From a phage: a stretch of DNA of 64,000 nucleotides. The stretch lies in sequence record PZ452578.1; one strand, 5' to 3'. Positions 1 through 64,000 of the stretch are shown here, piece after piece. Positions within the stretch are counted from its first letter, which is position 1. Each line of letters opens with the position of its first letter. The notes beneath the pieces were generated by a model that had not been told where the DNA came from, searched no databases, and saw only the letters and a list, made by a program, of their open reading frames with translations. The position numbers and the translations under genes were made by a program.

Positions 1-1688
1 TAGCTAATCTTAGCTAAACTAAATCTACCAACTTTTTCCATCTGAATATGCTGACCATATTCTTGTGGGTCATGGTCTTTATGCGAAATTATGAAGAAGT
101 TGGTATCCTTCAAACCATCTAAAATTTTAGCTACATTTTTAATGCCTTCAGCATCAAATGCACCATCATACACTTCATCAAGAAATAAACAACTTATTTT
201 AACACCTGAAACTTTTTCAGCAATATCACGCCAAGTAAATAAAAGAGCAATATCAATTCGTGCTTTTTCACCTTGACTGAATGAAGCATAACTAAAATCT
301 TCACGACCACGGGATTTAATTGTCTCATTAAATTCTTCATCTAATGTAAACACATAATCCGCTTCCATTATTTTAAGATAATGGTTAATCTGCTTATTAA
401 ATAATGGAATGTACTTTTTAATAATAGCACCTTTAATACCAGAATCTTTGAGCATATCAGTCAAAATTCCTCGGTGGTATTTTTCCATTACTAAATTAGT
501 TTTTGTCTTAACAATTTTATCAAGTTCTTCTTGAAGCAGTGCTATTTCATCAGCATGGTCAATAAACTCAGAAGATGCTTTTTCTATAGCCGCTTTAACT
601 TTTTTAGCTTTATCTACCGTCGTGATTAGAGATTGCTTTTTATTGCGAATATCATTTGCCAACGACTGTTGGGTTTTAATATTATCTCGGTATTCATCAA
701 CAAGAACTTTTAAATTATCACGGTGTGTTGAAAGCTGTTCAAATGAATGCGTACATTCAGAAACTTTATCTTTAATTTTAGAAACAACTTTATCACCGGA
801 ACTTAATTGTGACAAACAGGTTGGACATAATCCACCTTCGTGATACATATTAATGACTTTATTATACGAGTCAATTTTTGATTTAATTAAAAATGCTTCT
901 TGACCGATTTTATTAAATGCATCAGTCGGGTCTTCATCTAAAACAATATTAACTAATCTTTCATTAGCTTCTTCTATTTCTGATTTTAGCGTTCTAGCTT
1001 CTTTTGCCAAATCATCATACATATTTTGTAGACGAGTAAGGTTGTCACCCGTTAATTTTTTCTGGCGTTCAACGTTATCATTATATATTTTAATTTGTTG
1101 GATAATACTATCTTTTTTAACATCAAGCACTTGGTTTTGTGAATTTAATTCACGTATTAGTGCTTTATTAAGCTTATCCATTTCAGCTAATGTTCCTACC
1201 TCAAGCAGGTCTTCCACAAGCTTTCTTCGTGCAGGGGTCGACAAACCCATGAAAGGGATATACCCTGCTGTACCAAGGACAACAATCTGCTTGAAACTGG
1301 CATATGACATTCCGATAAGCTGTTCAAATTCTGCTTGGAAATCTTTACTGCTGGCAGATTCATTAAGACGTGTACCGTTAACGGTGATTTCGAAAACGTT
1401 TGGTTTTTGTCCTCTTTTGATATAGTACTTTTTCTCATCATATTCCATCCACAGTTCAACTAAAAGTTCTTTCTTATTTGTGCTGTTTATTAATTGACCT
1501 TTCTTTACATCACGAAATGGCTTGCCAAAAAGCCCAAATGTGATGGCTTCTAGCATAGTAGACTTACCACCGCCATTTCGTCCAGTAATAAGAGTTTTTT
1601 GAACCTTATCTAATTGAATGTCAATAGGATTTCCACCTACTGACATTATATTTTGATACCTAACTCGGTTTAGTTTAAAATTCTTCAC
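1..1688 (-). CDS. 46: Recombination endonuclease subunit gp46 (Rad50/SbcC-like ATPase); 3' end runs off window start
   Basis: Minus-strand frame open from position 1 to 1688; N-terminus MKNFKLNRVRYQNIMSVGGNPIDIQL with Walker A GRNGGGKST; apparent GTG start at 1686-1688 with in-frame stop 1701-1703 just upstream; followed by gene 47. Confidence 0.88.
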   Translation of the reverse strand, partial: MKNFKLNRVRYQNIMSVGGNPIDIQLDKVQKTLITGRNGGGKSTMLEAITFGLFGKPFRDVKKGQLINSTNKKELLVELWMEYDEKKYYIKRGQKPNVFEITVNGTRLNESASSKDFQAEFEQLIGMSYASFKQIVVLGTAGYIPFMGLSTPARRKLVEDLLEVGTLAEMDKLNKALIRELNSQNQVLDVKKDSIIQQIKIYNDNVERQKKLTGDNLTRLQNMYDDLAKEARTLKSEIEEANERLVNIVLDEDPTDAFNKIGQEAFLIKSKIDSYNKVINMYHEGGLCPTCLSQLSSGDKVVSKIKDKVSECTHSFEQLSTHRDNLKVLVDEYRDNIKTQQSLANDIRNKKQSLITTVDKAKKVKAAIEKASSEFIDHADEIALLQEELDKIVKTKTNLVMEKYHRGILTDMLKDSGIKGAIIKKYIPLFNKQINHYLKIMEADYVFTLDEEFNETIKSRGREDFSYASFSQGEKARIDIALLFTWRDIAEKVSGVKISCLFLDEVYDGAFDAEGIKNVAKILDGLKDTNFFIISHKDHDPQEYGQHIQMEKVGRFSLAKIS

Positions 1689-1948
1689 AAAAGATTCCTT
1701 TTAATGTATCTTTTAGACCATTCTATCATATCATCATAATCTAAAAAGTATTCATCAAATTCAGCCATGCAAACAACACCTTGTGCTGTTTTTGATGTGA
1801 TATAAATTATTCCAACATATCTAGAATCTTCTTCGGTGTAATCAATATTTGCTATGAATTCATCGTTAATGTCAAATGTCGAAAACTTCACAGTATGCAT
1901 CCTTAATACAAGATACAGCCATATCTTGTAATGATTTAGGTGTGTCAT
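1685..1948 (-). CDS. Small hypothetical protein between genes 47 and 46
   Basis: 87-aa ORF in track; stop overlaps gp46 start (GTGA); real start may be the internal Met. Confidence 0.35.
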   Translation of the reverse strand: MTHLNHYKIWLYLVLRMHTVKFSTFDINDEFIANIDYTEEDSRYVGIIYITSKTAQGVVCMAEFDEYFLDYDDMIEWSKRYIKRNLL

Positions 1949-2135
1949 TATCTAAAATGTTGAAGTTAAAAGATACGGCCCAATCAGTGCAGACCGTAAC
2001 CTTTTTAATACAATTATCTTCAACCTCTAGTGGTTCAAACCAATATTCAATAATTTCTTTATGCCCAATATCATCTTTTACTTCACATTCAAAATGCTGA
2101 CTCATCATAACATTTTTAAATTCATCAAAAGTCAT
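1872..2135 (-). CDS. Small hypothetical protein
   Basis: 87-aa ORF; stop abuts gp47 stop region; overlaps next ORF in another frame. Confidence 0.4.
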   Translation of the reverse strand: MTFDEFKNVMMSQHFECEVKDDIGHKEIIEYWFEPLEVEDNCIKKVTVCTDWAVSFNFNILDNDTPKSLQDMAVSCIKDAYCEVFDI

Positions 2136-3151
2136 TGTGTTGCCTCTACATATAACTGATTTGCATATTGAATAAGTGCTTCGCGATCAGAATCAGTGAT
2201 GTCTGGAATTGCATTAATGTATTCTTCCATCAATGTCTGAAGAGATTGAACTTCAACTTCTTCACTGTCATCTGACTCGACAGAGTTATCAATCTTTGAC
2301 ACAACTCGTAATGAATGCACAACTTTTTCTAGTTCAGATTCGAACTTCGTTAGATTTTTGTCTACTTCAGTTACTATAACACGTACTGATAGATTTGTAA
2401 AATCTTTATAGTCAATTTTTCCTTTAAATGGATAATGAATTCTACGATGCCAGGTAGTATTGTTTGGAATAAATTCCATTCGTTCTGTTTCTGTATCAAA
2501 CATCCAGAACCCGCGAGGGTCATTCTCGTCACCTGCTGTTAGTGTCCATGGTGTCCCAATATATCTGACGTTTGCAGCCTCAGAAATAGTATGGAAGTGA
2601 CCAGACCACACTTCTTTATAAGTCTTAAGGAAATCAGGTTCAAGACCGTGAGATTTCATTCCTTTATAAAAATAAAATCCATTCAGTTCCCAGTGACCAA
2701 CACAAAAAGAAGCAGATGAAGTTTTGATGTGTTCAAGAATTTCACCAGTATTTTCTTCACACATCCAAGGAATTAAATCAATCAAACATCCGTCAAAATC
2801 TACTGTAGTAGGCTTATCATATACTTTAACATTAGGATATTTAGCCAAAAGCTCAGTAGAAGCATTTGGATGCATTACATTTTTATAGTGGAGATCGTGA
2901 TTTCCTACAATAGTATGTAATGTGATTCCAGCGTCGTCAAGCATTTGAACTATTTCACGGGCAAACTCCATAGTTTTATGCGTGATCGCTTTTCGTACAT
3001 CAAAAATATCACCATATTGAATCCATACAGTAATTCCATTTTTCTTAGAATATTCTATCGCTTGCTTAATTCCATCAATTTGAATACCGCGAATCCACTC
3101 ATCATCGGCTTTAACGCCTAAATGCCAATCACCCAAGTTTAGTATTTTCAT
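2132..3151 (-). CDS. 47: Recombination endonuclease subunit gp47 (Mre11/SbcD-like phosphoesterase)
   Basis: 339-aa ORF; calcineurin-like motifs GDWHLG, GDIFD, GNHD; adjacent to gp46 as in T4. Confidence 0.9.
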   Translation of the reverse strand: MKILNLGDWHLGVKADDEWIRGIQIDGIKQAIEYSKKNGITVWIQYGDIFDVRKAITHKTMEFAREIVQMLDDAGITLHTIVGNHDLHYKNVMHPNASTELLAKYPNVKVYDKPTTVDFDGCLIDLIPWMCEENTGEILEHIKTSSASFCVGHWELNGFYFYKGMKSHGLEPDFLKTYKEVWSGHFHTISEAANVRYIGTPWTLTAGDENDPRGFWMFDTETERMEFIPNNTTWHRRIHYPFKGKIDYKDFTNLSVRVIVTEVDKNLTKFESELEKVVHSLRVVSKIDNSVESDDSEEVEVQSLQTLMEEYINAIPDITDSDREALIQYANQLYVEATQ

Positions 3152-3752
3152 GGTGTCTTTTCCATCCTAATTTAGCTGCTTTTGAAACTAGTTCTTTAAT
3201 TTTTCCTTTTGTCCATTCAGGACCAGGAGGTTCATGACATAACATTTGCTTAACTCCGTTATTATACCATTTTTTACCTTTATTATGTGATGAAGCTTTA
3301 AATTTATTTGACCTTCCTTTTACATAACCTTCTGGAATATACGGTAAAAAGGCAGATTTTCCTGTTAATGGGTCATGTGAATGTATGTTTCCTTTACAAT
3401 TATGAGAACCATATAATGGATGATTTTGTCCTTTAATATCTCTTCCAAATGAACCTTTTGGAGCAGCATATGACATATTAAAGAATAATGGATTTTTAAC
3501 CGCATCATGCAAACGTTGATAATATAGCTCGCATTTAATAGCTTCTTCGCGCGTATCAAATTCATCTAAAATGCATGAATCAAATAAATGTGGGTTATCT
3601 GAAAGTTCTTCATTATAAATTTTCTTATACTTTTTAGATAAAACTGATCCATGATATCCGGCTAAATGCCTATCTAAAGATGTAGATCCAATATAAAAAG
3701 GAGGAAGTTTATCTCCACTATATATTGTTAAATAAGTTATATATTTTTTCAT
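3129..3752 (-). CDS. GIY-YIG family endonuclease-like protein (Seg-like, putative freestanding homing endonuclease)
   Basis: 207 aa; N-terminus YLTIYSGDKLPPFYIGSTSLDRH fits GIY-(10)-YIG-R pattern; N-terminus paralogous to ORF 19495-20214. Confidence 0.5.
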   Translation of the reverse strand: MKKYITYLTIYSGDKLPPFYIGSTSLDRHLAGYHGSVLSKKYKKIYNEELSDNPHLFDSCILDEFDTREEAIKCELYYQRLHDAVKNPLFFNMSYAAPKGSFGRDIKGQNHPLYGSHNCKGNIHSHDPLTGKSAFLPYIPEGYVKGRSNKFKASSHNKGKKWYNNGVKQMLCHEPPGPEWTKGKIKELVSKAAKLGWKRHHENTKLG

Positions 3753-3889
3753 ATATCAAGAACCGTCATTGAAATGCAAAATAAAATTATTGAAATAAAT
3801 CCATCTGGAGTGCTAAAGAACCCAATCCAACATGCTCTAGTGAATAGATAAAATGCAAGAAAAAGTATCACATATCCAAGAAATATCAT
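3749..3889 (-). CDS. Small hydrophobic ORF (46 aa), translationally coupled (ATGA) to downstream GIY-YIG ORF
   Basis: ATG at 3887-3889 (rc), peptide MIFLGYVILFLAFYLF..., stop TGA overlaps ATG of 3752 ORF. Confidence 0.25.
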   Translation of the reverse strand: MIFLGYVILFLAFYLFTRACWIGFFSTPDGFISIILFCISMTVLDI

Positions 3890-3912
3890 TATATCAAACT
3901 CCGTATAAAGCT

Positions 3913-3930
3913 AAAGGGCCGAAGCCCTTT
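3913..3930 (-). terminator. Intercistronic C(UUCG)G tetraloop hairpin just after a-gt stop
   Basis: plus aaagggccgaagcccttt = minus-strand RNA GGGC-UUCG-GCCC with A/U extensions; weak U tract. Confidence 0.4.
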
Positions 3931-5131
3931 ATTTTGTAATAATGTCAAACTGTTCTTTAAAGCAGAAGCTTGAATCTTGATGCTGATACAAAAATTCATA
4001 AGCTTTTTCGCGTTCACGGTCATAAAGAGTTCGGTTAGATGACAGTTCTTTAATACGTTCAAATGTTGATTCCATGTCATTTTCATCAAACCAAATGATA
4101 CCGCTATCATGCGAAGTCAAAGGAGTATTATCAACACGGAATTTTAAATTTTCGCCCGTAGATTTCCAAAATACCGGAATTGTTCCACATGCACCAAGCT
4201 CGAGATGAGTATATTCTAAAGAACGTTGTAGATATTTTTTGTCCAACTTACTCAGCTGATAACCAAAACCGGATTTACTCATACGTTCAAGCATTTCGCT
4301 ATTTACATAACGGTCAAGAATTTGCGTTGGCAAATTAGGAGCAATTTTAATTTGGTCTACTTGATGAAGACGATAATACTCGTATGGAATTCCTTTTTCT
4401 TTAATAGGAATGAACGCTGGAGAACGTTCCAGACCTTCCATAATAGTACTTAGTCCTGCAGGTTTAAGATATTTTTCATGAAAATCAAACATCTGATAAA
4501 AACCTTTCCATGTAGTCGTACGACCAATCCAACGGTTGATATTCATGTTAATTTCAGAAACATCTTTCCAGTAGGTTGACCGAACCTTCGCAATATCCAT
4601 AGGAGGCTGAAAGTTATATACGGTCGGTGCTTCTTCAATATCATCAAACAGAGAAACTGTTTCAGGATACCATTCTTTCATCAGAACTTTATTAAAATCG
4701 CCATTATCAGAATGACTAAAAATAACATCAGCTCGACGAACAGTTTCTTCTAATCCCAAATTTCGACGCAAAGAAAGAGAAGAATGGTCATGTTGATAAA
4801 CTACAACACGAACAGAAGGTTTAATATTATCAATAATTTTTTTATAGTTATTAATGGTGTCTTCTTCTACTGAAGTAGCAGGAACTGAATTGATAATTAG
4901 AATATCACAATCATTTACCAGCTTAAGTGTTTTATCGTATTCTTTTGCCAATAAAACTGGAATTGAAAATGACTTATAATCATGCGCGCAATTACGAGTA
5001 AATGATTTATCTTTAGCATAAACCAAAATTACTTCATGACCATTTTTAATAAACCAATCACGTTGCTCGAGTGAGAATTTTGTTACACCACAACCTTCAA
5101 GACCTCGAGCCATAAAAATACATACTTTCAT
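3929..5131 (-). CDS. a-gt: DNA alpha-glucosyltransferase
   Basis: 400-aa ORF, near-identical to my recollection of T4 alpha-gt (MKVCIFMARGLEGCGVTKFSLEQRDWFIKNGHEV...), same length and position. Confidence 0.9.
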   Translation of the reverse strand: MKVCIFMARGLEGCGVTKFSLEQRDWFIKNGHEVILVYAKDKSFTRNCAHDYKSFSIPVLLAKEYDKTLKLVNDCDILIINSVPATSVEEDTINNYKKIIDNIKPSVRVVVYQHDHSSLSLRRNLGLEETVRRADVIFSHSDNGDFNKVLMKEWYPETVSLFDDIEEAPTVYNFQPPMDIAKVRSTYWKDVSEINMNINRWIGRTTTWKGFYQMFDFHEKYLKPAGLSTIMEGLERSPAFIPIKEKGIPYEYYRLHQVDQIKIAPNLPTQILDRYVNSEMLERMSKSGFGYQLSKLDKKYLQRSLEYTHLELGACGTIPVFWKSTGENLKFRVDNTPLTSHDSGIIWFDENDMESTFERIKELSSNRTLYDREREKAYEFLYQHQDSSFCFKEQFDIITK

Positions 5132-5182
5132 TTAATATCCTCATTGTTTTGGTTTATTTTACCAAAAATTTATAAAGCAATA

Positions 5183-5200
5183 TAGGAGCCGAAGCTCCTA
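5183..5200 (-). promoter_or_regulatory. C(UUCG)G tetraloop hairpin upstream of a-gt
   Basis: plus taggagccgaagctccta; minus RNA GGAGC-UUCG-GCUCC. Confidence 0.4.
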
Positions 5201-5543
5201 TCCGCATAATACACCGTATAGAGGCTCATTAGAGCTTCTAAATTTTATACGCTTATATGTTATAGTTCCTTCTGCTTTAGCTTTATCATGAGACTCTTTA
5301 AAGCGTCTCATCATTTCTACTTTAGAGGAACGAATTTTATTATCTACTTCAAAAGTCTGGATGTTCATCTTTCATAGTTGCCACCATTTTTTGACTTGAT
5401 AAGAATCAACCCACACTTTCATATTAGGGTCTGCTCTTACAATAGGAGGATTAACTTCTTTAATTGAACTATCATGGTATTCTTTTTCAGAAATTTTCAC
5501 ACAAAGATGACCATTCAAAGATTCAGTAAATCCTGCATTAATT

Positions 5544-5861
5544 TTAAGACGCTTGAATTTTACGTGTGTAAGCATCAATCATATCCTCAATCTGCGATCT
5601 AGTAGTCTTCCAAAGAATACTGATGAGTTCATCGTTATATGGCTGTTTTAGAATATCCCGACTTTTCTTGATAGCATATTCGTATTGAGCAAAATTATTA
5701 TTTTCAGCTGCGATCTGAGCGTGCTTATAAAGACGATTCAGTTCGCGTTTGTTTTTAGACAATAACTTATTTGCTTTTCTTTCTGCTTCAAGACGGTTCT
5801 TTTCTTCAATAGAAGAAATAAGCTTTTCCACTTCATCATTAATTTCGGGTTTATCAGTCAT
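5544..5861 (-). CDS. Hypothetical protein (105 aa)
   Basis: ORF track; charged helical protein; position between 55 and a-gt. Confidence 0.45.
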   Translation of the reverse strand: MTDKPEINDEVEKLISSIEEKNRLEAERKANKLLSKNKRELNRLYKHAQIAAENNNFAQYEYAIKKSRDILKQPYNDELISILWKTTRSQIEDMIDAYTRKIQAS

Positions 5862-5862
5862 A

Positions 5863-6081
5863 TTATTTCTCTAATATAAAATAAAAATCATCATCTGTTA
5901 AATGATACCGATAGTTTAATTCTACACCATTAGATTTAAAAGCGGTATCATACGGATTTTCTGGATCAATATCAATGTCAAGAGCTAAAACTTCCCTGAG
6001 ATACATTTTAAGTAAATAGGGAATAGCTTCAACTTCAGGTATTTCTTCCAAGAATCCGGAGAGGTTAATCGTTAGCCTCAT
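5863..6081 (-). CDS. Hypothetical protein (72 aa)
   Basis: ORF track; overlaps gp55 stop. Confidence 0.4.
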
Positions 6082-6622
6082 ATAAAAAATCCAAACTAGG
6101 AGAATCGTCTACAACACTTTTCTTTTCAGCCCCCGGTGTTCTATAGGTTGATTCTTCGTAATGCGTCATTTTATCGTAGATGTCTTGAATAAAAGTTTCA
6201 TCTACTAACGCAACCATATCGTCGTCACGACTGTCATAGACATTGTGAACGAAGTAACTATATTTCTTTGCAACTTCCTTACGTTCTTTTTTAATACGTT
6301 GGACGAATGCATTAAAACAAGCTTGAGTTATATATGCATGTGGGTTTTTATATTTCGTTTCATCAAAATTGTGAAGTCCCTTAATAGAAGCTTCTATACC
6401 ATCTGCAATCATTTCTTGTTTCCAGGACTGGGTGTATCCTGAAAAGTTGAAACGTTTAGATAAGCCTTCTGCAATAAGCATAATGGCTAATCCGATAGTA
6501 TCATTCTGACGAACTACTTTATTTGGGTCTTTATTATTTGCTAATTCTGTTTTCCAATCAATAATAGCTTGTAAAAGCTCTTTATTGTTTACGTAATTAT
6601 ATTTAGGCTTAGTTTCTGACAT
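6065..6622 (-). CDS. 55: Late-transcription sigma factor gp55
   Basis: 185 aa from ATG at 6620-6622 ([24 protein letters not shown]...), matches T4 gp55 in length and sequence as I recall it; the track ORF starts 2 codons earlier at GTG. Confidence 0.9.
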
Positions 6623-6700
6623 TTTCACCTCTTAGCTCAATTCATAGATCTATTATATCATAATATTTGAAGATCTATCTTAAAGCATAGAGGATATCAG

Positions 6701-6970
6701 TTATCTAAGTAAGCAGTATGCTTGGAACACTTTCTCCATCATCTTTTTAAATTCATGAATATCTATGTAATGATCATTAATATCAGCGCGATATAAAAAG
6801 TCTAAAAACTTTTTATGGGTATTAGAATATTTACTTCCAGTTAATTCAGAAACATGGCTTTCCCAATATCCAACACCAGTTTTATTTGGGAAAAATGAAA
6901 TTTTCATGTATTGGTCAACATAGAAAATACCAAAATTTTCAATAGCAATAGAAATATTAATTAATTTCAT
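6701..6970 (-). CDS. Hypothetical protein (89 aa)
   Basis: ORF track. Confidence 0.4.
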   Translation of the reverse strand: MKLINISIAIENFGIFYVDQYMKISFFPNKTGVGYWESHVSELTGSKYSNTHKKFLDFLYRADINDHYIDIHEFKKMMEKVFQAYCLLR

Positions 6971-7182
6971 ACATTCATCAACTTAGCCGCTTCAAGAGCT
7001 GCATCTAGTGAATCAAATTGGTCAACATATTCAATCAATTCGCCATAATTGGCATATAACCACCATTGGCTAAATTCATACTCAAGGATGAATCCATTTC
7101 CTTCAATTTGAGTTAAACCATTGCCGTTTGTATTTACTTCATATCCGGCAAGACGCAAATCGTTAATAAGAGCTTCGTTCAT
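6967..7182 (-). CDS. Hypothetical protein (71 aa)
   Basis: ORF track; 4-nt overlap with neighbours. Confidence 0.4.
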   Translation of the reverse strand: MNEALINDLRLAGYEVNTNGNGLTQIEGNGFILEYEFSQWWLYANYGELIEYVDQFDSLDAALEAAKLMNV

Positions 7183-7184
7183 AA

Positions 7185-7511
7185 TTATACCTTAGTAATT
7201 TTCAGGTCTGCAAATTTTTTCTTGCGTTGATTTTTCATGCGACGAATAGTTTTATCGGAAATTTCATGCTTTTGATAAGCTTTAGATTCTACACCAAAAG
7301 CTTTAACATCAAATTCTGACAAGATATATTGAACCAACAATTCACGGACAGTATTGCGTCCAATTTTCTGATCATTCTGTTTCATCGTCTGATGAAGCTC
7401 TTTTTCCCATTTATCCAAAATTTGAGGAGTTACAATATCGCCTTTTTCTAGCAAAGAAACTACTTTATCATATGCGTAAGAATTGATGGCGTTTTTAATT
7501 TGAATAGTCAT
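7185..7511 (-). CDS. Hypothetical protein (108 aa)
   Basis: ORF track. Confidence 0.45.
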   Translation of the reverse strand: MTIQIKNAINSYAYDKVVSLLEKGDIVTPQILDKWEKELHQTMKQNDQKIGRNTVRELLVQYILSEFDVKAFGVESKAYQKHEISDKTIRRMKNQRKKKFADLKITKV

Positions 7512-7548
7512 ACATTATCCTCAATTGCGTTAAAATTTTATTATCCAA

Positions 7549-7566
7549 AAAGGGCCGAAGCCCTTA
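7549..7566 (-). terminator. Rho-independent-type terminator, UUCG hairpin plus U tract
   Basis: plus aagggccgaagccctt; minus RNA AAGGGC-UUCG-GCCCUU followed by UUUUUGG. Confidence 0.5.
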
Positions 7567-7764
7567 GCTAAACTTTTTGGCACCCTTCCAGCCTTCGTAC
7601 ATCATTGCGGCTGATATTAATATTGCTCCTGAGCAACTTGAATATTTGTGATTCCAAAACCAGTTTAGAAAAACTTCGTCATCAATACCTTGGGCTATCA
7701 TATTTTCAAAGAACTGACGACGAGCTTCGGCAATTCGCTGCGATAATTTAGATTCAGGATTCAT
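7564..7764 (-). CDS. Hypothetical protein (66 aa)
   Basis: ORF track. Confidence 0.35.
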   Translation of the reverse strand: MNPESKLSQRIAEARRQFFENMIAQGIDDEVFLNWFWNHKYSSCSGAILISAAMMYEGWKGAKKFS

Positions 7765-7903
7765 TTAAATTTTCCAGTTACCGTTTTCATCAATAAATTT
7801 AATCCAGTCATTTACTGACCACTTAGTTGTATCGCCTTTTGGAGTAACATTTAAAGTATATAGCCCTTGCTTAAAAAGCATTCGTTTGATATTCATATTT
7901 TCC

Positions 7904-8242
7904 TCAGCTGTAACGATAGCACTCGTTTGATTTACGCTTAGCAACTAGTTGAGAAGTATTATAATCAAAATCATCGTCAATGTAAACAGATTTTTTCAAC
8001 TTTCTTACTTCACCACGCAGTTGACGATTCAATTCATTCTTAACCTCTGAATCAACACCTCGCATACGTCGCCATTTATCTGAACGAAAAATGTTTTCAA
8101 CCATATCTTTATGACTTACACCATCAGGAGCTTTACGCTTTCCGAAATAGTCATAATCACACACTTTTAAGTCTTTACGACGATACGTTTTACCCATGGA
8201 GTTTAATTTCCTTAGCAACTGAACTAAATACAGCACGGTCAC
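7904..8242 (-). CDS. Hypothetical basic protein (112 aa)
   Basis: ORF track. Confidence 0.4.
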   Translation of the reverse strand: MTVLYLVQLLRKLNSMGKTYRRKDLKVCDYDYFGKRKAPDGVSHKDMVENIFRSDKWRRMRGVDSEVKNELNRQLRGEVRKLKKSVYIDDDFDYNTSQLVAKRKSNECYRYS

Positions 8243-8372
8243 AAATCATGTGTTTATGTAACTTAAGTATAAGATAATAAACATCATAACCATTTACGTA
8301 AGTAACGCGAACAGCATTACCATTAATAAAATAATACTGTCCCTTTTTAATTTCTTTATCAATCATAACCAT
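8190..8372 (-). CDS. Hypothetical protein (60 aa)
   Basis: ORF track; downstream of early promoter at 8403-8432. Confidence 0.3.
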   Translation of the reverse strand: MVMIDKEIKKGQYYFINGNAVRVTYVNGYDVYYLILKLHKHMICDRAVFSSVAKEIKLHG

Positions 8373-8402
8373 ATCAATTCCTCAAAGGCAATTCATGTGT
8401 TA

Positions 8403-8432
8403 ATAATACCACAGTTTGAGCTCGTTGTAAAC
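8403..8432 (-). promoter_or_regulatory. T4-type early (sigma70) promoter
   Basis: minus strand reads GTTTAC-18nt-TATTAT with TGTGG upstream of -10 and A-rich UP region. Confidence 0.55.
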
Positions 8433-8513
8433 AACTTTGTGAAAATTATTTTAAGGAATGATAAGAAGTGAACGATAGCTTAGAATGGTAATATACAGAA
8501 TGTGAGAAAGAAA

Positions 8514-8527
8514 GGCCCAGAGGGCCC
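8514..8527 (-). terminator. GC hairpin after nrdH stop
   Basis: plus ggcccagagggccc; followed on minus RNA by UUUCUUUCUC. Confidence 0.4.
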
Positions 8528-8530
8528 GTC

Positions 8531-8839
8531 TTAGTCTTCTATGATATCTCTATCATATCCAAGTGAAATGAGAGTTTCTTTGAAGTGTTTAATGTTCTTT
8601 TGTCTAGAATCATTAATGAAAATGACTGGATAACGAATGTTAAGAGATGTGAATCCAGCGCGTTTAGCAAGAGATACAATCAGCGGACGATCATACTCAA
8701 TCTTACCGTTATTTGTAAGAACTTTATAGAAAGTAAAAGGAGCATTGAGCTCCTTTAGAAGTTTTGTAACTGATTGACATCCAGGACAACGACCAACTTC
8801 ATCTGGAATTCCATAGACTTCAATCTTATTTTGTTTCAC
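8531..8839 (-). CDS. nrdH: Glutaredoxin-like protein NrdH
   Basis: 102 aa with CPGC redox motif (GRCPGCQS); sits upstream of nrdG/nrdD. Confidence 0.75.
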   Translation of the reverse strand: MKQNKIEVYGIPDEVGRCPGCQSVTKLLKELNAPFTFYKVLTNNGKIEYDRPLIVSLAKRAGFTSLNIRYPVIFINDSRQKNIKHFKETLISLGYDRDIIED

Positions 8840-8841
8840 AA

Positions 8842-9054
8842 CTATTCCTTACTGAGAGCAGCATTCAGCTTGTTAGTAATTTTATCCAGACGCTCATTGA
8901 ACTCGCTAGAAGATAGTCCTTTTTCTGGAGAAATCAAACTAATCACGAAAAATATAGCAATAAAAGGAATAAGGAAAATAGCTCCAACTGCCATAAACAG
9001 AAAGAATGTTACAGTTGTAAGAAAATCAGCCAAACCTTTACGAAATTTATACAT
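8842..9054 (-). CDS. Small membrane protein (70 aa)
   Basis: Single hydrophobic helix FFLFMAVGAIFLIPFIAIFFVISLI. Confidence 0.4.
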   Translation of the reverse strand: MYKFRKGLADFLTTVTFFLFMAVGAIFLIPFIAIFFVISLISPEKGLSSSEFNERLDKITNKLNAALSKE

Positions 9055-9169
9055 ATTTTACCCTTAATTGATTAACCAAGCATTGATAAGCACTAAACTA
9101 TACTGTGAATAAAATTCTGGACCAAAATGAAAAATCATATCATTTATAGTATCCATAATGTAATTCAAT

Positions 9170-9640
9170 TTAATCATGTTTCCACACCCCATCGGTATTT
9201 GACCAAAGTCGCTGATTATCTGATCCTCGCCACAGCTTTTTGGTCGGAAGATTTTTCTCATACTTCCCATCAATAATAACATCAACATATTTAAGCATTT
9301 CTAGTTGTTTAATATCTTCAAACTTGTACCCTGTCCACAACCAAATGCTTTTATTTGGATAAAGATTTTTTACTGTTTGAACAATGCAATGAACAACATC
9401 TCGGTTATCAGGATAAAGAGGGTCACCTCCGGTTATAGTTAATCCTTCTATATAATCATTATTCAAACATTCAATTAATTGTTCTAGTGTTTCACCGGTG
9501 AATGGAATACCATTTCTAGCATTCCATGTTGATTTATTATAACACCCTTCGCATTTATGCAAACAACCTGTAACGAAAAGAACGACCCTGCAACCAGGGC
9601 CATTCACAAAATCGCAAGGATAAAATCTATCATAATTCAT
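9170..9640 (-). CDS. nrdG: Anaerobic ribonucleotide reductase activating protein (radical SAM)
   Basis: 156 aa; CxxxCxxC cluster GCLHKCEGCYN; overlaps nrdD stop. Confidence 0.88.
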   Translation of the reverse strand: MNYDRFYPCDFVNGPGCRVVLFVTGCLHKCEGCYNKSTWNARNGIPFTGETLEQLIECLNNDYIEGLTITGGDPLYPDNRDVVHCIVQTVKNLYPNKSIWLWTGYKFEDIKQLEMLKYVDVIIDGKYEKNLPTKKLWRGSDNQRLWSNTDGVWKHD

Positions 9641-11454
9641 TGGTGTTTAACCCTATGCATGATTTCTTTATTTTTGCCAAGATTAAATCCGCGCTCGTTC
9701 GGATTTCCCAAATAGCCGCATGTTCTTCTTATGGTGTTCATCTTTTTAGGATCAGTTTCTCCACAAATAGAACAAACAAATCCGTTTTCAGTAGGAGTCA
9801 TTTCATGGGTACTTCCGCATGTAAAACATTTATCTACTGGCATATTAACACCAAAATAATCTAAATGTTGTGCAGCATAATCCCATACGGCCTCAAGGCC
9901 TTTTAAGTTATTTTTCATATCAGGAAGTTCAACATAAGAAATGTGACCACCTGTCGCAATGAAATGATATGGCGCTTCACGAGAAATCTTTTCAAACGGA
10001 GTAATATTTTCTTCTACTGAAACATGGAAACTGTTAGTGTACCAACCTTTATCGGTAACATCTTTTACGCTTCCATATTTTTCTGTATCGAGTTTACAGA
10101 AGCGATAACAAAGGTTTTCAGCAGGAGTCGAATATAAACTAAAAGCAAATCCAGTTCTTTCAGTCCACTGTTTAAGATGAGCATTCATTTTAGTTAAAAT
10201 TTCCTGTCCAATATCACGACCGACAAGAATATTCAATTCATGAATACCAATGTATCCTAGGGACACTGAACTTCTACCGTTTTTAAATAACTCAATTATG
10301 TCGTCATCAGGTTTAAGACGAACCCCGAATGCACCTTCTTGGTAAAGAATAGGAGCAACAGTAGCTTTAACTCCTTTTAAGGAACTAATTCTACACATCA
10401 AAGCTTCAAAACACAAATCCATACGTTCATTGAATAATTCAACAAATTTCTGTTCGTTAAATTGTGTTCCAATATAAGAATCTAATGCAATGCGAGGAAG
10501 ATTCAGTGTTACAACACCAAGATTATTACGTCCATCAAGAATTTCATTACCAGTCGAATCTTTCCATACGCTCAAGAAACTACGGCATCCCATCGGAGAA
10601 ACAGGAATAGATGAACCAGTGATAGCTTTATTGTTCTTAGCTGAAATAATATCAGGATACATCCTTTTGCTTGCACACTCTAAAGCAAGCTGCTTAATAT
10701 CATAGTTCGGATCGTCTTTATAAAGATTAACACCTTCTTCAACAAACATAACAAGCTTAGGGAAAATAGGAGTTATCCCATCACGACCAAGACCTTTAAT
10801 ACGATTTTTCAGAATTGCTTTCTGAATCATTCGTTCAGTCCAGTCAGTTCCCGTACCAAATGTAATTGTTACAAAAGGCGTTTGTCCGTTTGAACTAAAG
10901 AGAGTATTTACTTCATATTCATAAGCTTGAAATGCATCGTATACGTCTTTTTCTGTTTTAGATTGAGCATAATTCAACGCATCGGCGATTTGCCATTTTT
11001 CTGCATCCTCAATATGTTTTGCATAGGTGCGTTTAACATAAGGAGAAAGTACTTTATCTACATTCGCAAAAGTCGTTCCGCCGTATTGGTGAGAAGCAAC
11101 TTGCGCAGTAATTTGTGCCATAATTGCAGTAGCAACTCCAATTGATTTAGGAGTTTCAATCTGTGCATTACCTAGCTTAAATCCGTTTTCAAGCATTCCT
11201 TTTAAATCTACTAAACAACAATTAGTAAATGGAAGAGCAGGGGAATAATCAATATCATGGAAATGAATAATTCCGCTTTCATGCGCTTTCATAATAAAAG
11301 ACGGGACCATATTTTTGGCAATGTGTTTAGACACAATACCAGCCATAAGGTCCCGTTGAGTTGGAAAAACACGAGAATCTTTATTAGCATTCTCGTTTAA
11401 AAGGTCTTTATTAGTTTTATGAATCAATCCTTCAATTTCTTTTTCAATTGTCAT
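9637..11454 (-). CDS. nrdD: Anaerobic ribonucleoside-triphosphate reductase (class III, glycyl radical enzyme), uninterrupted
   Basis: 605-aa continuous ORF; C-terminal Zn ribbon CFTCGSTHEMTPTENGFVCSICGE and glycyl radical motif RRTCGYLG. Confidence 0.93.
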   Translation of the reverse strand: MTIEKEIEGLIHKTNKDLLNENANKDSRVFPTQRDLMAGIVSKHIAKNMVPSFIMKAHESGIIHFHDIDYSPALPFTNCCLVDLKGMLENGFKLGNAQIETPKSIGVATAIMAQITAQVASHQYGGTTFANVDKVLSPYVKRTYAKHIEDAEKWQIADALNYAQSKTEKDVYDAFQAYEYEVNTLFSSNGQTPFVTITFGTGTDWTERMIQKAILKNRIKGLGRDGITPIFPKLVMFVEEGVNLYKDDPNYDIKQLALECASKRMYPDIISAKNNKAITGSSIPVSPMGCRSFLSVWKDSTGNEILDGRNNLGVVTLNLPRIALDSYIGTQFNEQKFVELFNERMDLCFEALMCRISSLKGVKATVAPILYQEGAFGVRLKPDDDIIELFKNGRSSVSLGYIGIHELNILVGRDIGQEILTKMNAHLKQWTERTGFAFSLYSTPAENLCYRFCKLDTEKYGSVKDVTDKGWYTNSFHVSVEENITPFEKISREAPYHFIATGGHISYVELPDMKNNLKGLEAVWDYAAQHLDYFGVNMPVDKCFTCGSTHEMTPTENGFVCSICGETDPKKMNTIRRTCGYLGNPNERGFNLGKNKEIMHRVKHQ

Positions 11455-11924
11455 TTTAAACTCTTTCTAAGCTGCTTCTTAAATGAAGCTATTAACTGTG
11501 TTTTGGTGTCAGATTCATTATATTCAAATCCTCTTTGAAGCATCTCGGCCATCATTTCCTCTTTTCCTAAACGAGAAAATTCCTTTGATTTATCTCCAAC
11601 AAAGTTAGGGTGAATATTATTTTGGGTGTAATCGGATTTTAAATAAGTAAGTAAATTTTCTAACCATTCAAGATAATCAACCCCTTGTCCCTTTAAGCCA
11701 GAACGATTAAATTTGTGCTTCATTTGACCTTCTGCGGCATTGCAGAGATTACAAAGCAATCCACGCACCTTTCCTGCTTTTGGTCCATTTAATTCATGGT
11801 CATGGTCGAGGTGATTAGCTTGAACATCAGGATTTAGTTCTCGTTGGCAAATTAAGCATTTACCGTTTTGTGCATTATAAAATTTCTGTTTTTCTTCTTT
11901 GTATAATTTGCCAGTCAATAACAT
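11451..11924 (-). CDS. 49: Endonuclease VII (Holliday junction resolvase)
   Basis: 157 aa; Zn-binding CLICQ...CNLCN and H-N-H-like core HLDHDHELNG. Confidence 0.9.
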   Translation of the reverse strand: MLLTGKLYKEEKQKFYNAQNGKCLICQRELNPDVQANHLDHDHELNGPKAGKVRGLLCNLCNAAEGQMKHKFNRSGLKGQGVDYLEWLENLLTYLKSDYTQNNIHPNFVGDKSKEFSRLGKEEMMAEMLQRGFEYNESDTKTQLIASFKKQLRKSLK

Positions 11925-11965
11925 AATAAACCCTTACCTTAAATAGATAAGGGTATTTATTATTT

Positions 11966-12469
11966 TCAAGTATTATAAAACATTTGATGCAATCGCTTAT
12001 ATTGCTGAATCATTCGATCAGAAAAAGAAATTTGAGTTTCAAGCCATTCAATGTACTCTGCGGCAGCTTGCATCAGGTTACCTTCATAGCCATCGTTATT
12101 TTCTTGTGCAGCTAATTTAGCTAATGCGTATGAAATACGTTCACCTTGAAAATCGGCTTTAGGCTTCTGAACAACTTGATTAGTTCGCTCTACAACTTCT
12201 TCAATTTCGCCATTTTCTACTGATTCAGTATTCCACAAGCACCAATACGTAATTGGCTTATCGTAGATGTTAATAATCTTTCCATCAGAAAGTTCAATTT
12301 CAATAATTCCAGTATCAGGTTCTATATCATCTTCACATTCTTTTGCAAGTTCACGAACTTTAAAGACAGTACCTGCACTAAGTTCCGGCCAGTAATTACA
12401 CAACCCTGTATCAGCACGATTAATTCTAAACCACTTATCTACTGTAATCATGTCCCATCTCCATATCAA
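11966..12469 (-). CDS. Hypothetical protein (167 aa)
   Basis: ORF track; real start may be the internal Met (MITVDKWF). Confidence 0.5.
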   Translation of the reverse strand: MIWRWDMITVDKWFRINRADTGLCNYWPELSAGTVFKVRELAKECEDDIEPDTGIIEIELSDGKIINIYDKPITYWCLWNTESVENGEIEEVVERTNQVVQKPKADFQGERISYALAKLAAQENNDGYEGNLMQAAAEYIEWLETQISFSDRMIQQYKRLHQMFYNT

Positions 12470-12574
12470 TTAAGTCATTTATCGTTGGTTCATTATATAC
12501 TGTTTCTTCATCAGTATAAACCGGTTCTTCCGGCTCTGGCTCTACAGTTTCCCATCTAGCCGCCCACCAGGGTT

Positions 12575-12895
12575 TTATAGCGTAATCCATTCTCGTACTG
12601 TCTGAGTTACTACACGTTCTCGAGGTTCGACTAGTTCAACAGTCGGAACTGCATAATACCAGTCAGAATGATAAGAACCTGAACGGCATTCATTTACGGA
12701 AACATGTACATTATGTTTTGGACTAAAATAAACACACTGACGATATTGGCATTTACCATCTTGCACCCAGTCTTCTATTTCGATAGGTTTAAGATAGTCA
12801 GAAAAATCGAAATCATAGTTTTCCGAAAATGCATCATGGTCTTCGATGATTTCACTCAGAACTGCATCAACATCTAATTTATTTTCAGTATTCAT
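12575..12895 (-). CDS. Hypothetical acidic protein (106 aa)
   Basis: ORF track. Confidence 0.45.
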   Translation of the reverse strand: MNTENKLDVDAVLSEIIEDHDAFSENYDFDFSDYLKPIEIEDWVQDGKCQYRQCVYFSPKHNVHVSVNECRSGSYHSDWYYAVPTVELVEPRERVVTQTVREWITL

Positions 12896-12905
12896 TTTTC
12901 ACCAA

Positions 12906-13115
12906 TTAATTTCGCAATTTATCAAGTTCTTCATAATCAATCCAGGATTCTAATCCTGATGGCAAATCAGATTCAATTTCCCAAAGAAGTTCTTCAATTT
13001 TATGAAGACGATCTAATTCTTCAGCTGGAATAGTAACCATTGATGGAGTTCTTGATACACTAATATCGTAAATCATATTTACCCCAGTTTGACCATACAA
13101 TCGCCGTATTTCCAC
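12906..13115 (-). CDS. Hypothetical protein (69 aa)
   Basis: ORF track. Confidence 0.35.
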   Translation of the reverse strand: MEIRRLYGQTGVNMIYDISVSRTPSMVTIPAEELDRLHKIEELLWEIESDLPSGLESWIDYEELDKLRN

Positions 13116-13294
13116 TTAGAAATAGACTTTTCGCCATTAGAATAATAAACTTCAAGTTTAGCACGGTTATTTTTAATTTGAATAACCTTTGCTGTCATCA
13201 AAGTTCCATACCCATAATAAACTGCAACTTCATCACCTACATATACCGCGCTTCCGCGGTAGTCATGGATATAATCAGTTCCTTCAAGCATCAT
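13079..13294 (-). CDS. Hypothetical protein (71 aa)
   Basis: ORF track; stop overlaps nrdC start. Confidence 0.4.
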   Translation of the reverse strand: MMLEGTDYIHDYRGSAVYVGDEVAVYYGYGTLMTAKVIQIKNNRAKLEVYYSNGEKSISKWKYGDCMVKLG

Positions 13295-13554
13295 TTAAAG
13301 TATTCCCGCAATTGGTCAAATCCACCAATATGACTTCCATCAGGAGCAAATACCTGAGGCATTGTCAAGCCGATTTGAGTATCACGACCTAGTTTAGTCA
13401 GAAGCTCAGCGATTTTCTCATCATCAAAAACACCTTTTTCCGGCATAATGTTGATAAATTCAAACGGCTGTTTCTTCACGGTCAAAAGACGTTTTGCATT
13501 ATCACAATACACGCATTTATGAATGTTGCTATCATAACCATATACTTTAAACAT
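13291..13554 (-). CDS. nrdC: Glutaredoxin (T4 thioredoxin)
   Basis: 87 aa MFKVYGYDSNIHKCVYCDNAKRLL...; CVYC active site; matches T4 NrdC as I recall it. Confidence 0.85.
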   Translation of the reverse strand: MFKVYGYDSNIHKCVYCDNAKRLLTVKKQPFEFINIMPEKGVFDDEKIAELLTKLGRDTQIGLTMPQVFAPDGSHIGGFDQLREYFK

Positions 13555-13555
13555 A

Positions 13556-13813
13556 TTATTCCTTAATTCCTAGTACTTGTTTAAAAGTCTCGTCGTAATC
13601 AAGACTTTGGCCCGTTTGTTCTTTATATTTGTATATAATATCACTTACTTCTGATAGCATATTTTTATATGAACGAGTTAAAGCTGATTTAAGCACGCTG
13701 TATCTATCAGGAAATTTACCATGTTCATTATAATACGCTATTGCTAATTCACGGACTGCCTTTTCAGCAGTCTCCATATATTCTTTACGCTTGGTCATTT
13801 TCTTCTCGGTCAA
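13556..13813 (-). CDS. Hypothetical protein (85 aa)
   Basis: ORF track. Confidence 0.45.
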
Positions 13814-14099
13814 ATCGGTGTTTACAATGGCGACATTTATAACGAAGATTATTAGTCTGCCAATGGACTAATTGCACCTGTTCAGTTCCACACTCAGGGC
13901 AATTAGGAACGTTTTTAGAAGCCCTTTCGCGACGTTCAACCATGACCATTACAGAATCCCAATTAATAGGGCTGCTATAATCATCACAACCATAAATCTT
14001 TCCACGCATTTCCAGATCGTCTTCTTCACCAGCCATAATAATTTTAATTAGACTAGAATTACTTGAAGCTGCAATATCTTCTAATAAACGCTTTTTCAT
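13785..14099 (-). CDS. Zinc-ribbon protein (104 aa)
   Basis: CPECG...CRHCKH four-Cys ribbon. Confidence 0.45.
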
Positions 14100-15025
14100 T
14101 TCAGTACCTCAATAGCATTACGTAAACCATTTGCTTTTGCATTAAGAGCTTTTAACAATTTGGTGTGTTCTGCAATTTGGGCTTCAACTTCAATCAAACG
14201 AGCATTGAGATATTCGCGTTCTTCGCTCAAGTTATCAACCTTTTCTACTTTAGGCTCTTTTACAACTGTCTTATATGTATTAGGGTTCTTCAGTTTAATT
14301 AGAATGCGTGAACTGTATAACATTGAACCATTATCTTCGGTTTCGTCATACATTTCTACTACGTCCATAATTTCTAACATCACGCGAAGTTTATAAGACA
14401 ACGAACGAATAGTTTTGTTGTGCTTATTAATTTCTTTAGCTGTCATGGTGCCGAGATTACGTGAGTAATAATAAGGAACCTGGATATTAATTAATACTGA
14501 TGAACCACCTGGCTTGTGTGTTACTTCATCAGCAATAACCCAGTCCTTAACGTGAACTGTATTTGTACGGTCATCGCCCGCGGTAAATAGTTTGCGAGCA
14601 TGCTTAAAAAGCATATTCACTTGGTCATTGAATTGACAAGCAAATTTATCAGCAAATTTGGTTTCAGGAATGGTAGAAAACCAATTAGCCAAATGAGTCT
14701 TTTTAACATCATTAACAATAGTAAATTCAACCAAATCGGTTATAGATGTCTCAGATTTAATGAAGCTCGGCTTCATAAAGTTTTTAATGTTCTCATGAGC
14801 TACAGTAGAAGATAACATACGAGAACGTTTAAACCATTCAAGCAAATTGCCTAACGAATGAGAATAAGCGTTTTGAGTATCTTTACAGATATGATTTTCC
14901 TGGCCAACATATTGAAGGAAATCACGAAGAATATTATTGATTACTGCTCTGTGTCCTATCTGATAATTACGATGTTTAGTAATAAGACTATCAAAATAAT
15001 CAATATAATGTTTACGAGTTTTCAT
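14096..15025 (-). CDS. Hypothetical protein, member A of a 4-gene paralog array with C-terminal coiled coil
   Basis: 309 aa; N-term MKTRKHY; core shares FKHARKLF / MDVV motifs with the three ORFs upstream. Confidence 0.55.
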   Translation of the reverse strand: MKTRKHYIDYFDSLITKHRNYQIGHRAVINNILRDFLQYVGQENHICKDTQNAYSHSLGNLLEWFKRSRMLSSTVAHENIKNFMKPSFIKSETSITDLVEFTIVNDVKKTHLANWFSTIPETKFADKFACQFNDQVNMLFKHARKLFTAGDDRTNTVHVKDWVIADEVTHKPGGSSVLINIQVPYYYSRNLGTMTAKEINKHNKTIRSLSYKLRVMLEIMDVVEMYDETEDNGSMLYSSRILIKLKNPNTYKTVVKEPKVEKVDNLSEEREYLNARLIEVEAQIAEHTKLLKALNAKANGLRNAIEVLK

Positions 15026-15079
15026 GTTCTTCTCACTTGGTTAATGATTTATGCTCCGAGCCATCCTTGGCTTTAAATT

Positions 15080-16081
15080 TTACTTAATTAACTGTAAAGC
15101 TTGTTCTAGACGATCAAGACGATTAACAGATTCTTCCCAAATCCTTTTAGCCTGCTCATATTCTTTGTGCGCTTTATTAGAAATTTCTAGAACTTCTTTA
15201 TAAGCTTTTTCTAGTGCAATAACTTCTGGACGAATTTCTATCGGTTCAGGTGAATCGTCAAGACATTCCATTAGTTCCTCAAGGGTAGTTTCTTCTTTAG
15301 GAGTATTCACAATTTCATCACATTTTTGTTGATAAATTTCTTTATCAGTAGGTGAGTACGCGCACTTTACTTCACGAAGACTAATTACAATTTTATATCC
15401 TTCCCAGCCGCATATATTCTTAAAAGGATATGTATGAATATTTTCTACTGTTTCCATACAAAGTAATGCGGTCTCTAATTGACGAGTTATAGTGCTAGCA
15501 ATTGAGAAAAATTTATTAATATTCTTTTGGTTAGTTTCTGGTGTAAAAAATCTGTAATTAATAAAAATAGCTACTTTGTTTTTATCAAGCTCATATTCTT
15601 CTGCTATAATCATATCATCAGCTAAGGGATGAATTTGACGATAATCGCCATAACATAATTTAGAAGCTGATTTTAGAATTTGCTTCGTAAAACTCCTAAA
15701 TTCACTAACCCAACGACGAGTAAAAATATTCTCAGGGTCTTCTTTAGTATTAAGATGATAAGTATTAACATCACCGAACCAATTGTATCCTACTACATCT
15801 TTGGTTCGTTTAATTTCTTTCCCAAATTTACCAAGAATATCTTGATTAACTAAATATGAAAGAAGACGAGACCCTTTAAAGGTTTCCTTAATATCATCTT
15901 TATCTGCACGACTAGAAATTTTATGAACTTCATGAATAAATTTGCTGGAAGAAACAATACTTGCATCAGTATTATTGAGCCATTGATTGATAATGGAAAT
16001 AACGCTATTCTGACTAGACATAGGTTTAACTTTATCATCAATAACGCTATTGAATGATTTGATATATTCGTTACGAGTCAT
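15080..16081 (-). CDS. Hypothetical protein, paralog B (coiled-coil C-terminus)
   Basis: Start set at internal ATG 16079-16081 (MTRNEY...) preceded by GAGGAG SD and early promoter; 333 aa. Confidence 0.55.
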   Translation of the reverse strand: MTRNEYIKSFNSVIDDKVKPMSSQNSVISIINQWLNNTDASIVSSSKFIHEVHKISSRADKDDIKETFKGSRLLSYLVNQDILGKFGKEIKRTKDVVGYNWFGDVNTYHLNTKEDPENIFTRRWVSEFRSFTKQILKSASKLCYGDYRQIHPLADDMIIAEEYELDKNKVAIFINYRFFTPETNQKNINKFFSIASTITRQLETALLCMETVENIHTYPFKNICGWEGYKIVISLREVKCAYSPTDKEIYQQKCDEIVNTPKEETTLEELMECLDDSPEPIEIRPEVIALEKAYKEVLEISNKAHKEYEQAKRIWEESVNRLDRLEQALQLIK

Positions 16082-16109
16082 ATTAATCTCCTCAGTAGAA
16101 AGTAAGAAC

Positions 16110-16139
16110 ATTATACCACATCCTTGTGGCGAAGTAAAC
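16110..16139 (-). promoter_or_regulatory. T4-type early promoter
   Basis: minus strand GTTTAC-18nt-TATAAT with TGG extension; 25 nt upstream of ATG 16081. Confidence 0.55.
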
Positions 16140-17158
16140 TAGTTTAGTGCATTTAGTGCATTGTTCAGTTTAGAACGTTGCTTCGTGAGATTTTTGACTT
16201 TTTCTTGAGCTTTTTCTAGCATCTTTTCAGCTTCTAGCACTTCATTAGTTGCTTTGACGAGTTCATCATCTACTGCCTTGATAGACTTCTCAATCGCATC
16301 CGCGTGCCATTTTTCAACAGGTTTAAGACTCGGATTTTCAACAGGAAGAAAATTCACTTTATTGAATTTCCATGCATCTTTATTACCTGAACTATACATC
16401 CAAAATTTAGGATCGTTTGATGAGTAATTAGATAAATTTAAGTTATCTTGCACTTCTTGCTTTTTCTCTTGCGGGACTTCGTCCTTTCTCAAAAAATCGT
16501 ATTTAAATGAAACGATCATATCAAGTTCATATGTTGTTGTATGTTCCCAATTTCGCTCAAAACGAGGTAAAATCTTAGAATGAACTGCAGCAACAACATC
16601 CATATACTTAAATGCTTCTGTCAACTGCGATTTAAGGCATTCGCAAATTGAAAGAGAATTTTTTGTATTAGGTTTAAAGCTAATTCGTGCAGTTCTATTA
16701 TTTTCTTTTAATGGTCTTACTTCCATCTGAAGAGTATAACCATCAAATTTCAAGTTCTTTAAGTTAATGTCAGAACCTTTTAATCGACTAGCCGTCGACA
16801 AAATTTGCTTTAATTGTTTACGGAATAGAGCAATAAATCTCCATTCAATACGATAATGATTTGGATTGAAAAATCCAGATGATAAATCGACCTTACTCTG
16901 ACCAACACCTTGAACAAATAGAGGATTTTTATAATCAATAGTTTTACAGAAATCGGTGAGCTGCTCACGAGCAGTCATTTGTGTAATATACCCCGCTTTA
17001 CTAAAATGACGTAATAATTCACTGCTATTTAGATATTTAAAGTGAATAGCACGATTAACTTTATCAGGGTCTAAATTATTTTCACACAAAAATGTCATAA
17101 CATTACGAGTATCGCTGCCAGTACGAACCATATCTTCAATTTGAGAACGAGTTTTCAT
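16139..17158 (-). CDS. Hypothetical protein, paralog C (coiled-coil C-terminus)
   Basis: 339 aa; FRKQLKQILSTASRL core resembles RSFTKQILKSASKL of paralog B. Confidence 0.55.
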   Translation of the reverse strand: MKTRSQIEDMVRTGSDTRNVMTFLCENNLDPDKVNRAIHFKYLNSSELLRHFSKAGYITQMTAREQLTDFCKTIDYKNPLFVQGVGQSKVDLSSGFFNPNHYRIEWRFIALFRKQLKQILSTASRLKGSDINLKNLKFDGYTLQMEVRPLKENNRTARISFKPNTKNSLSICECLKSQLTEAFKYMDVVAAVHSKILPRFERNWEHTTTYELDMIVSFKYDFLRKDEVPQEKKQEVQDNLNLSNYSSNDPKFWMYSSGNKDAWKFNKVNFLPVENPSLKPVEKWHADAIEKSIKAVDDELVKATNEVLEAEKMLEKAQEKVKNLTKQRSKLNNALNALN

Positions 17159-17166
17159 GGTGTTCC

Positions 17167-18081
17167 TTAAGATTTAAGTAAATCAACAATTTTAATTAAC
17201 TTTTCACGCTCAGATTTAGCTTTACTACTCAGTCCAGATAGTCTGAAAATTTCATCATCATATTGTTGAATAGAAATATTCAGCTCTTCAATCTGTTTAT
17301 TAAAATAATCAATTTGTTCAGAATGTTTTTCGTTACTACGAAATGGTACAGGTTTTGTAGGCAATTTAGTTGAATTGGATTCATCCGGGCGATAAATTAA
17401 AATACAACTTGAACCAATCGGACATTTAGCACCAGATGAATATTCTAACGTTCCAGCTTCTTTTAAAACTTCAAAAGCTAAACAGAGATGATGCCCCATA
17501 TTGACATAATCTGTAGAGTGAGCTCTGACATAATAATCATCTCCACGAGTACTAAATTTAAAGCATTTAAGGTCTTCTGTATTATTAGTTTTAAAAATCA
17601 TTTGTTTATCTAGACCTTTAGCTAATCGAGCGCCTAATGCTAATAATCGTCGTTGATTTTCCCACAAATCCGCAATCATTTGGTCAAATGATAATTTTGG
17701 CATTAGTCGACCATAAAGGTCATATCCTTTATTATAATTACGAAGGATTTCACTCGCGTTAATACGAGACAACGCTCCAATTTTATTAAGGGCTTTCATA
17801 ATACGATTAGATAAACTCATTCCAGACCCGTTTGTTCGCCGTAAATGTTTTTCTAATCCAAATCCAATATCAACTTTAAATTTATCTAAAATTTCAGCAT
17901 GAACATCTCTGTCAATAACATTCAAATCCAAAGTTGGGTTAAATCTATGAAAAAATTTATCTGGCTCTCCACGACGAAGTACAGTCCATTCATTCATCAT
18001 TTTTTTATTAACTAAAGATTTAATTACTGCATTGACATTATTAATTGCTACTGACATATTTTCCTCACTCAATTTTACCAA
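17167..18081 (-). CDS. Hypothetical protein, paralog D (coiled-coil C-terminus)
   Basis: 304 aa; same architecture, more divergent. Confidence 0.5.
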   Translation of the reverse strand: MVKLSEENMSVAINNVNAVIKSLVNKKMMNEWTVLRRGEPDKFFHRFNPTLDLNVIDRDVHAEILDKFKVDIGFGLEKHLRRTNGSGMSLSNRIMKALNKIGALSRINASEILRNYNKGYDLYGRLMPKLSFDQMIADLWENQRRLLALGARLAKGLDKQMIFKTNNTEDLKCFKFSTRGDDYYVRAHSTDYVNMGHHLCLAFEVLKEAGTLEYSSGAKCPIGSSCILIYRPDESNSTKLPTKPVPFRSNEKHSEQIDYFNKQIEELNISIQQYDDEIFRLSGLSSKAKSEREKLIKIVDLLKS

Positions 18082-18466
18082 TTACGCGGAATAAGATTGA
18101 ACAGACTATATAAGTACCACATATAGATTGAACTAATGCCATTCCAAAGAACCAAACAATATTATCAAACAGTGTCTGTTTTACGTCGAAAGGACGTAAA
18201 CTTACAATAATATTATCACCTTTTTCTATTGAAGAATACATCTCTGGGGAAATATATTCACTAAATCTATAACCGTCTTTGAGTTCATATACGGCAATAA
18301 ACGATAAACTAGACCCCTTTCCTTGTGTTCCTGTAATAGTATTAACTACAGTAACATCATAATCTTTATAATGCATATAATCATTAATTGCGTAATAACC
18401 ATATGCAACTACTACACATAAACAGCATATCAATAAATTCAATCTTTTAATTATCAACTGTTTCAT
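18065..18466 (-). CDS. Membrane protein (133 aa, 2 TM)
   Basis: N- and C-terminal hydrophobic helices. Confidence 0.45.
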   Translation of the reverse strand: MKQLIIKRLNLLICCLCVVVAYGYYAINDYMHYKDYDVTVVNTITGTQGKGSSLSFIAVYELKDGYRFSEYISPEMYSSIEKGDNIIVSLRPFDVKQTLFDNIVWFFGMALVQSICGTYIVCSILFRVIGKIE

Positions 18467-18521
18467 AATAATCTCAATTAAAAGGGCTTAGAACCATTAT
18501 ACCATCCTTGGTATAAAGCGG

Positions 18522-19049
18522 TTATGCGAGTACCGTCTTTAACCGTTCTTCAAACTTCCGAAGAGTATTCTGGCGTTCAGCTCTTTGCTTTTTGTAAGTT
18601 TCAATACGCTCTGAAATGAGAGTGTATCGTTCATTTACTGATTCTTTCATAAAATCAGGAATTTCACGAGAAGCTTTAATCTCGTCAAATTTATCAATAA
18701 CAGCTTGCTCTTCAGCAATTAAGTTATCATACATCAAAATATCTTTCTTGATGAACTCAATATCTTCTTGAGTTACACGAGATAACTTAGATGCTTTATC
18801 CTTTTTGTACTGTTCGTTAGTATCACGAGACCAGTGTAATGCACGATTTTTATTCGTATTTTTGTAAATTTCTACAATACCAATCTCATCAATAATAACG
18901 ATCCAATTCCAACGGGATTTGTAAATCTGCCCTCCATCAACCGTAATTTCACCTCCGATTGAGATGTCATTAAAGAACTTGCTTTGTGCTTCTGATTTAA
19001 ATTTACCATCGTTGTAATTTACCAGGTTGAAAATATCTTTAGCGTTCAT
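18522..19049 (-). CDS. Hypothetical protein (175 aa)
   Basis: Start set at ATG 19047-19049 (MNAKDIF...); upstream part of track ORF is read-through of the promoter repeat. Confidence 0.5.
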   Translation of the reverse strand: MNAKDIFNLVNYNDGKFKSEAQSKFFNDISIGGEITVDGGQIYKSRWNWIVIIDEIGIVEIYKNTNKNRALHWSRDTNEQYKKDKASKLSRVTQEDIEFIKKDILMYDNLIAEEQAVIDKFDEIKASREIPDFMKESVNERYTLISERIETYKKQRAERQNTLRKFEERLKTVLA

Positions 19050-19077
19050 TTTGTGTTCCTCCGTAGTTGATAGTTGT

Positions 19078-19107
19078 ATAGTACCACAGAGGAACGGTCT
19101 TGTAAAC
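19078..19107 (-). promoter_or_regulatory. T4-type early promoter (repeat family)
   Basis: minus strand GTTTAC-18nt-TACTAT with TGTGG; shares agttgatagttgtatagtacca block with 21196-21225 and 36237-36261. Confidence 0.5.
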
Positions 19108-19109
19108 AA

Positions 19110-19424
19110 CTAAAAGAAACTTCTTTCACAATTTTTTCCACTGAACCAAGCGCTCACTGCTTTCTTAGTCTCAGGAGCAGTGTTATCCATAAACCATTCA
19201 AAGGCAGCCTTTTTATGATTCTGGAGGGCTTCTCGGGCTTTAATCTGCTCACGGTCTATTAACACTAACATATGAGCCTTTCTTGTCACCATGGGCTTCT
19301 TATGATTTTTTGAATACTCCCAATCATTTGTCCATCGCATCGTTGTTGCGAATTGAAGTACAGCTTCTTTAATTTTAGTTTCGTAAATTTCACGAGCCTT
19401 TGAGTATAACATCATTACCTCCAT
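19110..19424 (-). CDS. Hypothetical protein (104 aa)
   Basis: ORF track. Confidence 0.4.
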   Translation of the reverse strand: MEVMMLYSKAREIYETKIKEAVLQFATTMRWTNDWEYSKNHKKPMVTRKAHMLVLIDREQIKAREALQNHKKAAFEWFMDNTAPETKKAVSAWFSGKNCERSFF

Positions 19425-19494
19425 TTACCAGTTTAATTCTAGTCATCTTTTTAATGGCAGTCCATATAATCTATTTCTGAACTGCCTTTTTGTC

Positions 19495-20214
19495 TTACGA
19501 TTCTTCTAAATGTCTTTTCTGAAAAGTTGATACCATACTACGATAAGGTTCATTTGGATACCCGTGTTTTATAGCTTCCTTTGTAAATTTTCTCCATCCG
19601 TATTTAGTTTCTTTCCAAAGCTCGAATAATTCATCTTCATACTGCCATATAGTTAAATGAGAACGCTTTGCAGCTTTAATTCCATTAATGTGCTTTTCTT
19701 TTACTGTAGGATTGCTTAGTGTCTTTTTAATAATATTACTAACTTTTCTAACAAAAGCTGGGTCCTTATATCGTTGTGAAGTTTTTATTGAAGTGTTTAA
19801 TTTAGCTTCCGGCGTGGATGTGACCTCTTTCATCTTTTTCTTCATATGCTCTATATGATTAGGATTTTTCCATAAATTTATAGAATGCTTTTTACATTTT
19901 ATCCTAGTTTCATCTGCAACCTTTCCTCCTTCACCCCCATATGACAGGTTAACGCAGTTTTTTCCATATTTCAATTTACCTGCCATGATATATAATATTT
20001 CGGCTTGTACCATTTTATCATAATTATCAAAAACTTCTAAAACCGTTTTTGATAATATATGGTCATTTGACACTTTTACACGTTCTATATAATTTCCACT
20101 ACCAACATACGAATCATTGATGTTATTAGTTATATGTCGACCATAATAGTATTTCTTAATACCTGTCTTTAAATTTAATATTTCAGTTTTATAGATAGTA
20201 AAATATTTTTTCAT
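19495..20214 (-). CDS. GIY-YIG family endonuclease-like protein (Seg-like, putative freestanding homing endonuclease)
   Basis: 239 aa; FTIYKTEILNLKTGIKKYYYGRH; basic C-terminal region; start overlaps upstream stop (ATGA). Confidence 0.55.
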   Translation of the reverse strand: MKKYFTIYKTEILNLKTGIKKYYYGRHITNNINDSYVGSGNYIERVKVSNDHILSKTVLEVFDNYDKMVQAEILYIMAGKLKYGKNCVNLSYGGEGGKVADETRIKCKKHSINLWKNPNHIEHMKKKMKEVTSTPEAKLNTSIKTSQRYKDPAFVRKVSNIIKKTLSNPTVKEKHINGIKAAKRSHLTIWQYEDELFELWKETKYGWRKFTKEAIKHGYPNEPYRSMVSTFQKRHLEES

Positions 20215-21179
20215 TTTAATAATACCGTTTCAGCGATTTCTTCCCAACCGTTTTTGTCGGTCATAATAAAGTCAGCAAGATAAAGAGCAGTACGCAGTGA
20301 AACATTACGTAAACGATTAACATTGACTTTCATCCATGATAATGCTTTATAAGTTTCTTCATCAGAAAGACCGCGTTTTTGCATCATGTCAGTTGAAAGA
20401 ATAACATCTTCAACCCTGACCATAATTTCTTCATTAGTGTGAACACCCAAATCTAAATAAACTGAGCGGGACACTAATGCTTGTAAATGTGGAGCAAGTT
20501 TAGTACCACGGTCTAATTCACGGTCAATGTCAACGTTTGTGATAAAAACAATTGTTCCTTTAAATTCAAACTCACGGTCAATGCCTTTTTCTTCTAAGTA
20601 AGAAGATGCAGTGCTCCAGCAGACTTTACGGGTCTCTCCAGTGTCCAGAGCAGCTTTCAGAAGATTAAGAATGTCCATATCAGAGAAAACATCCACATCA
20701 TCAATCAAAAGGACAGAATTCTCTTCACGATTATTCCAAAGCTGTTCATAAAGACCGATACCAGAGATTTTACCATTAATGCTTTTATACTCAATGTATC
20801 CAATATCATTTGCTTTATTTAAAGCTTTATCTAAAGAATACGTTTTACCAATGCCTGCCGCACCAGAGATAATTAATGAACGAATGTTTCCGTTAATAAT
20901 ACCATTCGTCATCATTCCCATAACATTAAATCTTTTATTAATGCGGGTTTTCATATCTTCATATGATTCTTTAACTTCTTCAACTTTTACACCATCATAT
21001 GAAATGTCTGATTTGTAAACCCAAACACCGCGACGCTTACCGTCAATTTCAACAAAAACTTTACCATCTCCTTGTGCATCTACCGGAGCATTATCAGGGA
21101 ACCACTCACCTAAGAGTTCAAAAGTTCCAGAGATTTCTTTACCGAAGTAGATACCCTTATTGATAGTTACAGTTTTCAT
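20211..21179 (-). CDS. P-loop AAA-type ATPase
   Basis: Start at ATG 21177-21179 with GGAG SD; Walker A ISGAAGIGKT, Walker B VLLIDDVD. Confidence 0.6.
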   Translation of the reverse strand: MKTVTINKGIYFGKEISGTFELLGEWFPDNAPVDAQGDGKVFVEIDGKRRGVWVYKSDISYDGVKVEEVKESYEDMKTRINKRFNVMGMMTNGIINGNIRSLIISGAAGIGKTYSLDKALNKANDIGYIEYKSINGKISGIGLYEQLWNNREENSVLLIDDVDVFSDMDILNLLKAALDTGETRKVCWSTASSYLEEKGIDREFEFKGTIVFITNVDIDRELDRGTKLAPHLQALVSRSVYLDLGVHTNEEIMVRVEDVILSTDMMQKRGLSDEETYKALSWMKVNVNRLRNVSLRTALYLADFIMTDKNGWEEIAETVLLK

Positions 21180-21216
21180 TTTATTCTCCAAATCTGTATC
21201 AGTAGTTGATAGTTGT

Positions 21217-21246
21217 ATAGTACCATAAAGCTTTATGCTTGTAAAC
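21217..21246 (-). promoter_or_regulatory. T4-type early promoter (repeat family)
   Basis: minus strand GTTTAC-18nt-TACTAT; drives ATPase gene. Confidence 0.5.
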
Positions 21247-21275
21247 AGTTTTGTGAAAAAATTTTGAAATAAAAA

Positions 21276-21293
21276 GGGAGCCCGAAGGCTCCC
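21276..21293 (-). terminator. UUCG-tetraloop terminator hairpin
   Basis: plus gggagcccgaaggctccc; minus RNA GGGAGCC-UUCG-GGCUCCC followed by UUUUUAUUUC. Confidence 0.55.
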
Positions 21294-21295
21294 TA

Positions 21296-22309
21296 TCATT
21301 TATAATAACTTCGGTGGTTTTCAAGATAGACCTTCTCAAGGAAGTCATCCCAGAAACTCATGTCTACTTTTTGCTGCATACCGTTCTTAGAAGCTTCAGT
21401 AGATGCTGCTTCTACTTGATCGACCACATCTTCCAAAAACTCTTGAACCGTTTTAAATGGATGTTTACCCAACTTCACGTCGAGAATAAATGGAGCATCT
21501 TGGAGTGGATAAACCAAGTCACCAGTTTTGTAAATTTCCAACAGTTGGAGTCCACCACGGCAAGCATGACTCAGAGCTTTCCAGTCAATACCTTCATTGG
21601 CTTCGGCCTTACGAGCACGTTCACCATATTCAGCATCTAATTTGTTCAGTGACTGCTTAAGCTCAATAAGAGAAAGCGTTGTCTGATATTTACGACCCAA
21701 CACTGTATAAAACGTTTGTGGGCCGGTTTTCTCATGATTATGGAACACCCATTCACAGAATTCATTCTTTGGAAGACGATGCTTAATATCTTCAACTTTA
21801 GTACGACGCTGCTTAATAGAACCATCTTCTTGGTAATCAACCCATTGCTCAGGGATTTGATTAACTACTTTCAATACATCACGTAATGCAGCCAAACGAG
21901 AACCTTTGACACCGTATTTAGAAGCTTGCTTGCGGACATATCCTAAATATGATTTCATATTAGTCGTATAAAAACGAGAACGGTTGTCTTGAATAAACTT
22001 CCACACATCAGGTAAATCAGATTTAACCACTAGTTCAGGTGGAGTATGAAGCATATCTAATGCTACAGTTTCACCATCTGCTGCTAATTTAAAGAAATAT
22101 TTAAGACTGTATAGTTCATGGTCAATATCATCTTTAGTGTTTTTAGATGATGTGTTGTTAGTGTTTTTACTCATGTGCTCTTTAACATTTCCAATAAGAA
22201 TATCACGAGCAGGAGGAACAAAGATTTCTTTAAAATCTACATCAGATTCTGGAGTAGAAGTTCCATAAAGATGACTACCAAAATAGCTTTTCATTACTGT
22301 TTTCATCAT
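21296..22309 (-). CDS. Nucleotidyltransferase-fold protein (Pol-beta superfamily-like)
   Basis: 337 aa; N-terminal GS-x9-DVD pattern (FGSHLYGTSTPESDVDF). Confidence 0.5.
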   Translation of the reverse strand: MMKTVMKSYFGSHLYGTSTPESDVDFKEIFVPPARDILIGNVKEHMSKNTNNTSSKNTKDDIDHELYSLKYFFKLAADGETVALDMLHTPPELVVKSDLPDVWKFIQDNRSRFYTTNMKSYLGYVRKQASKYGVKGSRLAALRDVLKVVNQIPEQWVDYQEDGSIKQRRTKVEDIKHRLPKNEFCEWVFHNHEKTGPQTFYTVLGRKYQTTLSLIELKQSLNKLDAEYGERARKAEANEGIDWKALSHACRGGLQLLEIYKTGDLVYPLQDAPFILDVKLGKHPFKTVQEFLEDVVDQVEAASTEASKNGMQQKVDMSFWDDFLEKVYLENHRSYYK

Positions 22310-22767
22310 TCAGCCTTATATTCAATAACAGGACATACTTTAGCTTTACGAGCTTTTAAAAATTCAACGATAACCGATTTCTTGGGTTGAATAGGAGGTA
22401 AACCTTTATACGCCCTATCAATATTTTCTACGTGTAAAGCATAATCCTTTTTCCATTTATAATCTTTATATTTTTCACGCAAATGTGCAGGAATAACAAA
22501 TGAACCGATAATAAGTAAAACAACCAAAAGCGCAAGTATAAATGCTGATGGAAGCAAAGTCCATAAACTACCAAAAATAATCCAACGCTGTAGGCTTTCT
22601 GCACAAATAATTGTTAGCCCTACGAGTATAGCACATCCAAAAATAGAAACGAAAAATGTAGGAATGGCAATAGACCAAAAATATGCGCATAGTGTCTTAG
22701 GTCGTTGCCATTCATCGTTAAACAATTTGAATAATTTATAGTGCCAAGAGTTTTCATTAATAATCAT
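22306..22767 (-). CDS. Membrane protein (153 aa)
   Basis: Two long hydrophobic segments. Confidence 0.45.
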   Translation of the reverse strand: MIINENSWHYKLFKLFNDEWQRPKTLCAYFWSIAIPTFFVSIFGCAILVGLTIICAESLQRWIIFGSLWTLLPSAFILALLVVLLIIGSFVIPAHLREKYKDYKWKKDYALHVENIDRAYKGLPPIQPKKSVIVEFLKARKAKVCPVIEYKAE

Positions 22768-22769
22768 AA

Positions 22770-23291
22770 TTATCCTTTCATTGAAAGCGTAACGGTTGTT
22801 AAATACTTAATCATAGCTTCAGCTTCTGATTTTGACAATGAAATTTCTCCATTGTTTTGACGAATAGAAATAAAATCCGGATGACGGTCACCGCCAGCTT
22901 TTAAAACACACATATAAGTATCAACTTCGCCTTCAATATTTGAAATGATTGAAGCAGTTCCACATGAATGCGGTTTTTGATAAATCAATACAGCTTTTCT
23001 TCCGCCATTTGACTGCTCATAGGCTTTTAATACATCAAACAAATCACTTCTTTTATCAATAGCTAAAATGTTATTTTCATCTTCAATGTTAAATCCTTCG
23101 GATACTTCATAAAGTGTCACCCATAAATCGCCAATATCAATAACAGCGTTCACTTTTCCATGACTTTCAAGAGCATGACAAATTTTCTTGATTTCGTCAT
23201 AACTCATTTTAATAATATCATCTCCTTGAATAAGAAAGATGTCATTTTTAAATTCAACACGAATTAAACCACTTCCACTTGAAATAAACAT
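22770..23291 (-). CDS. Hypothetical protein (173 aa), paralog of 23298-23855
   Basis: Similar C-terminal tails (SKSEAEAMIKYLTTV vs TKDEAIALKTYLDSV). Confidence 0.45.
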   Translation of the reverse strand: MFISSGSGLIRVEFKNDIFLIQGDDIIKMSYDEIKKICHALESHGKVNAVIDIGDLWVTLYEVSEGFNIEDENNILAIDKRSDLFDVLKAYEQSNGGRKAVLIYQKPHSCGTASIISNIEGEVDTYMCVLKAGGDRHPDFISIRQNNGEISLSKSEAEAMIKYLTTVTLSMKG

Positions 23292-23297
23292 ATTTCC

Positions 23298-23855
23298 TCA
23301 CTTTGAAATCATAGTTGGAATGACAGAATCAAGATAAGTCTTTAGTGCAATAGCTTCGTCTTTGGTAAATGTGACAATATGTGATCGAAAATCGTCGATT
23401 TGGCGAATAGTTAAGACATCTCCCTCTTCATAACATTTTGATACATTTAAAAGAGTTTCATCATTCTGATTGCAAGCGTTAGTAATAATAGCATTGCAAT
23501 TTTTGAGCCATTTTAAACTATGTTTTCTTTCATTAGAATAATAAAAATATTTAATCTTAGCTATAAAACTATCCCAATGGATAACTGATAAACACATTGA
23601 CTCACTTTTAATATTAAATCCTGGGCATGAAGAATAAAAATGAATTTTGTGCTCATCATTGATGCTTACTATTTTATCAGTATAAGGATATTCAATTTGG
23701 GTTAAATGAATGATTTCACTAGGCGTAAAATATAGCATATCGTCTTCTTGCGTCAAACGATACATGTTATTTACTTTTTCTATAGCCAATTCACCAAAAA
23801 GCGGACTAACTTCTAATACTAATCGTTTCATATTGATTCTCTTCGACTCACTCAC
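23298..23855 (-). CDS. Hypothetical protein (185 aa)
   Basis: ORF track; downstream of early promoter 23991-24020. Confidence 0.45.
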   Translation of the reverse strand: MSESKRINMKRLVLEVSPLFGELAIEKVNNMYRLTQEDDMLYFTPSEIIHLTQIEYPYTDKIVSINDEHKIHFYSSCPGFNIKSESMCLSVIHWDSFIAKIKYFYYSNERKHSLKWLKNCNAIITNACNQNDETLLNVSKCYEEGDVLTIRQIDDFRSHIVTFTKDEAIALKTYLDSVIPTMISK

Positions 23856-23990
23856 AATTACATACTCCTTTGAATAATATCAATAATGTTGTTCACCAGA
23901 TTATAAGTAAACATTGGGTAATTATATTGAATCATTACATACACAACAAACAAAACTTTCATTCTCTTCTCCTTGACAGTTGACAAGATT

Positions 23991-24020
23991 ACTATACCAT
24001 AACCTTGCCAACTTGTAAAC
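23991..24020 (-). promoter_or_regulatory. T4-type early promoter
   Basis: minus strand GTTTAC-18nt-TATAGT with TGG. Confidence 0.5.
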
Positions 24021-24185
24021 CGTTAAATGTTGTTTTCAATAAAATTTTGAAGCTTTGTGTGAGCATCAACCATGATTTTCATTTCTTCTTTGGCGAAAGC
24101 TGTACCTCTTTCCCGAGCAGAATACTCATAGTCAGAAACTGCATTAGCATATTCTTCAATTAGCTTCATTAAAAACATCTGCTTT

Positions 24186-24380
24186 TCAGTTTTCATTATT
24201 CCACCTAATCATTTCAAGATATTGAACTAACTTAGCTTTAGATTTATCCAAATCCCTTTTAGCTGATTCTATACCATCGTATGAATATCCTTCACAATGC
24301 TCAACTGCTAATTGGTATGAATCTATTTCAATATCATGCGCTAATTTAATGATTTTTTCAAACTGTTCGCGTGTTAGCAT
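24186..24380 (-). CDS. Small acidic protein (64 aa)
   Basis: ORF track. Confidence 0.35.
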   Translation of the reverse strand: MLTREQFEKIIKLAHDIEIDSYQLAVEHCEGYSYDGIESAKRDLDKSKAKLVQYLEMIRWNNEN

Positions 24381-24382
24381 AA

Positions 24383-24622
24383 TTAAACTCTCGTATTATG
24401 ATCGATAATTTCATCAAGAAACATATCTAACGCTTCTAAAGCATTATCAACTTTAGCTTCAAGTTCATCAATGCCTTTATTTGCAATGCCTGACGAAAAC
24501 CAAGCAAAGTCACTAAGTTCCTCGTCTGCTTTACGAATTAAAGCTACCAATTCCTTAATTTTATCCGCTTGTTCGATACTAATCATTATTCCACCACATA
24601 TGAAAGAGAGAATATTGCACAC
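24383..24622 (-). CDS. Small acidic protein (79 aa)
   Basis: ORF track. Confidence 0.35.
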
Positions 24623-24774
24623 GCCATGTGAGTTGCAACTTCATCACACATATTATAACGTTTCTTAAGAAGTTCTACAAGTTCTTCACTAGTAACTTCA
24701 TCCATGTTGACGAAAAAATCACCATTAATGATGACGTAGATATTTCCTTCTTGATTAAGTGCTTCAATTTTCAT
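24586..24774 (-). CDS. Small protein (62 aa, [10 protein letters not shown]...)
   Basis: Internal Met of 111-aa track ORF; upstream part overlaps promoter. Confidence 0.35.
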
Positions 24775-24802
24775 GATGTTCTCCTCTTTATCCGATGGTT
24801 GT

Positions 24803-24832
24803 ATAGTATCACAGCTCAAATGGAAAGTAAAC
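24803..24832 (-). promoter_or_regulatory. T4-type early promoter
   Basis: minus strand GTTTAC-18nt-TACTAT with TGTGA. Confidence 0.5.
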
Positions 24833-24847
24833 CGGTAAAATGAAAAA

Positions 24848-24863
24848 GTCTCCCGAAGGAGAC
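24848..24863 (-). terminator. UUCG-tetraloop terminator hairpin
   Basis: plus gtctcccgaaggagac; minus RNA GUCUCC-UUCG-GGAGAC followed by U-rich tract. Confidence 0.5.
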
Positions 24864-24868
24864 TAACG

Positions 24869-25255
24869 TTATTCGAGGGAAAGAAGATATTTACTCTGGT
24901 AAAACATTCCAGTAATATCATCTATCGTGCTTTGAATGGCTGGAGGCATTTCTTTGTAAATGCTGTTAGATTGGTCTAGTATGCGATCAATCATTTTAAT
25001 TGTGTCGGTAGGAAGTTTACTGGCATCTGGAATTGAAGGTGTGTATTTTCTACCAGAATACCCCAAATATTGCTCACCAAATTTATCAATCAAATCTGGC
25101 AACTCGGAGAAAATAAAATCGTATGCTTTGTGTCTAGCATAACTTTTAGTTTCAAAATGTGCAGAATGAAAATAAGCTTGTGCAGCCATTAATAAACCTA
25201 AGTATTCATCTGCCTTTGAAGGTTTTCCACTTTGTGAAAAGTCGCTGAATTTCAT
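24869..25255 (-). CDS. Hypothetical protein (128 aa) upstream-adjacent to rI
   Basis: ORF track; 4-nt overlap with rI. Confidence 0.45.
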
Positions 25256-25545
25256 TCAGTCTCCAATTTAATGTTCATAATTCTAGCGTATGATTGTGCC
25301 ATCTCCGCGCCTCGCTCTATACATTCAAAATCAGAAGAGCACGGGTCATTTTTATAGGTCGTTCTCATAAAACTATAGAATTGTTCAGACGATTCTACGC
25401 TTTTATTTTCAAAAAGCATATAAACGTGCCTAATACCAGATTCCATAAATTTATCAAAATGAGGATCGACATTCGCTTCAATCGATGGAGATAAAACAAA
25501 TGACAATCCTAGCATGGCAAAAAGTGCCGTTGCTTTTAAGGCCAT
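25252..25545 (-). CDS. rI: Lysis inhibition regulator rI (periplasmic antiholin)
   Basis: 97 aa; signal-anchor MALKATALFAMLGLSFVLSPSIEA; strong SD AGGAGG. Confidence 0.8.
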   Translation of the reverse strand: MALKATALFAMLGLSFVLSPSIEANVDPHFDKFMESGIRHVYMLFENKSVESSEQFYSFMRTTYKNDPCSSDFECIERGAEMAQSYARIMNIKLETE

Positions 25546-25557
25546 AAAGGCCTCCTA

Positions 25558-25770
25558 TCATTTTTGTCCTGTATTTACTTTATGCCGATGCACGGCCTTA
25601 ACTTTATCAAGGTATTTTTCAAAATTTCGCAATCTAGTATAGTCTGCCGGAGATTGGTTGAGTGATACTTCTCGACGCAAAGCTGAAATGATATTTCCAA
25701 CTTCCCTACGAATTTCATCTAATTAAAGCACAGTAAGATTGCGAAGTTGCTTTTCAGTTAATTGTAGCAT
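25558..25770 (-). pseudogene. Small late ORF interrupted by in-frame TAA (15 codons, TAA, 54 codons)
   Basis: ATG 25768-25770 with SD and TATAAATA upstream; MLQLTEKQLRNLTVL, stop at 25723-25725, then [54 protein letters not shown] in the same frame. Confidence 0.4.
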
Positions 25771-25795
25771 ATATACCCCTTTAGTTAGATAAACC

Positions 25796-25803
25796 TATTT
25801 ATA
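25796..25803 (-). promoter_or_regulatory. T4 late promoter box TATAAATA
   Basis: plus tatttata; 25 nt upstream of ATG 25770. Confidence 0.45.
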
Positions 25804-25812
25804 ACTTTTGCA

Positions 25813-26394
25813 CTAACCGAGCTTTTTAGTTAATTCATTCCAATGTTTTCTACACAAAGAAACATAAATTTCATCACCAATACAGATTTGATTACCTTCT
25901 TTAACTGGTGTTCCATCTTCCATTAATCGAGCTGTCATAATCGCTTTTTTACCACAGTGACAAACTGCTTTTAGTTCAATAAGTTTATCTGCAATCGCCA
26001 AAAGTTCTTTAGAACCTTCAAATAATTTTCCAGCGAAATCAGTCCTTAATCCATAAGCCATAACAGGAACATTATATGTATCAACAATTCGACTTAATTG
26101 ATGCACCTGTTCAGTTTTTAAAAATTGGGCTTCATCTACAAATACGCAATGAATATCTTTTTGTGCTTCAGCCCATTTATAGAACTCGAAAATATCCATA
26201 TCATCTGTGATAATATTCGCTTCCTGTTTAATTCCAATGCGAGAAACGACTTCACAGACAGAGTCGCGAGTATCAATAGCAGGCTTAAGAATTAATACAC
26301 TCATTCCACGTTCTTTATAATTATGTGCAGCAGTCAAAAGAGAAGCAGATTTTCCAGCATTCATTGCTGCATAAGTAAAAATTAAACTCGCCAT
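25813..26394 (-). CDS. tk: Thymidine kinase
   Basis: 193 aa; P-loop AMNAGKS; C-terminal Zn finger CHCGK...CRKH. Confidence 0.9.
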   Translation of the reverse strand: MASLIFTYAAMNAGKSASLLTAAHNYKERGMSVLILKPAIDTRDSVCEVVSRIGIKQEANIITDDMDIFEFYKWAEAQKDIHCVFVDEAQFLKTEQVHQLSRIVDTYNVPVMAYGLRTDFAGKLFEGSKELLAIADKLIELKAVCHCGKKAIMTARLMEDGTPVKEGNQICIGDEIYVSLCRKHWNELTKKLG

Positions 26395-26395
26395 C

Positions 26396-26584
26396 TTAGT
26401 CCTTAGTTAAATTTTCTAAATATGTTTCTAAATCATTTTCAGCTTTATCGATAGATTTTACTAATTCGTAATATGTTTCGGCATCTCCATAATCAGAAGA
26501 TAATTCAAAAGACAAATCCTTTTCTAAACTAATAATTTCACCAACTAAAAATAATATTTCGTTCTTTTGTTCGCGAGTAATCAT
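26396..26584 (-). CDS. Small acidic protein (62 aa)
   Basis: MITREQKNEILFL...; paralog of 26581-26766. Confidence 0.4.
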   Translation of the reverse strand: MITREQKNEILFLVGEIISLEKDLSFELSSDYGDAETYYELVKSIDKAENDLETYLENLTKD

Positions 26585-26766
26585 AAAGAATTTATATAAT
26601 CAATGAGTTCTTGTTCTTTATTATCGAATTCTTTAGAAAGTTCTTCGTATTCATTTGCATTAAAAGGACCGCATTCATCACAAACTTTTTCCAATTCACT
26701 GTTTTTATCCATAACTTCGTGGATAAGAGAAAAGAGTTTGTCTTTTTGTTCTTTGCTTAAACTCAT
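26581..26766 (-). CDS. Small acidic protein (61 aa)
   Basis: MSLSKEQKDKLFSL...; ATGA overlap with neighbours. Confidence 0.4.
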   Translation of the reverse strand: MSLSKEQKDKLFSLIHEVMDKNSELEKVCDECGPFNANEYEELSKEFDNKEQELIDYINSL

Positions 26767-26936
26767 ATATTAATTTCCAAAAGTTTTAAAATAATTCGCT
26801 TTTGCTTAAATATTTCCACAGTTAAATGATCAGTATCTTTTTGACCAATTCCAATGGCAAAACCTTTATTAACAGCGAGTTCAATTAAATTATCAAGTTC
26901 ACGTAACACTTCATATTGTAACTCAGAACTATTCAT
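26763..26936 (-). CDS. Small protein (57 aa)
   Basis: ATG 26934-26936 (rc) overlapping upstream TGA; MNSSELQYEVLRELDNLIEL... Confidence 0.3.
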   Translation of the reverse strand: MNSSELQYEVLRELDNLIELAVNKGFAIGIGQKDTDHLTVEIFKQKRIILKLLEINI

Positions 26937-27145
26937 TTCGGTTTACCTTCTTTAACGAAATCTGGATAAGGATAAAATCCCGAATAAAATCCTTCACCTT
27001 TATGATTGATGCATCCTTTATTAGAACAATAGCACCAATAATCGAAATCACAAGCCATTTCATCGTTGCATAAAGCAAAAACAACCGGCCATTTACACTT
27101 TTCACAGTGGGCATTTTTAAGAATACTAGTTTGGCTCATAACCAT
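26933..27145 (-). CDS. Cys-rich small protein (70 aa)
   Basis: CEKCKW...CDFDYWCYCSNKGCINH. Confidence 0.4.
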   Translation of the reverse strand: MVMSQTSILKNAHCEKCKWPVVFALCNDEMACDFDYWCYCSNKGCINHKGEGFYSGFYPYPDFVKEGKPK

Positions 27146-27363
27146 GTCACCTTTAAGCAGTATTCTTCTACATGCTGTTTACGACCTTTCTTATCAATAA
27201 AGGTATATTCAACGAATGTTCCAATGTAGTCTTTATCTACATCATGTGGACTATTAATTGGACATTTAGTACGGCAAATGCGTTCCCATTGACGAATAAT
27301 TACTGCCTTATTCTTTGGGTCATACGGATGTGGATAATGTATATTCATAATAACGGTTCCCAA
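27136..27363 (-). CDS. Hypothetical protein (75 aa)
   Basis: ORF track. Confidence 0.4.
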   Translation of the reverse strand: MGTVIMNIHYPHPYDPKNKAVIIRQWERICRTKCPINSPHDVDKDYIGTFVEYTFIDKKGRKQHVEEYCLKVTWL

Positions 27364-27812
27364 TCAACAATCACAATTTCTAATTTAGAGGAATATGTAT
27401 CTAAAATCCCCTCAATAATATCCCAGTTCCCTTTACCTATGCCTGCACCAATCCTAGGCATATAGATTGTAGGTTTAATCAGTTTATTTTCACCAAACTC
27501 ATTTAATTCTAACATACAATTCATTAAAGCGGAATACTCAAAATTTGGCCCTGGTTGAAATTGAGTATAAAGGTTGAAGCAATACGCTTTATGAGTCCTA
27601 AAGTATTTTTCATAGACTGAATAAGAACCAAGTTTAGTTACATCACCCCATTCAGTCTGTAATTTATCAGCTTCCAAAATTTTAGGGAAAGCTTTAGTTA
27701 ATTGACCTGCGACTCCAGCTTTCATCGTGTGAAAACAATTACATCCATGCGCAATATTTTTACCTTCAGCGAAAAGGGCGACAATATCGCCCTTGATATA
27801 TTTTACAATCAT
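27345..27812 (-). CDS. Macro-domain-like protein (putative ADP-ribose binding/processing)
   Basis: 155 aa; NIAHGCN...AGVAGQL and MPRIGAGIGKGNW resemble macro-domain glycine-rich loops. Confidence 0.4.
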   Translation of the reverse strand: MIVKYIKGDIVALFAEGKNIAHGCNCFHTMKAGVAGQLTKAFPKILEADKLQTEWGDVTKLGSYSVYEKYFRTHKAYCFNLYTQFQPGPNFEYSALMNCMLELNEFGENKLIKPTIYMPRIGAGIGKGNWDIIEGILDTYSSKLEIVIVDWEPLL

Positions 27813-28156
27813 CTAGTACTCAATCCTCGATTATAAGAATCTACCAAACGGTCAACCATTGAATGACAAGCGGCTTTATCTTTCTCCTCCGCAACTGAAC
27901 ATTCTAAAGTATTCCACTTTTTAGCATATCGTTTTAATAATGTATCATTTTTGTATCTACTTGATTTATCTCTTTCTCCGTCTTTATATGCATATATTAA
28001 TTTCTGTGCAAATTCAGCTTGACATGCTTTATTTTTCCCACAATAATCTGCCGCAGTGCGGTTTACATATTCTCTAATTTCAGTATATGATGTATCTGCT
28101 GACGCAGAAGCAGAAAATGAAATTAATCCTATACATAAAACCAAAATTTTAGTCAT
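27809..28156 (-). CDS. Secreted/periplasmic small protein (115 aa)
   Basis: Signal peptide MTKILVLCIGLISFSASASA. Confidence 0.45.
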   Translation of the reverse strand: MTKILVLCIGLISFSASASADTSYTEIREYVNRTAADYCGKNKACQAEFAQKLIYAYKDGERDKSSRYKNDTLLKRYAKKWNTLECSVAEEKDKAACHSMVDRLVDSYNRGLSTR

Positions 28157-28694
28157 TTACTATTTCCAAAAGTTTATTATTTTTAAGGTAATTAGCCTTT
28201 TCTAGGACTTCAGAAGCATATTTAGAACCTGCTTTAACATTCCATCCCGAATTATAAGAGGATATTGCTTTTCTTATATCGCCCTTATGTATATTTAACC
28301 AATAAGAAAGTTCAATGTACGCCCAGGAAGCTGAATTGGATCGTTTATTCAACATTCTTTTTATTTCAGCATCGGTCATATTATAACCAAGTTCCTTAAC
28401 TCTTGCTCGCATAGTAGGCAAATAATTTTGGAACATTCCGTAGGCGTGATGCTTTGGTTTAGATTTTAAATTAACTCCGCCAGAGCTTTCTTGCCATAAA
28501 ATAGCAGCCATTATATGACCTAATCCGCTCTTGTGGATATTTTTATGTGTTTTATATTTTCCATCCTTAGAAAACTGTTCCCCGAATTGATACGCGTAAC
28601 GCATGTTATCGAGTTGGACATTACTGAAAGTATGCTCGGAGCTATGTGCCATCATTGAAATGGCCAATAGACCAGCGAGTAGTGCTTTTCTCAT
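28149..28694 (-). CDS. Lytic transglycosylase-like protein with signal peptide
   Basis: 181 aa; signal peptide; SLT-type motifs WQESSGG and YGMFQ. Confidence 0.6.
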   Translation of the reverse strand: MRKALLAGLLAISMMAHSSEHTFSNVQLDNMRYAYQFGEQFSKDGKYKTHKNIHKSGLGHIMAAILWQESSGGVNLKSKPKHHAYGMFQNYLPTMRARVKELGYNMTDAEIKRMLNKRSNSASWAYIELSYWLNIHKGDIRKAISSYNSGWNVKAGSKYASEVLEKANYLKNNKLLEIVND

Positions 28695-28701
28695 GCTTAC
28701 C

Positions 28702-29163
28702 TCATTGAGTTTTAATTACTGCTTTAGAAGCCTTTCCTGGTAAACGACGACTATTGATAATTGCCATCCTGCACTGAAGTGACGGGTCTTTGAACTTCGC
28801 ATTAGGTTTACAAACTGTAAATCCAAGCCAAAGATTTCCATCTGTGATTTCTAGACGCCCAGGACGATATTCAACCCCATCAATAAAATCCTCGTCAATG
28901 TCAGGACGCGGAGGCATACTCAGGAATTCATTAACTTCTAAAACATGGTCTTTTATTTTATGGAATAATTCAAAAACGTATGTCTCATCAATCTCCCGTT
29001 GAATTGCGCGATCAAGAAGATGTTGAGAATATTTTAGATGAAACGATGAGACCCCTGCTGCTTTTGATGCCTCACGAATCTCATTGTTAATTTGACGAAA
29101 CTCCGACTCAAAGTGACGACGAAGCTTATTTCGACGGATAAAAACTTCTGTATTGATAGTCAT
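28702..29163 (-). CDS. regB: Endoribonuclease RegB
   Basis: 153 aa MTINTEVFIRRNKLRRHFESEF...; matches T4 RegB as I recall it; own early promoter. Confidence 0.8.
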   Translation of the reverse strand: MTINTEVFIRRNKLRRHFESEFRQINNEIREASKAAGVSSFHLKYSQHLLDRAIQREIDETYVFELFHKIKDHVLEVNEFLSMPPRPDIDEDFIDGVEYRPGRLEITDGNLWLGFTVCKPNAKFKDPSLQCRMAIINSRRLPGKASKAVIKTQ

Positions 29164-29190
29164 GTTATTCTCCTCTTAACTGATAGAAAA

Positions 29191-29220
29191 ATTATACCAC
29201 AGTCAAGAGGAAAAGTAAAC
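29191..29220 (-). promoter_or_regulatory. T4-type early promoter (regB)
   Basis: minus strand GTTTAC-18nt-TATAAT with TGTGG. Confidence 0.55.
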
Positions 29221-29222
29221 AG

Positions 29223-29543
29223 TTATTCTTTAAATCTAATCAATTTATTCATAGACTTTGAAACTTCTGCACGAACCTCATGTAGATTTTTGAGCTGCTC
29301 AAGACGCTGCGCATAGTAAGCAATTTCATCTTCTTCGAGACAGTCCTGTGAATCTTCTTTAAGATAACGTGCATAGTCCTGAAAAGCGTTACGAACTACT
29401 TCCTGGAAATCATCAAGACTTTGAATTTTCTTAGGAGCAGCAGATACACGACGAGGGGCAGTATAATACTCATAACCAAACCCTGCGCTTAATTGAGCCA
29501 TTAGTATTTTTCCTCTGGTTGGAACACTGCACGACAAGCCCAC
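29223..29543 (-). CDS. Hypothetical protein (106 aa)
   Basis: ORF track. Confidence 0.4.
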
Positions 29544-29803
29544 ATACTGGCTTCTTTGAGTTTCGTTTTAGCAATAGTTAACTGATCGAGGCTTTCAGCA
29601 TAATTCTTCGCGAGTTCATCATCTTCACAGCTATCAAATGCTTCCCAAAATTCATCGTATAAAGCATCAAAGATAAGTCCTAAACGAACTTCAGCGTCTT
29701 TAATAGCATTTACTTTACCGATTTTTTCGTCGGTATGTGGCTTATAACCTTTAATATCTTCAATCATATTTGACTTCCTCACCAGTGCATAAATCATATT
29801 CAA
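29501..29803 (-). CDS. Hypothetical protein (100 aa)
   Basis: ORF track. Confidence 0.4.
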
Positions 29804-29981
29804 CTAAACGAATAGGTTCATGAATGCCATATCCTTGAACAGAAATTTCTGTCGTAGGATAAATTCCATCAATATCACCCATATTCCAGGCTTCATTAAA
29901 TTGCTGTTCGCCTGAATTACTAAACCACTCGGCGAAAGCATTTAGCACATCTTTAGAACCTTCAATAATTATCTTTGCCAT
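29760..29981 (-). CDS. Hypothetical protein (73 aa)
   Basis: ORF track. Confidence 0.4.
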   Translation of the reverse strand: MAKIIIEGSKDVLNAFAEWFSNSGEQQFNEAWNMGDIDGIYPTTEISVQGYGIHEPIRLVEYDLCTGEEVKYD

Positions 29982-30343
29982 TACAAACTCTCAGTAAAGG
30001 TACGAGCGATAACGTCGCGCTGCTGTTCCGGAGTCAGAGAGTTAAAGCGAACTGCATAACCAGATACACGGATGGTCAGCTGCGGATATTTTTCCGGATG
30101 CTTAACTGCATCTTCCAGAGTTTCACGACGCAGAACGTTAACGTTCAGGTGTTGACCACCTTCAATTTTAATTGTAGGCTGTGGCTCAATTTCAATTTCA
30201 CGGGCATGCAAACCATAGAAAATTTCTGGGTCTACAAAAGAGTCCTCTTTAAAGGTTTTAGAAACGATAATTCGTGCTTGAATACCATCTTCAAAATAAA
30301 TAGTGCCTTTGTGTGTGCCTTCAAGAATTTGATATGCTTTCAT
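29981..30343 (-). CDS. Autonomous glycyl radical cofactor (GrcA/YfiD-like)
   Basis: 120 aa; C-terminus [59 protein letters not shown] with glycyl radical motif RVSGYAV; 3' half of gene is GC-rich. Confidence 0.75.
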
Positions 30344-30350
30344 ATAAACC

Positions 30351-30679
30351 TCAATTAGAAAATAAATTTATCCAAGATTGTTCTTTAATTAAAAACGGCT
30401 CAGAATCATATGCCATTAAACTTTGGGTGATTAGTCCTTTAAAAGGCCCATCAATAAATTCCATGGTAAAATATGGAATTTTATTCATTAGCCGTGCATT
30501 AGGAGCCGTGCACAAAACTCTGCATCCTTTGAATACGCCTTTTTGTAATTTGTATTGCTTGGGATAAAATTCGCTCAAAATGTTATTATTTGCTAAAATT
30601 TCAAAATGATTCACCAATTTATTTTTAATAGTTTTTGGCGAAAAATAAAGATATTCGAAAAGCTGAGTGTCTGTCATCA
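30351..30679 (-). CDS. Hypothetical protein (109 aa from MMTDTQ)
   Basis: ATGATG start overlapping upstream TGA. Confidence 0.4.
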
Positions 30680-31216
30680 TTGCATTCCGATTACGAAAAA
30701 CTGTGGACGAGTAATACCACCAATACAACATTTAATATTACAGCAGCAGTGTACAGTGTCAATATGGACACTATAAATCTTATCCATATCAGGAGATTTG
30801 ACAGGCTCATCAATTATATATAAAATTCGCGAAAGCGATAAACCTCTGAACTTGCTTCCTTTATTACCAATAAAACTGCGCACAGAATCAGTAAATAAAC
30901 GAAAACGTATATCATCATTAGAATAACGCGAAAATTCCTTTTTAATGTTATTTGCAGAAATTTTAGCGTAAGCTGAAGTATTAGAAAGAACAATAACTGT
31001 TCCGCCATCATACAGCCAATTAGCAGCAAAGTTAGTCACAGCAATTGATTTACCGGATTGACGTCCACCATCTAGTCGAAGTGTGCAATACTGTTTAAGT
31101 AAGTCTTCAAATGGCGGGATATATTCGTTTTTACAAATTTCTTCTACTCTAGCATCAGAATGGTGTGTAAAAGCATTCATCAGGGATAGATAAGGACCAG
31201 TTAAAAATGTTCTCAT
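30677..31216 (-). CDS. P-loop ATPase resembling the N-terminal ATPase core of terminase large subunits, Cys-rich C-terminus
   Basis: 179 aa; Walker A DGGRQSGKS, Walker B ILYIIDEP; C-terminal HCCCNIKCC. Confidence 0.5.
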   Translation of the reverse strand: MRTFLTGPYLSLMNAFTHHSDARVEEICKNEYIPPFEDLLKQYCTLRLDGGRQSGKSIAVTNFAANWLYDGGTVIVLSNTSAYAKISANNIKKEFSRYSNDDIRFRLFTDSVRSFIGNKGSKFRGLSLSRILYIIDEPVKSPDMDKIYSVHIDTVHCCCNIKCCIGGITRPQFFVIGMQ

Positions 31217-31356
31217 TTCTTCTCTCTAAATTTGGGCCATTCCGTGGCGCATGAATTGTCCATTTCTGTATTTACCCATTACCGCGCTTGGGCTCGACCT
31301 TATTACAGGTTGGCGGGAATCCCTCACAAAATCATGAGGTCCAGGTTGTTCCCATG

Positions 31357-31830
31357 TTATTTGAATGATTTAACGTACTGAATAGAACCTTTACTATTCA
31401 CAAAGGCAATTTTACCATTTTTGTTATACATGGTAGCAGTACGTTGATAGCCATAAGTTTGTTTACCAGATTGATAACCAACTAATGCGAAATTATCTTC
31501 ACCCATTTTATTCTGTTTAGCGCGAATACGTTCATGGCCATGTGCCATAAGAACCTTAGCATCACCAGTTGCAATGGATCTACGAGTTTTTTCATCTTCA
31601 ACTGTATTAACAAAGTCGTCAAATGAATCAAATTTAGCATGAGATTTATTATACAGTTTTCCATCTACTGCATAATTATATCCTTGTACATCCATCTCAA
31701 CTTCTGTACCATCATCCAGTACAGCAGTGATTTTCTGTCCTTTTTTAAATTTCAAAAGATCAGTAAAAGATTCAGCAATAATTTGAGAATTAATAGCTGC
31801 TTCAGTAATAAATTCTTGATAGGTTTTCAT
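31357..31830 (-). CDS. Internal protein (IPII/IPIII family) with capsid-targeting N-terminus
   Basis: 157 aa; MKTYQEFITEA leader with protease-site-like ITE/A. Confidence 0.7.
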   Translation of the reverse strand: MKTYQEFITEAAINSQIIAESFTDLLKFKKGQKITAVLDDGTEVEMDVQGYNYAVDGKLYNKSHAKFDSFDDFVNTVEDEKTRRSIATGDAKVLMAHGHERIRAKQNKMGEDNFALVGYQSGKQTYGYQRTATMYNKNGKIAFVNSKGSIQYVKSFK

Positions 31831-31846
31831 GTGTTTCCTTTAATTT

Positions 31847-32164
31847 TTATTCTTTAGGGAAGTTTTTAGAATATGCATCATAAAGCTTATTTCCAATACG
31901 GCGGAAAACTCTAGCCGCAAAACGATTTTCTGGGTTTTTAATCATGATTTGCATCATATAAGTACCCGCGTCAGAAAGAGCTTCTTCATAGTACCCGTTA
32001 ATTTCTTTAAGAGTCCTACGTTTACCACCAGGACCATCAACAGTGATTTTCCATTTACCTGTAGAAGTACGACTTGGCGGCTCAACTTGTTCAATCCAGA
32101 TATAACCGCCTTCTACACGTTGTCCTGCAGCAGATTCTGCAATAAATTCTTGATATGTTTTCAT
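31847..32164 (-). CDS. Internal protein (IPII/IPIII family)
   Basis: 105 aa; MKTYQEFIAES leader; early promoter upstream. Confidence 0.7.
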   Translation of the reverse strand: MKTYQEFIAESAAGQRVEGGYIWIEQVEPPSRTSTGKWKITVDGPGGKRRTLKEINGYYEEALSDAGTYMMQIMIKNPENRFAARVFRRIGNKLYDAYSKNFPKE

Positions 32165-32220
32165 GTGTTTCCTTTAAATATTTTAATTAGTATAATTTAT
32201 CTATTTAAGTAACTGTGAAT

Positions 32221-32250
32221 ATACTATCACAATTCCAAGAGAAAGTAAAC
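32221..32250 (-). promoter_or_regulatory. T4-type early promoter (internal protein genes)
   Basis: minus strand GTTTAC-18nt-TAGTAT with TGTGA. Confidence 0.5.
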
Positions 32251-32254
32251 AGCT

Positions 32255-33223
<969 letters not shown>

Positions 33224-33242
<19 letters not shown>

Positions 33243-33712
33243 TCAGTGATAAAGTTATTTAAATTTTGAGTATATTTCTTTTCATCAAAAATCTTTTGCT
33301 GTCTGCGTAACCGCCATGGCATTTCAATGAACACGCACCATATTCCAGATAATATTGCTGCTGTCAAAATATTAACAAGCATAATTAAAAGAATCCAATC
33401 TCCTGTTCTGCCTATTGGACTTTCTCCAAAGAAGCAAAATACGAATGATGACACAGGAAGACTAATGATATACCACAGAATCATAATCTTATTTGTAAAC
33501 CAATCAGCATTTGTTAACTTAGCGCGACCGTTTTGAATACATACGAACTTATCATCTGTTATAGTAGATGGCTTAGCTGCTTGATATCCCATTCTAAACT
33601 CCCTAATTAACAAATTTTTCATATCTTCGGAACAACCATTCCAGTCAACTCTATCAACTGAAATGCCATCATCCCCATCATCTAAATCATACCAGCGAGT
33701 TTTTAAAATCAT
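33224..33712 (-). CDS. Membrane protein (162 aa)
   Basis: Two adjacent TM helices. Confidence 0.45.
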
Positions 33713-34071
33713 CTGATTTTCCTACAATCACTCACAAACTCTTCCATTGATTCTTTTTCAATATAAGACATGTAGCTATTATATTCCTTTAATTGTATTT
33801 TGTAATCCTTTTTTCTTTGCCAATTTATTTTAAAATTATCATAATGAAAATATAACACGGTACCAAAGAATGAAAATAATGAAATCGCTATAGTAAAACG
33901 AAGTTCACTCCAAACCTCTGTTATAATTACTGTGCCGTCGATATTTAAAATAAAACAGTCAATTAACAATCCAATAAGACTACCTGCAAGAGCTGCAAAT
34001 GCTGATACGGCAAGAATTAATAGTGCCTCTGGAAACGAATATTTAACTTTATTTAGTTTTGGCTTTTGCAT
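33709..34071 (-). CDS. Membrane protein (120 aa)
   Basis: Two TM helices. Confidence 0.45.
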   Translation of the reverse strand: MQKPKLNKVKYSFPEALLILAVSAFAALAGSLIGLLIDCFILNIDGTVIITEVWSELRFTIAISLFSFFGTVLYFHYDNFKINWQRKKDYKIQLKEYNSYMSYIEKESMEEFVSDCRKIR

Positions 34072-34466
34072 CGTGATTCCTTAACAAATTTCATAATTTC
34101 ATCAAATTCATACATATCTAGTTTAAGCTGATGTTCCTTTTTAATCTTTTTACACTGCGCTTTCCAATCACGTACGCGTTTACGATAATGTCTTCCTTGA
34201 TACCAGTATCCTACCCAATTTACGGGTACTAATAAAAGCGGAACTACCAATGGAAGAATTAGTGTTGCTCCAAATATTACACCAGATTCAATATCAGTCA
34301 TAACGTCTATAATCATTCCAGCAATCAGCAGAATCACAAATGATACAGCTACCACAGGACCTATTAACACATCAGTAGAAATTATCTGACGCTTTAATTC
34401 ATACTTCAACGGTTTACTTGGAAGGTATAGTGATGGTTTTGACATATTCTCTACATTCCTTAACAA
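34053..34466 (-). CDS. Membrane protein (137 aa)
   Basis: Two TM helices, basic C-terminus. Confidence 0.45.
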   Translation of the reverse strand: MLRNVENMSKPSLYLPSKPLKYELKRQIISTDVLIGPVVAVSFVILLIAGMIIDVMTDIESGVIFGATLILPLVVPLLLVPVNWVGYWYQGRHYRKRVRDWKAQCKKIKKEHQLKLDMYEFDEIMKFVKESRCKSQN

Positions 34467-35022
34467 ATTTTTCTAATAATAAATCGCTTTCAAAATTGGG
34501 ATTTTCTACGAATTTATCAAAAAGATCATCAACAATAGTTAAGATATTCTTTTTACTAAGAATACGTTTATTTTCATGCTTCGTTTCAGAATCAACTATA
34601 AGAGTAAAGAAATATTTCTTGCCCTGAAATTTTACAGTAGTATCAATATAGAATAAATTTGACTTTTGTAAATTACGTTTAAACCATGCATCACTTAAAC
34701 TATAAACGCCAAGATAATCATAATCGTCGTTTAAATAACAGACCGTCCATTCAGGAGAAACAAAATCAGTAAATTCAACGTCAAAATCGCATGTTAATAA
34801 ATGAATTGATTCAATACTGTTAATAAGTATTCCAGGACGTATTAAAGACTTTTTACCTCTAGAAAATCTTCCAGAAAGACTTTCATCAGTTTCATATGAA
34901 GAACCCCAATAATAATTACGTCCTTCTGCCATACGTTTAAGAGCATTTAGTAATTGGTCTGGAACATCAACCTGTCTTTGGAACTCTTCAAACATTGAAT
35001 TGAAATCACTTTGCATTTTCAT
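34414..35022 (-). CDS. Hypothetical protein (202 aa)
   Basis: ORF track. Confidence 0.45.
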   Translation of the reverse strand: MKMQSDFNSMFEEFQRQVDVPDQLLNALKRMAEGRNYYWGSSYETDESLSGRFSRGKKSLIRPGILINSIESIHLLTCDFDVEFTDFVSPEWTVCYLNDDYDYLGVYSLSDAWFKRNLQKSNLFYIDTTVKFQGKKYFFTLIVDSETKHENKRILSKKNILTIVDDLFDKFVENPNFESDLLLEKFVKECREYVKTITIPSK

Positions 35023-35043
35023 TCCTATTTACTCCAAGTAATA

Positions 35044-35057
35044 GGGGCCGAAGCCCC
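35044..35057 (-). promoter_or_regulatory. C(UUCG)G tetraloop hairpin between ORFs
   Basis: plus ggggccgaagcccc; minus RNA GGGGC-UUCG-GCCCC. Confidence 0.4.
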
Positions 35058-35063
35058 TTATCA

Positions 35064-35657
35064 TTATTTCAGAGAATTAATGTATTCCTGAACATCGGCA
35101 GAGGTAGTTTCAACCCCAGAAATATTGCCATTAAATGTTTCAACTCGGGCAAGAGTATCTTCAATATCAACCTTAGTCAGCGCTGCAATTTCAACTACAT
35201 CATCAGCAGTACTAATTCCAAGTGCATTCGCTGCACGAGTTTCACGGATATATTCCAATTTAACTGCAAGTTCTTGGCGAGCATCATCTAACTCAACTAC
35301 TTTCTTAGCGATTTCAATTCGCATTTCAGCATACCCATCAGCTTTAGTAGTCAGCTGTTCAGCTGTTCGACGATATAGCAAACCGAGTTTAGCATGCATT
35401 GTTACATCTTGACCTTCGGAAAGAAGCTTGCGAATTTCACGCTCTTTTGATTCAGCCTGTTTATTCTTTTCAATAACAAGTTCACGAATACGTTTTTCTT
35501 CATTAATAGATTTAACAGAAGCAGTTTTTAGATCTTTAATTTTATCAAGTAGTTTTGCTGCTGCAGCAGTATACTGTTCTTCAACAGATAGATTTTTAGC
35601 CATAGCAGAACCAAGTTTAGTGCGAATAAACTCAACAATTTTCTTCAGTGTGTTCAT
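35064..35657 (-). CDS. Coiled-coil protein (197 aa)
   Basis: Long heptad-rich helical sequence. Confidence 0.5.
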
Positions 35658-35945
35658 AGTATTTCCTTAGGTTAATTAAGATTTAAAATCCATGAGAGTA
35701 TTATACTCCGGATAGTTTGTAAACTATTTCAACATCGCCTTTTGCTGCTTTATAACCTTCAGCCCAAGATACAACCGAGTTTTTATCTGAAGATTCAAAT
35801 TCTGGCATTGGGCTTTCGCCAATGTTCACGCAGTATGTTTCTTCATTTTCGTCGAACCAAATAATTAAAGTAGTCATTTATTTCTCCGTTTCTGTATTTG
35901 TTTTGATAAGTCTATAATAACACCGTCCTTGGTGTTTGTATACAA

Positions 35946-36221
35946 TTATTTCATATTATTGAAATATTCTTCAGCAATTTCATCATTATCATGATAAACT
36001 TTAGAAGACAGTTTAACATAACCTTCTGCCGTGAACATGTTAATCACAACCTTTACAGTATACCACTGACCGTCTTCATTACCCATTACTGCATAAGTTT
36101 CAAACATCGGATGGTCAGGACCGATAACTTTAATATCATTCACCGTACGACCAAAATCTTCTGAAACACATTTCATAAAGAAGTTGAACAGTTCACCGTA
36201 ATTATCCATTTCATTCTCCAA
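35946..36221 (-). CDS. Hypothetical acidic protein (91 aa)
   Basis: ORF track; early promoter upstream. Confidence 0.45.
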   Translation of the reverse strand: MENEMDNYGELFNFFMKCVSEDFGRTVNDIKVIGPDHPMFETYAVMGNEDGQWYTVKVVINMFTAEGYVKLSSKVYHDNDEIAEEYFNNMK

Positions 36222-36252
36222 GTTGTTTTCTGTATCAGCAGTTGATAGTTGT

Positions 36253-36282
36253 ATAGTACCATGGAAGAACAGGGATGTAAAC
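36253..36282 (-). promoter_or_regulatory. T4-type early promoter (repeat family)
   Basis: minus strand GTTTAC-18nt-TACTAT; near-identical to 21196-21265 block. Confidence 0.5.
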
Positions 36283-36415
36283 AGTTTTGTGAAAAAATTT
36301 TTAAAAAGTTTTAGGGAATTCTAGGGTCAGGAGGGGCAATTAAAAGGTAGGATAATATATTATAAAGGGTATAAACTAAATGATGCCTAGAGAGGCCCGA
36401 AAAGGCCTAGATACC

Positions 36416-36446
36416 AAAAAGCCCCAACCTTTCGGTCGGGGCTAAG
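36416..36446 (-). terminator. Terminator hairpin (GAAA tetraloop, 9-bp stem, U tract); copy 1 of exact 31-nt repeat
   Basis: plus aaaaagccccaacctttcggtcggggctaag; minus RNA GCCCCGACC-GAAA-GGUUGGGGC-UUUUU. Confidence 0.55.
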
Positions 36447-36450
36447 AATG

Positions 36451-36924
36451 TTATTTGATTTGTTTAGCAGACCAAATGCGGTCTTTAATAATTTTTTGGA
36501 TGTCTTCAACATACTCAAGAGAGTGAGCATGTGGGTTATCTTTGAAACTATAAGCACGAGCTAGCTTTTGGCCTTCAGTTTTGATTACTAAAAGCTCTTT
36601 AAGGATAGCTTCATATTTAGAGATAATTCCTTTAACAATATTTTTTTCTTGTGCAGCTTTAGGATCTGCTTTAGGAGCAGGTTTACCTGAAGCCTTTGCA
36701 AAAGCAGCTCCAGTAGCAACTAAACTTTTCCAGGCCATACTAACCGCATTTCCTGTAAATCCTTCTGCTTTCATGTCGCGAGCAAATTGGAATCGTGATT
36801 CATCGGAAGCATCTTTATAGGAATATTTACCCGCGGCAATGGCTGCTTTTGCGACAGCTTGAATTTCGGTGCTAGATGCTTCATTTAACACCGCTTCATT
36901 TAAAAATTGAGCATATGATTTCAT
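36451..36924 (-). CDS. Internal-protein-like protein with capsid-targeting-sequence-like N-terminus
   Basis: 157 aa; MKSYAQFLNEA leader resembling MKTYQEFIAEA of IPs with L-x-E cleavage motif; own late promoter and SD AGGAA. Confidence 0.6.
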   Translation of the reverse strand: MKSYAQFLNEAVLNEASSTEIQAVAKAAIAAGKYSYKDASDESRFQFARDMKAEGFTGNAVSMAWKSLVATGAAFAKASGKPAPKADPKAAQEKNIVKGIISKYEAILKELLVIKTEGQKLARAYSFKDNPHAHSLEYVEDIQKIIKDRIWSAKQIK

Positions 36925-36960
36925 CTTATTTCCTGTTTTAATTCGTGGTTTTAATATATT

Positions 36961-36968
36961 TATTTATA
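36961..36968 (-). promoter_or_regulatory. T4 late promoter box TATAAATA
   Basis: plus tatttata; 37 nt upstream of ATG 36924. Confidence 0.45.
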
Positions 36969-36970
36969 CT

Positions 36971-37001
36971 AAAAAGCCCCAACCTTTCGGTCGGGGCTAA
37001 G
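36971..37001 (-). terminator. Terminator hairpin; copy 2 of exact 31-nt repeat
   Basis: Identical to 36416-36446. Confidence 0.55.
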
Positions 37002-37050
37002 CCTTGCGGCAACCTTGTCGGGGTTCCACCTGCTAAGGCAAGTGTTTGTA

Positions 37051-37205
37051 CGAAACGCCGGGATTCGAACCCGGTTATTAAGCAGTTGACGCTACTCAAT
37101 ATTTTTAAAAGGCCATATCTCGACCATATCCGAACGTTCCGTCAAAAACGCTACTCGGCTTACGGCAAAGATATTTCCTCGAATCGATAATTCGGTGCGC
37201 CGTTT
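37051..37205 (-). ncRNA. Candidate stable tRNA-like RNA (T-arm plus acceptor 3' strand recognisable; 5' half not canonical)
   Basis: minus RNA ends CCGGG-TTCGAAT-CCCGG-CGTTTCG; possible partner AGAAACG about 150 nt upstream. Confidence 0.25.
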
Positions 37206-37314
37206 CTGCTGTGATATAAGTGGACATTAACAAAACATAAAGATTTATTAATGCCAGTCCTTAAACAGGGAACATCAGTCCGACGACTTACCGGTAGCGA
37301 CCCGGCTTCTTGTT

Positions 37315-37390
37315 TGGTCGAGGCAGTAGGAATCGAACCTACGACCTAGGACTTAGAAGGTCCTTGCTCTTCCTTCTGAGCTATGCCTCG
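37315..37390 (-). tRNA. tRNA-Arg (anticodon UCU)
   Basis: Manual fold: acceptor CGAGGCA/TGCCTCG, D-stem GCTC/GAGC, anticodon loop CTTCTAA, T-loop TTCGATT, CCA encoded. Confidence 0.8.
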
Positions 37391-37394
37391 GATT

Positions 37395-37469
37395 TGGCGG
37401 ACGTGATAGGATTCGAACCTATAACCAATCGCTTAACAGGCGATCGCTCTGCCATTGAGCTACACATCC
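37395..37469 (-). tRNA. tRNA-Asn (anticodon GUU)
   Basis: Manual fold: acceptor GGATGTG/CACGTCC, D-stem GCTC/GAGC, anticodon loop CTGTTAA, T-loop TTCGAAT, CCA encoded. Confidence 0.75.
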
Positions 37470-37473
37470 AAAT

Positions 37474-37560
37474 TGGTGGGGAGTGATGGAGTCGAACCAC
37501 CCGAGTCGCAATGACAATGGATTTACAGTCCACACCGCTACCTCTACGGGATAACTCCCC
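37474..37560 (-). tRNA. tRNA-like, Tyr-type (anticodon GUA, long variable arm), non-canonical D region
   Basis: Acceptor GGGGAGT/ACTCCCC, anticodon loop CTGTAAA, T-loop TTCGACT, CCA encoded; 4-nt linker before 3-bp D stem. Confidence 0.45.
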
Positions 37561-37569
37561 TAATTAATT

Positions 37570-37644
37570 TGGTGGCCCTGGGTGGAATTGAACCACCATC
37601 TGGCGATTATGAGTCGCTTGCTTGAACCTTCCAGCTACAGGGCC
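37570..37644 (-). tRNA. tRNA-Ile/Met type (anticodon CAU)
   Basis: Acceptor GGCCCTG/CAGGGCC, anticodon loop CTCATAA, T-loop TTCAATT, CCA encoded. Confidence 0.75.
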
Positions 37645-37645
37645 T

Positions 37646-37721
37646 TGGTGCTGATTGACGGAATCGAACCGCCGACCTTCTCATTACAAGTGAGTTGCTC
37701 TACCTACTGAGCTAAATCAGC
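37646..37721 (-). tRNA. tRNA-Thr (anticodon UGU)
   Basis: Acceptor GCTGATT/AATCAGC, D-stem GCTC/GAGC, anticodon loop CTTGTAA, CCA encoded. Confidence 0.8.
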
Positions 37722-37726
37722 AAAAC

Positions 37727-37816
37727 TGGCGGAGGCGATAGGATTTGAACCTATGAGTCGCCGGAGCGACTGCCGGTTTTCAAGACCGGTGCATTAAACC
37801 ACTCTGCCACGCCTCC
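37727..37816 (-). tRNA. tRNA-Ser (anticodon UGA), long variable arm
   Basis: Acceptor GGAGGCG/CGCCTCC, anticodon loop CTTGAAA, T-loop TTCAAAT, CCA encoded. Confidence 0.8.
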
Positions 37817-37818
37817 AG

Positions 37819-37892
37819 TCTCCATACAAGGATTTGAACCTTGGACCTCCTGATCCCAAATCAGGCGCTCTACCAAACTGAGCTACACGGAG
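37819..37892 (-). tRNA. tRNA-Pro (anticodon UGG)
   Basis: Acceptor CTCCGTG/TATGGAG, anticodon loop TTTGGGA, T-loop TTCAAAT; CCA not encoded. Confidence 0.8.
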
Positions 37893-37902
37893 TAAATTAA
37901 AT

Positions 37903-37976
<74 letters not shown>

Positions 37977-37981
37977 AAATT

Positions 37982-38068
37982 TGGTGCGAGAAGTGGGACT
38001 CGAACCCACAAGGAAATCATTCCGCAGCATTTTAAGTGCTGTGCCTTTACCAATTTGACCATTCTCGC
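37982..38068 (-). tRNA. tRNA-Leu (anticodon UAA), long variable arm
   Basis: Acceptor GCGAGAA/TTCTCGC, anticodon loop CTTAAAA, T-loop TTCGAGT, CCA encoded. Confidence 0.8.
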
Positions 38069-38069
38069 G

Positions 38070-38142
38070 CTGGGAATAAAGGACTCGAACCTTTGCATCC
38101 TGGAATCAAAATCCAGTGCCTTACCAACTTGGCTAATTCCCA
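38070..38142 (-). tRNA. tRNA-Gln (anticodon UUG)
   Basis: Acceptor TGGGAAT/ATTCCCA, anticodon loop TTTTGAT, T-loop TTCGAGT; 1 nt from tRNA-Leu. Confidence 0.8.
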
Positions 38143-38228
38143 ATTATTAACAAAGGCTCTCAAACAAGAACCCTTGATGATAGAGGGTATTAATCAGTGC
38201 GGTATGAGTTAATAATAACAAATAATTC

Positions 38229-38744
38229 TTAAAGCAAATTAAACATTTTAACAGTCGGCAAAACAATTTCTTCTTCGATATAAGCAAATTCTACATGTTC
38301 AACTACACGCAAGAAATCATATTCATAGTATTCAGAAGCATGACCAAGAATATCAATGAGGCCTTCAGATATCTTATTACCATTCACAAAGAATAAATCA
38401 AATACACGTTCTTCGTCTTCTTCGGATTTATTACCAAGGTCAACTTCTATATCAAAAACCTTTTTAATGAATTCTGGATAAAGTTGTTCTGAGAACAGTC
38501 CTTCAACCAAATATTCATATATAAAAAGCTCTTGCTCGCTGAACAACCCATTACCACAATAACGGTCAGCTTTAGTGCTAGAATGACGACTCTTAAACTT
38601 CTTCAAAAGATATTTAAATTGTTGGAGCTCATGCTCTTCTACGCCAAACAGTGTTTTGGTTTTATAGTTATCACCATCATTTTCCCAGGTAGTGACATCA
38701 ATTACGTAACCCTTAGGAATTGTGCTGCCTAAACGAATATACAT
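38229..38744 (-). CDS. Hypothetical acidic protein (171 aa)
   Basis: ORF track. Confidence 0.45.
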   Translation of the reverse strand: MYIRLGSTIPKGYVIDVTTWENDGDNYKTKTLFGVEEHELQQFKYLLKKFKSRHSSTKADRYCGNGLFSEQELFIYEYLVEGLFSEQLYPEFIKKVFDIEVDLGNKSEEDEERVFDLFFVNGNKISEGLIDILGHASEYYEYDFLRVVEHVEFAYIEEEIVLPTVKMFNLL

Positions 38745-39034
38745 TTGTTCACCATATTAATGTAAGTATATTTAATACATTCAAGACCCAAAGGATTCTT
38801 GAAAATATCATATTCAAGAGGACCTTTTTCTGTTTCAATAAAGAAATCAAAATTTACTGTATTAAATTTACGGTCTTCCTTCACTAATTTAACTTGAGAA
38901 GATGAACGGTCAATGTAAACCTTTTCAACTTCAAAACATGTTAAAATGCCATAATCATCAATCAAGGCTTTAGCCGCATCTTGATCATATTTATATCCAT
39001 TTTCAACGGACGATACTTTCGCATAAAGAATCAT
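38729..39034 (-). CDS. Hypothetical protein (101 aa)
   Basis: ORF track. Confidence 0.4.
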   Translation of the reverse strand: MILYAKVSSVENGYKYDQDAAKALIDDYGILTCFEVEKVYIDRSSSQVKLVKEDRKFNTVNFDFFIETEKGPLEYDIFKNPLGLECIKYTYINMVNKCIFV

Positions 39035-39036
39035 TA

Positions 39037-39426
39037 TTAGCCTTCATCAACAATAGTATGAGTATGGGCATTTACAATTTGCCACCAATCAAAGCGATTG
39101 GAACCATACATTGGTTTGTTTTCATTTTCTTTGATAATATCACGAAGTTCATCTTCGGTAGCGGCTTTCGCGATTAAATCAGCATATCCACCACGAGGAT
39201 AATAATTATCACCTGCAAAAAGTAAAAAATTTGGTTTAATATTATTAAACTCTTCAAGAGTAATAACTGTTCCACCAGGTTGAACAATATCTACATAACT
39301 ATATCCTAATTTTTGAGCAGCATCTACTGCTTCAAGCAGGGTATCATGAGCCCATCCAATTTGGCAATCTGGCTTTTCAGATGGATTAGCTTGATAATCT
39401 GCATACACTTTATACATTCTATTCAC
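39037..39426 (-). CDS. Hypothetical protein (129 aa)
   Basis: ORF track. Confidence 0.45.
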   Translation of the reverse strand: MNRMYKVYADYQANPSEKPDCQIGWAHDTLLEAVDAAQKLGYSYVDIVQPGGTVITLEEFNNIKPNFLLFAGDNYYPRGGYADLIAKAATEDELRDIIKENENKPMYGSNRFDWWQIVNAHTHTIVDEG

Positions 39427-39604
39427 CTTTAGAAATTTTATCCATAACGATAGCGATTAAACCAATTAAAAATGCTACTACAAGTGAAAAAACATTTTCT
39501 GCTGTAGTCAATAATCCGCATATAAATCCAACAAACATTGAAAAACTAAAAGCAGAAGCAGAAATTGCAATAGCAACATTTCGAATTAATTCACAACGTT
39601 TCAT
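39419..39604 (-). CDS. Small membrane protein (61 aa)
   Basis: Two hydrophobic helices. Confidence 0.35.
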   Translation of the reverse strand: MKRCELIRNVAIAISASAFSFSMFVGFICGLLTTAENVFSLVVAFLIGLIAIVMDKISKGE

Positions 39605-39632
39605 TTTATTCTCCTCAGTAGTTGATAGGGTA

Positions 39633-39662
39633 ATAGTATCACTACTAAAACCCTATGTAAAC
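39633..39662 (-). promoter_or_regulatory. T4-type early promoter
   Basis: minus strand GTTTAC-18nt-TACTAT with AGTGA; shares gtaaacaactttgtgaaatt block with 40028-40047 and 8427-8446. Confidence 0.5.
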
Positions 39663-39681
39663 AACTTTGTGAAATTGTTTA

Positions 39682-39972
39682 TTACAAAAGATTTTTAGCA
39701 ATAATCTTGAGATGTGCTGCAGAAATGTGTTTAGCTTTAAACAACGCAGTTTCTTCAGCAGGAGAGATAACGATTGTAGCACCATCCTTTTTAGCAGACC
39801 ACCCATCACCTAAGTAAACAGTACCTTTGATTTCTTCGCCATCAACCAGACTAATCATTGGTTTACCTTCTCGTCCTTTATTTGCTTTAATAACTTCAGA
39901 AGTAAGAGTAGCTTCGGTAATGGTAGAAACCGGGGTAGTTGTAGTAGAAGTAAATTCTTTAAATGTTTTCAT
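39682..39972 (-). CDS. ipI: Internal protein I
   Basis: 96 aa MKTFKEFTSTTTTPVSTITEATLTSEVIKANKGREGKPMISLVDGEEIKG...; capsid-targeting leader with ITE/A site. Confidence 0.8.
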   Translation of the reverse strand: MKTFKEFTSTTTTPVSTITEATLTSEVIKANKGREGKPMISLVDGEEIKGTVYLGDGWSAKKDGATIVISPAEETALFKAKHISAAHLKIIAKNLL

Positions 39973-40003
39973 TTTTATTTTCCTAATTAATTTTGATGAG
40001 GTA

Positions 40004-40033
40004 ATAGTATCACTACCTCATCAACGTGTAAAC
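40004..40033 (-). promoter_or_regulatory. T4-type early promoter (ipI)
   Basis: minus strand GTTTAC-18nt-TACTAT. Confidence 0.55.
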
Positions 40034-40045
40034 AACTTTGTGAAA

Positions 40046-40730
<685 letters not shown>

Positions 40731-40731
<1 letters not shown>

Positions 40732-41456
40732 TATAGTACCTTTAGTGTATTTTTAATTTTAGAAAAAAGTTCTTCAAGAGAACCATCGTTTGTAATTACT
40801 AAATCGCCATCACGAATTGGCAATCCAGCTTCTGTAATATGTGTATCATTGGATTTTTGACCAGGACGAACTACATGAATTACTGTAGCACCCATCGCCC
40901 TAGCCGCATCCATTTCATGATCTTGACGGGTATCAGGAACGATATAATAATCATAACCTGAGTTAAATTTATCAAGATAATCTAAAGCAAATAATTTTAC
41001 CCAGTACATGCGGTCGAAGTTATTAACAATCAAATCCGTACCTAGGGCTTGCATCAGACGACGGACTGACCATTGATCTTCAATATTATTTATAACGTCA
41101 ATAATCTTGTTAAATGCTACGGAATTAACTGATTCTTGTCCTTCGTCATCAAAAACAAACACACCCTTAATTGGGCTTTTACCATTAAGATAGCAAAATG
41201 CTTGTTCCATAATCGTGATTACTTCTAATTTAGTCAGATTTAAATTAGTCTCACGATCATAGTCAATTCCTTCAAACTCTTTACGAGTTAAACAAGGATA
41301 GTCAGTGTTTGCTGCAAATACTCCCCATGCATAAGCCAATGCATCCTTAATAGGACCAGCAAGTTGATATTTAACTGCAGAATAATTATTCATGATAAAA
41401 TCTGCAGTAGTATCTTTTCCACTACGCTTTACACCGCTTAAAAAGATTAGTTTCAT
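40731..41456 (-). CDS. 1: Deoxynucleoside monophosphate kinase
   Basis: 241 aa from ATG 41454-41456 (MKLIFLSGVKRSGKDTTADF...); P-loop GVKRSGKD; the track ORF extends 13 codons upstream. Confidence 0.9.
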
Positions 41457-41505
41457 GTGTTTCTCCTCAAATTTGATTAAGATTATAACACACAAAACTG
41501 AAGCA

Positions 41506-42036
41506 TTAAACTTCTGCTATAATTTTACCATCTTTTTCTACTTGAAAATAGGTGTAAGGAATCGTTGCAGTACATACTAAAGCCGGGTCTGAATCTTCTG
41601 TGTAGCTAAATTCTACTTCAGATAGGTCAGAAACCCAAGGCTTATAAAAATTTATTGACATCACGATTTCAGTTTTGCTATTATCTAAGATGTAAAGCGT
41701 AATGTACTCAGGACCTGTTTTTTGGGCAGTATTTTCACCTGTAAGATAGTTGCTAGTTCCTAGCATCCATTCATACATTCCTATCCATGACTTAAGTTCT
41801 TCATCAACTATAAATCTCACGATGAGTGGATCATACTCGAATGTAACGCCTGGACGTTGTGCTCGGCCCAGTCCAAACGGCCCAGTCACGGTATCAGTAA
41901 CAGGTATTCTAATTCCTGGAATAGGAACTGACTGAGCATTTAAAGTAAAAGCAGATGTAGTATTACTATGTGGTATTGATACTACAAAGTTAGTTGTATT
42001 TGCTTGGTTAAAAATTTGTTGCAGAGCTTGCGACAT
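41506..42036 (-). CDS. 3: Tail completion / sheath stabiliser gp3
   Basis: 176 aa from ATG 42034-42036 (MSQALQQIFNQANTTNF...) with GAGGA SD. Confidence 0.85.
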   Translation of the reverse strand: MSQALQQIFNQANTTNFVVSIPHSNTTSAFTLNAQSVPIPGIRIPVTDTVTGPFGLGRAQRPGVTFEYDPLIVRFIVDEELKSWIGMYEWMLGTSNYLTGENTAQKTGPEYITLYILDNSKTEIVMSINFYKPWVSDLSEVEFSYTEDSDPALVCTATIPYTYFQVEKDGKIIAEV

Positions 42037-42142
42037 ATATTCCTCATAATGCTTTATAACTGTTGGTGGTATAATGGGTCTAAGTCCCTTCCATTCAATT
42101 CCATTTAGAACAAACAACAGAAAAGAATGGAAGATAATAGAA

Positions 42143-42967
42143 TTAGATATTTGACCAGACTTTGTTTGCAGAGAAACGTTTTCCTTTTGAAACGAACTGC
42201 TGAAGTGGCATCAACACAACGTTCGCCCAGTCTTTCGGGGCGATTTCAACAAGGCTACCCATAATATTACCAGGTATATATGCCTTAATCATTTGGTCTG
42301 CACCCCTAAATCCTTTCACTTGACTCCAATCAATTTTTAATTTCGTTTTATTAGTAATAGTAGGTGTATTTGCATATTGCTTTAAAAGCTCTTCTAGGAA
42401 TTGCTGACGAGCTTTAGGTGGAATATAGTGCAAGTTTAATCCGTACATTAAATTATGCTTACCTAAACCAAGATAAATTATTAAAGGAAATTTATCCCAG
42501 TAAGGAAGAGTTTCCTTGTGTTTAGCATCATAAGCAAAAGCATATATTCGTCCCGGCTGCGGGCGAACAACTTTATGTCCTTTTACTTGCTTAATAGTTT
42601 CAGCAAACCACTTTCTAGTTTTATTATTAATTGCTGCACCTTCATTACGAATTTTATCACGCAATGTTTGTCTGAATGAATTTATCATAAGCAGTTGTCT
42701 TTCTTGCTTATTGAGTTTATTCATTGGTTTTGATTCAAGCTTTTGAATCTTTTCGGCTGTTTTAATTCCTGAAGCATATTTTGACATTGCCGAAGTAAAC
42801 GTAGAATATTTAATTCCTCTTTCTTCAGCAAATTGCTTTCCTGTCATTCCTTTTGCTTTGGCCTTTTTGTATTCAAGACCTATCTGAATCCATTTCTTTT
42901 CGTTTAATGATTGCTTAACCTTTGGAACTTGGGGAGTGCTTTCATTAATTATTTGAAAAATAGCCAT
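42143..42967 (-). CDS. 2: DNA end protector protein gp2
   Basis: 274 aa; TAATG coupling with gene 4. Confidence 0.85.
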
Positions 42968-43419
42968 TATGCCCCCTTAAAGCCAAGAGCTCGTAATCCA
43001 TCTTCTGTTAGAATTCTAAATTTTATTCCACGCTTTTCAGCTAAAGATTGCGCTGCTTTCCATTTGTCAGTGTTCACAGACCAGGTATAAATTTCATTCA
43101 TAAATCTTTTCTTCGCTGCGGTTGTTAGATGTGCTGGTTTAACTGGTGGTTGTGTTTCTTTTTTAGGTTTTATTTCAATAAAAAATTCTTGTCCAGAAGA
43201 ATCTTTCATCCAAATATCCATGAAGTATCTACGTTTTTTCCCTTCGGCATTACAAAAATAAGGAATTACTGCTGTTTCACTACCCCATGCAATAATTTCT
43301 GGATTTTTATCTAACCATTCAAAAAAGAATTTTTCCCAATTTGATCTATACGTAATTTTTTTAGGGTCACCTCTATACTTTGATATATTTTTAGGAACCC
43401 ATTTTCCAGAATATGCCAT
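42967..43419 (-). CDS. 4: Head completion protein gp4
   Basis: 150 aa; late promoter upstream. Confidence 0.85.
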
Positions 43420-43430
43420 TGGATTCTCCT

Positions 43431-43438
43431 TATAAATA
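43431..43438 (+). promoter_or_regulatory. T4 late promoter box TATAAATA (gene 53)
   Basis: tataaata 29 nt upstream of ATG 43467, SD GGAGGG. Confidence 0.55.
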
Positions 43439-43445
43439 GATAATA

Positions 43446-43453
43446 TATTTATA
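43446..43453 (-). promoter_or_regulatory. T4 late promoter box TATAAATA (gene 4), divergent from gene 53 promoter
   Basis: plus tatttata. Confidence 0.5.
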
Positions 43454-43466
43454 AACAGGAGGGCCC

Positions 43467-44057
43467 ATGCTCTTTACATTTTTTGATCCGATTGAATATG
43501 CGGCCAAAACGGTGAATAAAAACGCGCCGACTATTCCTATGACAGATATTTTTAGAAACTATAAAGACTATTTTAAACGCGCTCTTGCGGGATACCGCTT
43601 ACGTACTTATTATATCAAAGGTTCACCCCGCCCAGAAGAATTAGCAAATACTATATATGGAAATCCGCAGTTGTATTGGGTTTTATTGATGTGTAATGAT
43701 AATTATGATCCATATTATGGATGGATTACTTCACAAGAAGCTGCTTATCAAGCATCTATACAAAAATACAAAAATGTAGGTGGAGACCAAATAGTATATC
43801 ACGTGAATGAGAACGGTGAAAAATTTTATAATTTAATATCATACGATGATAATCCATATGTTTGGTATGATAAAGGCGATAAAGCTAGAAAATACCCCCA
43901 ATATGAAGGAGCACTTGCTGCGGTCGATACGTATGAAGCGGCTGTTCTTGAAAATGAAAAACTTCGTCAAATAAAAATAATAGCAAAATCAGACATCAAT
44001 TCATTTATGAACGACCTTATACGTATAATGGAGAAATCTTATGGAAATGATAAGTAA
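43467..44057 (+). CDS. 53: Baseplate wedge protein gp53
   Basis: 196 aa; length and order as in T4. Confidence 0.88.
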   Translation: MLFTFFDPIEYAAKTVNKNAPTIPMTDIFRNYKDYFKRALAGYRLRTYYIKGSPRPEELANTIYGNPQLYWVLLMCNDNYDPYYGWITSQEAAYQASIQKYKNVGGDQIVYHVNENGEKFYNLISYDDNPYVWYDKGDKARKYPQYEGALAAVDTYEAAVLENEKLRQIKIIAKSDINSFMNDLIRIMEKSYGNDK

Positions 44058-45768
44058 TAACCTTAATTGGTTTGTTGGTGTTGTTGAAGATAGAATGGAC
44101 CCATTAAAATTAGGTCGTGTTCGTGTTCGTGTGGTTGGTCTGCATCCACCTCAAAGAGCACAAGGTGATGTAATGGGTATTCCAACTGAAAAATTACCAT
44201 GGATGTCAGTTATTCAACCTATAACTTCTGCAGCAATGTCTGGAATTGGAGGTTCTGTTACTGGACCGGTAGAAGGAACTAGAGTTTATGGTCATTTTTT
44301 AGACAAATGGAAAACTAACGGAATTGTCCTTGGCACGTATGGCGGAATAGTTCGCGAAAAACCGAATAGACTTGAAGGATTTTCTGACCCAACTGGGCAA
44401 TATCCTAGACGTTTAGGAAATGATACTAACGTACTAAACCAAGGCGGAGAAGTAGGATATGATTCCTCTTCTAACGTTATTCAAGATAGTAACTTAGACA
44501 CTGCAATAAATCCCGATGATAGACCACTATCAGAGATTCCAACCGATGATAATCCAAATATGTCAATGACTGAAATGCTTCGCCGTGATGAAGGATTAAG
44601 ACTAAAAGTTTATTGGGATACCGAAGGATATCCGACAATTGGTATTGGTCATCTTATCATGAAGCAGCCAGTTCGTGATATGGCTCAAATTAATAAAGTT
44701 TTATCAAAACAAGTTGGTCGTGAAATTACAGGAAATCCAGGTTCTATTACAATGGAAGAGGCGACGACTTTATTTGAGCGTGATTTGGCTGATATGCAAC
44801 GTGACATTAAATCGCATTCTAAAGTAGGACCAGTCTGGCAAGCTGTTAACCGTTCTCGTCAAATGGCATTAGAAAATATGGCATTTCAGATGGGTGTTGG
44901 TGGTGTAGCTAAATTTAACACAATGTTAACTGCTATGTTAGCAGGAGATTGGGAAAAAGCGTATAAAGCCGGTCGTGATTCATTATGGTATCAACAAACA
45001 AAAGGCCGTGCATCCCGTGTTACCATGATTATTCTTACGGGAAATTTAGAATCATATGGCGTTGAAGTGAAAACCCCAGCTAGGTCTCTATCAGCAATGG
45101 CTGCTACTGTAGCTAAATCTTCTGACCCTGCTGACCCTCCTATTCCAAATGACTCGAGAATTTTATTCAAAGAACCAGTTTCTTCATATAAAGGTGAATA
45201 TCCTTATGTGCATACAATGGAAACTGAAAGTGGACATATTCAGGAATTTGATGATACCCCTGGGCAAGAACGATACAGATTAGTTCATCCAACTGGAACT
45301 TATGAAGAAGTATCACCGTCAGGAAGAAGAACAAGAAAAACTGTTGATAATTTGTATGATATAACCAACGCTGATGGTAATTTTTTGGTAGCCGGTGATA
45401 AAAAGACTAACGTCGGTGGATCAGAAATTTATTACAACATGGATAATCGTCTTCACCAGATAGATGGAAGCAATACAATATTTGTACGTGGCGACGAAAC
45501 GAAAACTGTTGAAGGTAATGGAACTATCCTAGTTAAAGGTAATGTTACTATTGTAGTTGAAGGCAATGCTGACATTACAGTTAAAGGAGATGCTACCACT
45601 TTAGTTGAAGGAAATCAAACTAATACAGTAAATGGAAATCTTTCTTGGAAAGTTGCTGGGACAGTTGATTGGGACGTTGGTGGTGATTGGACAGAAAAAA
45701 TGGCATCTATGAGTTCTATTTCATCTGGTCAATACACAATTGATGGATCGAGGATTGACATTGGCTAA
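44041..45768 (+). CDS. 5: Baseplate hub and tail lysozyme gp5
   Basis: 575 aa; internal T4-lysozyme-like domain (MTEMLRRDEGLRLKVYWDTEGYPTIGIGHL); C-terminal VxGxxxxxV beta-helix repeats. Confidence 0.92.
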   Translation: MEMISNNLNWFVGVVEDRMDPLKLGRVRVRVVGLHPPQRAQGDVMGIPTEKLPWMSVIQPITSAAMSGIGGSVTGPVEGTRVYGHFLDKWKTNGIVLGTYGGIVREKPNRLEGFSDPTGQYPRRLGNDTNVLNQGGEVGYDSSSNVIQDSNLDTAINPDDRPLSEIPTDDNPNMSMTEMLRRDEGLRLKVYWDTEGYPTIGIGHLIMKQPVRDMAQINKVLSKQVGREITGNPGSITMEEATTLFERDLADMQRDIKSHSKVGPVWQAVNRSRQMALENMAFQMGVGGVAKFNTMLTAMLAGDWEKAYKAGRDSLWYQQTKGRASRVTMIILTGNLESYGVEVKTPARSLSAMAATVAKSSDPADPPIPNDSRILFKEPVSSYKGEYPYVHTMETESGHIQEFDDTPGQERYRLVHPTGTYEEVSPSGRRTRKTVDNLYDITNADGNFLVAGDKKTNVGGSEIYYNMDNRLHQIDGSNTIFVRGDETKTVEGNGTILVKGNVTIVVEGNADITVKGDATTLVEGNQTNTVNGNLSWKVAGTVDWDVGGDWTEKMASMSSISSGQYTIDGSRIDIG

Positions 45769-45802
45769 TATACTTCCAATGAGCGCTGATTTAGGAGAAT
45801 CC

Positions 45803-46297
45803 ATGGAAGGTTCTTCTATCGACGTCACCTTTACCGCTCAATTAGAAACGGGTGAAACGTTAGTATCTATAAATATAACTAGTTACGAAGAAACTCCTGG
45901 GGTTTTAGTAGAAGAAAATCGCTTATATGGAACATATGAATCTGTATTTGGTTTCGGAAATGACGCGTTGAAATATCGTTTAGGCGATGAATTTAAAACT
46001 GCTGCTTCATGGGAAGAACTTCCTACTGATTCTGATACTCAGTTGTATTTGTGGAAAGCTCCTCAAAATCTCCAGAAGACATTCACTTACGAAGTAACAT
46101 TAATATATGACTACCAAGAACAAAGTGAATCTGGGGGTTCTGGCAGTAATTCTAGGTCATCTTCTGATACTACTGAACCGACGGATCCTCCTGCTCCAGT
46201 AAGAAAAACTCTCGTTAAAAATTATACTAAAACTATAGTTGGAAATTGGAGTCGTTGGGCTAATAAATTGAGAAGCTATGTGTATGAGAGGCCATAA
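45803..46297 (+). CDS. gp5.1-like protein
   Basis: ATG 45803 with AGGAG SD (track ORF starts earlier at 45740); acidic, Ser/Gly-rich region. Confidence 0.55.
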
Positions 46298-46591
46298 ATG
46301 TCAGGATTAAGTTATGATAAGTGTGTTACTGCTGGCCATGAAGCGTGGCCTCCAACAGTTGTGAATGCTACACAAAGTAAAGTATTCACTGGAGGAATTG
46401 CTGTTCTAGTAGCAGGCGATCCAATTACAGAACATACAGAAATTAAAAAGCCATATGAAACACATGGCGGAGTGACACAACCCAGAACTTCTAAGGTATA
46501 TGTCACTGGAAAGAAAGCTGTTCAAATGGCTGATCCAATATCATGCGGTGATACTGTGGCTCAGGCATCATCTAAAGTATTCATTAAATAG
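46298..46591 (+). CDS. 5.4: PAAR-repeat spike tip protein gp5.4
   Basis: 97 aa; length and position match T4 gp5.4. Confidence 0.75.
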
Positions 46592-46599
46592 GATTTAAA

Positions 46600-48582
46600 A
46601 TGGCAAATACCCCTGTAAATTATCAATTAACAAGAACAGCAAATGCTATTCCCGAGATATTCGTCGGGGGTACATTTGCTGAAATAAAACAAAACCTCAT
46701 TGAATGGCTTAATGGCCAAAATGAATTTTTGGATTATGATTTTGAAGGCTCAAGATTAAACGTTCTGTGTGACCTTTTGGCTTATAATACGCTGTACATT
46801 CAACAGTTTGGTAATGCTGCTGTGTATGAAAGCTTTATGCGTACTGCTAACTTACGAAGTTCAGTTGTTCAAGCTGCACAAGATAACGGATATTTACCTA
46901 CTTCAAAATCCGCTGCACAGACCGAAATTATGTTAACGTGTACAGACGCATTGAATAGAAATTACATTACTATTCCTCGTGGTACTCGCTTTTTAGCATA
47001 TGCAAAAGATACTTCTGTTAATCCATATAACTTCGTTTCTACCGAAGACGTTATTGCTATTCGTGATAAAAATAACCAATATTTTCCACGTTTAAAACTT
47101 GCTCAAGGACGTATCGTAAGAACTGAAATCATTTATGATAAATTGACACCTATTATCATTTATGATAAAAATATTGATAGAAACCAGGTTAAATTATACG
47201 TTGATGGAGCGGAATGGATTAACTGGACAAGAAAGTCAATGGTTCATGCTGGTTCTACATCAACAATTTACTACATGCGTGAAACTATTGATGGAAACAC
47301 TGAATTCTATTTTGGCGAAGGTGAAATTTCTGTTAATGCGGCAGAAGGAGCTCTAACTGCTAACTATATTGGAGGTCTTAAACCTACCCAGAACTCTACT
47401 ATTGTTATTGAGTACATCAGTACTAACGGCGCAGATGCGAACGGCGCAGTCGGATTTTCATATGCAGATACATTGACAAATATAACTGTCATCAATATTA
47501 ATGAAAATCCAAACGATGACCCAGATTTTGTTGGTGCTGATGGTGGTGGTGATCCAGAAGATATTGAACGTATTCGTGAATTGGGTACTATTAAGCGTGA
47601 AACTCAGCAGCGATGTGTAACTGCGACAGATTATGATACATTTGTCTCAGAAAGATTTGGTTCTATTATTCAAGCCGTTCAGACTTTCACTGATTCTACT
47701 AAACCTGGTTATGCATTTATTGCTGCTAAACCTAAATCAGGATTGTATTTAACTACTGTGCAGCGTGAAGATATTAAAAATTATCTCAAAGATTATAATT
47801 TAGCACCTATTACACCATCAATTATTTCTCCTAATTATCTTTTCATTAAGACTAATTTAAAAGTCACATATGCTTTAAATAAACTGCAAGAATCCGAGCA
47901 GTGGCTTGAAGGTCAAATAATTGATAAAATTGACCGCTATTATACCGAAGATGTAGAAATTTTTAACTCATCTTTCGCTAAGTCTAAGATGTTAACTTAT
48001 GTAGATGATGCAGATCATTCTATCATTGGTTCATCAGCGACTATTCAAATGGTTCGTGAAGTACAAAACTTCTATAAAACTCCTGAAGCTGGTATTAAAT
48101 ACAATAATCAAATAAAAGACCGTTCTATGGAATCTAATACGTTTTCATTTAATTCTGGACGAAAGGTTGTAAATCCTGATACTGGTTTAGAAGAAGATGT
48201 ATTATATGACGTTCGTATAGTATCAACAGACCGAGATTCTAAAGGAATTGGCAAAGTTATTATTGGTCCATTTGCTTCTGGCGATGTTACAGAAAATGAA
48301 AACATTCAACCATATACAGGCAATGATTTTAATAAATTGGCAAGTTCCGATGGACGTGACAAATACTATGTTATCGGTGAAATAAATTATCCAGCTGACA
48401 TGATTTATTGGAATATCGCTAAAATTAATTTAACATCCGATAAATTTGAGGTTCAGACTATTGAGTTATATTCTGATCCAATAGACGATGTTATTTTCAC
48501 ACGCGATGGTTCACTGATTGTATTTGAAAATGATTTACGTCCACAATACTTAACTATCGATTTGGAGCCTATATCACAATGA
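46600..48582 (+). CDS. 6: Baseplate wedge protein gp6
   Basis: 660 aa; length and order as T4. Confidence 0.9.
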   Translation: MANTPVNYQLTRTANAIPEIFVGGTFAEIKQNLIEWLNGQNEFLDYDFEGSRLNVLCDLLAYNTLYIQQFGNAAVYESFMRTANLRSSVVQAAQDNGYLPTSKSAAQTEIMLTCTDALNRNYITIPRGTRFLAYAKDTSVNPYNFVSTEDVIAIRDKNNQYFPRLKLAQGRIVRTEIIYDKLTPIIIYDKNIDRNQVKLYVDGAEWINWTRKSMVHAGSTSTIYYMRETIDGNTEFYFGEGEISVNAAEGALTANYIGGLKPTQNSTIVIEYISTNGADANGAVGFSYADTLTNITVININENPNDDPDFVGADGGGDPEDIERIRELGTIKRETQQRCVTATDYDTFVSERFGSIIQAVQTFTDSTKPGYAFIAAKPKSGLYLTTVQREDIKNYLKDYNLAPITPSIISPNYLFIKTNLKVTYALNKLQESEQWLEGQIIDKIDRYYTEDVEIFNSSFAKSKMLTYVDDADHSIIGSSATIQMVREVQNFYKTPEAGIKYNNQIKDRSMESNTFSFNSGRKVVNPDTGLEEDVLYDVRIVSTDRDSKGIGKVIIGPFASGDVTENENIQPYTGNDFNKLASSDGRDKYYVIGEINYPADMIYWNIAKINLTSDKFEVQTIELYSDPIDDVIFTRDGSLIVFENDLRPQYLTIDLEPISQ

Positions 48583-51500
48583 CAGTAAAAGCACCTTCAG
48601 TCACTAGTCTCAGAATTTCCAAGTTATCCGCAAATCAGGTGCAAGTACGCTGGGATGACGTTGGTGCTAATTTCTACTATTTTGTAGAAATCGCTGAGAC
48701 AAAAACAAACTCGGGAGAAAATCTCCCGAGCAATCAATACAGATGGATTAACTTAGGATATACTGCAAATAACAGCTTCTTTTTTGATAATGCTAATCCA
48801 TTAACATCGTACATTATTAGAGTAGCTACAGCTGCGCAGGATTTTGAGCAGTCTGATTGGATTTATACTGAAGAGTTTGAAACTTTTGCTACAAACGCTT
48901 ATACATTTCAAAACATGATTGAAATGCAATTAGCTAATAAATTCATTCAGGAAAAATTTACTCTTAATAATTCTGACTATGTCAATTTTAACAATGACAC
49001 TATAATGGCTGCATTGATGAATGAATCGTTTCAATTCAGCCCATCATATGTTGATGTTTCATCAATAAGTAATTTTATTATTGGTGAAAATGAGTATCAT
49101 GAAATACAAGGTTCTATTCAGCAAGTATGTAAGGATATTAACCGCGTTTATTTGATGGAATCAGAAGGGATTCTATATCTTTTTGAGCGCTATCAACCCG
49201 TAGTTAAAGTATCTAATGATAAAGGACAAACCTGGAAAGCTGTAAAGCTCTTCAATGACCGCGTAGGATATCCTTTATCTAAGACTGTATATTACCAATC
49301 TGCAAACACAACATACGTTCTAGGATACGACAAGATTTTCTATGGCCGCAAATCTACTGATGTTAGATGGTCAGCTGATGATGTCAGATTTAGTTCGCAG
49401 GATATAACATTTGCTAAACTTGGCGACCAATTACATCTAGGATTTGATGTAGAAATTTTTGCCACTTACGCGACTTTGCCAGCTAATGTATACCGCATTG
49501 CAGAAGCTATTACTTGCACCGATGATTACATTTACGTTGTCGCCAGAGACAAAGTTAGATACATAAAAACGAGTAATGCACCTATAGATTCTGATCCATT
49601 ATCTCCAACATATTCGGAAAGACTTTTTGAACCTGATACAATGACTATAACTGGAAATCCTAAAGCAGTATGCTATAAAATGGATTCTATCGGTGATAAA
49701 GTTTTTGCTCTTATTATTGGTGAAGTTGAAACATTAAATGCCAATCCGAGAACTTCAAAAATAATTGATTCTGCCGATAAAGGAATATATGTTTTAAATC
49801 ATGCCACGAAAACATGGAAAAGAGTTTTTGGCAACACTGAAGAAGAAAGAAGACGTATTCAACCTGGATATGCGAATATGTCAACTGACGGTAAATTAGT
49901 TTCTCTATCTTCGAGTAATTTTAAATTTTTAAGTGATAACATTGTTAATGACCCTGAAACTGCAGCGAAATATCAGTTAATTGGTGCTGTTAAATATGAA
50001 TTTCCTCGTGAATGGCTAGCTGATAAGCATTATCATATGATGGCATTTATAGCAGATGAAAAATCTGATTGGGAAACTTTTACGCCTCAGCCGATGAAAT
50101 ACTATGCAGAACCATTCTTTAACTGGTCTAAAAAATCTAACACACGCTGTTGGATAAACAACTCTGACAGAGCTGTAGTAGTTTATGCTGATTTAAAATA
50201 CACCAAAGTTATAGAAAATATTCCGGAAACATCACCAGATAGATTAGTTCATGAATACTGGGATGATGGTGATTGTACGATAGTAATGCCAAATGTTAAA
50301 TTCACGGGATTTAAAAAATACGCGTCTGGGATGCTTTTTTATAAGTCTTCTGGTGAAATAATTTCTTACTATGATTTTAACTATCGAGTGAGAGACACAG
50401 TTGAAATAATTTGGAAGCCAACTGGAATATTTTTAAAAGCATTTTTACAAAACCAAGAGCGTGAAACTCCTTGGTCCCCGGAAGAAGAGCATGGATTAGC
50501 TGATCCTGATTTAAGACCATTGATTGGCACAATGATGCCTGATTCTTATTTGCTACAGGATTCTAATTTTGAGGCATTCTGCGAAGCATATATTCAGTAT
50601 CTTTCCGATGGATATGGAACTCAGTATAATAATTTACGAAATTTAATTCGTAATCAATATCCGCGAGAAGAGCACGCGTGGGAATATTTGTGGTCAGAGA
50701 TATATAAAAGAAACATTTATTTAAATGCTGATAAACGTGATGCTGTTGCAAGATTTTTTGAATCACGTAGCTATGATTTTTATTCTACTAAAGGAATTGA
50801 AGCATCATACAAATTTCTTTTTAAAGTTCTTTATAATGAAGAAGTTGAAATTGAAATTGAATCTGGGGCTGGTACTGAATATGATATAATCGTTCAATCT
50901 GATTCTTTGACCGAAGACTTAGTAGGACAAACGATTTATACAGCTACAGGAAGATGTAATGTTACTTATATAGAAAGAAGCTATTCTAATGGTAAATTGC
51001 AATGGACCGTAACTATTCATAATCTTTTGGGAAGATTAATTGCCGGTCAAGAAGTTAAAGCAGAAAGACTCCCTAGTTTCGAAGGCGAAATTATTCGCGG
51101 GGTTAAAGGAAAGGATTTGCTTCAAAATAATATAGACTATATTAATAGAAGTAGATCATATTATGTAATGAAAATTAAATCCAATTTACCTTCTTCCCGC
51201 TGGAAATCTGACGTTATTCGTTTTGTTCATCCAGTAGGATTTGGATTTATAGCAATTACCCTTTTAACAATGTTTATTAATGTTGGTTTAACTCTTAAAC
51301 ATACAGAGACTATAATTAATAAATACAAAAACTATAAATGGGATTCTGGATTGCCTACTGAATATGCTGATAGAGTAGCCAAATTGACTCCAACCGGTGA
51401 AATTGAGCATGATTCAGTAACAGGCGAAGCAATTTATGAACCTGGCCCAATGGCTGGTGTAGAATATCCTCTTCCTGATGACTATAATGCTGAAAATAAT

Positions 51501-51677
51501 AATTCAATATTTCAAGGTCAATTGCCATCTGAACGACGTAAATTAATGAGTCCTCTATTTGATGCATCTGGAACAACATTTGCACAATTTAGGGATTTAG
51601 TTAATAAACGTCTAAAAGATAATATAGGAAATCCAAGAGACCCTGAAAATCCAACACAGGTTAAAATAGATGAATGA
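48579..51677 (+). CDS. 7: Baseplate wedge protein gp7
   Basis: 1032 aa; 4-nt overlap with gp6. Confidence 0.9.
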   Translation: MTVKAPSVTSLRISKLSANQVQVRWDDVGANFYYFVEIAETKTNSGENLPSNQYRWINLGYTANNSFFFDNANPLTSYIIRVATAAQDFEQSDWIYTEEFETFATNAYTFQNMIEMQLANKFIQEKFTLNNSDYVNFNNDTIMAALMNESFQFSPSYVDVSSISNFIIGENEYHEIQGSIQQVCKDINRVYLMESEGILYLFERYQPVVKVSNDKGQTWKAVKLFNDRVGYPLSKTVYYQSANTTYVLGYDKIFYGRKSTDVRWSADDVRFSSQDITFAKLGDQLHLGFDVEIFATYATLPANVYRIAEAITCTDDYIYVVARDKVRYIKTSNAPIDSDPLSPTYSERLFEPDTMTITGNPKAVCYKMDSIGDKVFALIIGEVETLNANPRTSKIIDSADKGIYVLNHATKTWKRVFGNTEEERRRIQPGYANMSTDGKLVSLSSSNFKFLSDNIVNDPETAAKYQLIGAVKYEFPREWLADKHYHMMAFIADEKSDWETFTPQPMKYYAEPFFNWSKKSNTRCWINNSDRAVVVYADLKYTKVIENIPETSPDRLVHEYWDDGDCTIVMPNVKFTGFKKYASGMLFYKSSGEIISYYDFNYRVRDTVEIIWKPTGIFLKAFLQNQERETPWSPEEEHGLADPDLRPLIGTMMPDSYLLQDSNFEAFCEAYIQYLSDGYGTQYNNLRNLIRNQYPREEHAWEYLWSEIYKRNIYLNADKRDAVARFFESRSYDFYSTKGIEASYKFLFKVLYNEEVEIEIESGAGTEYDIIVQSDSLTEDLVGQTIYTATGRCNVTYIERSYSNGKLQWTVTIHNLLGRLIAGQEVKAERLPSFEGEIIRGVKGKDLLQNNIDYINRSRSYYVMKIKSNLPSSRWKSDVIRFVHPVGFGFIAITLLTMFINVGLTLKHTETIINKYKNYKWDSGLPTEYADRVAKLTPTGEIEHDSVTGEAIYEPGPMAGVEYPLPDDYNAENNNSIFQGQLPSERRKLMSPLFDASGTTFAQFRDLVNKRLKDNIGNPRDPENPTQVKIDE

Positions 51678-52674
51678 TTCAAGTGTTATCTATCGTGCGA
51701 TAGTTACTTCAAAATTTAGAACAGAAAAAATGTTGAATTTTTATAATTCAATTGGAAGTGGTCCGGATAAAAACACTATCTTTATTACATTTGGAAGATC
51801 AGAACCGTGGTCATCAAACGAAAATGAGGTGGGATTTGCCCCACCTTATCCCACCGATTCTGTGTTAGGTGTAACTGACATGTGGACTCATATGATGGGA
51901 ACAGTGAAGGTTCTTCCATCTATGCTTGATGCAGTTATTCCTCGTCGAGATTGGGGAGATACTAGATATCCGGATCCATACACATTTAGAATTAACGATA
52001 TTGTAGTGTGTAACTCAGCTCCTTACAACGCTACCGAATCAGGCGCAGGCTGGTTAGTATATCGTTGTTTAGATGTTCCTGATACTGGAATGTGCTCAAT
52101 TGAGTCTTTAACTAATAAGGATGAATGCCTTAAGCTAGGTGGAAAATGGACTCCTTCTGTTAGGTCAATGACTCCTCCTGAAGGTCGAGGAGACGCGGAA
52201 GGAACAATCGAACCTGGAGACGGGTATGTATGGGAATATCTATTTGAGATTCCGCCTGATGTATCTATAAATAGATGTACGAATGAATATATCGTAGTTC
52301 CTTGGCCTGAGGAATTAAAAGAAGACCCGACTAGATGGGGGTATGAAGATAATCTCACTTGGCAGCAAGATGATTTTGGATTAATTTACCGGGTTAAGGC
52401 AAATACTATTCGTTTTAAAGCATACTTAGATTCAGTTTATTTTCCTGAAGCTGCATTGCCAGGAAATAAAGGATTTAGACAAATATCGATAATCACGAAT
52501 CCTCTTGAAGCTAAAGTTCATCCAAATGACCCAAACGTTAAAGCTGAAAAGGATTACTATGATCCGGAAGATTTAATGAGGCATTCGGGCGAAATGATTT
52601 ATATGGAAAATAGGCCACCTATTATTATGGCAATGGATCAAACAGAAGAAATCAATATTCTGTTTACATTTTAA
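51670..52674 (+). CDS. 8: Baseplate wedge protein gp8
   Basis: 334 aa. Confidence 0.9.
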   Translation: MNDSSVIYRAIVTSKFRTEKMLNFYNSIGSGPDKNTIFITFGRSEPWSSNENEVGFAPPYPTDSVLGVTDMWTHMMGTVKVLPSMLDAVIPRRDWGDTRYPDPYTFRINDIVVCNSAPYNATESGAGWLVYRCLDVPDTGMCSIESLTNKDECLKLGGKWTPSVRSMTPPEGRGDAEGTIEPGDGYVWEYLFEIPPDVSINRCTNEYIVVPWPEELKEDPTRWGYEDNLTWQQDDFGLIYRVKANTIRFKAYLDSVYFPEAALPGNKGFRQISIITNPLEAKVHPNDPNVKAEKDYYDPEDLMRHSGEMIYMENRPPIIMAMDQTEEINILFTF

Positions 52675-52679
52675 ATTAA

Positions 52680-52702
52680 GGGAGCCCATGGGCTCCCTTT
52701 TT
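52680..52702 (+). terminator. Rho-independent terminator after gene 8
   Basis: gggagcccatgggctccc palindrome followed by ttttt. Confidence 0.6.
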
Positions 52703-52705
52703 CTT

Positions 52706-52713
52706 TATAAATA
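52706..52713 (+). promoter_or_regulatory. T4 late promoter box TATAAATA (gene 9)
   Basis: tataaata 24 nt upstream of ATG 52738. Confidence 0.6.
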
Positions 52714-52737
52714 CTATAAACTCATAAGGAAACCGCT

Positions 52738-53604
52738 ATGTTCATTCAAGAACCAAAGAAATTGATTGATACCGGCGAAATTGGTAACGCTTCTACTGGT
52801 GATATCTTATTCGACGGTGGTAATAAAATTAATAGTGATTTTAACGCAATTTATAATGCGTTTGGCGATCAGCGTAAAATGGCAGTAGCAAATGGTACTG
52901 GTGCTGACGGCCAAATTATCCATGCTACTGGATATTATCAAAAGCATTCTATCACAGAGTACGCAACTCCGGTGAAAGTTGGTACTAGGCATGATATTGA
53001 TACCTCTACTGTTGGTGTTAAAGTTATCATTGAAAGAGGAGAACTCGGTGACTGTGTTGAATTCATTAATTCTAATGGATCGATATCAGTTACTAATCCT
53101 TTAACAATTCAAGCTATTGATTCAATTAAAGGTGTTTCGGGTAATTTGGTAGTAACTAGCCCATATAGTAAAGTAACTTTGCGCTGTATTTCATCTGATA
53201 ATTCTACGTCAGTTTGGAATTATTCTATTGAAAGTATGTTTGGCCAAAAGGAATCACCGGCCGAAGGTACATGGAATATTTCTACATCTGGATCAGTTGA
53301 CATTCCATTATTTCATCGTACTGAATACAATATGGCTAAATTGCTAGTTACTTGTCAATCGGTAGATGGAAGAAAAATTAAAACGGCAGAAATAAATATT
53401 CTTGTAGATACTGTTAATTCAACGGTCATTTCTTCTGAATATGCTGTCATGCGGGTTGGGAATGAAACTGAAGAAGACGAAATCGCTAATATTGCATTTA
53501 GTATTAAAGAAAATTATGTAACGGCGACTATAAGTTCTTCAACTGTCGGTATGAGAGCAGCAGTTAAAGTTATCGCTACGCAGAAAATCGGGGTGGCTCA
53601 ATAA
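52738..53604 (+). CDS. 9: Baseplate protein gp9 (long tail fibre socket)
   Basis: 288 aa. Confidence 0.9.
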   Translation: MFIQEPKKLIDTGEIGNASTGDILFDGGNKINSDFNAIYNAFGDQRKMAVANGTGADGQIIHATGYYQKHSITEYATPVKVGTRHDIDTSTVGVKVIIERGELGDCVEFINSNGSISVTNPLTIQAIDSIKGVSGNLVVTSPYSKVTLRCISSDNSTSVWNYSIESMFGQKESPAEGTWNISTSGSVDIPLFHRTEYNMAKLLVTCQSVDGRKIKTAEINILVDTVNSTVISSEYAVMRVGNETEEDEIANIAFSIKENYVTATISSSTVGMRAAVKVIATQKIGVAQ

Positions 53605-55409
53605 TGAAACAAAATATTAATATCGGTAATGTTGTTGATGATGGTACCGGTGACTACCTGCGTAAAGGTGGTATAAAAATAAATGAAAACTTTGATGAAC
53701 TTTATTATGAACTTGGTGATGGAGATGTTCCATATTCAGCCGGTGCCTGGAAAACTTATAATGCTTCATCTGGACAAACACTAACGGCAGAATGGGGAAA
53801 ATCATATGCCATTAACACTTCATCTGGAAGAGTAACTCTACAACTTCCTAAAGGAACCGTTAATGATTATAATAAAGTAATTAAAGCTAGGGATGTATTT
53901 GCAACATGGAATGTTAATCCAGTTACTCTAGTAGCCGCTTCTGGTGATACTATTAAAGGATCATCGTCATCAGTTGAAATTAATGTTCAATTTAGCGATT
54001 TAGAATTAGTTTATTGTGCTCCAGGACGTTGGGAATATGTCAAAAACAAACAAATTGACAAAATTATTAGTTCAGATATTAGTAATGTAGCACGTAAAGA
54101 ATTTTTAGTCGAAGTTCAAGGACAAACAGACTTTTTAGATGTTTTCCGTGGAACTAGCTATAATGTTAATAACATCCGAGTAAAACACCGCGGTAATGAA
54201 TTATATTATGGCGATGTATTTAGTGAAAACAGTGACTTTGGCTCTCCTGGGGAAAATGAAGGAGAATTGATTCCTCTTGATGGATTTAATATTAGGTTAA
54301 GACAGCCTTGTAATATTGGTGACACCGTTCAAATTGAAACATTTATGGATGGTGTATCACAATGGAGAAGTTCATATACAAGACGCCAAATAAAAGTATT
54401 AGATTCAAAATTAACGTCAAAAACTTCTTTAGAAGGAAGTATTTACGTTACTGATTTATCAACAATGAAATCAATTCCATTCTCTGCATTTGGATTAATT
54501 CCTGGAGAACCTATTAATCCTAATTCTCTTGAAGTTCGTTTTAATGGAATTTTACAACAACAAGCTGGAACAGCCGGATATCCTCTGTTTTTGTGTGAAG
54601 GTGCTAATTCAGATACGCAAGCAGGATGTATATCTCTTGGCGGTGAATGGAAAGAATCGAATACAGATTATTCTATAGAATATGAAGATGGAAAACCTGT
54701 CAGTCTTTTATTTGATAGAAAATTTGAATCCGGCGATATAATCGTTATAACATGGTTCAATAATGATTTAGGAACTCTTTTAGAAAAAGATGACATTATT
54801 GAATTAACTGATGACCGTTATGTTAGTAAAGGATCATCTACTGAAGTTACTGGTGATGTAGCCTTAACAGATTTTGATAAAATCGGTTGGCCAAATGTTG
54901 AAAAAGTTGATTCTTATACTAGAACGTATAATTCAATATCATCTATTTTCGACAGCATTTATCCTGTTGGTTCAATTTATGAAAATGCTATAAACCCAAA
55001 TAATCCGGTGACTTATATGGGATTTGGTTCATGGAAATTATTTGGTAAAGGGCAGGTTTTAGTAGGATGGAATGATGATGTTACAGATCCAAACTTTGCA
55101 TTAAACAATAATGATTTAGATTCTAGCGGAAATCCTTCACATACCGCCGGTGGAACAGTTGGTACAACATCAGTAACGCTTGAAAACGCAAATCTTCCTG
55201 CGACTAAAACTGATGAAAGAGTTTTAATTGAAGACGAAAATGGATCAGTTATTATTGGAGGATGTCAATATGACCCAGACGAAACTGGTCCTATATATAC
55301 AAAATATCGTGAAGACTACGCAACAACAAACTCTTCACATACTCCTCCTGCTAATATTAGTAATATTCAACCGTCTATTACTGTATACCGTTGGATAAGG
55401 ATTGCATAA
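53604..55409 (+). CDS. 10: Baseplate wedge protein gp10
   Basis: 601 aa; ATGA/TAATG coupling with neighbours. Confidence 0.9.
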
Positions 55410-56068
55410 TGAGTTTACTTAATAATAAAGCGGGAGTTATTTCCCGCTTAGCAGATTTTCTTGGTTTTAGAACTAAGAAAAATGATATTTCGGTTATGAA
55501 TAATCAGCCGGTAGGCGCTGTAACAATTTCACAAATAGCAAAAGGTTTTTATGACCCAAATGTAGAATCTGCTATCAACGATGTTAGAAATATGGCAGAG
55601 CAACAGGTTGGAGCTGTATTAATTAATATAAGCGGCGTATCTCCTACTGGCGTACAACAAACAGACTATTGGTCATTTGAAGGAACTGTTACTGATACTT
55701 CAGCCAAACCAGGTGACCCAGTTATTGTTAACATGTTTGGTATTCCAGTTAAAGCTACTAACGGAATGACTTCAATTGAATTTACCAGTGCCGTTAGAAT
55801 AGCTCTACAGGAAATGGTTGCAAAATTTATTGCAATTGATTCATTTGAAGACCATCCTACCATAGGAAATAAAATACAAGTTAAGTATTTAGATAACCAA
55901 GAACATATCTTAGAGCAATACTCTGATAAAGGAATTACTTTCAAACAAGAAATAATTTCTCCTTCTAAACCTGGATATGGAACTTGGCAATTATTAGGTG
56001 CGCAAACTGTCACGTTAGATAGTCACACACAACCTACAGTATTTTATTATTTTGAGAGAATAGCATGA
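55409..56068 (+). CDS. 11: Baseplate wedge protein gp11 (short tail fibre attachment)
   Basis: 219 aa from ATG 55409 ([20 protein letters not shown]...), TAATG overlap with gp10; track ORF begins 6 codons earlier. Confidence 0.9.
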
Positions 56069-57621
56069 GTAATAATACATATCAGCACGTATCAAATGAA
56101 TCAAAATATGTTAAATTCGATCCTACTGGATCGAATTTTCCTGACACTGTTACGACGGTGCAGTCTGCATTATCAAAAATAAGTAATATCGGCGTAAATG
56201 GTATTCCTGATGCATCTATGGAAGTTAAAGGAATAGCAATGATTGCATCAGAGCAAGAGGTTTTAGATGGAACAAATAATTCTAAAATCGTTACACCAGC
56301 TACATTAGCAACAAGATTATTGTATCCAAATGCTACTGAAACTAAATATGGTTTAACGCGTTATTCAACAAATGAAGAAACATTAGAAGGCTCAGATAAT
56401 AATTCATCAATAACACCGCAAAAACTGAAATACCATACTGATGATGTGTTCCAAAATAGATATTCGTCTGAGTCATCAAACGGGGTTATTAAAATATCAT
56501 CTACGCCTGCAGCTTTGGCTGGTGTCGATGATACTACGGCGATGACTCCGCTGAAAACTCAAAAACTTGCAATAAAATTAATTTCACAAATAGCTCCTTC
56601 AGAAGACACTGCAACAGAATCTGTGAGAGGAGTAGTTCAATTATCTACTGTTGCACAAACTCGTCAAGGAACTCTCCGTGAAGGATATGCAATTTCCCCG
56701 TATACCTTTATGAATTCTGTTGCAACACAAGAATATAAGGGTGTTATACGTTTAGGAACACAATCGGAAATTAACAGTAATTTAGGAGATGTTGCAGTAA
56801 CAGGTGAAACACTAAATGGTCGAGGAGCTACCGGTTCTATGCGTGGGGTAGTAAAATTAACGACGCAAGCTGGTATTGCTCCTGAAGGTGATAGCTCTGG
56901 GGCATTAGCCTGGAACGCAGATGTAATTAATACTCGTGGTGGACAAACTATTAATGGTTCTTTAAATTTAGATCATCTCACAGCAAATGGAATTTGGTCG
57001 CGCGGCGGAATGTGGAAAAATGGCGATCAACCTGTTGCCACTGAAAGATATGCGTCCGAAAGGGTTCCGGTTGGAACTATTATGATGTTTGCGGGTGATT
57101 CAGCACCTCCAGGTTGGATTATGTGTCATGGTGGAACTGTGTCAGGAGATCAATATCCTGATTATAGAAACACGGTTGGAACAAGATTTGGTGGGGATTG
57201 GAATAATCCAGGGATTCCTGATATGCGAGGTCTTTTTGTTAGAGGAGCGGGCACCGGCGGTCATATTTTAAATCAACGAGGACAAGATGGTTATGGGAAG
57301 GATAGACTTGGTGTAGGATGTGATGGAATGCATGTTGGCGGTGTTCAAGCACAACAAATATCATACCATAAACATGCTGGTGCCTGGGGGGAAAATGGAA
57401 ATAACAGAGGTTATGCACCGTTTGGCGCATCTAATGGCAATGGATATTTGGGCAATGGTAAAAGCGCCGACTGGGACAACCATTTGTTCTTTACTAATGA
57501 CGGATTTGAAATGGGTGGTGCTCGTGACTCGTTCGGCACGTTAAATCGCGAAGGATTAATTGGTTATGAAACTAGACCATGGAATATATCATTAAACTAT
57601 ATTATTAAAATTCATTACTAA
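56065..57621 (+). CDS. 12: Short tail fibre protein gp12
   Basis: 518 aa; position between 11 and wac. Confidence 0.9.
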
Positions 57622-57630
57622 GGATTACAA

Positions 57631-59088
57631 ATGATTGAATTAAAAGATTTACCTTTTGTTGATAACGTTCCTGGCGAAGGCCAGGAACGTATTTCATGGA
57701 TTAAAAATGGTGAAGAGATATTAGGAGCTAGTACTAAGTATGGAAGCGATGGGTCAATGAATAGACCAACTGTTTCCGTGTTTAAAAATGTCGAGGTTCT
57801 TGATGAAAATGTTGGAATTCTTAAAACTGCCATTGAAACATCTCAGGAAGATATTAAAACTATTCAAGGCATTTTAGATGTATCAGGAGATATAGAAGCG
57901 CTATCACAAATCAGCGTTAATAAAAATGACATATCAAATTTAAAAACGCTTACGAGTGAACATACTGATATATTAAATGGTACAAATACTACGGTTGATA
58001 ATATTCTTTCTGATATTGGTCCATTTAATTCGCAAGCAAATTCAGTTTATAGAACGATTAGAAATGATTTGTTATGGATTAAAAGGGAATTAGGACAATA
58101 TGCTGGGCAAGATATTAATGGTCTTCCTGTTGTAGGAAATAGCAGCACGGGGATGAAGCACCGTATCATTAATAATACAGATGCTATAACTTCCCAAGGA
58201 ATACGTCTAAGTGATTTGGAAGAAAAATTTATTGAATCTGATGTAGGTTCGCTTACAATCGAAGTAGGAAATCTTAGACAGGAATTAGGGCAAAGACCAC
58301 CTTCATTTAGTGAAAGCATATATTCACGTGTGCATAATTTAGATCAATCTCAAATTAATCTTAGTTCCGAAATTAAATCTATCAAAACTTCTATTGGATA
58401 TCCAGGAAATACTTCAATAATCACAGATGTTAACACTAATACCCAAGAAATTTCAGCTTTAAATGATGAACTAAATAAAAGCGGAGGTATTAAACAGCGA
58501 TTGACTGTCATTGAAACATCAATTGGCTCAGATGATATTCCTTCTAGTATTAAAGGTCGAATTAAAGATAATACTACTTCTATTGAATCTTTAAATGGAA
58601 TTGTAGGTGAAAACACTTCATCTGGACTACGAGCAAATGTTTCATGGCTAAACCAAATCGTTGGAACTGATTCTAGTGGAGGTCAGCCTTCTCCTCCTGG
58701 GTCTCTTTTAAATAGGGTTTCAACTATTGAAACCTCTGTTAATAGACTTAACAATGATGTTCAAAACCTGCAAGTTGAAATTGGTAATAACACTACTGGA
58801 ATTAAAGGACAGGTTGTAACATTAAATAAATTAGTAAATGGAACAAATCCAAATGGTTCAACGGTAGAAGAGCGCGGATTAACTAATTCAATAAAAGCTA
58901 ATGAAACTAACATTTCTTCTATTAATCAAGAAATGCGTAGTATTAAAAGTAATGTATCTTCATTACAGGGGGATGTTCAGACTTTACAGGAAGCAGGTTA
59001 TATTCCTGAAGCTCCAAAAGATGGCCAAGCTTACGTTCGTAAAGACGGCGAATGGGTACTACTTTCTACCTTTTTATCACCAGCATAA
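57631..59088 (+). CDS. wac: Fibritin (whisker) with C-terminal foldon
   Basis: 485 aa; heptad coiled-coil segments; C-terminal foldon [27 protein letters not shown]. Confidence 0.92.
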
Positions 59089-59092
59089 CATG

Positions 59093-59106
59093 GGGCCGCA
59101 AGGCCC
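59093..59106 (+). promoter_or_regulatory. GNRA (GCAA) tetraloop hairpin after wac
   Basis: gggcc-gcaa-ggccc; no clear U tract. Confidence 0.4.
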
Positions 59107-59120
59107 TAAAGGATTTTTAA

Positions 59121-60822
<1,702 letters not shown>

Positions 60823-60863
60823 TAAATATTATAAACTAATTAAAGCCCAGATTAGGAGAAATC

Positions 60864-64000
<3,137 letters not shown>

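Follow-up and report, generated by a model that had tools for sequence, protein, structure and literature searches.

The in-frame TAA that interrupts a small late gene between tk and rI in a T4-like phage is an ordinary knockout allele, or else a base-call error, in a known accessory gene, rI.1, and not a recoding signal. The DNA analysed here is a stretch of 64,000 nt (sequence record PZ452578.1), hereafter called the window, and its source is a T4-like phage of the genus Tequatrovirus. The phage collection holds no record identical to the window; among the best matches, RB14 shows about 96% identity over 24 kb and RB32/RB33 98.1% identity over 6 kb, and for a stretch of 1.56 kb covering tk and the rI operon the closest records show 99.2-99.4% identity. 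The elements of the locus are arranged as follows.

26394-25813 (-), tk, the upstream neighbour of rI.1
25803-25796 (-), box of a T4-type late promoter, TATAAATA, 33 nt 5′ of the rI.1 ATG
25782-25776 (-), Shine-Dalgarno (SD) sequence of rI.1, AAAGGGG, with a predicted duplex of -7.9 kcal/mol with the 3′-end of 16S rRNA
25770-25558 (-), the rI.1 gene, 70 codons plus TGA, assigned by homology and broken at codon 16
25770-25768 (-), start codon ATG of rI.1
25770-25726 (-), 15-residue peptide MLQLTEKQLRNLTVL, the sole part expected to be translated
25725-25723 (-), ochre codon TAA at codon 16, which replaces CAA (Gln16)
25722-25561 (-), the 54 codons 3′ of the TAA, expected to stay untranslated (alignment and structure model)
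25560-25558 (-), terminal TGA of rI.1
25557-25555 (-), TAG directly after the TGA, both of which run into the rI SD sequence
25554-25538 (-), hairpin over the ribosome-binding site of rI, beginning 3 nt after the rI.1 TGA
25545-25252 (-), the antiholin gene rI, 97 aa, intact, 99% identical to RB14 RI
25255-24869 (-), rI.-1, 128 aa, intact, 100% identical to that of RB14; it closes the operon
24864-24847 (-), terminator-like GC-rich hairpin AGTCTCC-TTCG-GGAGACT with a T-run, 5 nt after the rI.-1 stop

The elements on which the original prediction was built, namely the TATAAATA box, the SD sequence, the ATG, the TAA, the open frame of 54 codons and the TGA-TAG, are all present at these positions on the minus strand, and the small late gene between tk and rI with an in-frame TAA that it described is confirmed, homology now giving it the name rI.1. 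By this homology the frame is the known gene rI.1 (T4 ORF 58.9, AA 1-70 / Y05Q; PF26904, phrog_1826). With codon 16 restored to Gln, it matches phrog_1826 over residues 1-70 with E=1.6e-37, and a tblastn search with the 70-codon frame, its stop masked, retrieves intact ORFs of 70 aa from 924 phage records, down to about 40% identity, T4 ORF 58.9 being 98.6% identical in the same kind of search; all 69 sense codons (69/69) encode the same residues as in T4 and RB51. The PF26904 assignment ('Phage_T4_Y05Q') is a precomputed one carried by homologues of rI.1, and RI.1 gave no match against the local Pfam copy, which is a copy without the PF26904 model. The RI.1 family is small: a profile searched exhaustively against 1.84 billion cluster representatives found 22 of them. 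Intact homologues of 69-70 aa are located directly upstream of rI in seven other genera, and the gap between rI.1 and rI on the same strand is 7-12 nt in T4, RB51, these seven genera and the window, where the rI ATG begins 12 nt past the rI.1 stop. The tk gene upstream and the rI.-1 gene downstream are often replaced in other genera, and because these two are not always present beside it, the rI.1-rI pair can be regarded as a conserved unit. Twenty-one columns are invariant in 17 aligned homologues, most of them 3′ of the stop, and the conserved core in this downstream part consists of LDEIRxExG, DY, EKYLxxVKAV (YL, VKAV) and N66.

A late promoter has been placed between tk and rI.1 (Golec et al. 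2010, PMC2962797). The 60 nt upstream of rI.1 are the same in T4, RB51 and the window, and the TATAAATA box is found at -32 to -36 in five of seven other genera; the box occurs 11 times in the whole window against a chance expectation of 10.9. In Pet-CM3-4 and WSPA, a GC-rich hairpin is located just 5′ of the late-promoter box. A scan for sigma-70 promoters gave no signal above chance, and at the other end the hairpin at 24864-24847 probably terminates the rI operon.

How has this gene been broken? A single C>T change at 25725 of the coding strand (G>A on the plus strand) turns CAA (Gln16) into TAA. When the window is aligned with RB51 and two T4 records, this C>T is the only difference from RB51 across rI.1 and its flanks, and the window thus carries the commonest rI.1 allele plus one C>T transition. 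None of 501 phage records is identical to the window over 61 nt centred on the stop (megablast). A 32-mer and a 20-mer containing the TAA are absent from IMG/VR, the corresponding CAA 20-mer is present in five IMG/VR viral contigs, and a degenerate 20-mer detected four phage contigs in metagenomes, each of which has CAA; the three matches of the degenerate 20-mer in GTDB genomes are unrelated chance matches (bacterial or archaeal). Fourteen of the 17 aligned homologues have Gln at codon 16 and three have Ser, and the codon is CAA or TCT at 36 further loci in other genera. The comparison of relatives for a sense codon at the stop position, which the original prediction had proposed, gives CAA (Gln) or, in some distant lineages, TCT (Ser), and its reading of the TAA as a nonsense (ochre) allele or pseudogene is supported by this sense codon in relatives and by the single C>T that separates the window from the common allele. 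Within the collections compared, the lesion is shown to be private to this sequence, and the TAA allele is simply one that is new to the collections searched. It is to be noted that the lesion is isolated also within the window. All 116 annotated RB14 genes spanning the window were translated, and 106 of them have a counterpart there; rI.1 is the only broken gene among these 106, save a doubtful ORF of 28 aa, RB14ncORF072w (nc072w). The counterpart of the latter, at 8397-8480 (+), contains a stop, suggesting that its annotation does not represent a real gene. The 54 codons downstream of the TAA in rI.1 are still protein-like, as they would be if the mutation is too recent for decay.

What does the truncation remove? 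The AlphaFold2 model made on the family alignment (pLDDT 92.7) has helices at residues 6-10, 14-38 and 41-67; the first is short, and the two others form a long helical hairpin. Of this model, the 15-residue peptide spans just the short helix and two residues at the beginning of helix 2. Both long helices are removed by the stop at codon 16, and the allele is therefore expected to be null: translation would end after 15 residues, leaving no functional RI.1. Members of the rI.1 family are uninterrupted ORFs of about 70 codons, while the frame in the window is interrupted by TAA at codon 16; judged from its sequence, the locus is best described as the rI.1 gene with a null allele, which would encode no functional member of the family. 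In T4, RI.1 is a protein of 70 aa with a pI of 10.2, encoded in one operon with rI and rI.-1, and this operon is transcribed from the late promoter between tk and rI.1 as well as from an early promoter 3.3 kb upstream (PMC2962797). Over-production of RI.1 is strongly toxic and causes filamentation (PMC2962797), and the results of co-expression suggest a modulating influence of RI.1 and RI.-1 on lysis inhibition by way of RIII (PMC2962797; reviewed in PMC6832632). The role of RI.1 in lysis inhibition is thus one deduced from over-expression genetics only, and no loss-of-function phenotype of rI.1 was found reported in the accessible literature.

Is the TAA really present in the phage? We incline to the view that it is a genuine and recent null allele of rI.1, which seems rather probable. 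The change is a clean substitution of the C>T type, and among real mutations such transitions are the most frequent. Moreover, rI.1 is considered dispensable, since frameshifts in it, beside intact neighbours, are found in two other public assemblies. There is nevertheless an appreciable, if minor, chance that the true genome has CAA and that the TAA comes from a base-call, assembly or consensus error, or from a mutation during cloning or propagation. The allele is unique in comparison with more than 500 close relatives while the remainder of rI.1 is identical to the common allele, and the rI.1 lesions in other public assemblies resemble homopolymer errors. RI.1 expressed from a plasmid is toxic in E. 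coli so that only inactivated clones survive (PMC2962797), and clone-based sequencing would be biased accordingly. However, the TAA is a substitution of the commonest type and not a homopolymer indel, and a poor assembly is rejected as its source, since the other 105 of the 106 genes shared with RB14 are intact, as expected of a good assembly. No independent sequencing of the same phage was found, the contigs compared being at most 98.3% identical to the window. The other public assemblies with lesions are those of Shigella phage ESH35 (ON528745.1) and the Logan assembly of ERR11570814, in which rI.1 is broken and tk, rI and rI.-1 are intact. Their lesions are indels of -1 and +1 at an A5 run matching 25615-25619, which leave about 51 native residues, and these frameshifts are either homopolymer sequencing errors or products of recurrent slippage. 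There are also three further truncated forms of rI.1.

If the TAA is a real codon of the phage, can it be decoded? Programmed readthrough or suppression of the TAA, by which full-length RI.1 of 70 aa would still be made, was one of the readings in the original prediction, and the downstream frame is indeed kept perfectly. T4-type phages encode tRNA-Gln, and a one-base change in the anticodon of this phage tRNA could produce an ochre suppressor that inserts Gln. The window has the following tRNA genes.

37315-38142 (-), cluster of 10 tRNAs (Arg, Asn, Tyr, 'Met' with CAT, Thr, Ser, Pro, Gly, Leu and Gln), anticodons all normal

The tRNA with the CAT anticodon is annotated as tRNA-Ile in RB14. 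A search for an ochre-suppressor tRNA among these ten phage tRNAs found none with a TTA anticodon, tRNA-Gln having its normal TTG. As a genuine terminator, TAA is used more often than any other stop in the window, ending 58 of 104 genes, and therefore reassignment of the codon is excluded. The TAA of rI.1 is followed by U, and UAA-U is known as the signal at which termination in E. coli is strongest and most efficient. A fold of 231 nt gave z=-2.0, with no specific element adjoining the TAA. If the stop were programmed, it should be conserved in relatives, but it was found in none of the 501 records, nine phage contigs, 17 aligned homologues and 36 further loci; and the maintenance of the downstream frame is explained by the recent mutation. 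A stop that is absent from all relatives examined, that is the main terminator of the phage and that no TTA anticodon in the cluster can read makes decoding very improbable, and programmed readthrough was given up.

Another possibility is that the locus gives two products, the peptide of 15 aa together with a C-terminal fragment that has its own start and retains function. In T4 rIIB, translation is known to restart after nonsense codons, and several start codons lie 3′ of the TAA in rI.1.

25718-25716 (-), out-of-frame ATG 4 nt after the TAA, which opens a junk ORF of 47 codons (25718-25575)
25680 (-), in-frame TTG, a candidate start for 40 aa
25632 (-), in-frame TTG, a candidate start for 24 aa
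25593 (-), in-frame GTG, a candidate start for 11 aa

The SD sequence before the TTG at 25680 is weak (-3.3 kcal/mol against -7.9 kcal/mol at the native start), and the product from this TTG would be without the invariant LDEIRxExG and half of helix 2; indeed, the products of all the in-frame restarts would be devoid of the LDEIRxExG motif. The ATG close to the stop is out of frame and encodes junk. It has no SD sequence (duplex of +0.9 kcal/mol), and its ORF stops some 30 nt short of the rI ATG; judged by position, the out-of-frame ATG possibly acts as a site of termination-reinitiation, which would give a junk peptide in this mutant only. Relatives always have one uninterrupted ORF of 70 codons and never two, so that the two independently translated peptides of the original prediction are hardly credible. 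It is practically out of the question that the frame is merely a chance open stretch in AT-rich DNA and not a gene, a reading rejected by conservation (intact homologues at the same place in many genera, and the 21 invariant columns), by the confidently predicted fold (pLDDT 92.7) and by the published genetics of rI.1, even though open stretches of 54 codons or more arise frequently by chance, about 166 being expected per shuffled window. For the same reason, the argument that an open frame of 54 codons after a stop is unlikely by chance is weak by itself: base composition gives a probability of 0.016 that a given stop is followed by 54 or more open codons, and the 64-kb window contains 300 open stretches of at least 54 codons against those about 166 in shuffles. 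Thus, it is homology and not statistics that makes the rI.1 feature credible.

As a null allele of rI.1, the ochre may have a consequence also for the next gene. The hairpin GAGGCC-uuuAU-GGCCUU (-10.4 kcal/mol) buries the rI SD (GGAGG) and the G of the rI AUG. Its stem is formed between 25554-25549 and 25543-25538, and the rI.1 TGA at 25560-25558 is placed within the ribosome footprint. The hairpin recurs in nearly all of 20 distinct junctions, with stem variants GAGCTC/GAGCTT, GTCC/GGAC and GAGGGCC/GGTCCTT, and codon 2 of rI varies among Ala, Ser, Asp, Gly and Val; it is absent in one genus (Karamvirus Pet-CM3-4). In the alignment of 17 sequences, 95% of the cells are paired, and in three of the six pairs both partners have changed. 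The alignment has a covariation score of 0.331, shuffles one of 0.142; none of 500 shuffles reached the observed score, and registers slid along the alignment score at most 0.157. In relatives, the normal rI.1 stop is 0-5 nt 5′ of the hairpin. This RNA structure and its geometry suggest that translation of rI is coupled to that of rI.1: a ribosome that reaches the normal end of rI.1 would sit over the hairpin and melt it, and release at codon 16, about 170 nt upstream, should leave it closed and lower the synthesis of RI. Because a ribosome released that far upstream would leave the hairpin unmelted, reduced RI synthesis is to be expected, and lower RI synthesis would weaken lysis inhibition, the more so as RI is a very unstable protein (PMC2962797), from which weaker inhibition is expected once RI is reduced. 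By this reasoning from structure and spacing, the ochre likely has a polar effect that lowers rI expression. The rI SD is strong (duplex of -10.2 kcal/mol) and might initiate independently of rI.1 translation. RegB, an RNase of the phage, is specific for GGAG, and the hairpin could instead shield the GGAG of the rI SD from this enzyme. A text search of the literature on translational coupling of rI and on ribosome profiling of T4 found nothing.

The predicted fold of RI.1 leads to another consideration. In a Foldseek comparison of the RI.1 model with the PDB, all of the 50 best matches are the ribosomal protein uL29 (bacterial L29 / eukaryotic L35), with TM of 0.75-0.89 and E-values of at least 0.08, and the model has the uL29 fold. 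The two proteins are similar in size, 63-77 aa in uL29 (PF00831) and 70 aa in RI.1, and both consist of a short helix and then a long helical hairpin. In a search of 177,635 PDB sequences with a broader profile of 32 sequences, the best match was an L29 (8crx_x), with E=0.059 and an alignment from end to end. In hhalign against a profile of 17 L29 sequences, 63 columns are collinear with a probability of 58%, P=1e-4 and a score of 26.6; 200 column-shuffled profiles gave a mean of 9.9 (sd 2.2, maximum 18.4), reversed profiles 14.4 and 15.2, and circular shifts at most 21.8. To this L29 profile, PDB L29s were added by hand, the homologue matches listed being all at least 84% identical to E. coli L29. 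Single RI.1 sequences had no match with PF00831, the narrow profile A3 found no L29 in the PDB, and no signal was obtained when hhalign was run on E. coli L29 as a single sequence (probability of about 0.9%). The evidence is thus convergent but sub-threshold, and homology between RI.1 and uL29 is plausible, not established. No paper linking RI.1 and uL29 was found in a literature search for phage uL29. In the ribosome, uL29 sits at the tunnel exit of the 50S subunit, where trigger factor and SRP dock. A tentative and, taken as a whole, unlikely idea is that RI.1 is a relative or mimic of uL29 and that the hairpin couples its translation to that of RI, the membrane-targeted antiholin; the ochre would then be a double hit, with no RI.1 and less RI, which would shorten lysis inhibition, and the mutant was perhaps picked up via larger and clearer plaques.

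The comparison with RB14 revealed several other differences within the window. An ORF of 207 aa at 3129-3752 (-), between genes 47 and 47.1, is absent in RB14; it matches the homing-endonuclease families phrog_10820 (E 7.6e-94) and phrog_314, and is probably a mobile endonuclease insertion. An extra ORF of 105 aa (phrog_3966) at 31847-32164 (-), between Ip4 and e, is also absent in RB14, and it begins with MKTYQEFIAESA, much as the adjacent Ip4 begins with MKTYQEFITEAA; this resemblance of the N-termini suggests an additional gene of the internal-protein type. At the place of the unrelated RB14 nc136c, the window has an ORF of 157 aa (phrog_2280) at 36451-36924 (-), which is a local gene replacement beside the tRNA cluster. 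The nrdC.2 counterpart at 13806-14099 (-) aligns to residues 1-99 of the RB14 protein of 129 aa with 78% identity, its C-terminus being either divergent or truncated.

As to the stop in rI.1, the appropriate annotation of the locus is a disrupted rI.1, not a recoding event. Provided that the stop is real, this phage offers an rI.1 knockout, ready-made in its natural background, with which lysis inhibition can be tested directly for a gene whose role has so far been studied by over-expression only. The hairpin that may gate rI, together with the uL29-like fold, could matter more than the stop, for the mechanism of lysis inhibition in T-even phages, which has long been unsolved.

Among known systems, the nearest is rI.1 of T4 itself, which has the same position, late-promoter box, SD sequence, length and stop, and whose junction with rI, including the hairpin, is identical to that of the window. 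T4 has CAA at codon 16 where the window has TAA, and there are two synonymous differences (GTT>GTG and CAC>CAT) from the T4 gene. With respect to the junction, hairpins of coat-replicase in MS2 and of e and soc in T4 sequester ribosome-binding sites, and here the upstream stop likewise lies within the ribosome footprint; compared with MS2 and T4 e, coupling between rI.1 and rI is one that we infer from RNA structure only. The allele in the window resembles the classical amber and ochre mutants of T4, such as the rII ochres, in that CAA is converted to TAA by the same route, a GC>AT transition, and the expected outcome is also the same, truncation of the protein with possible polarity on the next gene. 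Unlike those classical nonsense mutants, it would affect an accessory gene that is non-essential, in a field-type isolate, and was neither selected as a conditional lethal nor accompanied by a suppressor.

Follow-up and report, generated by a model that had tools for sequence, protein, structure and literature searches.

DarTG systems halt phages by ADP-ribosylating phage DNA. When a T4 transposon library was grown on a DarTG2 host (HIDEN-SEQ preprint; bioRxiv, November 2025, 10.1101/2025.11.20.689424), tk.4 was the single significant, conditionally essential gene. A clean tk.4 knockout was DarTG2 sensitive, and the authors called the gene adfM (“anti-DarT factor Macrodomain”). The preprint proposes, but does not demonstrate, that the protein takes ADP-ribose off DNA enzymatically, and the literature that we searched yielded no biochemical test of Tk.4 with ADP-ribosylated DNA as the substrate; the evidence from T4 is genetic and comes from a preprint. 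Two other anti-DarT factors of T-even phages, AdfN (T4 gp30.3, a NADAR protein) and AdfA (gp61.2, the factor found in RB69), have folds unrelated to that of Tk.4, and their genes lie outside the DNA analyzed here. AdfN is an orphan antitoxin-like DNA ADP-ribosylglycohydrolase, as Tk.4 would be, and NADAR domains also occur fused to macro domains of the Tk.4 type; however, AdfN is specific for guanine-linked ADP-ribose (DarTG1) and does not counter DarTG2. Because T4 lacking both adfA and adfN stays DarTG2 resistant, another factor was to be expected, and tk.4/adfM fills this gap. T-even phages thus carry layered erasers and inhibitors, comprising AdfA, AdfN for guanine marks, and AdfM/Tk.4, probably for thymidine marks.

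SCO6735 of Streptomyces coelicolor and BT1257 of Bacteroides thetaiotaomicron, whose hosts are cellular organisms and not phages, are free-standing ALC1-like macro domains with about 25 to 29% identity to Tk.4. According to the SCO6735 paper, this enzyme efficiently cleaves thymidine-linked ADP-ribose on DNA and protects against DarT. Its Gln85 is structurally equivalent to the lysine of DarG and TARG1, both Q85A and Q85E are inactive, and Asn27 positions Gln85, with N27S being nearly dead. The authors propose a water-mediated, lysine-independent mechanism. SCO6735 also strips uracil-linked ADP-ribose from RNA. In DarG (T. aquaticus and M. tuberculosis; DarTG2), a catalytic lysine (K80) stands where Tk.4 has Gln, and the macro domain is accompanied by a C-terminal DarT-binding domain and an adjacent darT gene. 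Tk.4 has neither of the latter two, its neighbors being vs and tk.3 (DUF7202).

A stand-alone phage macro domain that counters DarTG2 is also found in PhiKZ. The protein, gp104, likewise called AdfM, is a chimallivirus DarG2-like antitoxin that removes ADP-ribose from DarT2-modified DNA in vitro and is imported into the phage nucleus (Cell Rep 2026). Its sequence, translated from the one given in that paper, has the DarG-type FPTK lysine and matches M. tuberculosis DarG at 9e-25, whereas BLASTP aligns it with Tk.4 at an E value of 0.018 over 23 residues only; given this alignment and its DarG type, it was not accepted as a Tk.4 family member. PhiKZ gp104 and T4 Tk.4 are separate lineages of one fold class. 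The name AdfM covers two barely alignable proteins, a Gln-type one (T4 Tk.4) and a Lys-type one (PhiKZ gp104), which could mislead annotation transfer. Human TARG1/OARD1 and yeast Poa1p have the MPRIG(C/A)G loop and the overall length in common with Tk.4. They differ from it at the catalytic positions, as the Lys84/Asp125 dyad of TARG1 is replaced by Gln84 and Gly126 in Tk.4, and Poa1p, an ADP-ribose-1''-phosphatase, has Ser at the position of Q84. AdfB of phage ICP1 was also considered as a relative and was set aside, since the literature presents it as an antitoxin mimic that binds DarT and does not credit it with the hydrolase activity of a macro domain.

Identity and distribution of tk.4

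The window, that is, the whole stretch of 64,000 nucleotides of phage DNA analyzed here (record PZ452578.1), contains a minus-strand ORF of 155 amino acids with an ATG start (Table 1), which a preliminary description had singled out as macro-domain-like and which is present as described. It is gene tk.4 (adfM) of a T6/SH7-like Tequatrovirus. Orthology to T4 tk.4 is evident both from the sequence (153 of 155 residues, or 98.7%, are identical, the sole differences being G31K and S32A) and from the shared order of vs, tk.4, and tk.3 with the same ATGA-coupled packing. A megablast search with positions 26900 to 28300 retrieved 663 phage records, with Shigella phage SH7 (99.1%) and T6 (98.7%) as the best matches, while tblastn located Tk.4 in 2,734 phage records. 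A family profile run against 1.84 billion proteins gave about 18,000 hits in all; clustered at 50% identity, 1,202 representatives matched at an E value of ≤1e-30. Of the 18 nucleotides that differ between the window gene and T4, 13 are synonymous; together with this, the tblastn records and the profile matches place tk.4 far beyond a chance ORF, and it is a real, conserved gene under purifying selection. With a family of about 1,200 clusters, a biochemical answer for Tk.4 would apply to thousands of phage genomes.

Among the megablast relatives, the gene is recorded as tk.4, “macro domain protein,” “phosphatase,” “Poa1p-like family protein,” “high-affinity ADP-ribose binding module protein,” or “hypothetical protein”; the phosphatase label arises because Poa1p acts on ADP-ribose-1''-phosphate. 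The reading as a macro domain is correct yet already known, since many records annotate the domain and the T4 ortholog has been genetically characterized as AdfM. Recognizing tk.4 for what it is puts right the widespread labels “phosphatase” and “hypothetical protein” and is relevant to host range predictions for therapeutic T4-like phages. What remains of interest is the cleavage chemistry of Tk.4, its Gln-type site apart from those of DarG and PhiKZ AdfM, and the common K31 allele.

Bacterial members adjacent to darT were also sought. The two inspected homologs assigned to bacterial metagenome-assembled genomes (P0070 and P0098) sit on T4-like phage contigs that carry Rnl1, PNKP, dCMP deaminase, and T4 spanin genes, and no bacterial context was found for them. 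The close Tk.4 family thus appears to be phage borne, given that the inspected “bacterial” homologs lie on phage contigs. As a side observation, the contigs L003 (in GCA_051648945.1) and L004 (in GCA_051660865.1) are binned as Bacilli and Culicoidibacterales genomes yet are phage contigs with T4-like genes (Rnl1, a Dda-like helicase, PNKP, dCMP deaminase, T4 spanin, and Y01A); on L003, Rnl1 and a DUF4326 gene precede the macro gene, which is found two genes downstream of them.

The preliminary description had placed the ORF in a tk-regB accessory block, and tk, vs, vs.1, and regB were all found around it. The order is tk, a gene for a phage zinc-binding protein, tk.3, tk.4, vs, vs.1, and regB, and the succession vs.1, vs, tk.4, tk.3, and tk recurs in AR1 and T4. 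Tight packing of the ATGA type is usual in T4 early regions. A scan of positions 25500 to 31500 for sigma-70-like promoters gave 26 sites against 24.7 expected from shuffles, which amounts to no signal, and revealed no promoter-like site directly upstream of tk.4; a search with the MotA-box pattern found no minus-strand site near the gene. The regB-vs-tk.4 block has a candidate early promoter in a consensus match upstream of regB (Table 1). On the basis of gene packing and general knowledge of T4, we infer that tk.4 is cotranscribed early with regB, vs.1, and vs.

Table 1. Coordinates of tk.4, of its sequence elements, and of neighboring features in the window
Feature	Position	Strand	Remarks
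tk.4 (adfM) coding sequence	27345..27812, stop included	-	Stand-alone ALC1-like macro domain
ATGA overlap, vs stop/tk.4 start	27809..27812	-	Putative translational coupling; sequence reading
ATGA overlap, tk.4 stop/tk.3 (DUF7202) start	27345..27348	-	Sequence reading
Loop 1/substrate-binding loop, H22-G36 (HGCNCFHTMKAGVAG)	27705..27749	-	N25 and G33 invariant; K31 and A32 allele specific
Mosaic patch versus T4, 22 nt (gene nt 84-105, codons 28-35)	27708..27729	-	11 of the 18 nucleotide differences
N80-L-Y-T-Q84 motif, end of central strand	27561..27575	-	Q84 at catalytic-Lys position
Loop 2/diphosphate-binding loop, P119-W130 (PRIGAGIGKGNW)	27423..27458	-	P119, I121, G122, and G124 invariant
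tk (thymidine kinase)	25813..26394		Neighbor of tk.4
vs	27809..28156	-	Upstream of tk.4, in tightly packed minus-strand block 27809..29163
vs.1 (SLT domain)	28149..28694	-	Upstream, same tightly packed block
regB	28702..29163	-	Upstream, same tightly packed block
Sigma-70-like site, TTTACT-17-TATAAT with extended TG	29191..29219	-	Upstream of regB; consensus match only

Fold, active site, and loop 1 of Tk.4

Two glycine-rich segments of the translation, NIAHGCN...AGVAGQL (residues 19 to 25 and 32 to 38) and MPRIGAGIGKGNW (118 to 130), had been likened to the ADP-ribose-binding loops of macro domains, with a Pfam scan and a structure prediction named as ways to check the likeness. The segments are present, and they align with macro loop 1 and with the diphosphate-binding loop 2 of TARG1, BT1257, and SCO6735. 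The Pfam Macro profile (PF01661) matches Tk.4 at 25.0 bits, above the gathering cutoff of 22 (E = 1.9e-5; profile positions 2 to 113 of 118), and PHROG 335 matches at 1e-64. An AlphaFold2 model built from a 53-sequence family alignment is a three-layer alpha/beta/alpha macro fold (pLDDT, 95; pTM, 0.90) with alternating strands and helices as expected. Both ADP-ribose-binding loops are kept, loop 1 with its Asn and G-x-G and loop 2 as P-x-I-G-x-G. The best Foldseek matches of the model were TARG1, Poa1p, BT1257, and DarG, and a phmmer search of the PDB with Tk.4 returned the macro domains of BT1257, Poa1p, TARG1, SCO6735, and DarG. The 53-sequence family profile matched BT1257 (3.5e-19), SCO6735 (1.3e-15), TARG1 (1.8e-15), Poa1p (7.7e-14), and DarG (2e-13 to 7.5e-12). 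Judged by these closest sequence and structural neighbors, Tk.4 is a macro domain of the ALC1-like class (TARG1/DarG/SCO6735/BT1257/Poa1p).

Against the NCBIfam DarG profile (NF048014), Tk.4 scores 25.1 bits, compared with a cutoff of 250, and covers only the N-terminal macro part (positions 2 to 146 of 338); likewise, only positions 2 to 145 of 329 are matched in the PADLOC DarG profile. With a score of 25 versus 250 bits and without the C-terminal domain, the catalytic lysine, or a neighboring darT gene, Tk.4 would work like the macro domain of DarG but is not a DarG.

The difference lies in the active site. Q84 of Tk.4 occupies the position of the catalytic lysine of TARG1 (K84), DarG (K80), and PhiKZ gp104, which is Gln in SCO6735 (Gln85) and BT1257. 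HMMER profile alignments place NlYTQ, NMIGQ, and YLITK in the same register, the Tk.4 motif being N-x-Y-T-Q against N-M-I-G-Q in SCO6735 and BT1257. The glutamine is invariant in all 260 homologs compared (120 of 120 in the alignment with the references and 140 of 140 further representatives). N25, which aligns with N27 of SCO6735, the corresponding Asn of DarG, and N23 of PhiKZ gp104, is kept in 119 of 120 and 140 of 140 homologs in the same two alignments. Overall, the 260 homologs show little or no variation at N25, N80, Y82, Q84, G122, and G124, and all six are present in each of the 140 additional representatives. Loop 2 aligns with MPRIGCGL of TARG1, BT1257, and SCO6735. Tk.4 differs from SCO6735 and BT1257 by an alignment gap in place of their longer “mobile loop” with Lys89. 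Whereas a Lys-type thymidine-ADP-ribose hydrolase carries its catalytic lysine where the central strand ends, Tk.4 has Gln84 there; a Gln-type ALC1-like enzyme has Gln at the Lys position together with a positioning Asn, and Tk.4 has Q84 and N25. Thus, the active site is of the SCO6735/BT1257 Gln type and not of the DarG type. To the published T4 genetics, the present analysis adds this Gln active site of the Tk.4 family, its separation from the PhiKZ AdfM lineage, and the domain fusions and the mosaic patch described below.

Some family members longer than 200 amino acids are fusions: Macro-NADAR-DUF4326 (P0254, 472 amino acids), DUF4326-Macro (P0246, 302 amino acids), and Macro-NUDIX (P0184, 247 amino acids). 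AdfN and DarG1, which take guanine-linked ADP-ribose off DNA, have the NADAR fold, and both DarT chemistries would be within reach of a macro-NADAR fusion.

The window allele carries its two substitutions relative to T4, both in loop 1, on a 22-nt mosaic patch (Table 1), which yields G31K, S32A, and five synonymous changes. Phage AR1 has the identical 22-nt patch, whose pattern suggests a short tract of recombination and not point mutation. Position 31 is where all reference macro domains have the first Gly of their M-G-x-G motif; Gly is also found there in 103 of 120 family members, but the window allele has Lys. Distant members show Ala, Ser, Lys, Arg, Asn, Asp, and Glu at position 31, and Lys or Arg recurs independently in three of them (P0048, P0098, and P0116). 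Since these residues are tolerated elsewhere in the family, the idea that G31K is inactivating finds no support. In SCO6735, BT1257, and DarG, a G-K-G motif places a Lys one position after K31 of Tk.4, and K34 of SCO6735 is among the residues analyzed by mutagenesis in the SCO6735 paper. A role of K31 in nucleic acid binding is possible. Going further, it is conceivable, though less likely than not, that T-even AdfM represents an independent recruitment of the lysine-less, Gln-dependent (SCO6735/BT1257-like) lineage, distinct from the DarG-derived, Lys-bearing AdfM of PhiKZ. Such an enzyme would use a water-mediated mechanism and have a wider range of base-linked substrates (thymidine-ADP-ribose in DNA and uracil-ADP-ribose in RNA), and the recurrent Lys or Arg in loop 1 and the mosaic patch (K31 in T6, SH7, AR1, and the window) would reflect arms-race tuning to nucleic acid binding or to DarT variants.

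Probable role against DarT2 and other readings

We infer that Tk.4 is probably a free-standing ADP-ribosyl glycohydrolase, made early, that removes the thymidine ADP-ribose placed by DarT2 from single-stranded DNA by means of Gln84 and Asn25. In this scheme, DarT2 of the DarTG2 defense puts ADP-ribose on thymidine bases of single-stranded phage DNA, and Tk.4, probably produced early from within the regB-vs-tk.4-tk block, would take it off again, so that phage replication could go on. The invariant Asn25 would hold the invariant Gln84 at the position that DarG and TARG1 fill with their catalytic lysine. By analogy with the proposal for SCO6735, catalysis is most likely lysine independent and would proceed by substrate positioning and an activated water. 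Several points count against this scheme, among them the genetic nature and preprint source of the T4 evidence and the survey discussed below. The window allele differs from that of T4 precisely in substrate loop 1, and the DarTG2 phenotype is that of the T4 allele only. In addition, the likeness of Tk.4 to the ADP-ribose-1''-phosphatase Poa1p, in both sequence and fold, is about as strong as that to DarG.

The DarTG2 phenotype could also be produced by a protein that mainly binds and blocks DarT2, through stoichiometric inhibition or antitoxin mimicry, in place of hydrolyzing ADP-ribosylated DNA. There is precedent for this idea, as the dead Q85A variant of SCO6735 still inhibits DarT in vitro, more so than DarG K80A or TARG1 K84A, and AdfB of ICP1 works by direct interaction with DarT. 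The conservation of N25, Q84, G122, and G124 in more than 250 diverse homologs is, however, the pattern of an enzyme and not of a binder of one toxin. Moreover, the 155 residues of Tk.4 do not include the DarT-binding C-terminal domain of DarG, and the fusions with NADAR and NUDIX domains point to ADP-ribose chemistry. We therefore regard protection mainly by binding as unlikely. The same fusions have been read differently by Iyer, Aravind, and colleagues, whose comparative-genomics survey takes them as signs of processing of soluble ADP-ribose derivatives and holds that phage macro domains mainly target those. Accordingly, Tk.4 might chiefly act on ADP-ribose-1''-phosphate, as Poa1p does, on O-acetyl-ADP-ribose, or on cyclic or variant ADP-ribose immune signals, and the DarTG2 phenotype would be secondary or one of several roles. 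We consider this decidedly improbable. DarTG2 sensitivity is the sole phenotype reported for the T4 gene, and the closest sequence relatives for which a substrate has been established, SCO6735 and the Gln-bearing BT1257 group, attack ADP-ribose that is linked to bases of DNA and RNA. As to the Poa1p active-site residues H23 and S30 (taken from PDB mutant entries), H23 has a conserved equivalent in Tk.4, H22, but the equivalent of S30, T29, varies in the family (Thr in 75, Leu in 10, Ala in 10, and Val in 9 of 120 members), and the Poa1p residue that corresponds to Q84 is Ser instead of Gln.

T-even phages themselves encode the ADP-ribosyltransferases Alt, ModA, and ModB, and Alt and Mod modify arginine. 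The preliminary description had suggested that a macro-type enzyme could reverse or read ADP-ribose marks, left either by the phage's own transferases or by host defenses. For the host defense, the suggestion is supported by the DarTG2 sensitivity of the T4 knockout reported in the preprint. That Tk.4 erases or reads the marks of Alt, ModA, and ModB on host proteins or RNA is, by contrast, hardly credible, even though SCO6735 keeps some activity on protein-linked ADP-ribose: a genetic link was not found in the literature searched, and the DarTG2 phenotype does not need such a role. ALC1-like macro domains, moreover, are not known to cleave the arginine linkage made by Alt and Mod.

A role of Tk.4 against CmdTAC, which ADP-ribosylates mRNA, was considered and rejected: wild-type T4 meets a strong defense from CmdTAC even though it has tk.4, so that Tk.4 evidently does not neutralize this system. 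T5 is strongly restricted by DarTG2, and a search of its 711 stop-to-stop ORFs with the family profile found no macro domain of the Tk.4 type (the best score was 11.7 bits, against 201.6 for the window gene); T5.105, annotated as “Sir2” and considered as a hidden macro domain, did not match the profile either. Being a correlation in a single phage, this is a small consistency check.

Other features of the window

Several observations were made in passing. At positions 27774..27794 on the plus strand, antisense to the 5' end of tk.4, there is a terminator-like hairpin with an 8-bp GC-rich stem and a T-rich run behind it (AAGGGCGACAATATCGCCCTT GATATATTTT). The palindrome would fold in the tk.4 mRNA as well, at codons 7 to 13, and it may be due to chance, as 6 such sites occur in the region versus 3.4 expected. 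The N termini of Vs and Vs.1 look, by eye only, like Sec signals (MTKILVLCIGLISFSASASA/D... and MRKALLAGLLAISMMAHS/SE..., respectively); Vs has no Pfam match, and one would hardly expect a secretion signal in a protein bearing the annotation “valyl-tRNA synthetase modifier.” A vs.6 homolog at 29981..30343 on the minus strand encodes a glycyl-radical (GrcA-like) domain (Pfam Gly_radical, 3e-18) and would thus be a spare glycyl-radical module within the same accessory block as tk.4. About 5 kb from tk.4, beside the lysozyme gene (32255..32749), lies a NUDIX-domain gene (nudE-like; 32787..33242, minus strand). One may speculate that ADP-ribose freed by the Tk.4 macro domain could be cleared by a Nudix ADP-ribose pyrophosphatase.

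Follow-up and report, generated by a model that had tools for sequence, protein, structure and literature searches.

A phage of the T4 type is virulent and degrades the DNA of its host, and the locus described here (sequence record PZ452578.1; the window, i.e. the whole stretch of 64,000 nucleotides that was analysed) has within its vs.6 gene a block that reads as E. coli sequence. It raises three questions: where this block came from, whether it was received once or repeatedly, and which glycyl-radical enzyme the gene product serves. The vs.6 gene is already known, as are its biochemical activity and the fact that T4-like phages conserve it (Nolan 2006); T4 vs.6 bears the RefSeq name 'autonomous glycyl radical cofactor GrcA', and the annotation itself is ordinary. 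In the literature searched there is no description of nucleotide-level chimerism or repeated host patching of vs.6, though an earlier mention is possible, as the two most pertinent older sources (Wagner 2001 and the 2003 review of the T4 genome) lay outside its scope. Of more note is how the gene has evolved: although the phage is virulent and destroys the DNA of its host, it has kept a block of 175 nt in which the consensus of the phage population is identical to the host gene, and related phages on Klebsiella and Raoultella carry an equivalent block from their own hosts.

Table 1. Positions of vs.6, its parts and nearby features in the window
Feature	Position	Strand	Description
vs.6 (Y06I) CDS	29981..30343	-	ATG-to-TAA ORF; GrcA-like autonomous glycyl-radical protein, 120 aa
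Shine-Dalgarno-like GAGG	30349..30352	-	5 nt upstream of the vs.6 ATG; overlaps the vs.7 stop; read from sequence
Phage-type 5' half	30166..30343	-	gene nt 1-178, residues 1-59; AT-rich, anciently diverged from the GrcA N-terminal region
Host-derived patch	29991..30165	-	gene nt 179-353, residues 60-117; glycyl-radical domain; corresponds to Escherichia grcA nt 200-374
Gly95 codon (GGT)	30059..30061	-	predicted radical glycine in RVSGYAV, from alignments to 6owr and PflB 698-759; equivalent to GrcA Gly102 and PflB Gly734
Phage-type 3' end	29981..29990	-	last three sense codons GAG AGT TTG and stop TAA
MKTYQEFI-leader ORF	31357-31830		Pfam DUF7412
MKTYQEFI-leader ORF	31847-32164		

The vs.6 gene and its surroundings

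Judged by its sequence, the open reading frame is the orthologue of T4 vs.6: the gene differs from that of T4 at 9 of 363 nt (354/363 identical, 97.5%), the protein differs at two of 120 residues (I58/V and R73/H), and phrog_1209, the orthologous group of T4 vs.6 in PHROGs, matches it over its full length (residues 1-120, E=2.8e-62). The gene order vs.8-vs.7-vs.6-vs.5 is kept as in T4, placing this member of the phrog group between vs.7 and vs.5, and the window as a whole is a T4-type (Tequatrovirus) segment in which T4 lysozyme e, nudE, regB, vs, tk and the vs.8 to vs.5 genes follow in T4 order. Relatives of the gene were found in 1,522 phage records in GenBank, the closest being that of Shigella phage SfPhi01 (99.2%). 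The stop codon overlaps the ATG of vs.5 (ORF 29760..29981). Between 28.0 and 32.5 kb, a scan for consensus promoters and terminators gave sites no more numerous than expected by chance, and a scan against Rfam gave no match.

The product is a small stand-alone protein with the Gly_radical domain at its end and RVSGYAV at residues 92-98, which is the layout of GrcA/YfiD. Pfam Gly_radical (PF01228) matches with 66.7 bits (cut-off 22.2), and in a search of the PDB the protein matches E. coli GrcA (6owr, E=1e-41, residues 22-120 in the phmmer alignment) as well as PflB residues 698-759. The NCBIfam equivalog model for GrcA, TIGR04365, gives 152.4 bits (E=6.7e-45, residues 20-120), below its cut-off of 170 bits because the N-terminal half is divergent. 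We file the gene as probably GrcA-like in function and, by group membership, as a vs.6 orthologue.

Some differences from T4 were seen upstream. T4 denV, located in T4 between vs.8 and ipII, has no tblastn match anywhere in the 64-kb window, and at 31217-32254 the place of T4 ipII and ipIII is taken by two different ORFs, each beginning with the internal-protein leader MKTYQEFI (Table 1). The alignment of T4 Vs.8 (219 aa), with 95% identity, runs from 31327 to 30680 (region 30677-31327), and the listed vs.8 ORF starts only at the ATG at 31216 and has 179 aa; an in-frame stop or a different start may lie behind this, and the 540-nt form is annotated in other Tequatroviruses too.

A chimeric gene with a host-derived patch

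A gapless alignment pairs gene nt 179-363 with nt 200-384 of E. coli grcA and matches at 181 of 185 bases, all four mismatches being synonymous, and within nt 179-353 a single base of 175 is mismatched to E. coli K-12-type grcA. The match is present in all complete E. coli genomes searched (5,426/5,426). The preliminary description of this DNA had called the C-terminal end near-identical to E. coli GrcA, and indeed 60 of the last 61 residues (60-120) are the same. In a codon-guided alignment, codons 60-117 are identical to E. coli grcA at 172/174 bases (98.9%; third positions 98%) and codons 22-59 at 49% (third positions 42%), while the last three sense codons match E. coli at one third position of three. 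The 5' half has no nucleotide similarity to grcA, and past the stop codon there is no similarity to the E. coli grcA locus. With its sharp breakpoints and host-like G+C inside, vs.6 has the makeup of a psbA-type mosaic gene.

The 3' 185 nt have a G+C content of 0.476, against 0.348 for the 5' 178 nt and 0.349 for the window. Calculation thus agrees with the earlier impressions of a 3' half richer in G+C than its flanks and of an AT-rich, divergent N-terminal half, and the approximate limits given then (29990-30170) lie close to the measured patch. Only 1% of the 185-nt intervals in the 64 kb are as G+C-rich as the 3' part of vs.6, the others being the tRNA cluster and a stretch near 57 kb. In a megablast search with the whole window, the vs.6 patch was the only match to E. 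coli chromosomes.

Three observations were made elsewhere in the window. The segment 56967-57557, the only other non-tRNA stretch to reach the G+C of the patch over 185 nt, has no megablast match to E. coli. Positions 37471-37563 in the phage tRNA cluster are 91.5% identical to an annotated tRNA-Tyr on the E. coli plasmid record NZ_CP077546.1. A 25-kb chunk of the window matches 264 places in E. coli plasmids at 80-95%.

When the N-terminal halves are compared alone, BLASTP aligns vs.6 with GrcA residues 28-66 at 13/39 identical positions (33%, E=2e-5), so that a GrcA-specific homology extends beyond the PFL-like tail. Since the N-terminal halves are still homologous, the entire gene goes back to a grcA-like ancestor, and the young sequence is confined to its 3' part. 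The limits of the patch are exactly those of the GrcA region with homology to PflB 698-759, and the patch was copied from grcA and not from pflB: a 12-residue stretch within it is of the GrcA type, and PflB has MNREMLLDAMEN there.

A separate case of grcA and pflB sequence in one gene was seen in the metagenomic locus L205 (OHAV01008836.1, 401-784), an E. coli-type grcA in which residues 77-88 are of the PflB type (MNREMLLDAMEN) and 90 nt are identical to pflB; this is either gene conversion between the grcA and pflB paralogues within the host or an assembly chimera, the contig being 1.7 kb long.

The direction of transfer can be read from the host genes. The two halves of E. coli grcA are 84.3% and 84.4% identical to those of Salmonella and are evenly diverged from other enterobacterial grcA genes too, and two Klebsiella alleles (L175 and L176) also differ evenly, at 8/198 and 7/186 sites. 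Because the halves of the host gene are equally diverged and only the phage genes are mosaic, the transfer went from host to phage. The patch occurs at 95% identity or more in 639 phage records in GenBank (Tequatrovirus and Mosigvirus, T4 included), always in frame, starting at grcA nt 199-202 and never farther upstream.

These data bear on the possibility that host DNA has contaminated the assembly or, conversely, that E. coli acquired the 3' half of its gene from a phage. A short host-identical stretch is the classic sign of contamination in a phage assembly, and contamination is excluded here because the same in-frame patch with identical junctions recurs in 639 independently sequenced phage genomes, among them T4; acquisition from a phage is contradicted by the even divergence of E. 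coli and Klebsiella grcA from their orthologues over the whole length, and the G+C of the patch is host-like rather than phage-like. We give this possibility a negligible chance.

The preliminary description had suggested a mosaic gene with a recently captured host module. The mosaic structure and the host origin hold; the recency does not apply to this phage, because T4 (three mismatches) and 639 phage records of two genera share the patch. For the same reason the decisive comparison put forward at the time, whether identity to the host gene is any higher than to the T4 homologue, was ill-posed: it comes out at 181/185 for the host and 182/185 for T4, literally no higher, because T4 carries the same host patch.

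Selection on the protein fails to account for the identity in nucleotides, as seen from phage RB16, which has the identical 61-aa tail and yet is only 83-85% identical at the nucleotide level to any bacterial grcA. RB43 and KP15 have near-identical tails and nucleotide identities in the same range; in CC31 the 3' module is about 80% identical to grcA, and in the E. coli Krischvirus AV108 about 71%. At codons 71-82 the E. coli-type ...ETLEDAVKH... is present in RB16 and RB43 (L097/L099), which are E. coli phages, and the Klebsiella-type ...ETLLDAVEH... in KP15 (L100), a close relative that infects Klebsiella; these residue types could be older, ameliorated conversions or protein-level adaptation.

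Age and recurrence of the patch

Nine Tequatrovirus and five Mosigvirus vs.6 genes were compared. The 5' half holds eight fixed differences between the genera and diverges by 10.8% overall and 21.6% at third positions, whereas the patch (nt 179-353) holds none, diverges by 6.5% at third positions, and is overall no more different between genera (2.5%) than within them (1.8-2.6%). For the window gene against that of one Mosigvirus (L088), third positions differ at 15/59 sites in the 5' half and 3/58 in the patch (Fisher p=0.004). In a sliding comparison between the genera, an island of 95-98% identity lies exactly over the patch with flanks at 65-90%, and fixed genus differences at nt 170 and nt 360 bracket it at 8 nt upstream and 7 nt downstream. 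The last codons are GAG AGT TTG in Tequatrovirus, GAG AGT CTA in Mosigvirus and GAA AGC CTG in E. coli, so lineage-specific sequence resumes in the last 7 nt. The patch consensus of the 14 genes is exactly the E. coli K-12-type sequence. By these comparisons the patch is younger than the split between Tequatrovirus and Mosigvirus.

A single ancient capture in the common ancestor of Tequatrovirus and Mosigvirus, inherited vertically since and still close to E. coli through slow evolution, would account for two features found in all 639 records, the junction on the 5' side and the last codons of phage type. It would also fit the zero to five private patch changes per phage, none of them E. coli alleles, as after one capture followed by radiation. 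Against it, the patch has no fixed differences between the genera where the adjacent 5' half has eight, and selection on codon usage would affect both halves of one mRNA; the Jiaodaviruses described below, with other donors and imported host polymorphisms, are a further objection. We regard it as quite unlikely.

Another way to make the patch uniform is spread from phage to phage, in which one capture was followed by recombination between genera or strains in co-infected cells, the host contributing nothing more. Recombination among T-even phages is avid, one Tequatrovirus and one Mosigvirus have homoplasies in common at nt 265 and nt 282, and the pattern of these two genera, taken alone, could arise so; the Jiaodavirus patches, too, resemble shuffled mixtures of alleles. 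Both crossovers would, however, have had to fall within the 8 nt upstream and the 7 nt downstream of the patch, and crossovers in such tiny intervals are expected only if homology ends there, as homology to the host does. PMC6024577 reports that RB69-type phages do not recombine with T4, and exchange among phages cannot create the K. pneumoniae-type and Raoultella-type haplotypes seen in Klebsiella phages. We therefore consider such spread, as the sole source of uniformity, rather unlikely.

The Klebsiella phages of the genus Jiaodavirus have patches of other origin. In JD18, third-position G+C is 0.25 in the 5' half and 0.58 in the 3' module; over nt 181-344 the gene is identical at 161 of 164 bases to a grcA locus from a metagenome (L176), and it ends in 19 nt of phage-type sequence, encoding TFTEAL. 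Locus L176 is chromosomal, being collinear with Klebsiella and Raoultella loci, and encodes a protein identical to the GrcA of the K. pneumoniae complex. In a set of seven Jiaodavirus isolates, the variable sites number 12 of 177 nt in the 5' half, 23 in the 164-nt patch and none in the last 19 nt. The sites that vary among Klebsiella-type grcA alleles (24 host-polymorphic sites) take up 15 of the 23 variable patch sites (hypergeometric p=6e-10; third positions only, p=8e-4). In one of the phages, pzk-kv6-1, 11 sites of the patch deviate from the consensus of the genus. Nine of them, including three transversions, carry the states of another allele (L177) whose protein is the Raoultella GrcA; in the 5' half, this phage and JD18 differ at only 2 of 177 sites. 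A Jiaodavirus contig from a metagenome (L161) has flanks 97% identical to JD18 and a patch identical at 146/146 bases to another K. pneumoniae-complex allele; its patch lies at the contig end and could be partly chimeric, and it is therefore supportive only. By these matches the Jiaodavirus patches are equivalent to that of vs.6 and are assigned to grcA alleles of the K. pneumoniae complex and Raoultella. More than one event, with different donors or host alleles in related phages, has taken place, as in psbA-type recombination, and since patches from other donors have brought in host polymorphism the process is demonstrably repeatable.

The Jiaodavirus donors were found only through a scan of metagenomes; the GTDB representative of a Klebsiella species was rejected as donor, its identity being only 86-95%. 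Several IMG/VR loci were likewise rejected as phage genes: L112, with 91% identity to the grcA of Yersinia, is a normal bacterial gene whose product begins MITGIQ..., and L153, L154 and L157 are full-length bacterial pflB. The sister loci of the latter (L155-L160) share their 16-120 match, and the contigs of L112 and L153-L160 hold ordinary bacterial grcA or pflB (as seen for L112, L153, L154 and L157), i.e. they are prophage flanks or misclassified DNA. Such contigs in a viral collection give false signals of a host-like phage gene if taken at face value. An exact-pattern search of IMG/VR gave no further T4-like copies beyond the six contigs already in the set.

We think it highly probable that vs.6 is a chimeric PFL spare-part gene whose residues 60-117 have been repeatedly overwritten by host grcA through homologous recombination. 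The lack of genus structure in the patch, together with the host-allele patches of the Jiaodaviruses, is what leads us to read the pattern as recurrent host-to-phage gene conversion. T4 can recombine with homologous cytosine-containing DNA, as in marker rescue from plasmids. An old, phage-diverged grcA homologue would have had residues 60-117 overwritten by patch gene conversion from the host chromosomal grcA, the patch being presumably the only block in which the old phage copy and the host gene were similar enough to pair. The phage genome would recombine with fragments of the host chromosome, giving an in-frame patch replacement with fixed ends; the ends of the tract would be set where phage-host homology stops, on the 5' side at the start of a 10-residue block and on the 3' side a few codons before the stop. 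A patch that is already host-like should make further exchange with the same host easier. The donors were Escherichia for Tequatrovirus and Mosigvirus, and K. pneumoniae-complex and Raoultella alleles for Jiaodavirus. We infer both this recombination mechanism and the in vivo role discussed below, and take the biochemical function from published work on the T4 protein.

Conversion does not follow the isolation host quickly. Tequatroviruses SG1, isolated on Salmonella, and PYps11T, isolated on Yersinia, retain the E. coli-type patch, and no phage record has more than 90% identity to Salmonella grcA, so conversion is occasional or needs high homology. The private variants of the coliphage patches were not found as E. 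coli alleles (the best match of the APCEc01 patch among 5,426 genomes is 97.1%) and therefore reflect the time elapsed since the last conversion.

On balance we favour a wider reading, in which the vs.6 module may be a permanent route by which virulent T-even-type phages recombine with the chromosome of the host, re-copied from any host grcA that is similar enough, kept in register with host PflA/PflB, and recording whether the recent host belonged to Escherichia, the K. pneumoniae complex or Raoultella. If this is true, the module is a clear and tractable instance of gene conversion from host to lytic phage that is still going on, in the phage family that has been studied best. The vs.6/grcA pair would offer a natural system in which gene flow from a host into a lytic phage is easily assayed, and the patch a possible marker of the recent host clade of a T-even-type phage. 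There is also a practical side, as read mapping or primers touching the patch cannot separate phage from host DNA. The grcA (vs.6) gene has been picked as a family-level PCR/qPCR marker for Straboviridae (PMC12845203); its primers lie in the phage-type 5' half and the 3' end, so that the host-identical patch is avoided.

Function and comparison with known systems

The preliminary description noted that the phage also carries nrdD and nrdG, which is correct (9637-11454 and 9170-9640, respectively), and proposed that the spare glycyl-radical domain could rescue oxygen-cleaved NrdD. As a rival to a role with PFL, this would mean a spare part for the phage's own NrdD, activated by NrdG. Oxygen cleaves all glycyl-radical enzymes in the same way, spare parts for other enzymes of this type have been speculated upon (PMC8683613), and a role of vs.6 in nucleotide metabolism has been guessed (Nolan 2006). 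The sequences point elsewhere. The vs.6 protein has no significant similarity to the NrdD of the window, its C-terminal region included (BLASTP E=4), and its PDB matches are GrcA, PflB and PFL-like enzymes, with NrdD absent. The tail of the window NrdD reads ...CFTCGSTHE...CSICGE...RRTCGYLG, with the radical site after a Cys-rich zinc region, whereas the vs.6 motif RVSGYAV is identical in PflB and GrcA. The source of the patch is the PFL spare part of the host and not nrdD. In the passages of PMC8683613 that treat Wagner 2001, YfiD and T4 Y06I are activated by PFL activase (PFL-AE) and restore oxygen-cleaved PFL in vitro, and the same article counts them as the only two validated spare-part proteins. 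Rescue of NrdD is thus very improbable, and we do not retain it.

A PFL spare part is indicated because the motif and domain match GrcA and PflB and because of the published activity of T4 Y06I. Most likely vs.6 would maintain the PFL activity of the infected host when oxygen levels fluctuate, rather than repair NrdD; the literature searched reports no in vivo role for it. The host activase PflA would be expected to install the radical on Gly95 during infection, and the radical-bearing protein, a stand-alone domain of 14 kDa, would dock into host PflB cut by oxygen at Gly734. Docking would restore fermentative production of acetyl-CoA and formate while host protein synthesis is shut off.

Compared with T4 vs.6, the gene of the window is an orthologue with the same neighbours (vs.8, vs.7 and vs.5) and the same host-derived patch and junctions, and differs in having four mismatches to E. 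coli in nt 179-363 where T4 has three. With E. coli GrcA (YfiD, 6owr) the protein shares small size and a terminal glycyl-radical domain; its N-terminal half, however, is only 33% identical and 7 residues shorter, and the gene sits in a phage early-gene block without the host regulatory context of grcA. To the C-terminal domain of PflB (698-759) the patch corresponds exactly, RVSGYAV included.

The closest known phenomenon is the intragenic host-phage recombination in cyanophage psbA/psbD (Zeidner 2005; Sullivan 2006, PMC1484495), in which a T4-like phage likewise carries a host-derived metabolic gene with patchy G+C and segments exchanged with the host. The present system differs from it in three respects: vs.6 is carried by coliphages and Klebsiella phages that are virulent and break down the DNA of the host; the patch consists of one block of 164-175 nt whose ends are fixed where homology stops; and it is 98-100% identical to its donor, with several donors that can be named.

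Follow-up and report, generated by a model that had tools for sequence, protein, structure and literature searches.

The 179-codon open reading frame at 30677..31216 (-) of the window, by which we mean the whole 64,000-nucleotide stretch of phage DNA that was analysed, is the orthologue of the T4 gene vs.8 and lies in its usual T4 place; the gene is already known, and it is ordinary. We regard it as probable that vs.8 is a conserved, non-essential early gene whose product is a complete minimal ASCE (RecA-like) P-loop NTPase, related to the terminase large subunit (TerL) and serving an accessory role. Between vs.8 and its upstream neighbor lies a second feature, a candidate structured RNA that is confined to phages and covered by no RNA family, and that is more novel than vs.8 itself.

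The window belongs to a T4-like (Tequatrovirus) genome and is mosaic in make-up, with its closest 24-kb matches in RB27 and RB14 (~97%). When the 179-aa ORF was compared by BLASTP with the annotated T4 genome, it aligned with residues 41-219 of T4 Vs.8 (NP_049732), with 176 of 179 residues identical (98%); relative to the window, T4 Vs.8 carries the substitutions S127K, C157Y and I161S. The ORF also matched phrog_1488 over its full length (E 2.1e-79), with residues 3-179 covering profile positions 2-177 of 177. The closest known system is therefore T4 Vs.8 itself (UniProt P13318; PHROG 1488), an uncharacterised early protein whose gene shares with the window copy the presence of vs.7 downstream, an internal protein (IP)/denV region upstream, ATGA coupling, and an upstream GC-rich element. 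At megablast level, the 1.6-kb locus matched 713 phage records. An earlier, sequence-only reading of the window had called a standalone terminase-type ATPase unusual; the gene proves to be no unusual acquisition but a conserved T4 gene found across these records. In the literature, vs.8 appeared as entries in omics tables, and otherwise no relevant paper on it was found. In several GenBank records, vs.7 and vs.8 are wrongly labelled as the RegB endoribonuclease.

The T4 RefSeq model of vs.8 differs from ours in its start codon. Its 219 aa result from reading on through the GC-rich stretch that precedes the gene, with the start placed 40 codons further upstream, inside the non-coding GC-rich element. 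In the window, which is 9 nt shorter than T4 upstream of vs.8, translation of the upstream region revealed an in-frame TAG four codons 5' of the vs.8 ATG (31226..31228, (-)), which closes the 40-codon extension. The vs.8 homologues all begin M-[RK]-x-[FL]-LT, the phrog_1488 profile is 177 positions long, and the original T4 entry (X04567) gives a 179-aa alternative start for vs.8. Taken together, the TAG, the homologue starts, the PHROG length and X04567 indicate that the 179-aa form is likely the true Vs.8 product in T4 too, and that the RefSeq start codon is probably placed 40 codons too far upstream.

The gene order of the locus confirms the assignment. In T4, the genes run on the same strand as e – ipIII – ipII – denV – vs.8 – vs.7 – vs.6 – vs.5 – vs.4 – vs.3 – regB – vs.1 – vs – tk, where the vs.6 product is GrcA-like, and the window has the order e – 105-aa IP – Ip4-like IP – vs.8 – vs.7 – vs.6 … regB. 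The arrangement e – IP(s) – [denV] – vs.8 – … – regB – vs.1 – vs – tk is also found in phages with no more than 30-45% identity in Vs.8. Downstream of vs.8 in the window is the vs.7 orthologue (109 aa; 30351..30680, (-)), which is 99% identical to T4 Vs.7. Upstream is a gene for a 157-aa Ip4-like internal virion protein (31357..31830, (-)) that matches Pfam DUF7412 (E 6e-96) and phrog_3155 ("internal virion protein"), bears an MKTYQEFI capsid-targeting leader, and has a counterpart in RB14 annotated as Ip4. It is followed by a second internal-protein-like gene (105 aa; 31847..32164, (-); phrog_3966) that bears the same N-terminal leader, to which T4 IpII and IpIII matched in tblastn via the first 12-14 residues. 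Directly upstream of vs.8, then, T4 has denV and ipII where the window has the Ip4-like gene. In one syntenic locus of another phage, an Acb2/Tad1-family gene occupies the vs.4 position.

The sequence-only reading had placed the 179-aa gene at the position where T4 carries denV. This proved mistaken: T4 has vs.8 at the equivalent position, and its denV sits one gene upstream, between vs.8 and ipII. That reading had named, as an observation that would speak against it, the possibility that T4 ordinarily has this gene, conserved, at the same locus, and since T4 carries vs.8 here, as synteny and the 98% identity attest, this is indeed the case. What was flagged is thus a T4 gene that is already catalogued and sits where it usually does, beside a well-known presence/absence polymorphism of denV.

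That no endonuclease V homologue could be recognised was, on the other hand, borne out, as T4 DenV gave no tblastn match at E<10 anywhere in the 64-kb window. We therefore asked how denV is distributed in related loci. It was present between e and vs.8 in ~24 of 34 T4-like loci examined, at a varying position: in some loci it is directly upstream of vs.8, as in T4, and in phage teqsoen it is between e and the IP genes. It was absent from the e–vs.8 interval in the window, RB14, G50, T2 and STML-198-like phages, and one T4-like locus retains a denV remnant of 42 codons. Phage teqsoen, which has the window's IP genes, aligns with the window on either side of its 417-nt denV gene, and the window shows no trace of denV at the corresponding site, the spacer from e to the IP gene (32165..32254, (-)). 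From the varying presence and position of denV and its clean absence relative to teqsoen, we conclude that denV is a facultative cassette within a region known to be hyperplastic, and that its absence here is a separate, ordinary polymorphism. Among the T-even phages, T2 is classically the more UV-sensitive one, and a T2 locus lacking denV fits that sensitivity. We also considered whether a denV remnant might persist in the gap upstream of vs.8, and rejected this, as the gap corresponds by homology to what follows denV in T4, namely the RNA element described below.

These data also bear on the idea that vs.8 replaces denV, whether functionally or only positionally, as a non-homologous factor for DNA repair or other DNA transactions. 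Although denV is missing from the window and the P-loop fold is common to many DNA enzymes, we give this idea practically no credence. Both genes are found side by side in T4 and in most T4-like phages, vs.8 is present with or without denV, and the clean cassette-sized gap is elsewhere, between e and the IP gene. Furthermore, Vs.8 had no match to Pfam Pyr_excise and no similarity to DenV. The co-occurrence of vs.8 and denV excludes a repair role in which the one stands in for the other.

We then considered what kind of protein vs.8 encodes. The Walker motifs that had been noted in the ORF are real. The Walker A motif, or P-loop, is GGRQSGKS at aa 50-57 (31046..31069, (-)), of the terminase-style form R-Q-x-G-K-S/T, and it aligns with SRQLGKT of the window's large terminase, gp17. 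The Walker B motif, ILYIIDEP at aa 131-138 (30803..30826, (-)), contains Asp136 and the putative catalytic Glu137 and aligns with MIYIDE of gp17. Just ahead of the Walker B strand is an invariant R124-G125 pair (30842..30847, (-)) that aligns with the RG of gp17. For this comparison, gp17 was located by motif scan and translation at 62169..>64000 (+), with SRQLGKT from 62649 and YIDECAF from 62925; the window's true genes 16 and 17 are at ~61.7-64 kb. As for the spacing, which had been likened between the two proteins, the Walker A Lys and the Walker B Asp are 80 residues apart in Vs.8 and 89 in gp17. In a set of 19 homologues that reaches down to 40% identity, no variation is seen at D49-G-G-R-Q-S-G-K56, R113, R124-G125, I134, I135, E137, P138 or, at the C-terminus, Q179, while D136 is conserved to 90% or more. 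The conserved K56, D136 and E137, together with the fold matches described below, are the basis on which we predict that Vs.8 binds and hydrolyses nucleotide.

An AF2 model of Vs.8 (pLDDT 82, pTM 0.83) has two N-terminal helices followed by five strand-helix units. The protein would accordingly be built of the two helices, five beta-alpha units, and, at the C-terminus, a strand whose end is formed by an invariant G-x-Q. The Cys-rich tail that had been pointed out, HCCCNIKCC, is present at aa 156-164 (30725..30751, (-)), but it does not stand as a conserved feature: it falls in a variable loop that was modelled with low confidence (pLDDT <50, residues 160-168). We considered a zinc knuckle or other conserved metal site in this stretch, and rejected it because the Cys residues are not conserved beyond the closest T-even group.

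The Vs.8 family is a small one. A search of 5.8 billion proteins returned 27 clusters of Vs.8 relatives, exclusively from T4-like phages, and among 1.84 billion representatives there were 50 relatives, of 66-259 aa, none of them of terminase length. The family is uniform in length (~140-185 aa); truncated versions of Vs.8 are present in some records. These comparisons indicate that the Vs.8 family is a separate stand-alone phage protein and not a terminase fragment. The absence of a nuclease domain, as had been remarked, is thus genuine, the ORF having 179 aa and its relatives being similarly short, whereas the description of the gene as a terminase-like ATPase fragment survives only in part: the remote TerL-like core is there, and the word "fragment" does not suit a stand-alone family of uniform length. 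Searches of PADLOC and NCBIfam with Vs.8 returned nothing useful, including no anti-defence family match.

More distant relatives of Vs.8 are found among other stand-alone P-loop proteins of small size (140-175 aa) that large phages encode, such as those of PHROG 2586. These are similar in length to Vs.8 and share its layout of an N-terminal helix, GRQxGK[ST], RG, DEP and a C-terminal hhhhG-x-Q, and phrog_2586 was matched by 40 of the 43 members of a broadened Vs.8 profile, which consists of the 19-sequence set plus distant relatives from an exhaustive search. In BFVD, Vs.8 matched proteins from Proteus, Vibrio, Aeromonas and jumbo Pseudomonas phages. Genes of the PHROG 2586 type differ from vs.8 in occupying other genome positions, for instance beside rIIA and topoisomerase genes, and one very distant vs.8 homologue adjoins such genes. 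All are uncharacterised. In some distant members the Walker A Lys is replaced by His and the Walker B Glu is missing, which suggests that catalysis is not universal in the wider family.

The relationship of Vs.8 to terminases was assessed with several profile methods. The ORF itself matched phrog_2 (terminase large subunit) weakly (E 1.3e-5), fell below the cut-off of Pfam Terminase_6N (E 0.1; 12.7 bits against a cut-off of 22), and matched AAA_14 weakly. Across the family, phrog_2 was matched by 18 of 19 members (best E 1e-6), AAA_14 likewise by 18 of 19, and Terminase_6N by 16 of 19 (best E 6.8e-5, all under the gathering score). A narrow profile of the 19 sequences found nothing significant among PDB sequences, and in hhalign it gave only 16.7% against gp17. 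The link to terminases became visible only with the 43-sequence profile, that is, after the distant relatives were added. With this profile, T4 gp17 ranked 1st-3rd among 177,635 PDB sequences (E 6e-7 to 9e-6) and P74-26 TerL scored E 1e-3, while an unrelated SRP-receptor GTPase scored E 1e-5 in the same search. In hhalign, the 43-sequence profile gave 94.8% against the window's gp17 (E 5e-8, 117 columns), with the RQxGK[ST], RG and hhhhDE motifs in register; two other P-loop proteins of the window, used as controls, gave 15% (Tk, the thymidine kinase) and 0.8% (gp1, the dNMP kinase).

Alternatively, Vs.8 could be a generic minimal domain of the RecA-like or SF2-helicase type, in which case its matches to terminases would mirror nothing more specific than shared Walker motifs and hydrophobic strands. 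A Foldseek search of the PDB with the Vs.8 model gave weak, mixed matches, and fold searches do not separate terminase from SF2 helicase for this protein. Nevertheless, we think this alternative a good deal less probable than kinship with TerL, though it deserves to be taken seriously. Only terminase models were matched consistently (PHROG 2, 7579 and 5989, Terminase_6N, T4 gp17 and P74-26 TerL), and they align over ~115 columns that include R-Q-x-G-K-S/T and R-G-x(n)-hhhh-D-E. The Tk and gp1 controls score far lower. Helicase families were not consistently matched: Pfam DEAD was hit by 1 of 19 members (E 0.077), and a PHROG DNA helicase by 1 of 43. When compared with the RecA1 domain of SF2 helicases (Mfd, DDX1, DDX20 etc.), Vs.8 has motifs I and II only, without Q, Ia, Ib or III (SAT), and it has no second RecA domain. 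We therefore place Vs.8, on the strength of these alignments, as a probable ASCE NTPase of the helicase/terminase branch, whose nearest characterised relatives appear to be the ATPase cores of TerL, at a remote distance.

Remote kinship does not make Vs.8 a terminase. It meets TerL in having alignable R-Q-x-G-K-S/T, R-G, and Walker B plus catalytic Glu, and it is ~15-20% identical to TerL ATPase subdomain I (the N-terminal domain of T4 gp17, PDB 2O0H/3CPE; Terminase_6N; PHROG 2). In other respects it falls outside the family, by Pfam threshold, lid, nuclease domain, late expression and packaging operon, and it has none of the parts specific to packaging. The lid, subdomain II, is missing, as the chain stops at residue 179 right after strand 5; there is no TTT-type coupling motif (T/S-rich C-motif), the C-terminus being G-M-Q; there is no RNase H-like nuclease domain; and the gene has no link to small terminase or portal genes. 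T4 gp17 is a late protein of 610 aa, and Vs.8 an early one of 179 aa. The kinship between Vs.8 and TerL subdomain I would be ancient, rather than the result of a recent gene fragment.

Avs proteins sense terminase, and Vs.8 might mimic the terminase core, either as an early decoy or inhibitor of TerL-sensing host sensors (Avs-type NLRs) or as a poison of a competitor's packaging motor, the latter being the interference with other packaging machines that the sequence-only reading had suggested. The remote TerL-like core and the early expression would suit such a role, as would the placement of vs.8 in an accessory block with the Acb2/Tad1-family gene, regB and the internal proteins, and its dispensability in T2, which is typical of counter-defence genes. 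We nonetheless judge mimicry improbable. At ~15-20% identity to gp17 over the aligned core, Vs.8 would make a poor mimic, it matched no PADLOC or anti-defence family, and the catalytic residues are strictly conserved, which suggests an enzyme rather than a passive decoy.

Evidence that vs.8 is expressed and maintained comes from several sources. In a time-resolved transcriptome and proteome of T4 infection, both Vs.8 and Vs.7 were classed as "early-RNA_early-Protein" (PMC9697503, supplementary files 4 and 6), and the early class of Vs.8 argues against a late packaging role. For pairs with unsaturated dS, the dN/dS of vs.8 is 0.04-0.13, which indicates that it is a real gene under purifying selection. 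In T2, vs.8 has two 2-bp deletions that shift the frame, and BFVD accordingly contains two T2 fragments of Vs.8; the gene must therefore be dispensable, at least in laboratory T2. These two frameshifting deletions, along with the truncated versions, could be taken to mean that vs.8 is a decaying, functionless relic. This is very improbable, as the low dN/dS values and the motifs that stay invariant down to 40% identity oppose it, and hundreds of phage genomes have the gene in intact form and its protein was detected in T4 infection (PMC9697503). What emerges is a first reasoned fold and family assignment for Vs.8, as a predicted minimal ATPase with a remote terminase-like core that is made early and is under selection.

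The coupling of the gene to a 109-aa ORF through an ATGA, as had been reported, was confirmed: the vs.8 stop overlaps the vs.7 start by 4 nt, and the stop and start abut or overlap in many diverged T4-like lineages. Vs.7 itself had no match in Pfam, NCBIfam, PADLOC or the PDB. In STML-198-like phages vs.7 is absent, and a 76-aa ORF unrelated to Vs.7 comes after vs.8. With these observations in mind, the account of vs.8 that we favor, that of an early accessory NTPase, can be spelled out as follows. The gene lies directly downstream of the variable IP/denV cassette region and is translationally coupled to vs.7, such that Vs.8 would be made early and in fixed proportion with Vs.7. Vs.8 would bind and hydrolyse ATP, with K56 and R52 acting in the P-loop and E137 as the catalytic base, and may serve as a nucleotide-dependent switch or a small motor subunit, probably together with Vs.7. 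Its accessory role early in infection could be in host take-over, nucleic-acid transactions or counter-defence, and it would act neither in DNA packaging nor in UV repair.

The gap between the Ip4-like gene and vs.8 holds the conserved structured-RNA candidate, a 127-nt element at 31231..31357 (-). Its G+C content is 50%, vs 35% for the window. The T4 copy, at NC_000866 64,816-64,942, is nearly identical and is there downstream of denV, and a longer version is found at the equivalent site in diverged T4-like phages whose Vs.8 is 30-45% identical. Every element-bearing T4-like locus has vs.8 downstream, in one case with an inserted IP gene between the two.

To define the structure, we aligned 14 copies with MAFFT and assigned the helices manually. 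P1, P4 and P3 are nested, P2 is a hairpin that branches off, a further hairpin inside has a loop that does not vary, and a block at the 3' side is conserved; 83% of the cells are paired. Twelve pairs were changed on both sides, vs 6.8 in shuffles (1 of 500 shuffles was as high), and the covariation score was 0.221, vs 0.096 in shuffles (0 of 500), falling to 0.02-0.07 when the partners were slid by 1-3 columns; the structure was derived from the same sequences that were used to test it. P1 takes the forms CCG/CGG, CGCCGA/UCGGUG, ACAC/GUGU, CGC/GCG, CCUG/CAGG and CUCG/CGAG. A covariance model built from the diverged T4-like copies scored the window copy at 68 bits (E 2e-14) and the copies of T4, T2, RB14 and teqsoen at 60-72 bits. 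In a 42-sequence model alignment, covariation was still above all controls, although fitting to the model biases this alignment in favor of the structure. On a mixed alignment, RNAalifold returned only an invariant long-range pairing with no covariation, and the single-sequence fold of the element is not unusually stable (z +0.56).

The element had no match in Rfam, ARAGORN found no tRNA at its position, and it has no E. coli homologue; in bacterial genomes, matches to the element pattern were at chance level and failed the covariance model. A reading of the element as a small ORF was rejected, as the spacers between its blocks vary by non-multiples of three and stops occur. The element may regulate vs.8 in cis, may serve in processing or stability, or may be a small RNA in its own right. 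Conserved, structured and present in the phage that has been studied best, this RNA is the part of the locus that could matter.

A further possibility, which we put forward as a speculation and consider rather unlikely, is that vs.8 (with vs.7) and the RNA element form one early T4-like module, in which a new class of phage RNA would control translation of the ATPase, in the manner of a riboswitch or through processing, or would be its RNA partner or substrate. Part of this idea is that the RNA core also circulates alone, often near tRNA genes, in rV5-like phages and Klebsiella siphophage-like contigs. The core in question is a stretch of ~45 nt, ACCUGUAAUAAGGUCGAGCCnnnGnGCGGUAA, that is found with 91-93% identity in the unrelated rV5-like phages, where it lies upstream of a tRNA cluster, in a gap that bears no annotation. 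It is also present in viral contigs of 46-70 kb, in one of which, Klebsiella siphophage-like, it again lies beside tRNA genes.

A conserved, GC-rich candidate structured RNA lies directly 5' of vs.8 in all of the T4-like loci that we examined, at 31231..31357 (minus strand) in the window and at 4817..4943 (minus strand) in the T4 locus, L001. We found that its helices have covariation support and that it has an invariant core, ACCUGUAAUAAGGUCGAGCCnnnGnGCGGUAA. The element had no match in Rfam, and no copies of it were found in bacteria. In one T4-like contig (L025 5048..5305, minus strand) it is doubled in tandem 5' of vs.8, the two copies scoring 111 and 74 bits.

The T4 RefSeq annotation takes this RNA element as the N-terminus of Vs.8. 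The RefSeq model encodes 219 aa (NC_000866 64253..64912; L001 4254..4913), and the true start probably lies 40 codons downstream of the one it uses; the 40-codon N-terminal extension shows no coding conservation and overlaps the RNA element. In phage T2 (AP018813; vs.8 region at L044 5757..6430), two 2-bp deletions disrupt the reading frame of vs.8, so that just a 57-aa piece is annotated. The T2 RNA element carries a G-to-T change in the inner hairpin, which is invariant in other copies, and denV is missing from this locus.

On the other side of the element, the interval between e and vs.8 (31357..32254 in the window, with counterparts in teqsoen, L042, and RB14, L043) is a hot spot of cassette shuffling. 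The internal-protein genes differ from one interval to another while all having the leader MKTYQEFI in common, denV occupies either of two positions or is absent, and the cassette breakpoints coincide exactly with gene boundaries and early-promoter sequences.

The core of this same RNA element, about 45 nt long, was also found in unrelated phage groups that do not encode vs.8. Copies are present in the rV5-like phage slur16 (L003 2505..2542), in L023, and in viral contigs of 46-70 kb (L013, L018, L027, L029 and L032), of which L018 resembles Klebsiella siphophages. In slur16, L018 and L023, tRNA genes lie a few hundred nt from the core. In the 46-70 kb contigs, the core is enclosed in units that long terminal stems (GUUGUGAC/GUCACAAC) close off; this arrangement suggests an independent, mobile small-RNA gene.

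Several GenBank records, such as MN895436 (teqsoen_92/93), LN881729 and MK962755, label the vs.7 and vs.8 orthologues "endoribonuclease (RegB)", and the clusters P0004 and P0006 are also concerned. This label is a propagated mis-annotation, because the true regB is located about 1.5 kb further downstream. In distant members of the Vs.8 superfamily (P0056, P0058, P0060, P0064, P0065, P0067 and P0068), Walker A reads G-H-[ST] rather than G-K-[ST], and Walker B reads D-x-A/S rather than D-E. These proteins may be a subfamily that lacks catalytic activity or has a different chemistry.

Follow-up and report, generated by a model that had tools for sequence, protein, structure and literature searches.

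A leader-bearing gene between two terminator copies at the rnaC–e.8 locus of a T4-like phage, a candidate internal protein gene at a third locus

Gene content of the rnaC–e.8 interval

The DNA analyzed here is a stretch of 64,000 nt (the window) from the genome of a Tequatrovirus (T4-like) phage (record PZ452578.1), of which the segment 35900-37300 matches 742 phage records at identities of up to 97%. The T4 gene order is kept across the region and reads e.5, e.6, e.8, ORF 36451-36924, rnaC, rnaD, ten tRNA genes, homologues of tRNA.2-4, ipI, and 57B, and the minus strand is the transcribed strand for the whole of it. ORF 36451-36924, which sits between rnaC and e.8, had been proposed from the letters of the sequence to be a self-contained internal-protein-like cassette bracketed by two terminator hairpins, and all coordinates in that original prediction were correct. 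The features of the locus are as follows, in order of position.

35946..36221, minus strand: e.8 homologue, which bounds the slot downstream and has its own early promoter at 36253-36281
36411..36446, minus strand: downstream copy of a 36-nt repeat, predicted terminator (stem-loop 36420-36443, U-run 36416-36419)
36451..36924, minus strand: coding sequence of 157 amino acids, PHROG 2280, beginning MKSYAQFLNEAVLNEA
36880..36924, minus strand: leader resembling a capsid-targeting sequence, codons 1-15, MKSYAQFLNE/AVLNE/A, with two L-N-E/A candidate sites (slashes) for the gp21 prohead protease
36929-36934, minus strand: Shine-Dalgarno sequence AGGAAA, 4 nt 5′ of the ATG of ORF 36451-36924
36961-36968, minus strand: T4-type late promoter box TATAAATA, 2 nt past the U-run of the upstream terminator
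36966..37001, minus strand: upstream copy of the 36-nt repeat, predicted intrinsic terminator (stem-loop 36975-36998, U-run 36971-36974), homologous to the single hairpin of T4
37049..37187, minus strand: rnaC (species 1 RNA) homologue, assigned by blastn to T4 rnaC, the upstream boundary of the slot

The product of ORF 36451-36924 has a mass of 17 kDa and a pI of 9.46, and is thus basic like the internal proteins (IPs) of T4. It was matched over residues 1 to 157 by the profile of PHROG 2280 (E = 1.6e-60), a family annotated as of unknown function, and tblastn found homologues in 512 phage records (470 of them full length) spread over several T4-like genera. Carriers include RB32, fD1, and the BASEL phage AdolfPortmann. 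All sampled records in which a homologue is annotated call it hypothetical, and so does the annotation of RB32ORF133c, which is the same gene at 98% identity. Pairwise dN/dS values were 0.07 to 0.23 when the gene was compared with homologues 73 to 84% identical to it, and these values, together with the detection by mass spectrometry of the homologue in Yersinia phage fD1, ruled out a spurious ORF. We conclude that ORF 36451-36924 is a genuine gene under purifying selection.

Structural modeling by AF2 (pLDDT 74) predicted an all-helical protein in which a disordered leader (residues 1 to 15) is followed by a three-helix N-domain (18 to 71), a disordered Pro/Ala/Lys linker (76 to 87), and a long helical hairpin (88 to 154). 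Because the confidence of the model was moderate and the fold all-helical, fold matches carry little information. Searches of Pfam, NCBIfam, and PDB sequence profiles and Foldseek searches of PDB and BFVD returned only matches within the family, the rest having E values above about 1. No Pfam family matched the product above noise, including IPI_T4 (PF11634, GmrSD inhibitor), on which the true ipI of the window (39682-39972) scored 180 bits. A HMMER search of 1.8 billion representatives gave just 10 clusters; two large proteins matched in that search (P0017 and P0018) were judged spurious, as they matched through a repetitive "AAGSYSYKAF" motif. No published link of PHROG 2280 or RB32ORF133c to internal proteins was found in the records and the literature consulted, leaving aside Repoila 1994 and the supplements of Comeau 2014.

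The other IP genes of the window lie elsewhere. The original prediction had stated that the ipI locus and the ipII/ipIII locus are also present. The first is occupied by ipI at 39682-39972, and the second exists as a locus but holds neither ipII nor ipIII, being occupied instead by Ip4 (31357-31830) and a different leader-bearing ORF of 105 amino acids (31847-32164).

Both initiation signals that had been predicted for the gene, a late box and a Shine-Dalgarno sequence, were found upstream of its ATG. The octamer TATAAATA is not enriched in the window, where 11 occurrences were found and 10.9 were expected, and the case for a late promoter is accordingly made by the conserved position of the octamer. 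At 8 of 10 loci of the same type (A type, see below) the exact octamer is in the equivalent place, the other two having ATAAATA, and Klebsiella phage K6 keeps the octamer in position even though its hairpin sequence differs. Neither hairpin copy showed an early promoter, and the late box lies next to the upstream copy only. Moreover, the initiation region AGGAAA(T/A)AA..ATGAAA is common to ORF 36451-36924 and the classical ip genes.

The duplicated terminator and the contents of the slot

An exact 31-nt repeat with a GAAA-loop terminator had been noted on each side of the ORF, and both the sequence count and the predicted fold agree with that description. There are exactly two occurrences of the 31-nt sequence in the window (36416-36446 and 36971-37001), against 0 expected from 100 shuffles, and allowing one mismatch lengthens the repeat to 36 nt (36411-36446 and 36966-37001), the two copies being 555 bp apart from start to start. 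On the minus strand each copy reads AGCCCCGACC-GAAA-GGTTGGGGCT followed by a U-run, which would form a hairpin with a GAAA loop and a stem of 10 bp, 7 of them G-C (-20.3 kcal/mol, z of about -3.3 to -3.8), and a terminator scan called both copies. The upstream copy is predicted to end the tRNA/rnaD/rnaC transcription unit, and the downstream copy is predicted to end a late transcript of ORF 36451-36924. A second composite of terminator and late promoter was observed near 52.7 kb, at an unrelated late gene, and thus the design is not unique to ORF 36451-36924.

The hairpin itself is specific to the rnaC–e.8 locus. When a 41-nt hairpin query was used, 423 phage records were matched at no more than two places per record, all of them at the rnaC–e.8 locus, such that the repeat is not the ubiquitous terminator of unrelated loci that the original prediction had named as the case against a cassette. 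Rfam contains no family for the hairpin, nor for rnaC or rnaD. Among hairpin variants, pairing was kept in 95% of cells and one compensatory change in the stem (C-G to G-C) was seen, a covariation signal that is weak, as 66 of 500 shuffles were as good and the copies were picked by a regular expression. The two copies differ from one another by 1 to 3 nt in many genomes, RB32, Kha5h, fD1, and ESCO10 among them. The flanking repeat is not a new observation, because the GenBank record of RB32 already mentions it, describing RB32ORF133c as "flanked by 34 bp imperfect direct repeat."

T4 provides an empty site with which the occupied locus can be compared. T4 has one hairpin and no ORF at this position, and the window aligns to it in two pieces, 35946-36445 and 36966-37318, which overlap by 35 bp on that hairpin. 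Because both alignments share one and the same hairpin, T4 here has a single repeat joined on one side to the rnaC flank and on the other to the e.8 flank, as a crossover between the two repeat copies would be expected to leave it. T6 and PST likewise have one hairpin and lack the gene, and the gene is absent from ACG-C40 as well. Relative to T4, T6, and PST the presence/absence junction lies in the repeat, where alignment to other T-even genomes had been suggested as a check on whether the repeats mark recombination junctions. The occupied arrangement is also conserved: the order rnaC, hairpin, U-run, TATAAATA, about 30 nt, AGGAAA, ATG, ORF, and hairpin was found in Mosigvirus a20, Dhakavirus ESCO10, Tequatrovirus GRNsp7, and several IMG/VR genomes.

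From phage to phage, the slot between rnaC and e.8 holds 0, 1, or 2 genes of PHROG 2280. Besides the A type, to which the gene of the window belongs, there is a B type of 187 amino acids (MKTYAEFLTEAA...; 165 records, e.g., RB14ORF136c), which ends in a different hairpin, and a C type of 205 amino acids (MKTYNEFLNESVLNEA...; 144 records, from Dhakavirus and Mosigvirus and from phages of Enterobacter, Klebsiella, and Serratia). The B and C ORFs are leader bearing as well, and a membrane-like ORF of 184 amino acids (PHROG 2143) sometimes accompanies the slot genes. The PHROG 2280 profile matches A, B, and C over their full length, which makes them divergent relatives rather than unrelated cargo, and it matches the Klebsiella homologue too. 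To count slot states, the T4 empty site was used as a query, the matching records were sampled at even spacing, and the state was read from the length of the matched span; among the approximately 36 sampled records with full-query coverage, about 7 were read as empty, 19 as holding A only, 5 as holding B only, and 5 as holding both A and B. The description of the locus as a "swappable cassette" is overstated, as the slot holds 0, 1, or 2 members of PHROG 2280 and not unrelated cargo. We conclude that the pattern fits repeated gain and loss at terminator junctions, with no exchange of unrelated genes shown.

The pattern could also be read more simply. The hairpins may be just two working terminators that selection or gene conversion keeps alike, in which case the gene would be ancestral and T4 would have lost it by an ordinary deletion. 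Synteny in Tequatrovirus, Mosigvirus, and Dhakavirus suggests ancestry, and the same account is favored by the differences of 1 to 3 nt between copies in many genomes, by the similar composite at the unrelated late gene near 52.7 kb, and by the different hairpin at the end of the B-type genes. Against it, the T4 junction falls exactly inside the repeat and leaves one intact copy, and the four allelic states found among very close relatives (0, A, B, and A+B) are a better fit to repeated gain and loss than to one deletion. Moreover, the simpler account overlaps largely with the explanation we prefer, as deletion between direct repeats is the very mechanism proposed there. As a separate explanation we regard it as somewhat unlikely.

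The 555-bp unit was also considered as the footprint of a mobile element, left by transposition or by a homing endonuclease, with the repeat as a target-site duplication. Direct repeats do flank the insertion relative to T4, and the neighboring tRNA region of T4 has active homing endonuclease genes (segB), but the unit contains no transposase, integrase, or endonuclease, its sole ORF encoding the 157-amino-acid helical protein. Furthermore, a 36-bp duplication far exceeds typical target-site duplications, and the repeat is a terminator conserved across genera with compensatory change. A mobile-element origin was rejected on these grounds as highly improbable.

The leader and its resemblance to a capsid-targeting sequence

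T4 IPs carry the capsid-targeting sequence (CTS) MKTYQEFIAE, ten residues that are enough for foreign proteins to be packaged (PMC8442874, PMC9026906). Mutational mapping of the IPIII CTS assigned targeting to residues 4 and 7 and processing to residues 8 and 10 (PMC9026906). The first ten residues of the product of ORF 36451-36924, MKSYAQFLNE, keep all four of the mapped positions (Y4, F7, L8 as L/I, and E10), and an alanine comes next. To score the likeness, a matrix was built from eight distinct known IP leaders with the candidate left out, and it was applied to all 926 start positions in the window that belong to ORFs of 50 amino acids or longer. ORF 36451-36924 scored 18.1 bits and ranked 4th of 926, behind the three known ip genes at 39.7, 38.5, and 31.5 bits; the highest score below it was 7.3 bits, and the background was -13.1 ± 6.3 bits.

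The leader is also maintained in the family. Across the aligned family, M1, F7, and the Glu preceding (A/Q)SS do not vary, and at least 90% of members have Y4. The invariant residues persist in homologues from Klebsiella and Yersinia phages at about 40% identity, where they are encoded by different codons. The length of the leader varies, the short forms ending ...FLTE/QSS or ...FLAE/ASS, with LTE/Q, MTE/A, and LAE/A as the ends of short leaders. The likeness to the T4 IP leader on which the original prediction was built is borne out by the matrix rank and by the retention of the mapped CTS residues. We conclude that, judged from sequence, the resemblance is meaningful both statistically and functionally.

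Two candidate sites for cleavage can be read from the sequence, L8-N9-E10/A11 and a duplicate, L13-N14-E15/A16. The second site exists because a 15-nt tandem duplication in the leader gave two L-N-E/A sites in succession (FLNEA-VLNEA). Each state of the leader predicts a distinct N-terminal peptide, namely, AVLNEASSTEIQAVAK if the protein is cut to A11, ASSTEIQAVAK if it is cut to A16, and SYAQFLNEAVLNEASSTEIQAVAK if it is uncut.

Published virion proteomes bear on whether the protein is packaged. [quoted passage not shown] The fD1 proteome comprises 113 of 277 gene products and is unspecific, as it includes DenV, lysozyme, and NudE, and the detection thus proves expression and weakly supports a virion location. 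The virion proteome of SH7, which encodes a 100% identical protein, lists neither this homologue nor any IP but is too shallow (13 proteins) to be informative, and the paper on fPS-2 contains no proteome.

One way in which the leader could be conserved and yet have no role in packaging is if the gene encodes a late protein that stays out of the capsid, such as an assembly helper or a DNA-binding factor, and its CTS likeness was inherited or copied without the targeting function. As all the leader-bearing genes of the slot are homologous members of PHROG 2280, the leader could be an inherited, perhaps ancestral, family feature and not a shuffled module. The ribosome-binding site and first codons are ip-like at the DNA level as well, the mass spectrometry evidence from virions is unspecific, and both the locus and the promoter type are unlike those of classical ip genes. 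Against an unpackaged protein, the leader retains exactly the four targeting and processing residues, which vary little or not at all even among homologues of about 40% identity that use different codons. Moreover, the ten residues of the CTS are enough to bring foreign proteins into T4 heads, such that a CTS-bearing protein made late would be expected in proheads. We consider an unpackaged late protein unlikely.

Proposed role and comparison with known systems

The explanation that we favor, with a probability of roughly 60%, is that ORF 36451-36924 is an internal protein gene of a third locus, expressed late and with a product targeted to the capsid, and that it is insulated by terminator copies that double as recombination substrates for its gain and loss. 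Late transcription in T4 depends on gp55, gp33, and gp45. The upstream hairpin would terminate the tRNA/rnaD/rnaC transcript, the TATAAATA box abutting it would drive late transcription of the gene, and the downstream hairpin would terminate the late transcript ahead of the early gene e.8. The MKSYAQFLNE leader would then act as a capsid-targeting sequence and bring the protein into the prohead core, where gp21 would cut the leader after L-N-E, at E10 and/or E15. The basic product, of 15 to 16 kDa, would stay with the packaged DNA and be co-injected with it, and would most likely neutralize a host defense, for example, a type IV restriction enzyme, by analogy with Ip1-3. At the level of the genome, a crossover between the 36-bp terminator copies would delete the 555-bp unit and leave one hairpin, the state of T4, T6, and PST, and the reverse event, or an exchange guided by the flanks during co-infection, would install the unit. 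We infer targeting, cleavage, injection, the target and function of the protein, and recombination as the actual mechanism of gain and loss from the features described above; an anti-defense role in particular is suggested by analogy.

The candidate shares several properties with the T4 IPs. Its N-terminal leader of about ten residues conforms to MK(T/S)(Y/F)xxF(I/L)xE with an L/I-x-E gp21 site, its product is small and basic, and its gene is nonessential and patchy among close relatives, bounded by repeated regulatory stem-loops, and preceded by an ip-like ribosome-binding site. It differs from them in where it lies and in what borders it. The literature places IP genes at just two loci (PMC2839356, PMC12373910), 57B–tRNA.4 and denV–e, whereas ORF 36451-36924 is at a third, rnaC–e.8, and this location would contradict the published two-locus picture if the ORF is an IP gene. 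Upstream of ipI, ipII, ipIII, Ip5, Ip7, and Ip9 a T4 early promoter (GTTTAC ... GATACTAT) is found within an A+T-rich stem-loop, and no TATAAATA was found within 110 nt of these six genes. ORF 36451-36924, in contrast, has G+C-rich intrinsic terminators and a late box and no early-promoter stem-loop. Furthermore, the slot genes form one homologous family (PHROG 2280), while the classical IPs have only the leader in common. We conclude that ORF 36451-36924 departs from the classical IPs in two descriptive features, location and junction type, and has the functional sequence features of the group.

With respect to function, Ip1-3 are all specific inhibitors of GmrSD, each acting on different GmrSD type IV restriction enzymes (PMC12373910), and another gene of the IP loci counters the type IV systems of K-12 (bioRxiv 10.1101/2025.11.20.689424). 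A broader possibility, which we advance tentatively and at somewhat less than even odds, is that rnaC–e.8 is an unrecognized third IP locus of T-even phages. The locus would harbor a diversified PHROG 2280 family whose members are made late, targeted by a CTS, processed by gp21, and injected to disarm defenses outside the range of Ip1-3, such as another GmrSD or type IV subtype, and its terminator/late-promoter junctions would be a "late" counterpart of the promoter stem-loop cassettes discussed below, moving the unit between co-infecting phages. If this were true, about 500 sequenced T4-like phages would carry an anti-defense candidate that is everywhere annotated as hypothetical, the map of IP gene locations would be extended, and T4, which is without the gene, would be a natural null background. 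Independently of function, the duplicated-terminator junction with its clean empty site offers a simple example of how T-even phages gain or lose an accessory gene while sparing the transcription of its neighbors.

Neither the kind of gene nor the kind of junction is without precedent, the former having one in the IPs and the latter in the promoter-early and promoter-middle stem-loops (PeSLs and PmSLs) by which modules are shuffled in T4-type phages (Arbiol 2010, PMC2839356; Comeau 2014, PMC4122927). The word "late" is absent from the main text of PMC4122927, and "late promoter," "late genes," and "TATAAATA" are absent from PMC2839356. As in the PeSL and PmSL cassettes, a variable ORF lies between stem-loop elements, close relatives differ by an indel whose junction is inside the repeated element, the gene is transcriptionally insulated, and the stem is of the GGGG...CCCC type remarked on by those authors (PMC2839356, PMC4122927). 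Unlike those cassettes, the rnaC–e.8 unit has a late TATAAATA box as its promoter in place of a σ70-like early or Mot-dependent middle promoter, and only the stem-loop and U-run are duplicated, the promoter being confined to the upstream copy.

Leader duplication and a companion gene in the rnaC–e.8 interval

The leader of the candidate gene contains a 15-nt tandem duplication (TTTTTAAATGAAGCG / GTGTTAAATGAAGCA; 36880-36909, minus strand) that occupies codons 6-15, such that the L-N-E|A site, the candidate target of the gp21 prohead protease, is present twice. The duplication was found in A-type genes of Tequatrovirus, the type to which the candidate belongs, and in genes of the C type, which encodes 205 aa in other phages; a20, ESCO10 and Klebsiella phages, whose genes have short leaders, lack it. 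The interval also houses an ORF of PHROG 2143, a family labelled as of unknown function, in phages of the Dhakavirus and Mosigvirus types and in the Tequatrovirus GRNsp7; this ORF encodes 184-191 aa with a hydrophobic N terminus. Hairpins bound this ORF too, and a separate TATAAATA box lies upstream of it in L017. Its positions in three phage sequences are as follows.

L017, 1645-2199
L008, 3018-3572
L018, 2314-2889

Related arrangements elsewhere in the window

The design of a terminator plus a late promoter recurs at other late genes. In a second composite, TATAAATA and the start of a gene come immediately after the hairpin of a strong terminator, AAGGGAGCCCATGGGCUCCCUU (-16 kcal/mol). The internal-protein locus between denV and e contains Ip4 and a 105-aa ORF that begins with a perfect MKTYQEFIAE leader. 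This ORF is probably a further internal protein that lacks such annotation in PHROGs.

~52678-52713, plus strand, terminator and late promoter composite
31357-31830, minus strand, Ip4 (PHROG 3155)
31847-32164, minus strand, 105-aa ORF (PHROG 3966, "unknown function")

Neighboring RNAs and comparison with T4

The downstream terminator is separated from the early promoter of e.8 by a spacer without an ORF that is ~95% conserved relative to T4, has a second hairpin at its start, and matched nothing in Rfam. The window also contains counterparts of two stable RNAs of T4, rnaC (species 1) and rnaD (species 2). They matched no Rfam family, and these long-known RNAs appear to be without a covariance model.

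35701-35877, minus strand, 58-aa ORF in place of T4 e.7
36222-36415, spacer (~190 nt)
36253-36281, e.8 early promoter
36375-36410, second hairpin, CUAGGCCUUUUCGGGCCUCUCUAG
37049-37310, rnaC and rnaD homologues
37315-38142, tRNA cluster

The e.7 replacement, which also occurs in RB14 (ORF134) and PST (ORF130), is another small indel of this variable region and lies between e.6 and e.8. The tRNA cluster encodes 10 tRNAs (Arg, Asn, Tyr, Met, Thr, Ser, Pro, Gly, Leu and Gln) and lacks the homing-endonuclease gene segB, whereas that of T4 encodes eight, with segB located between Arg and Ile.
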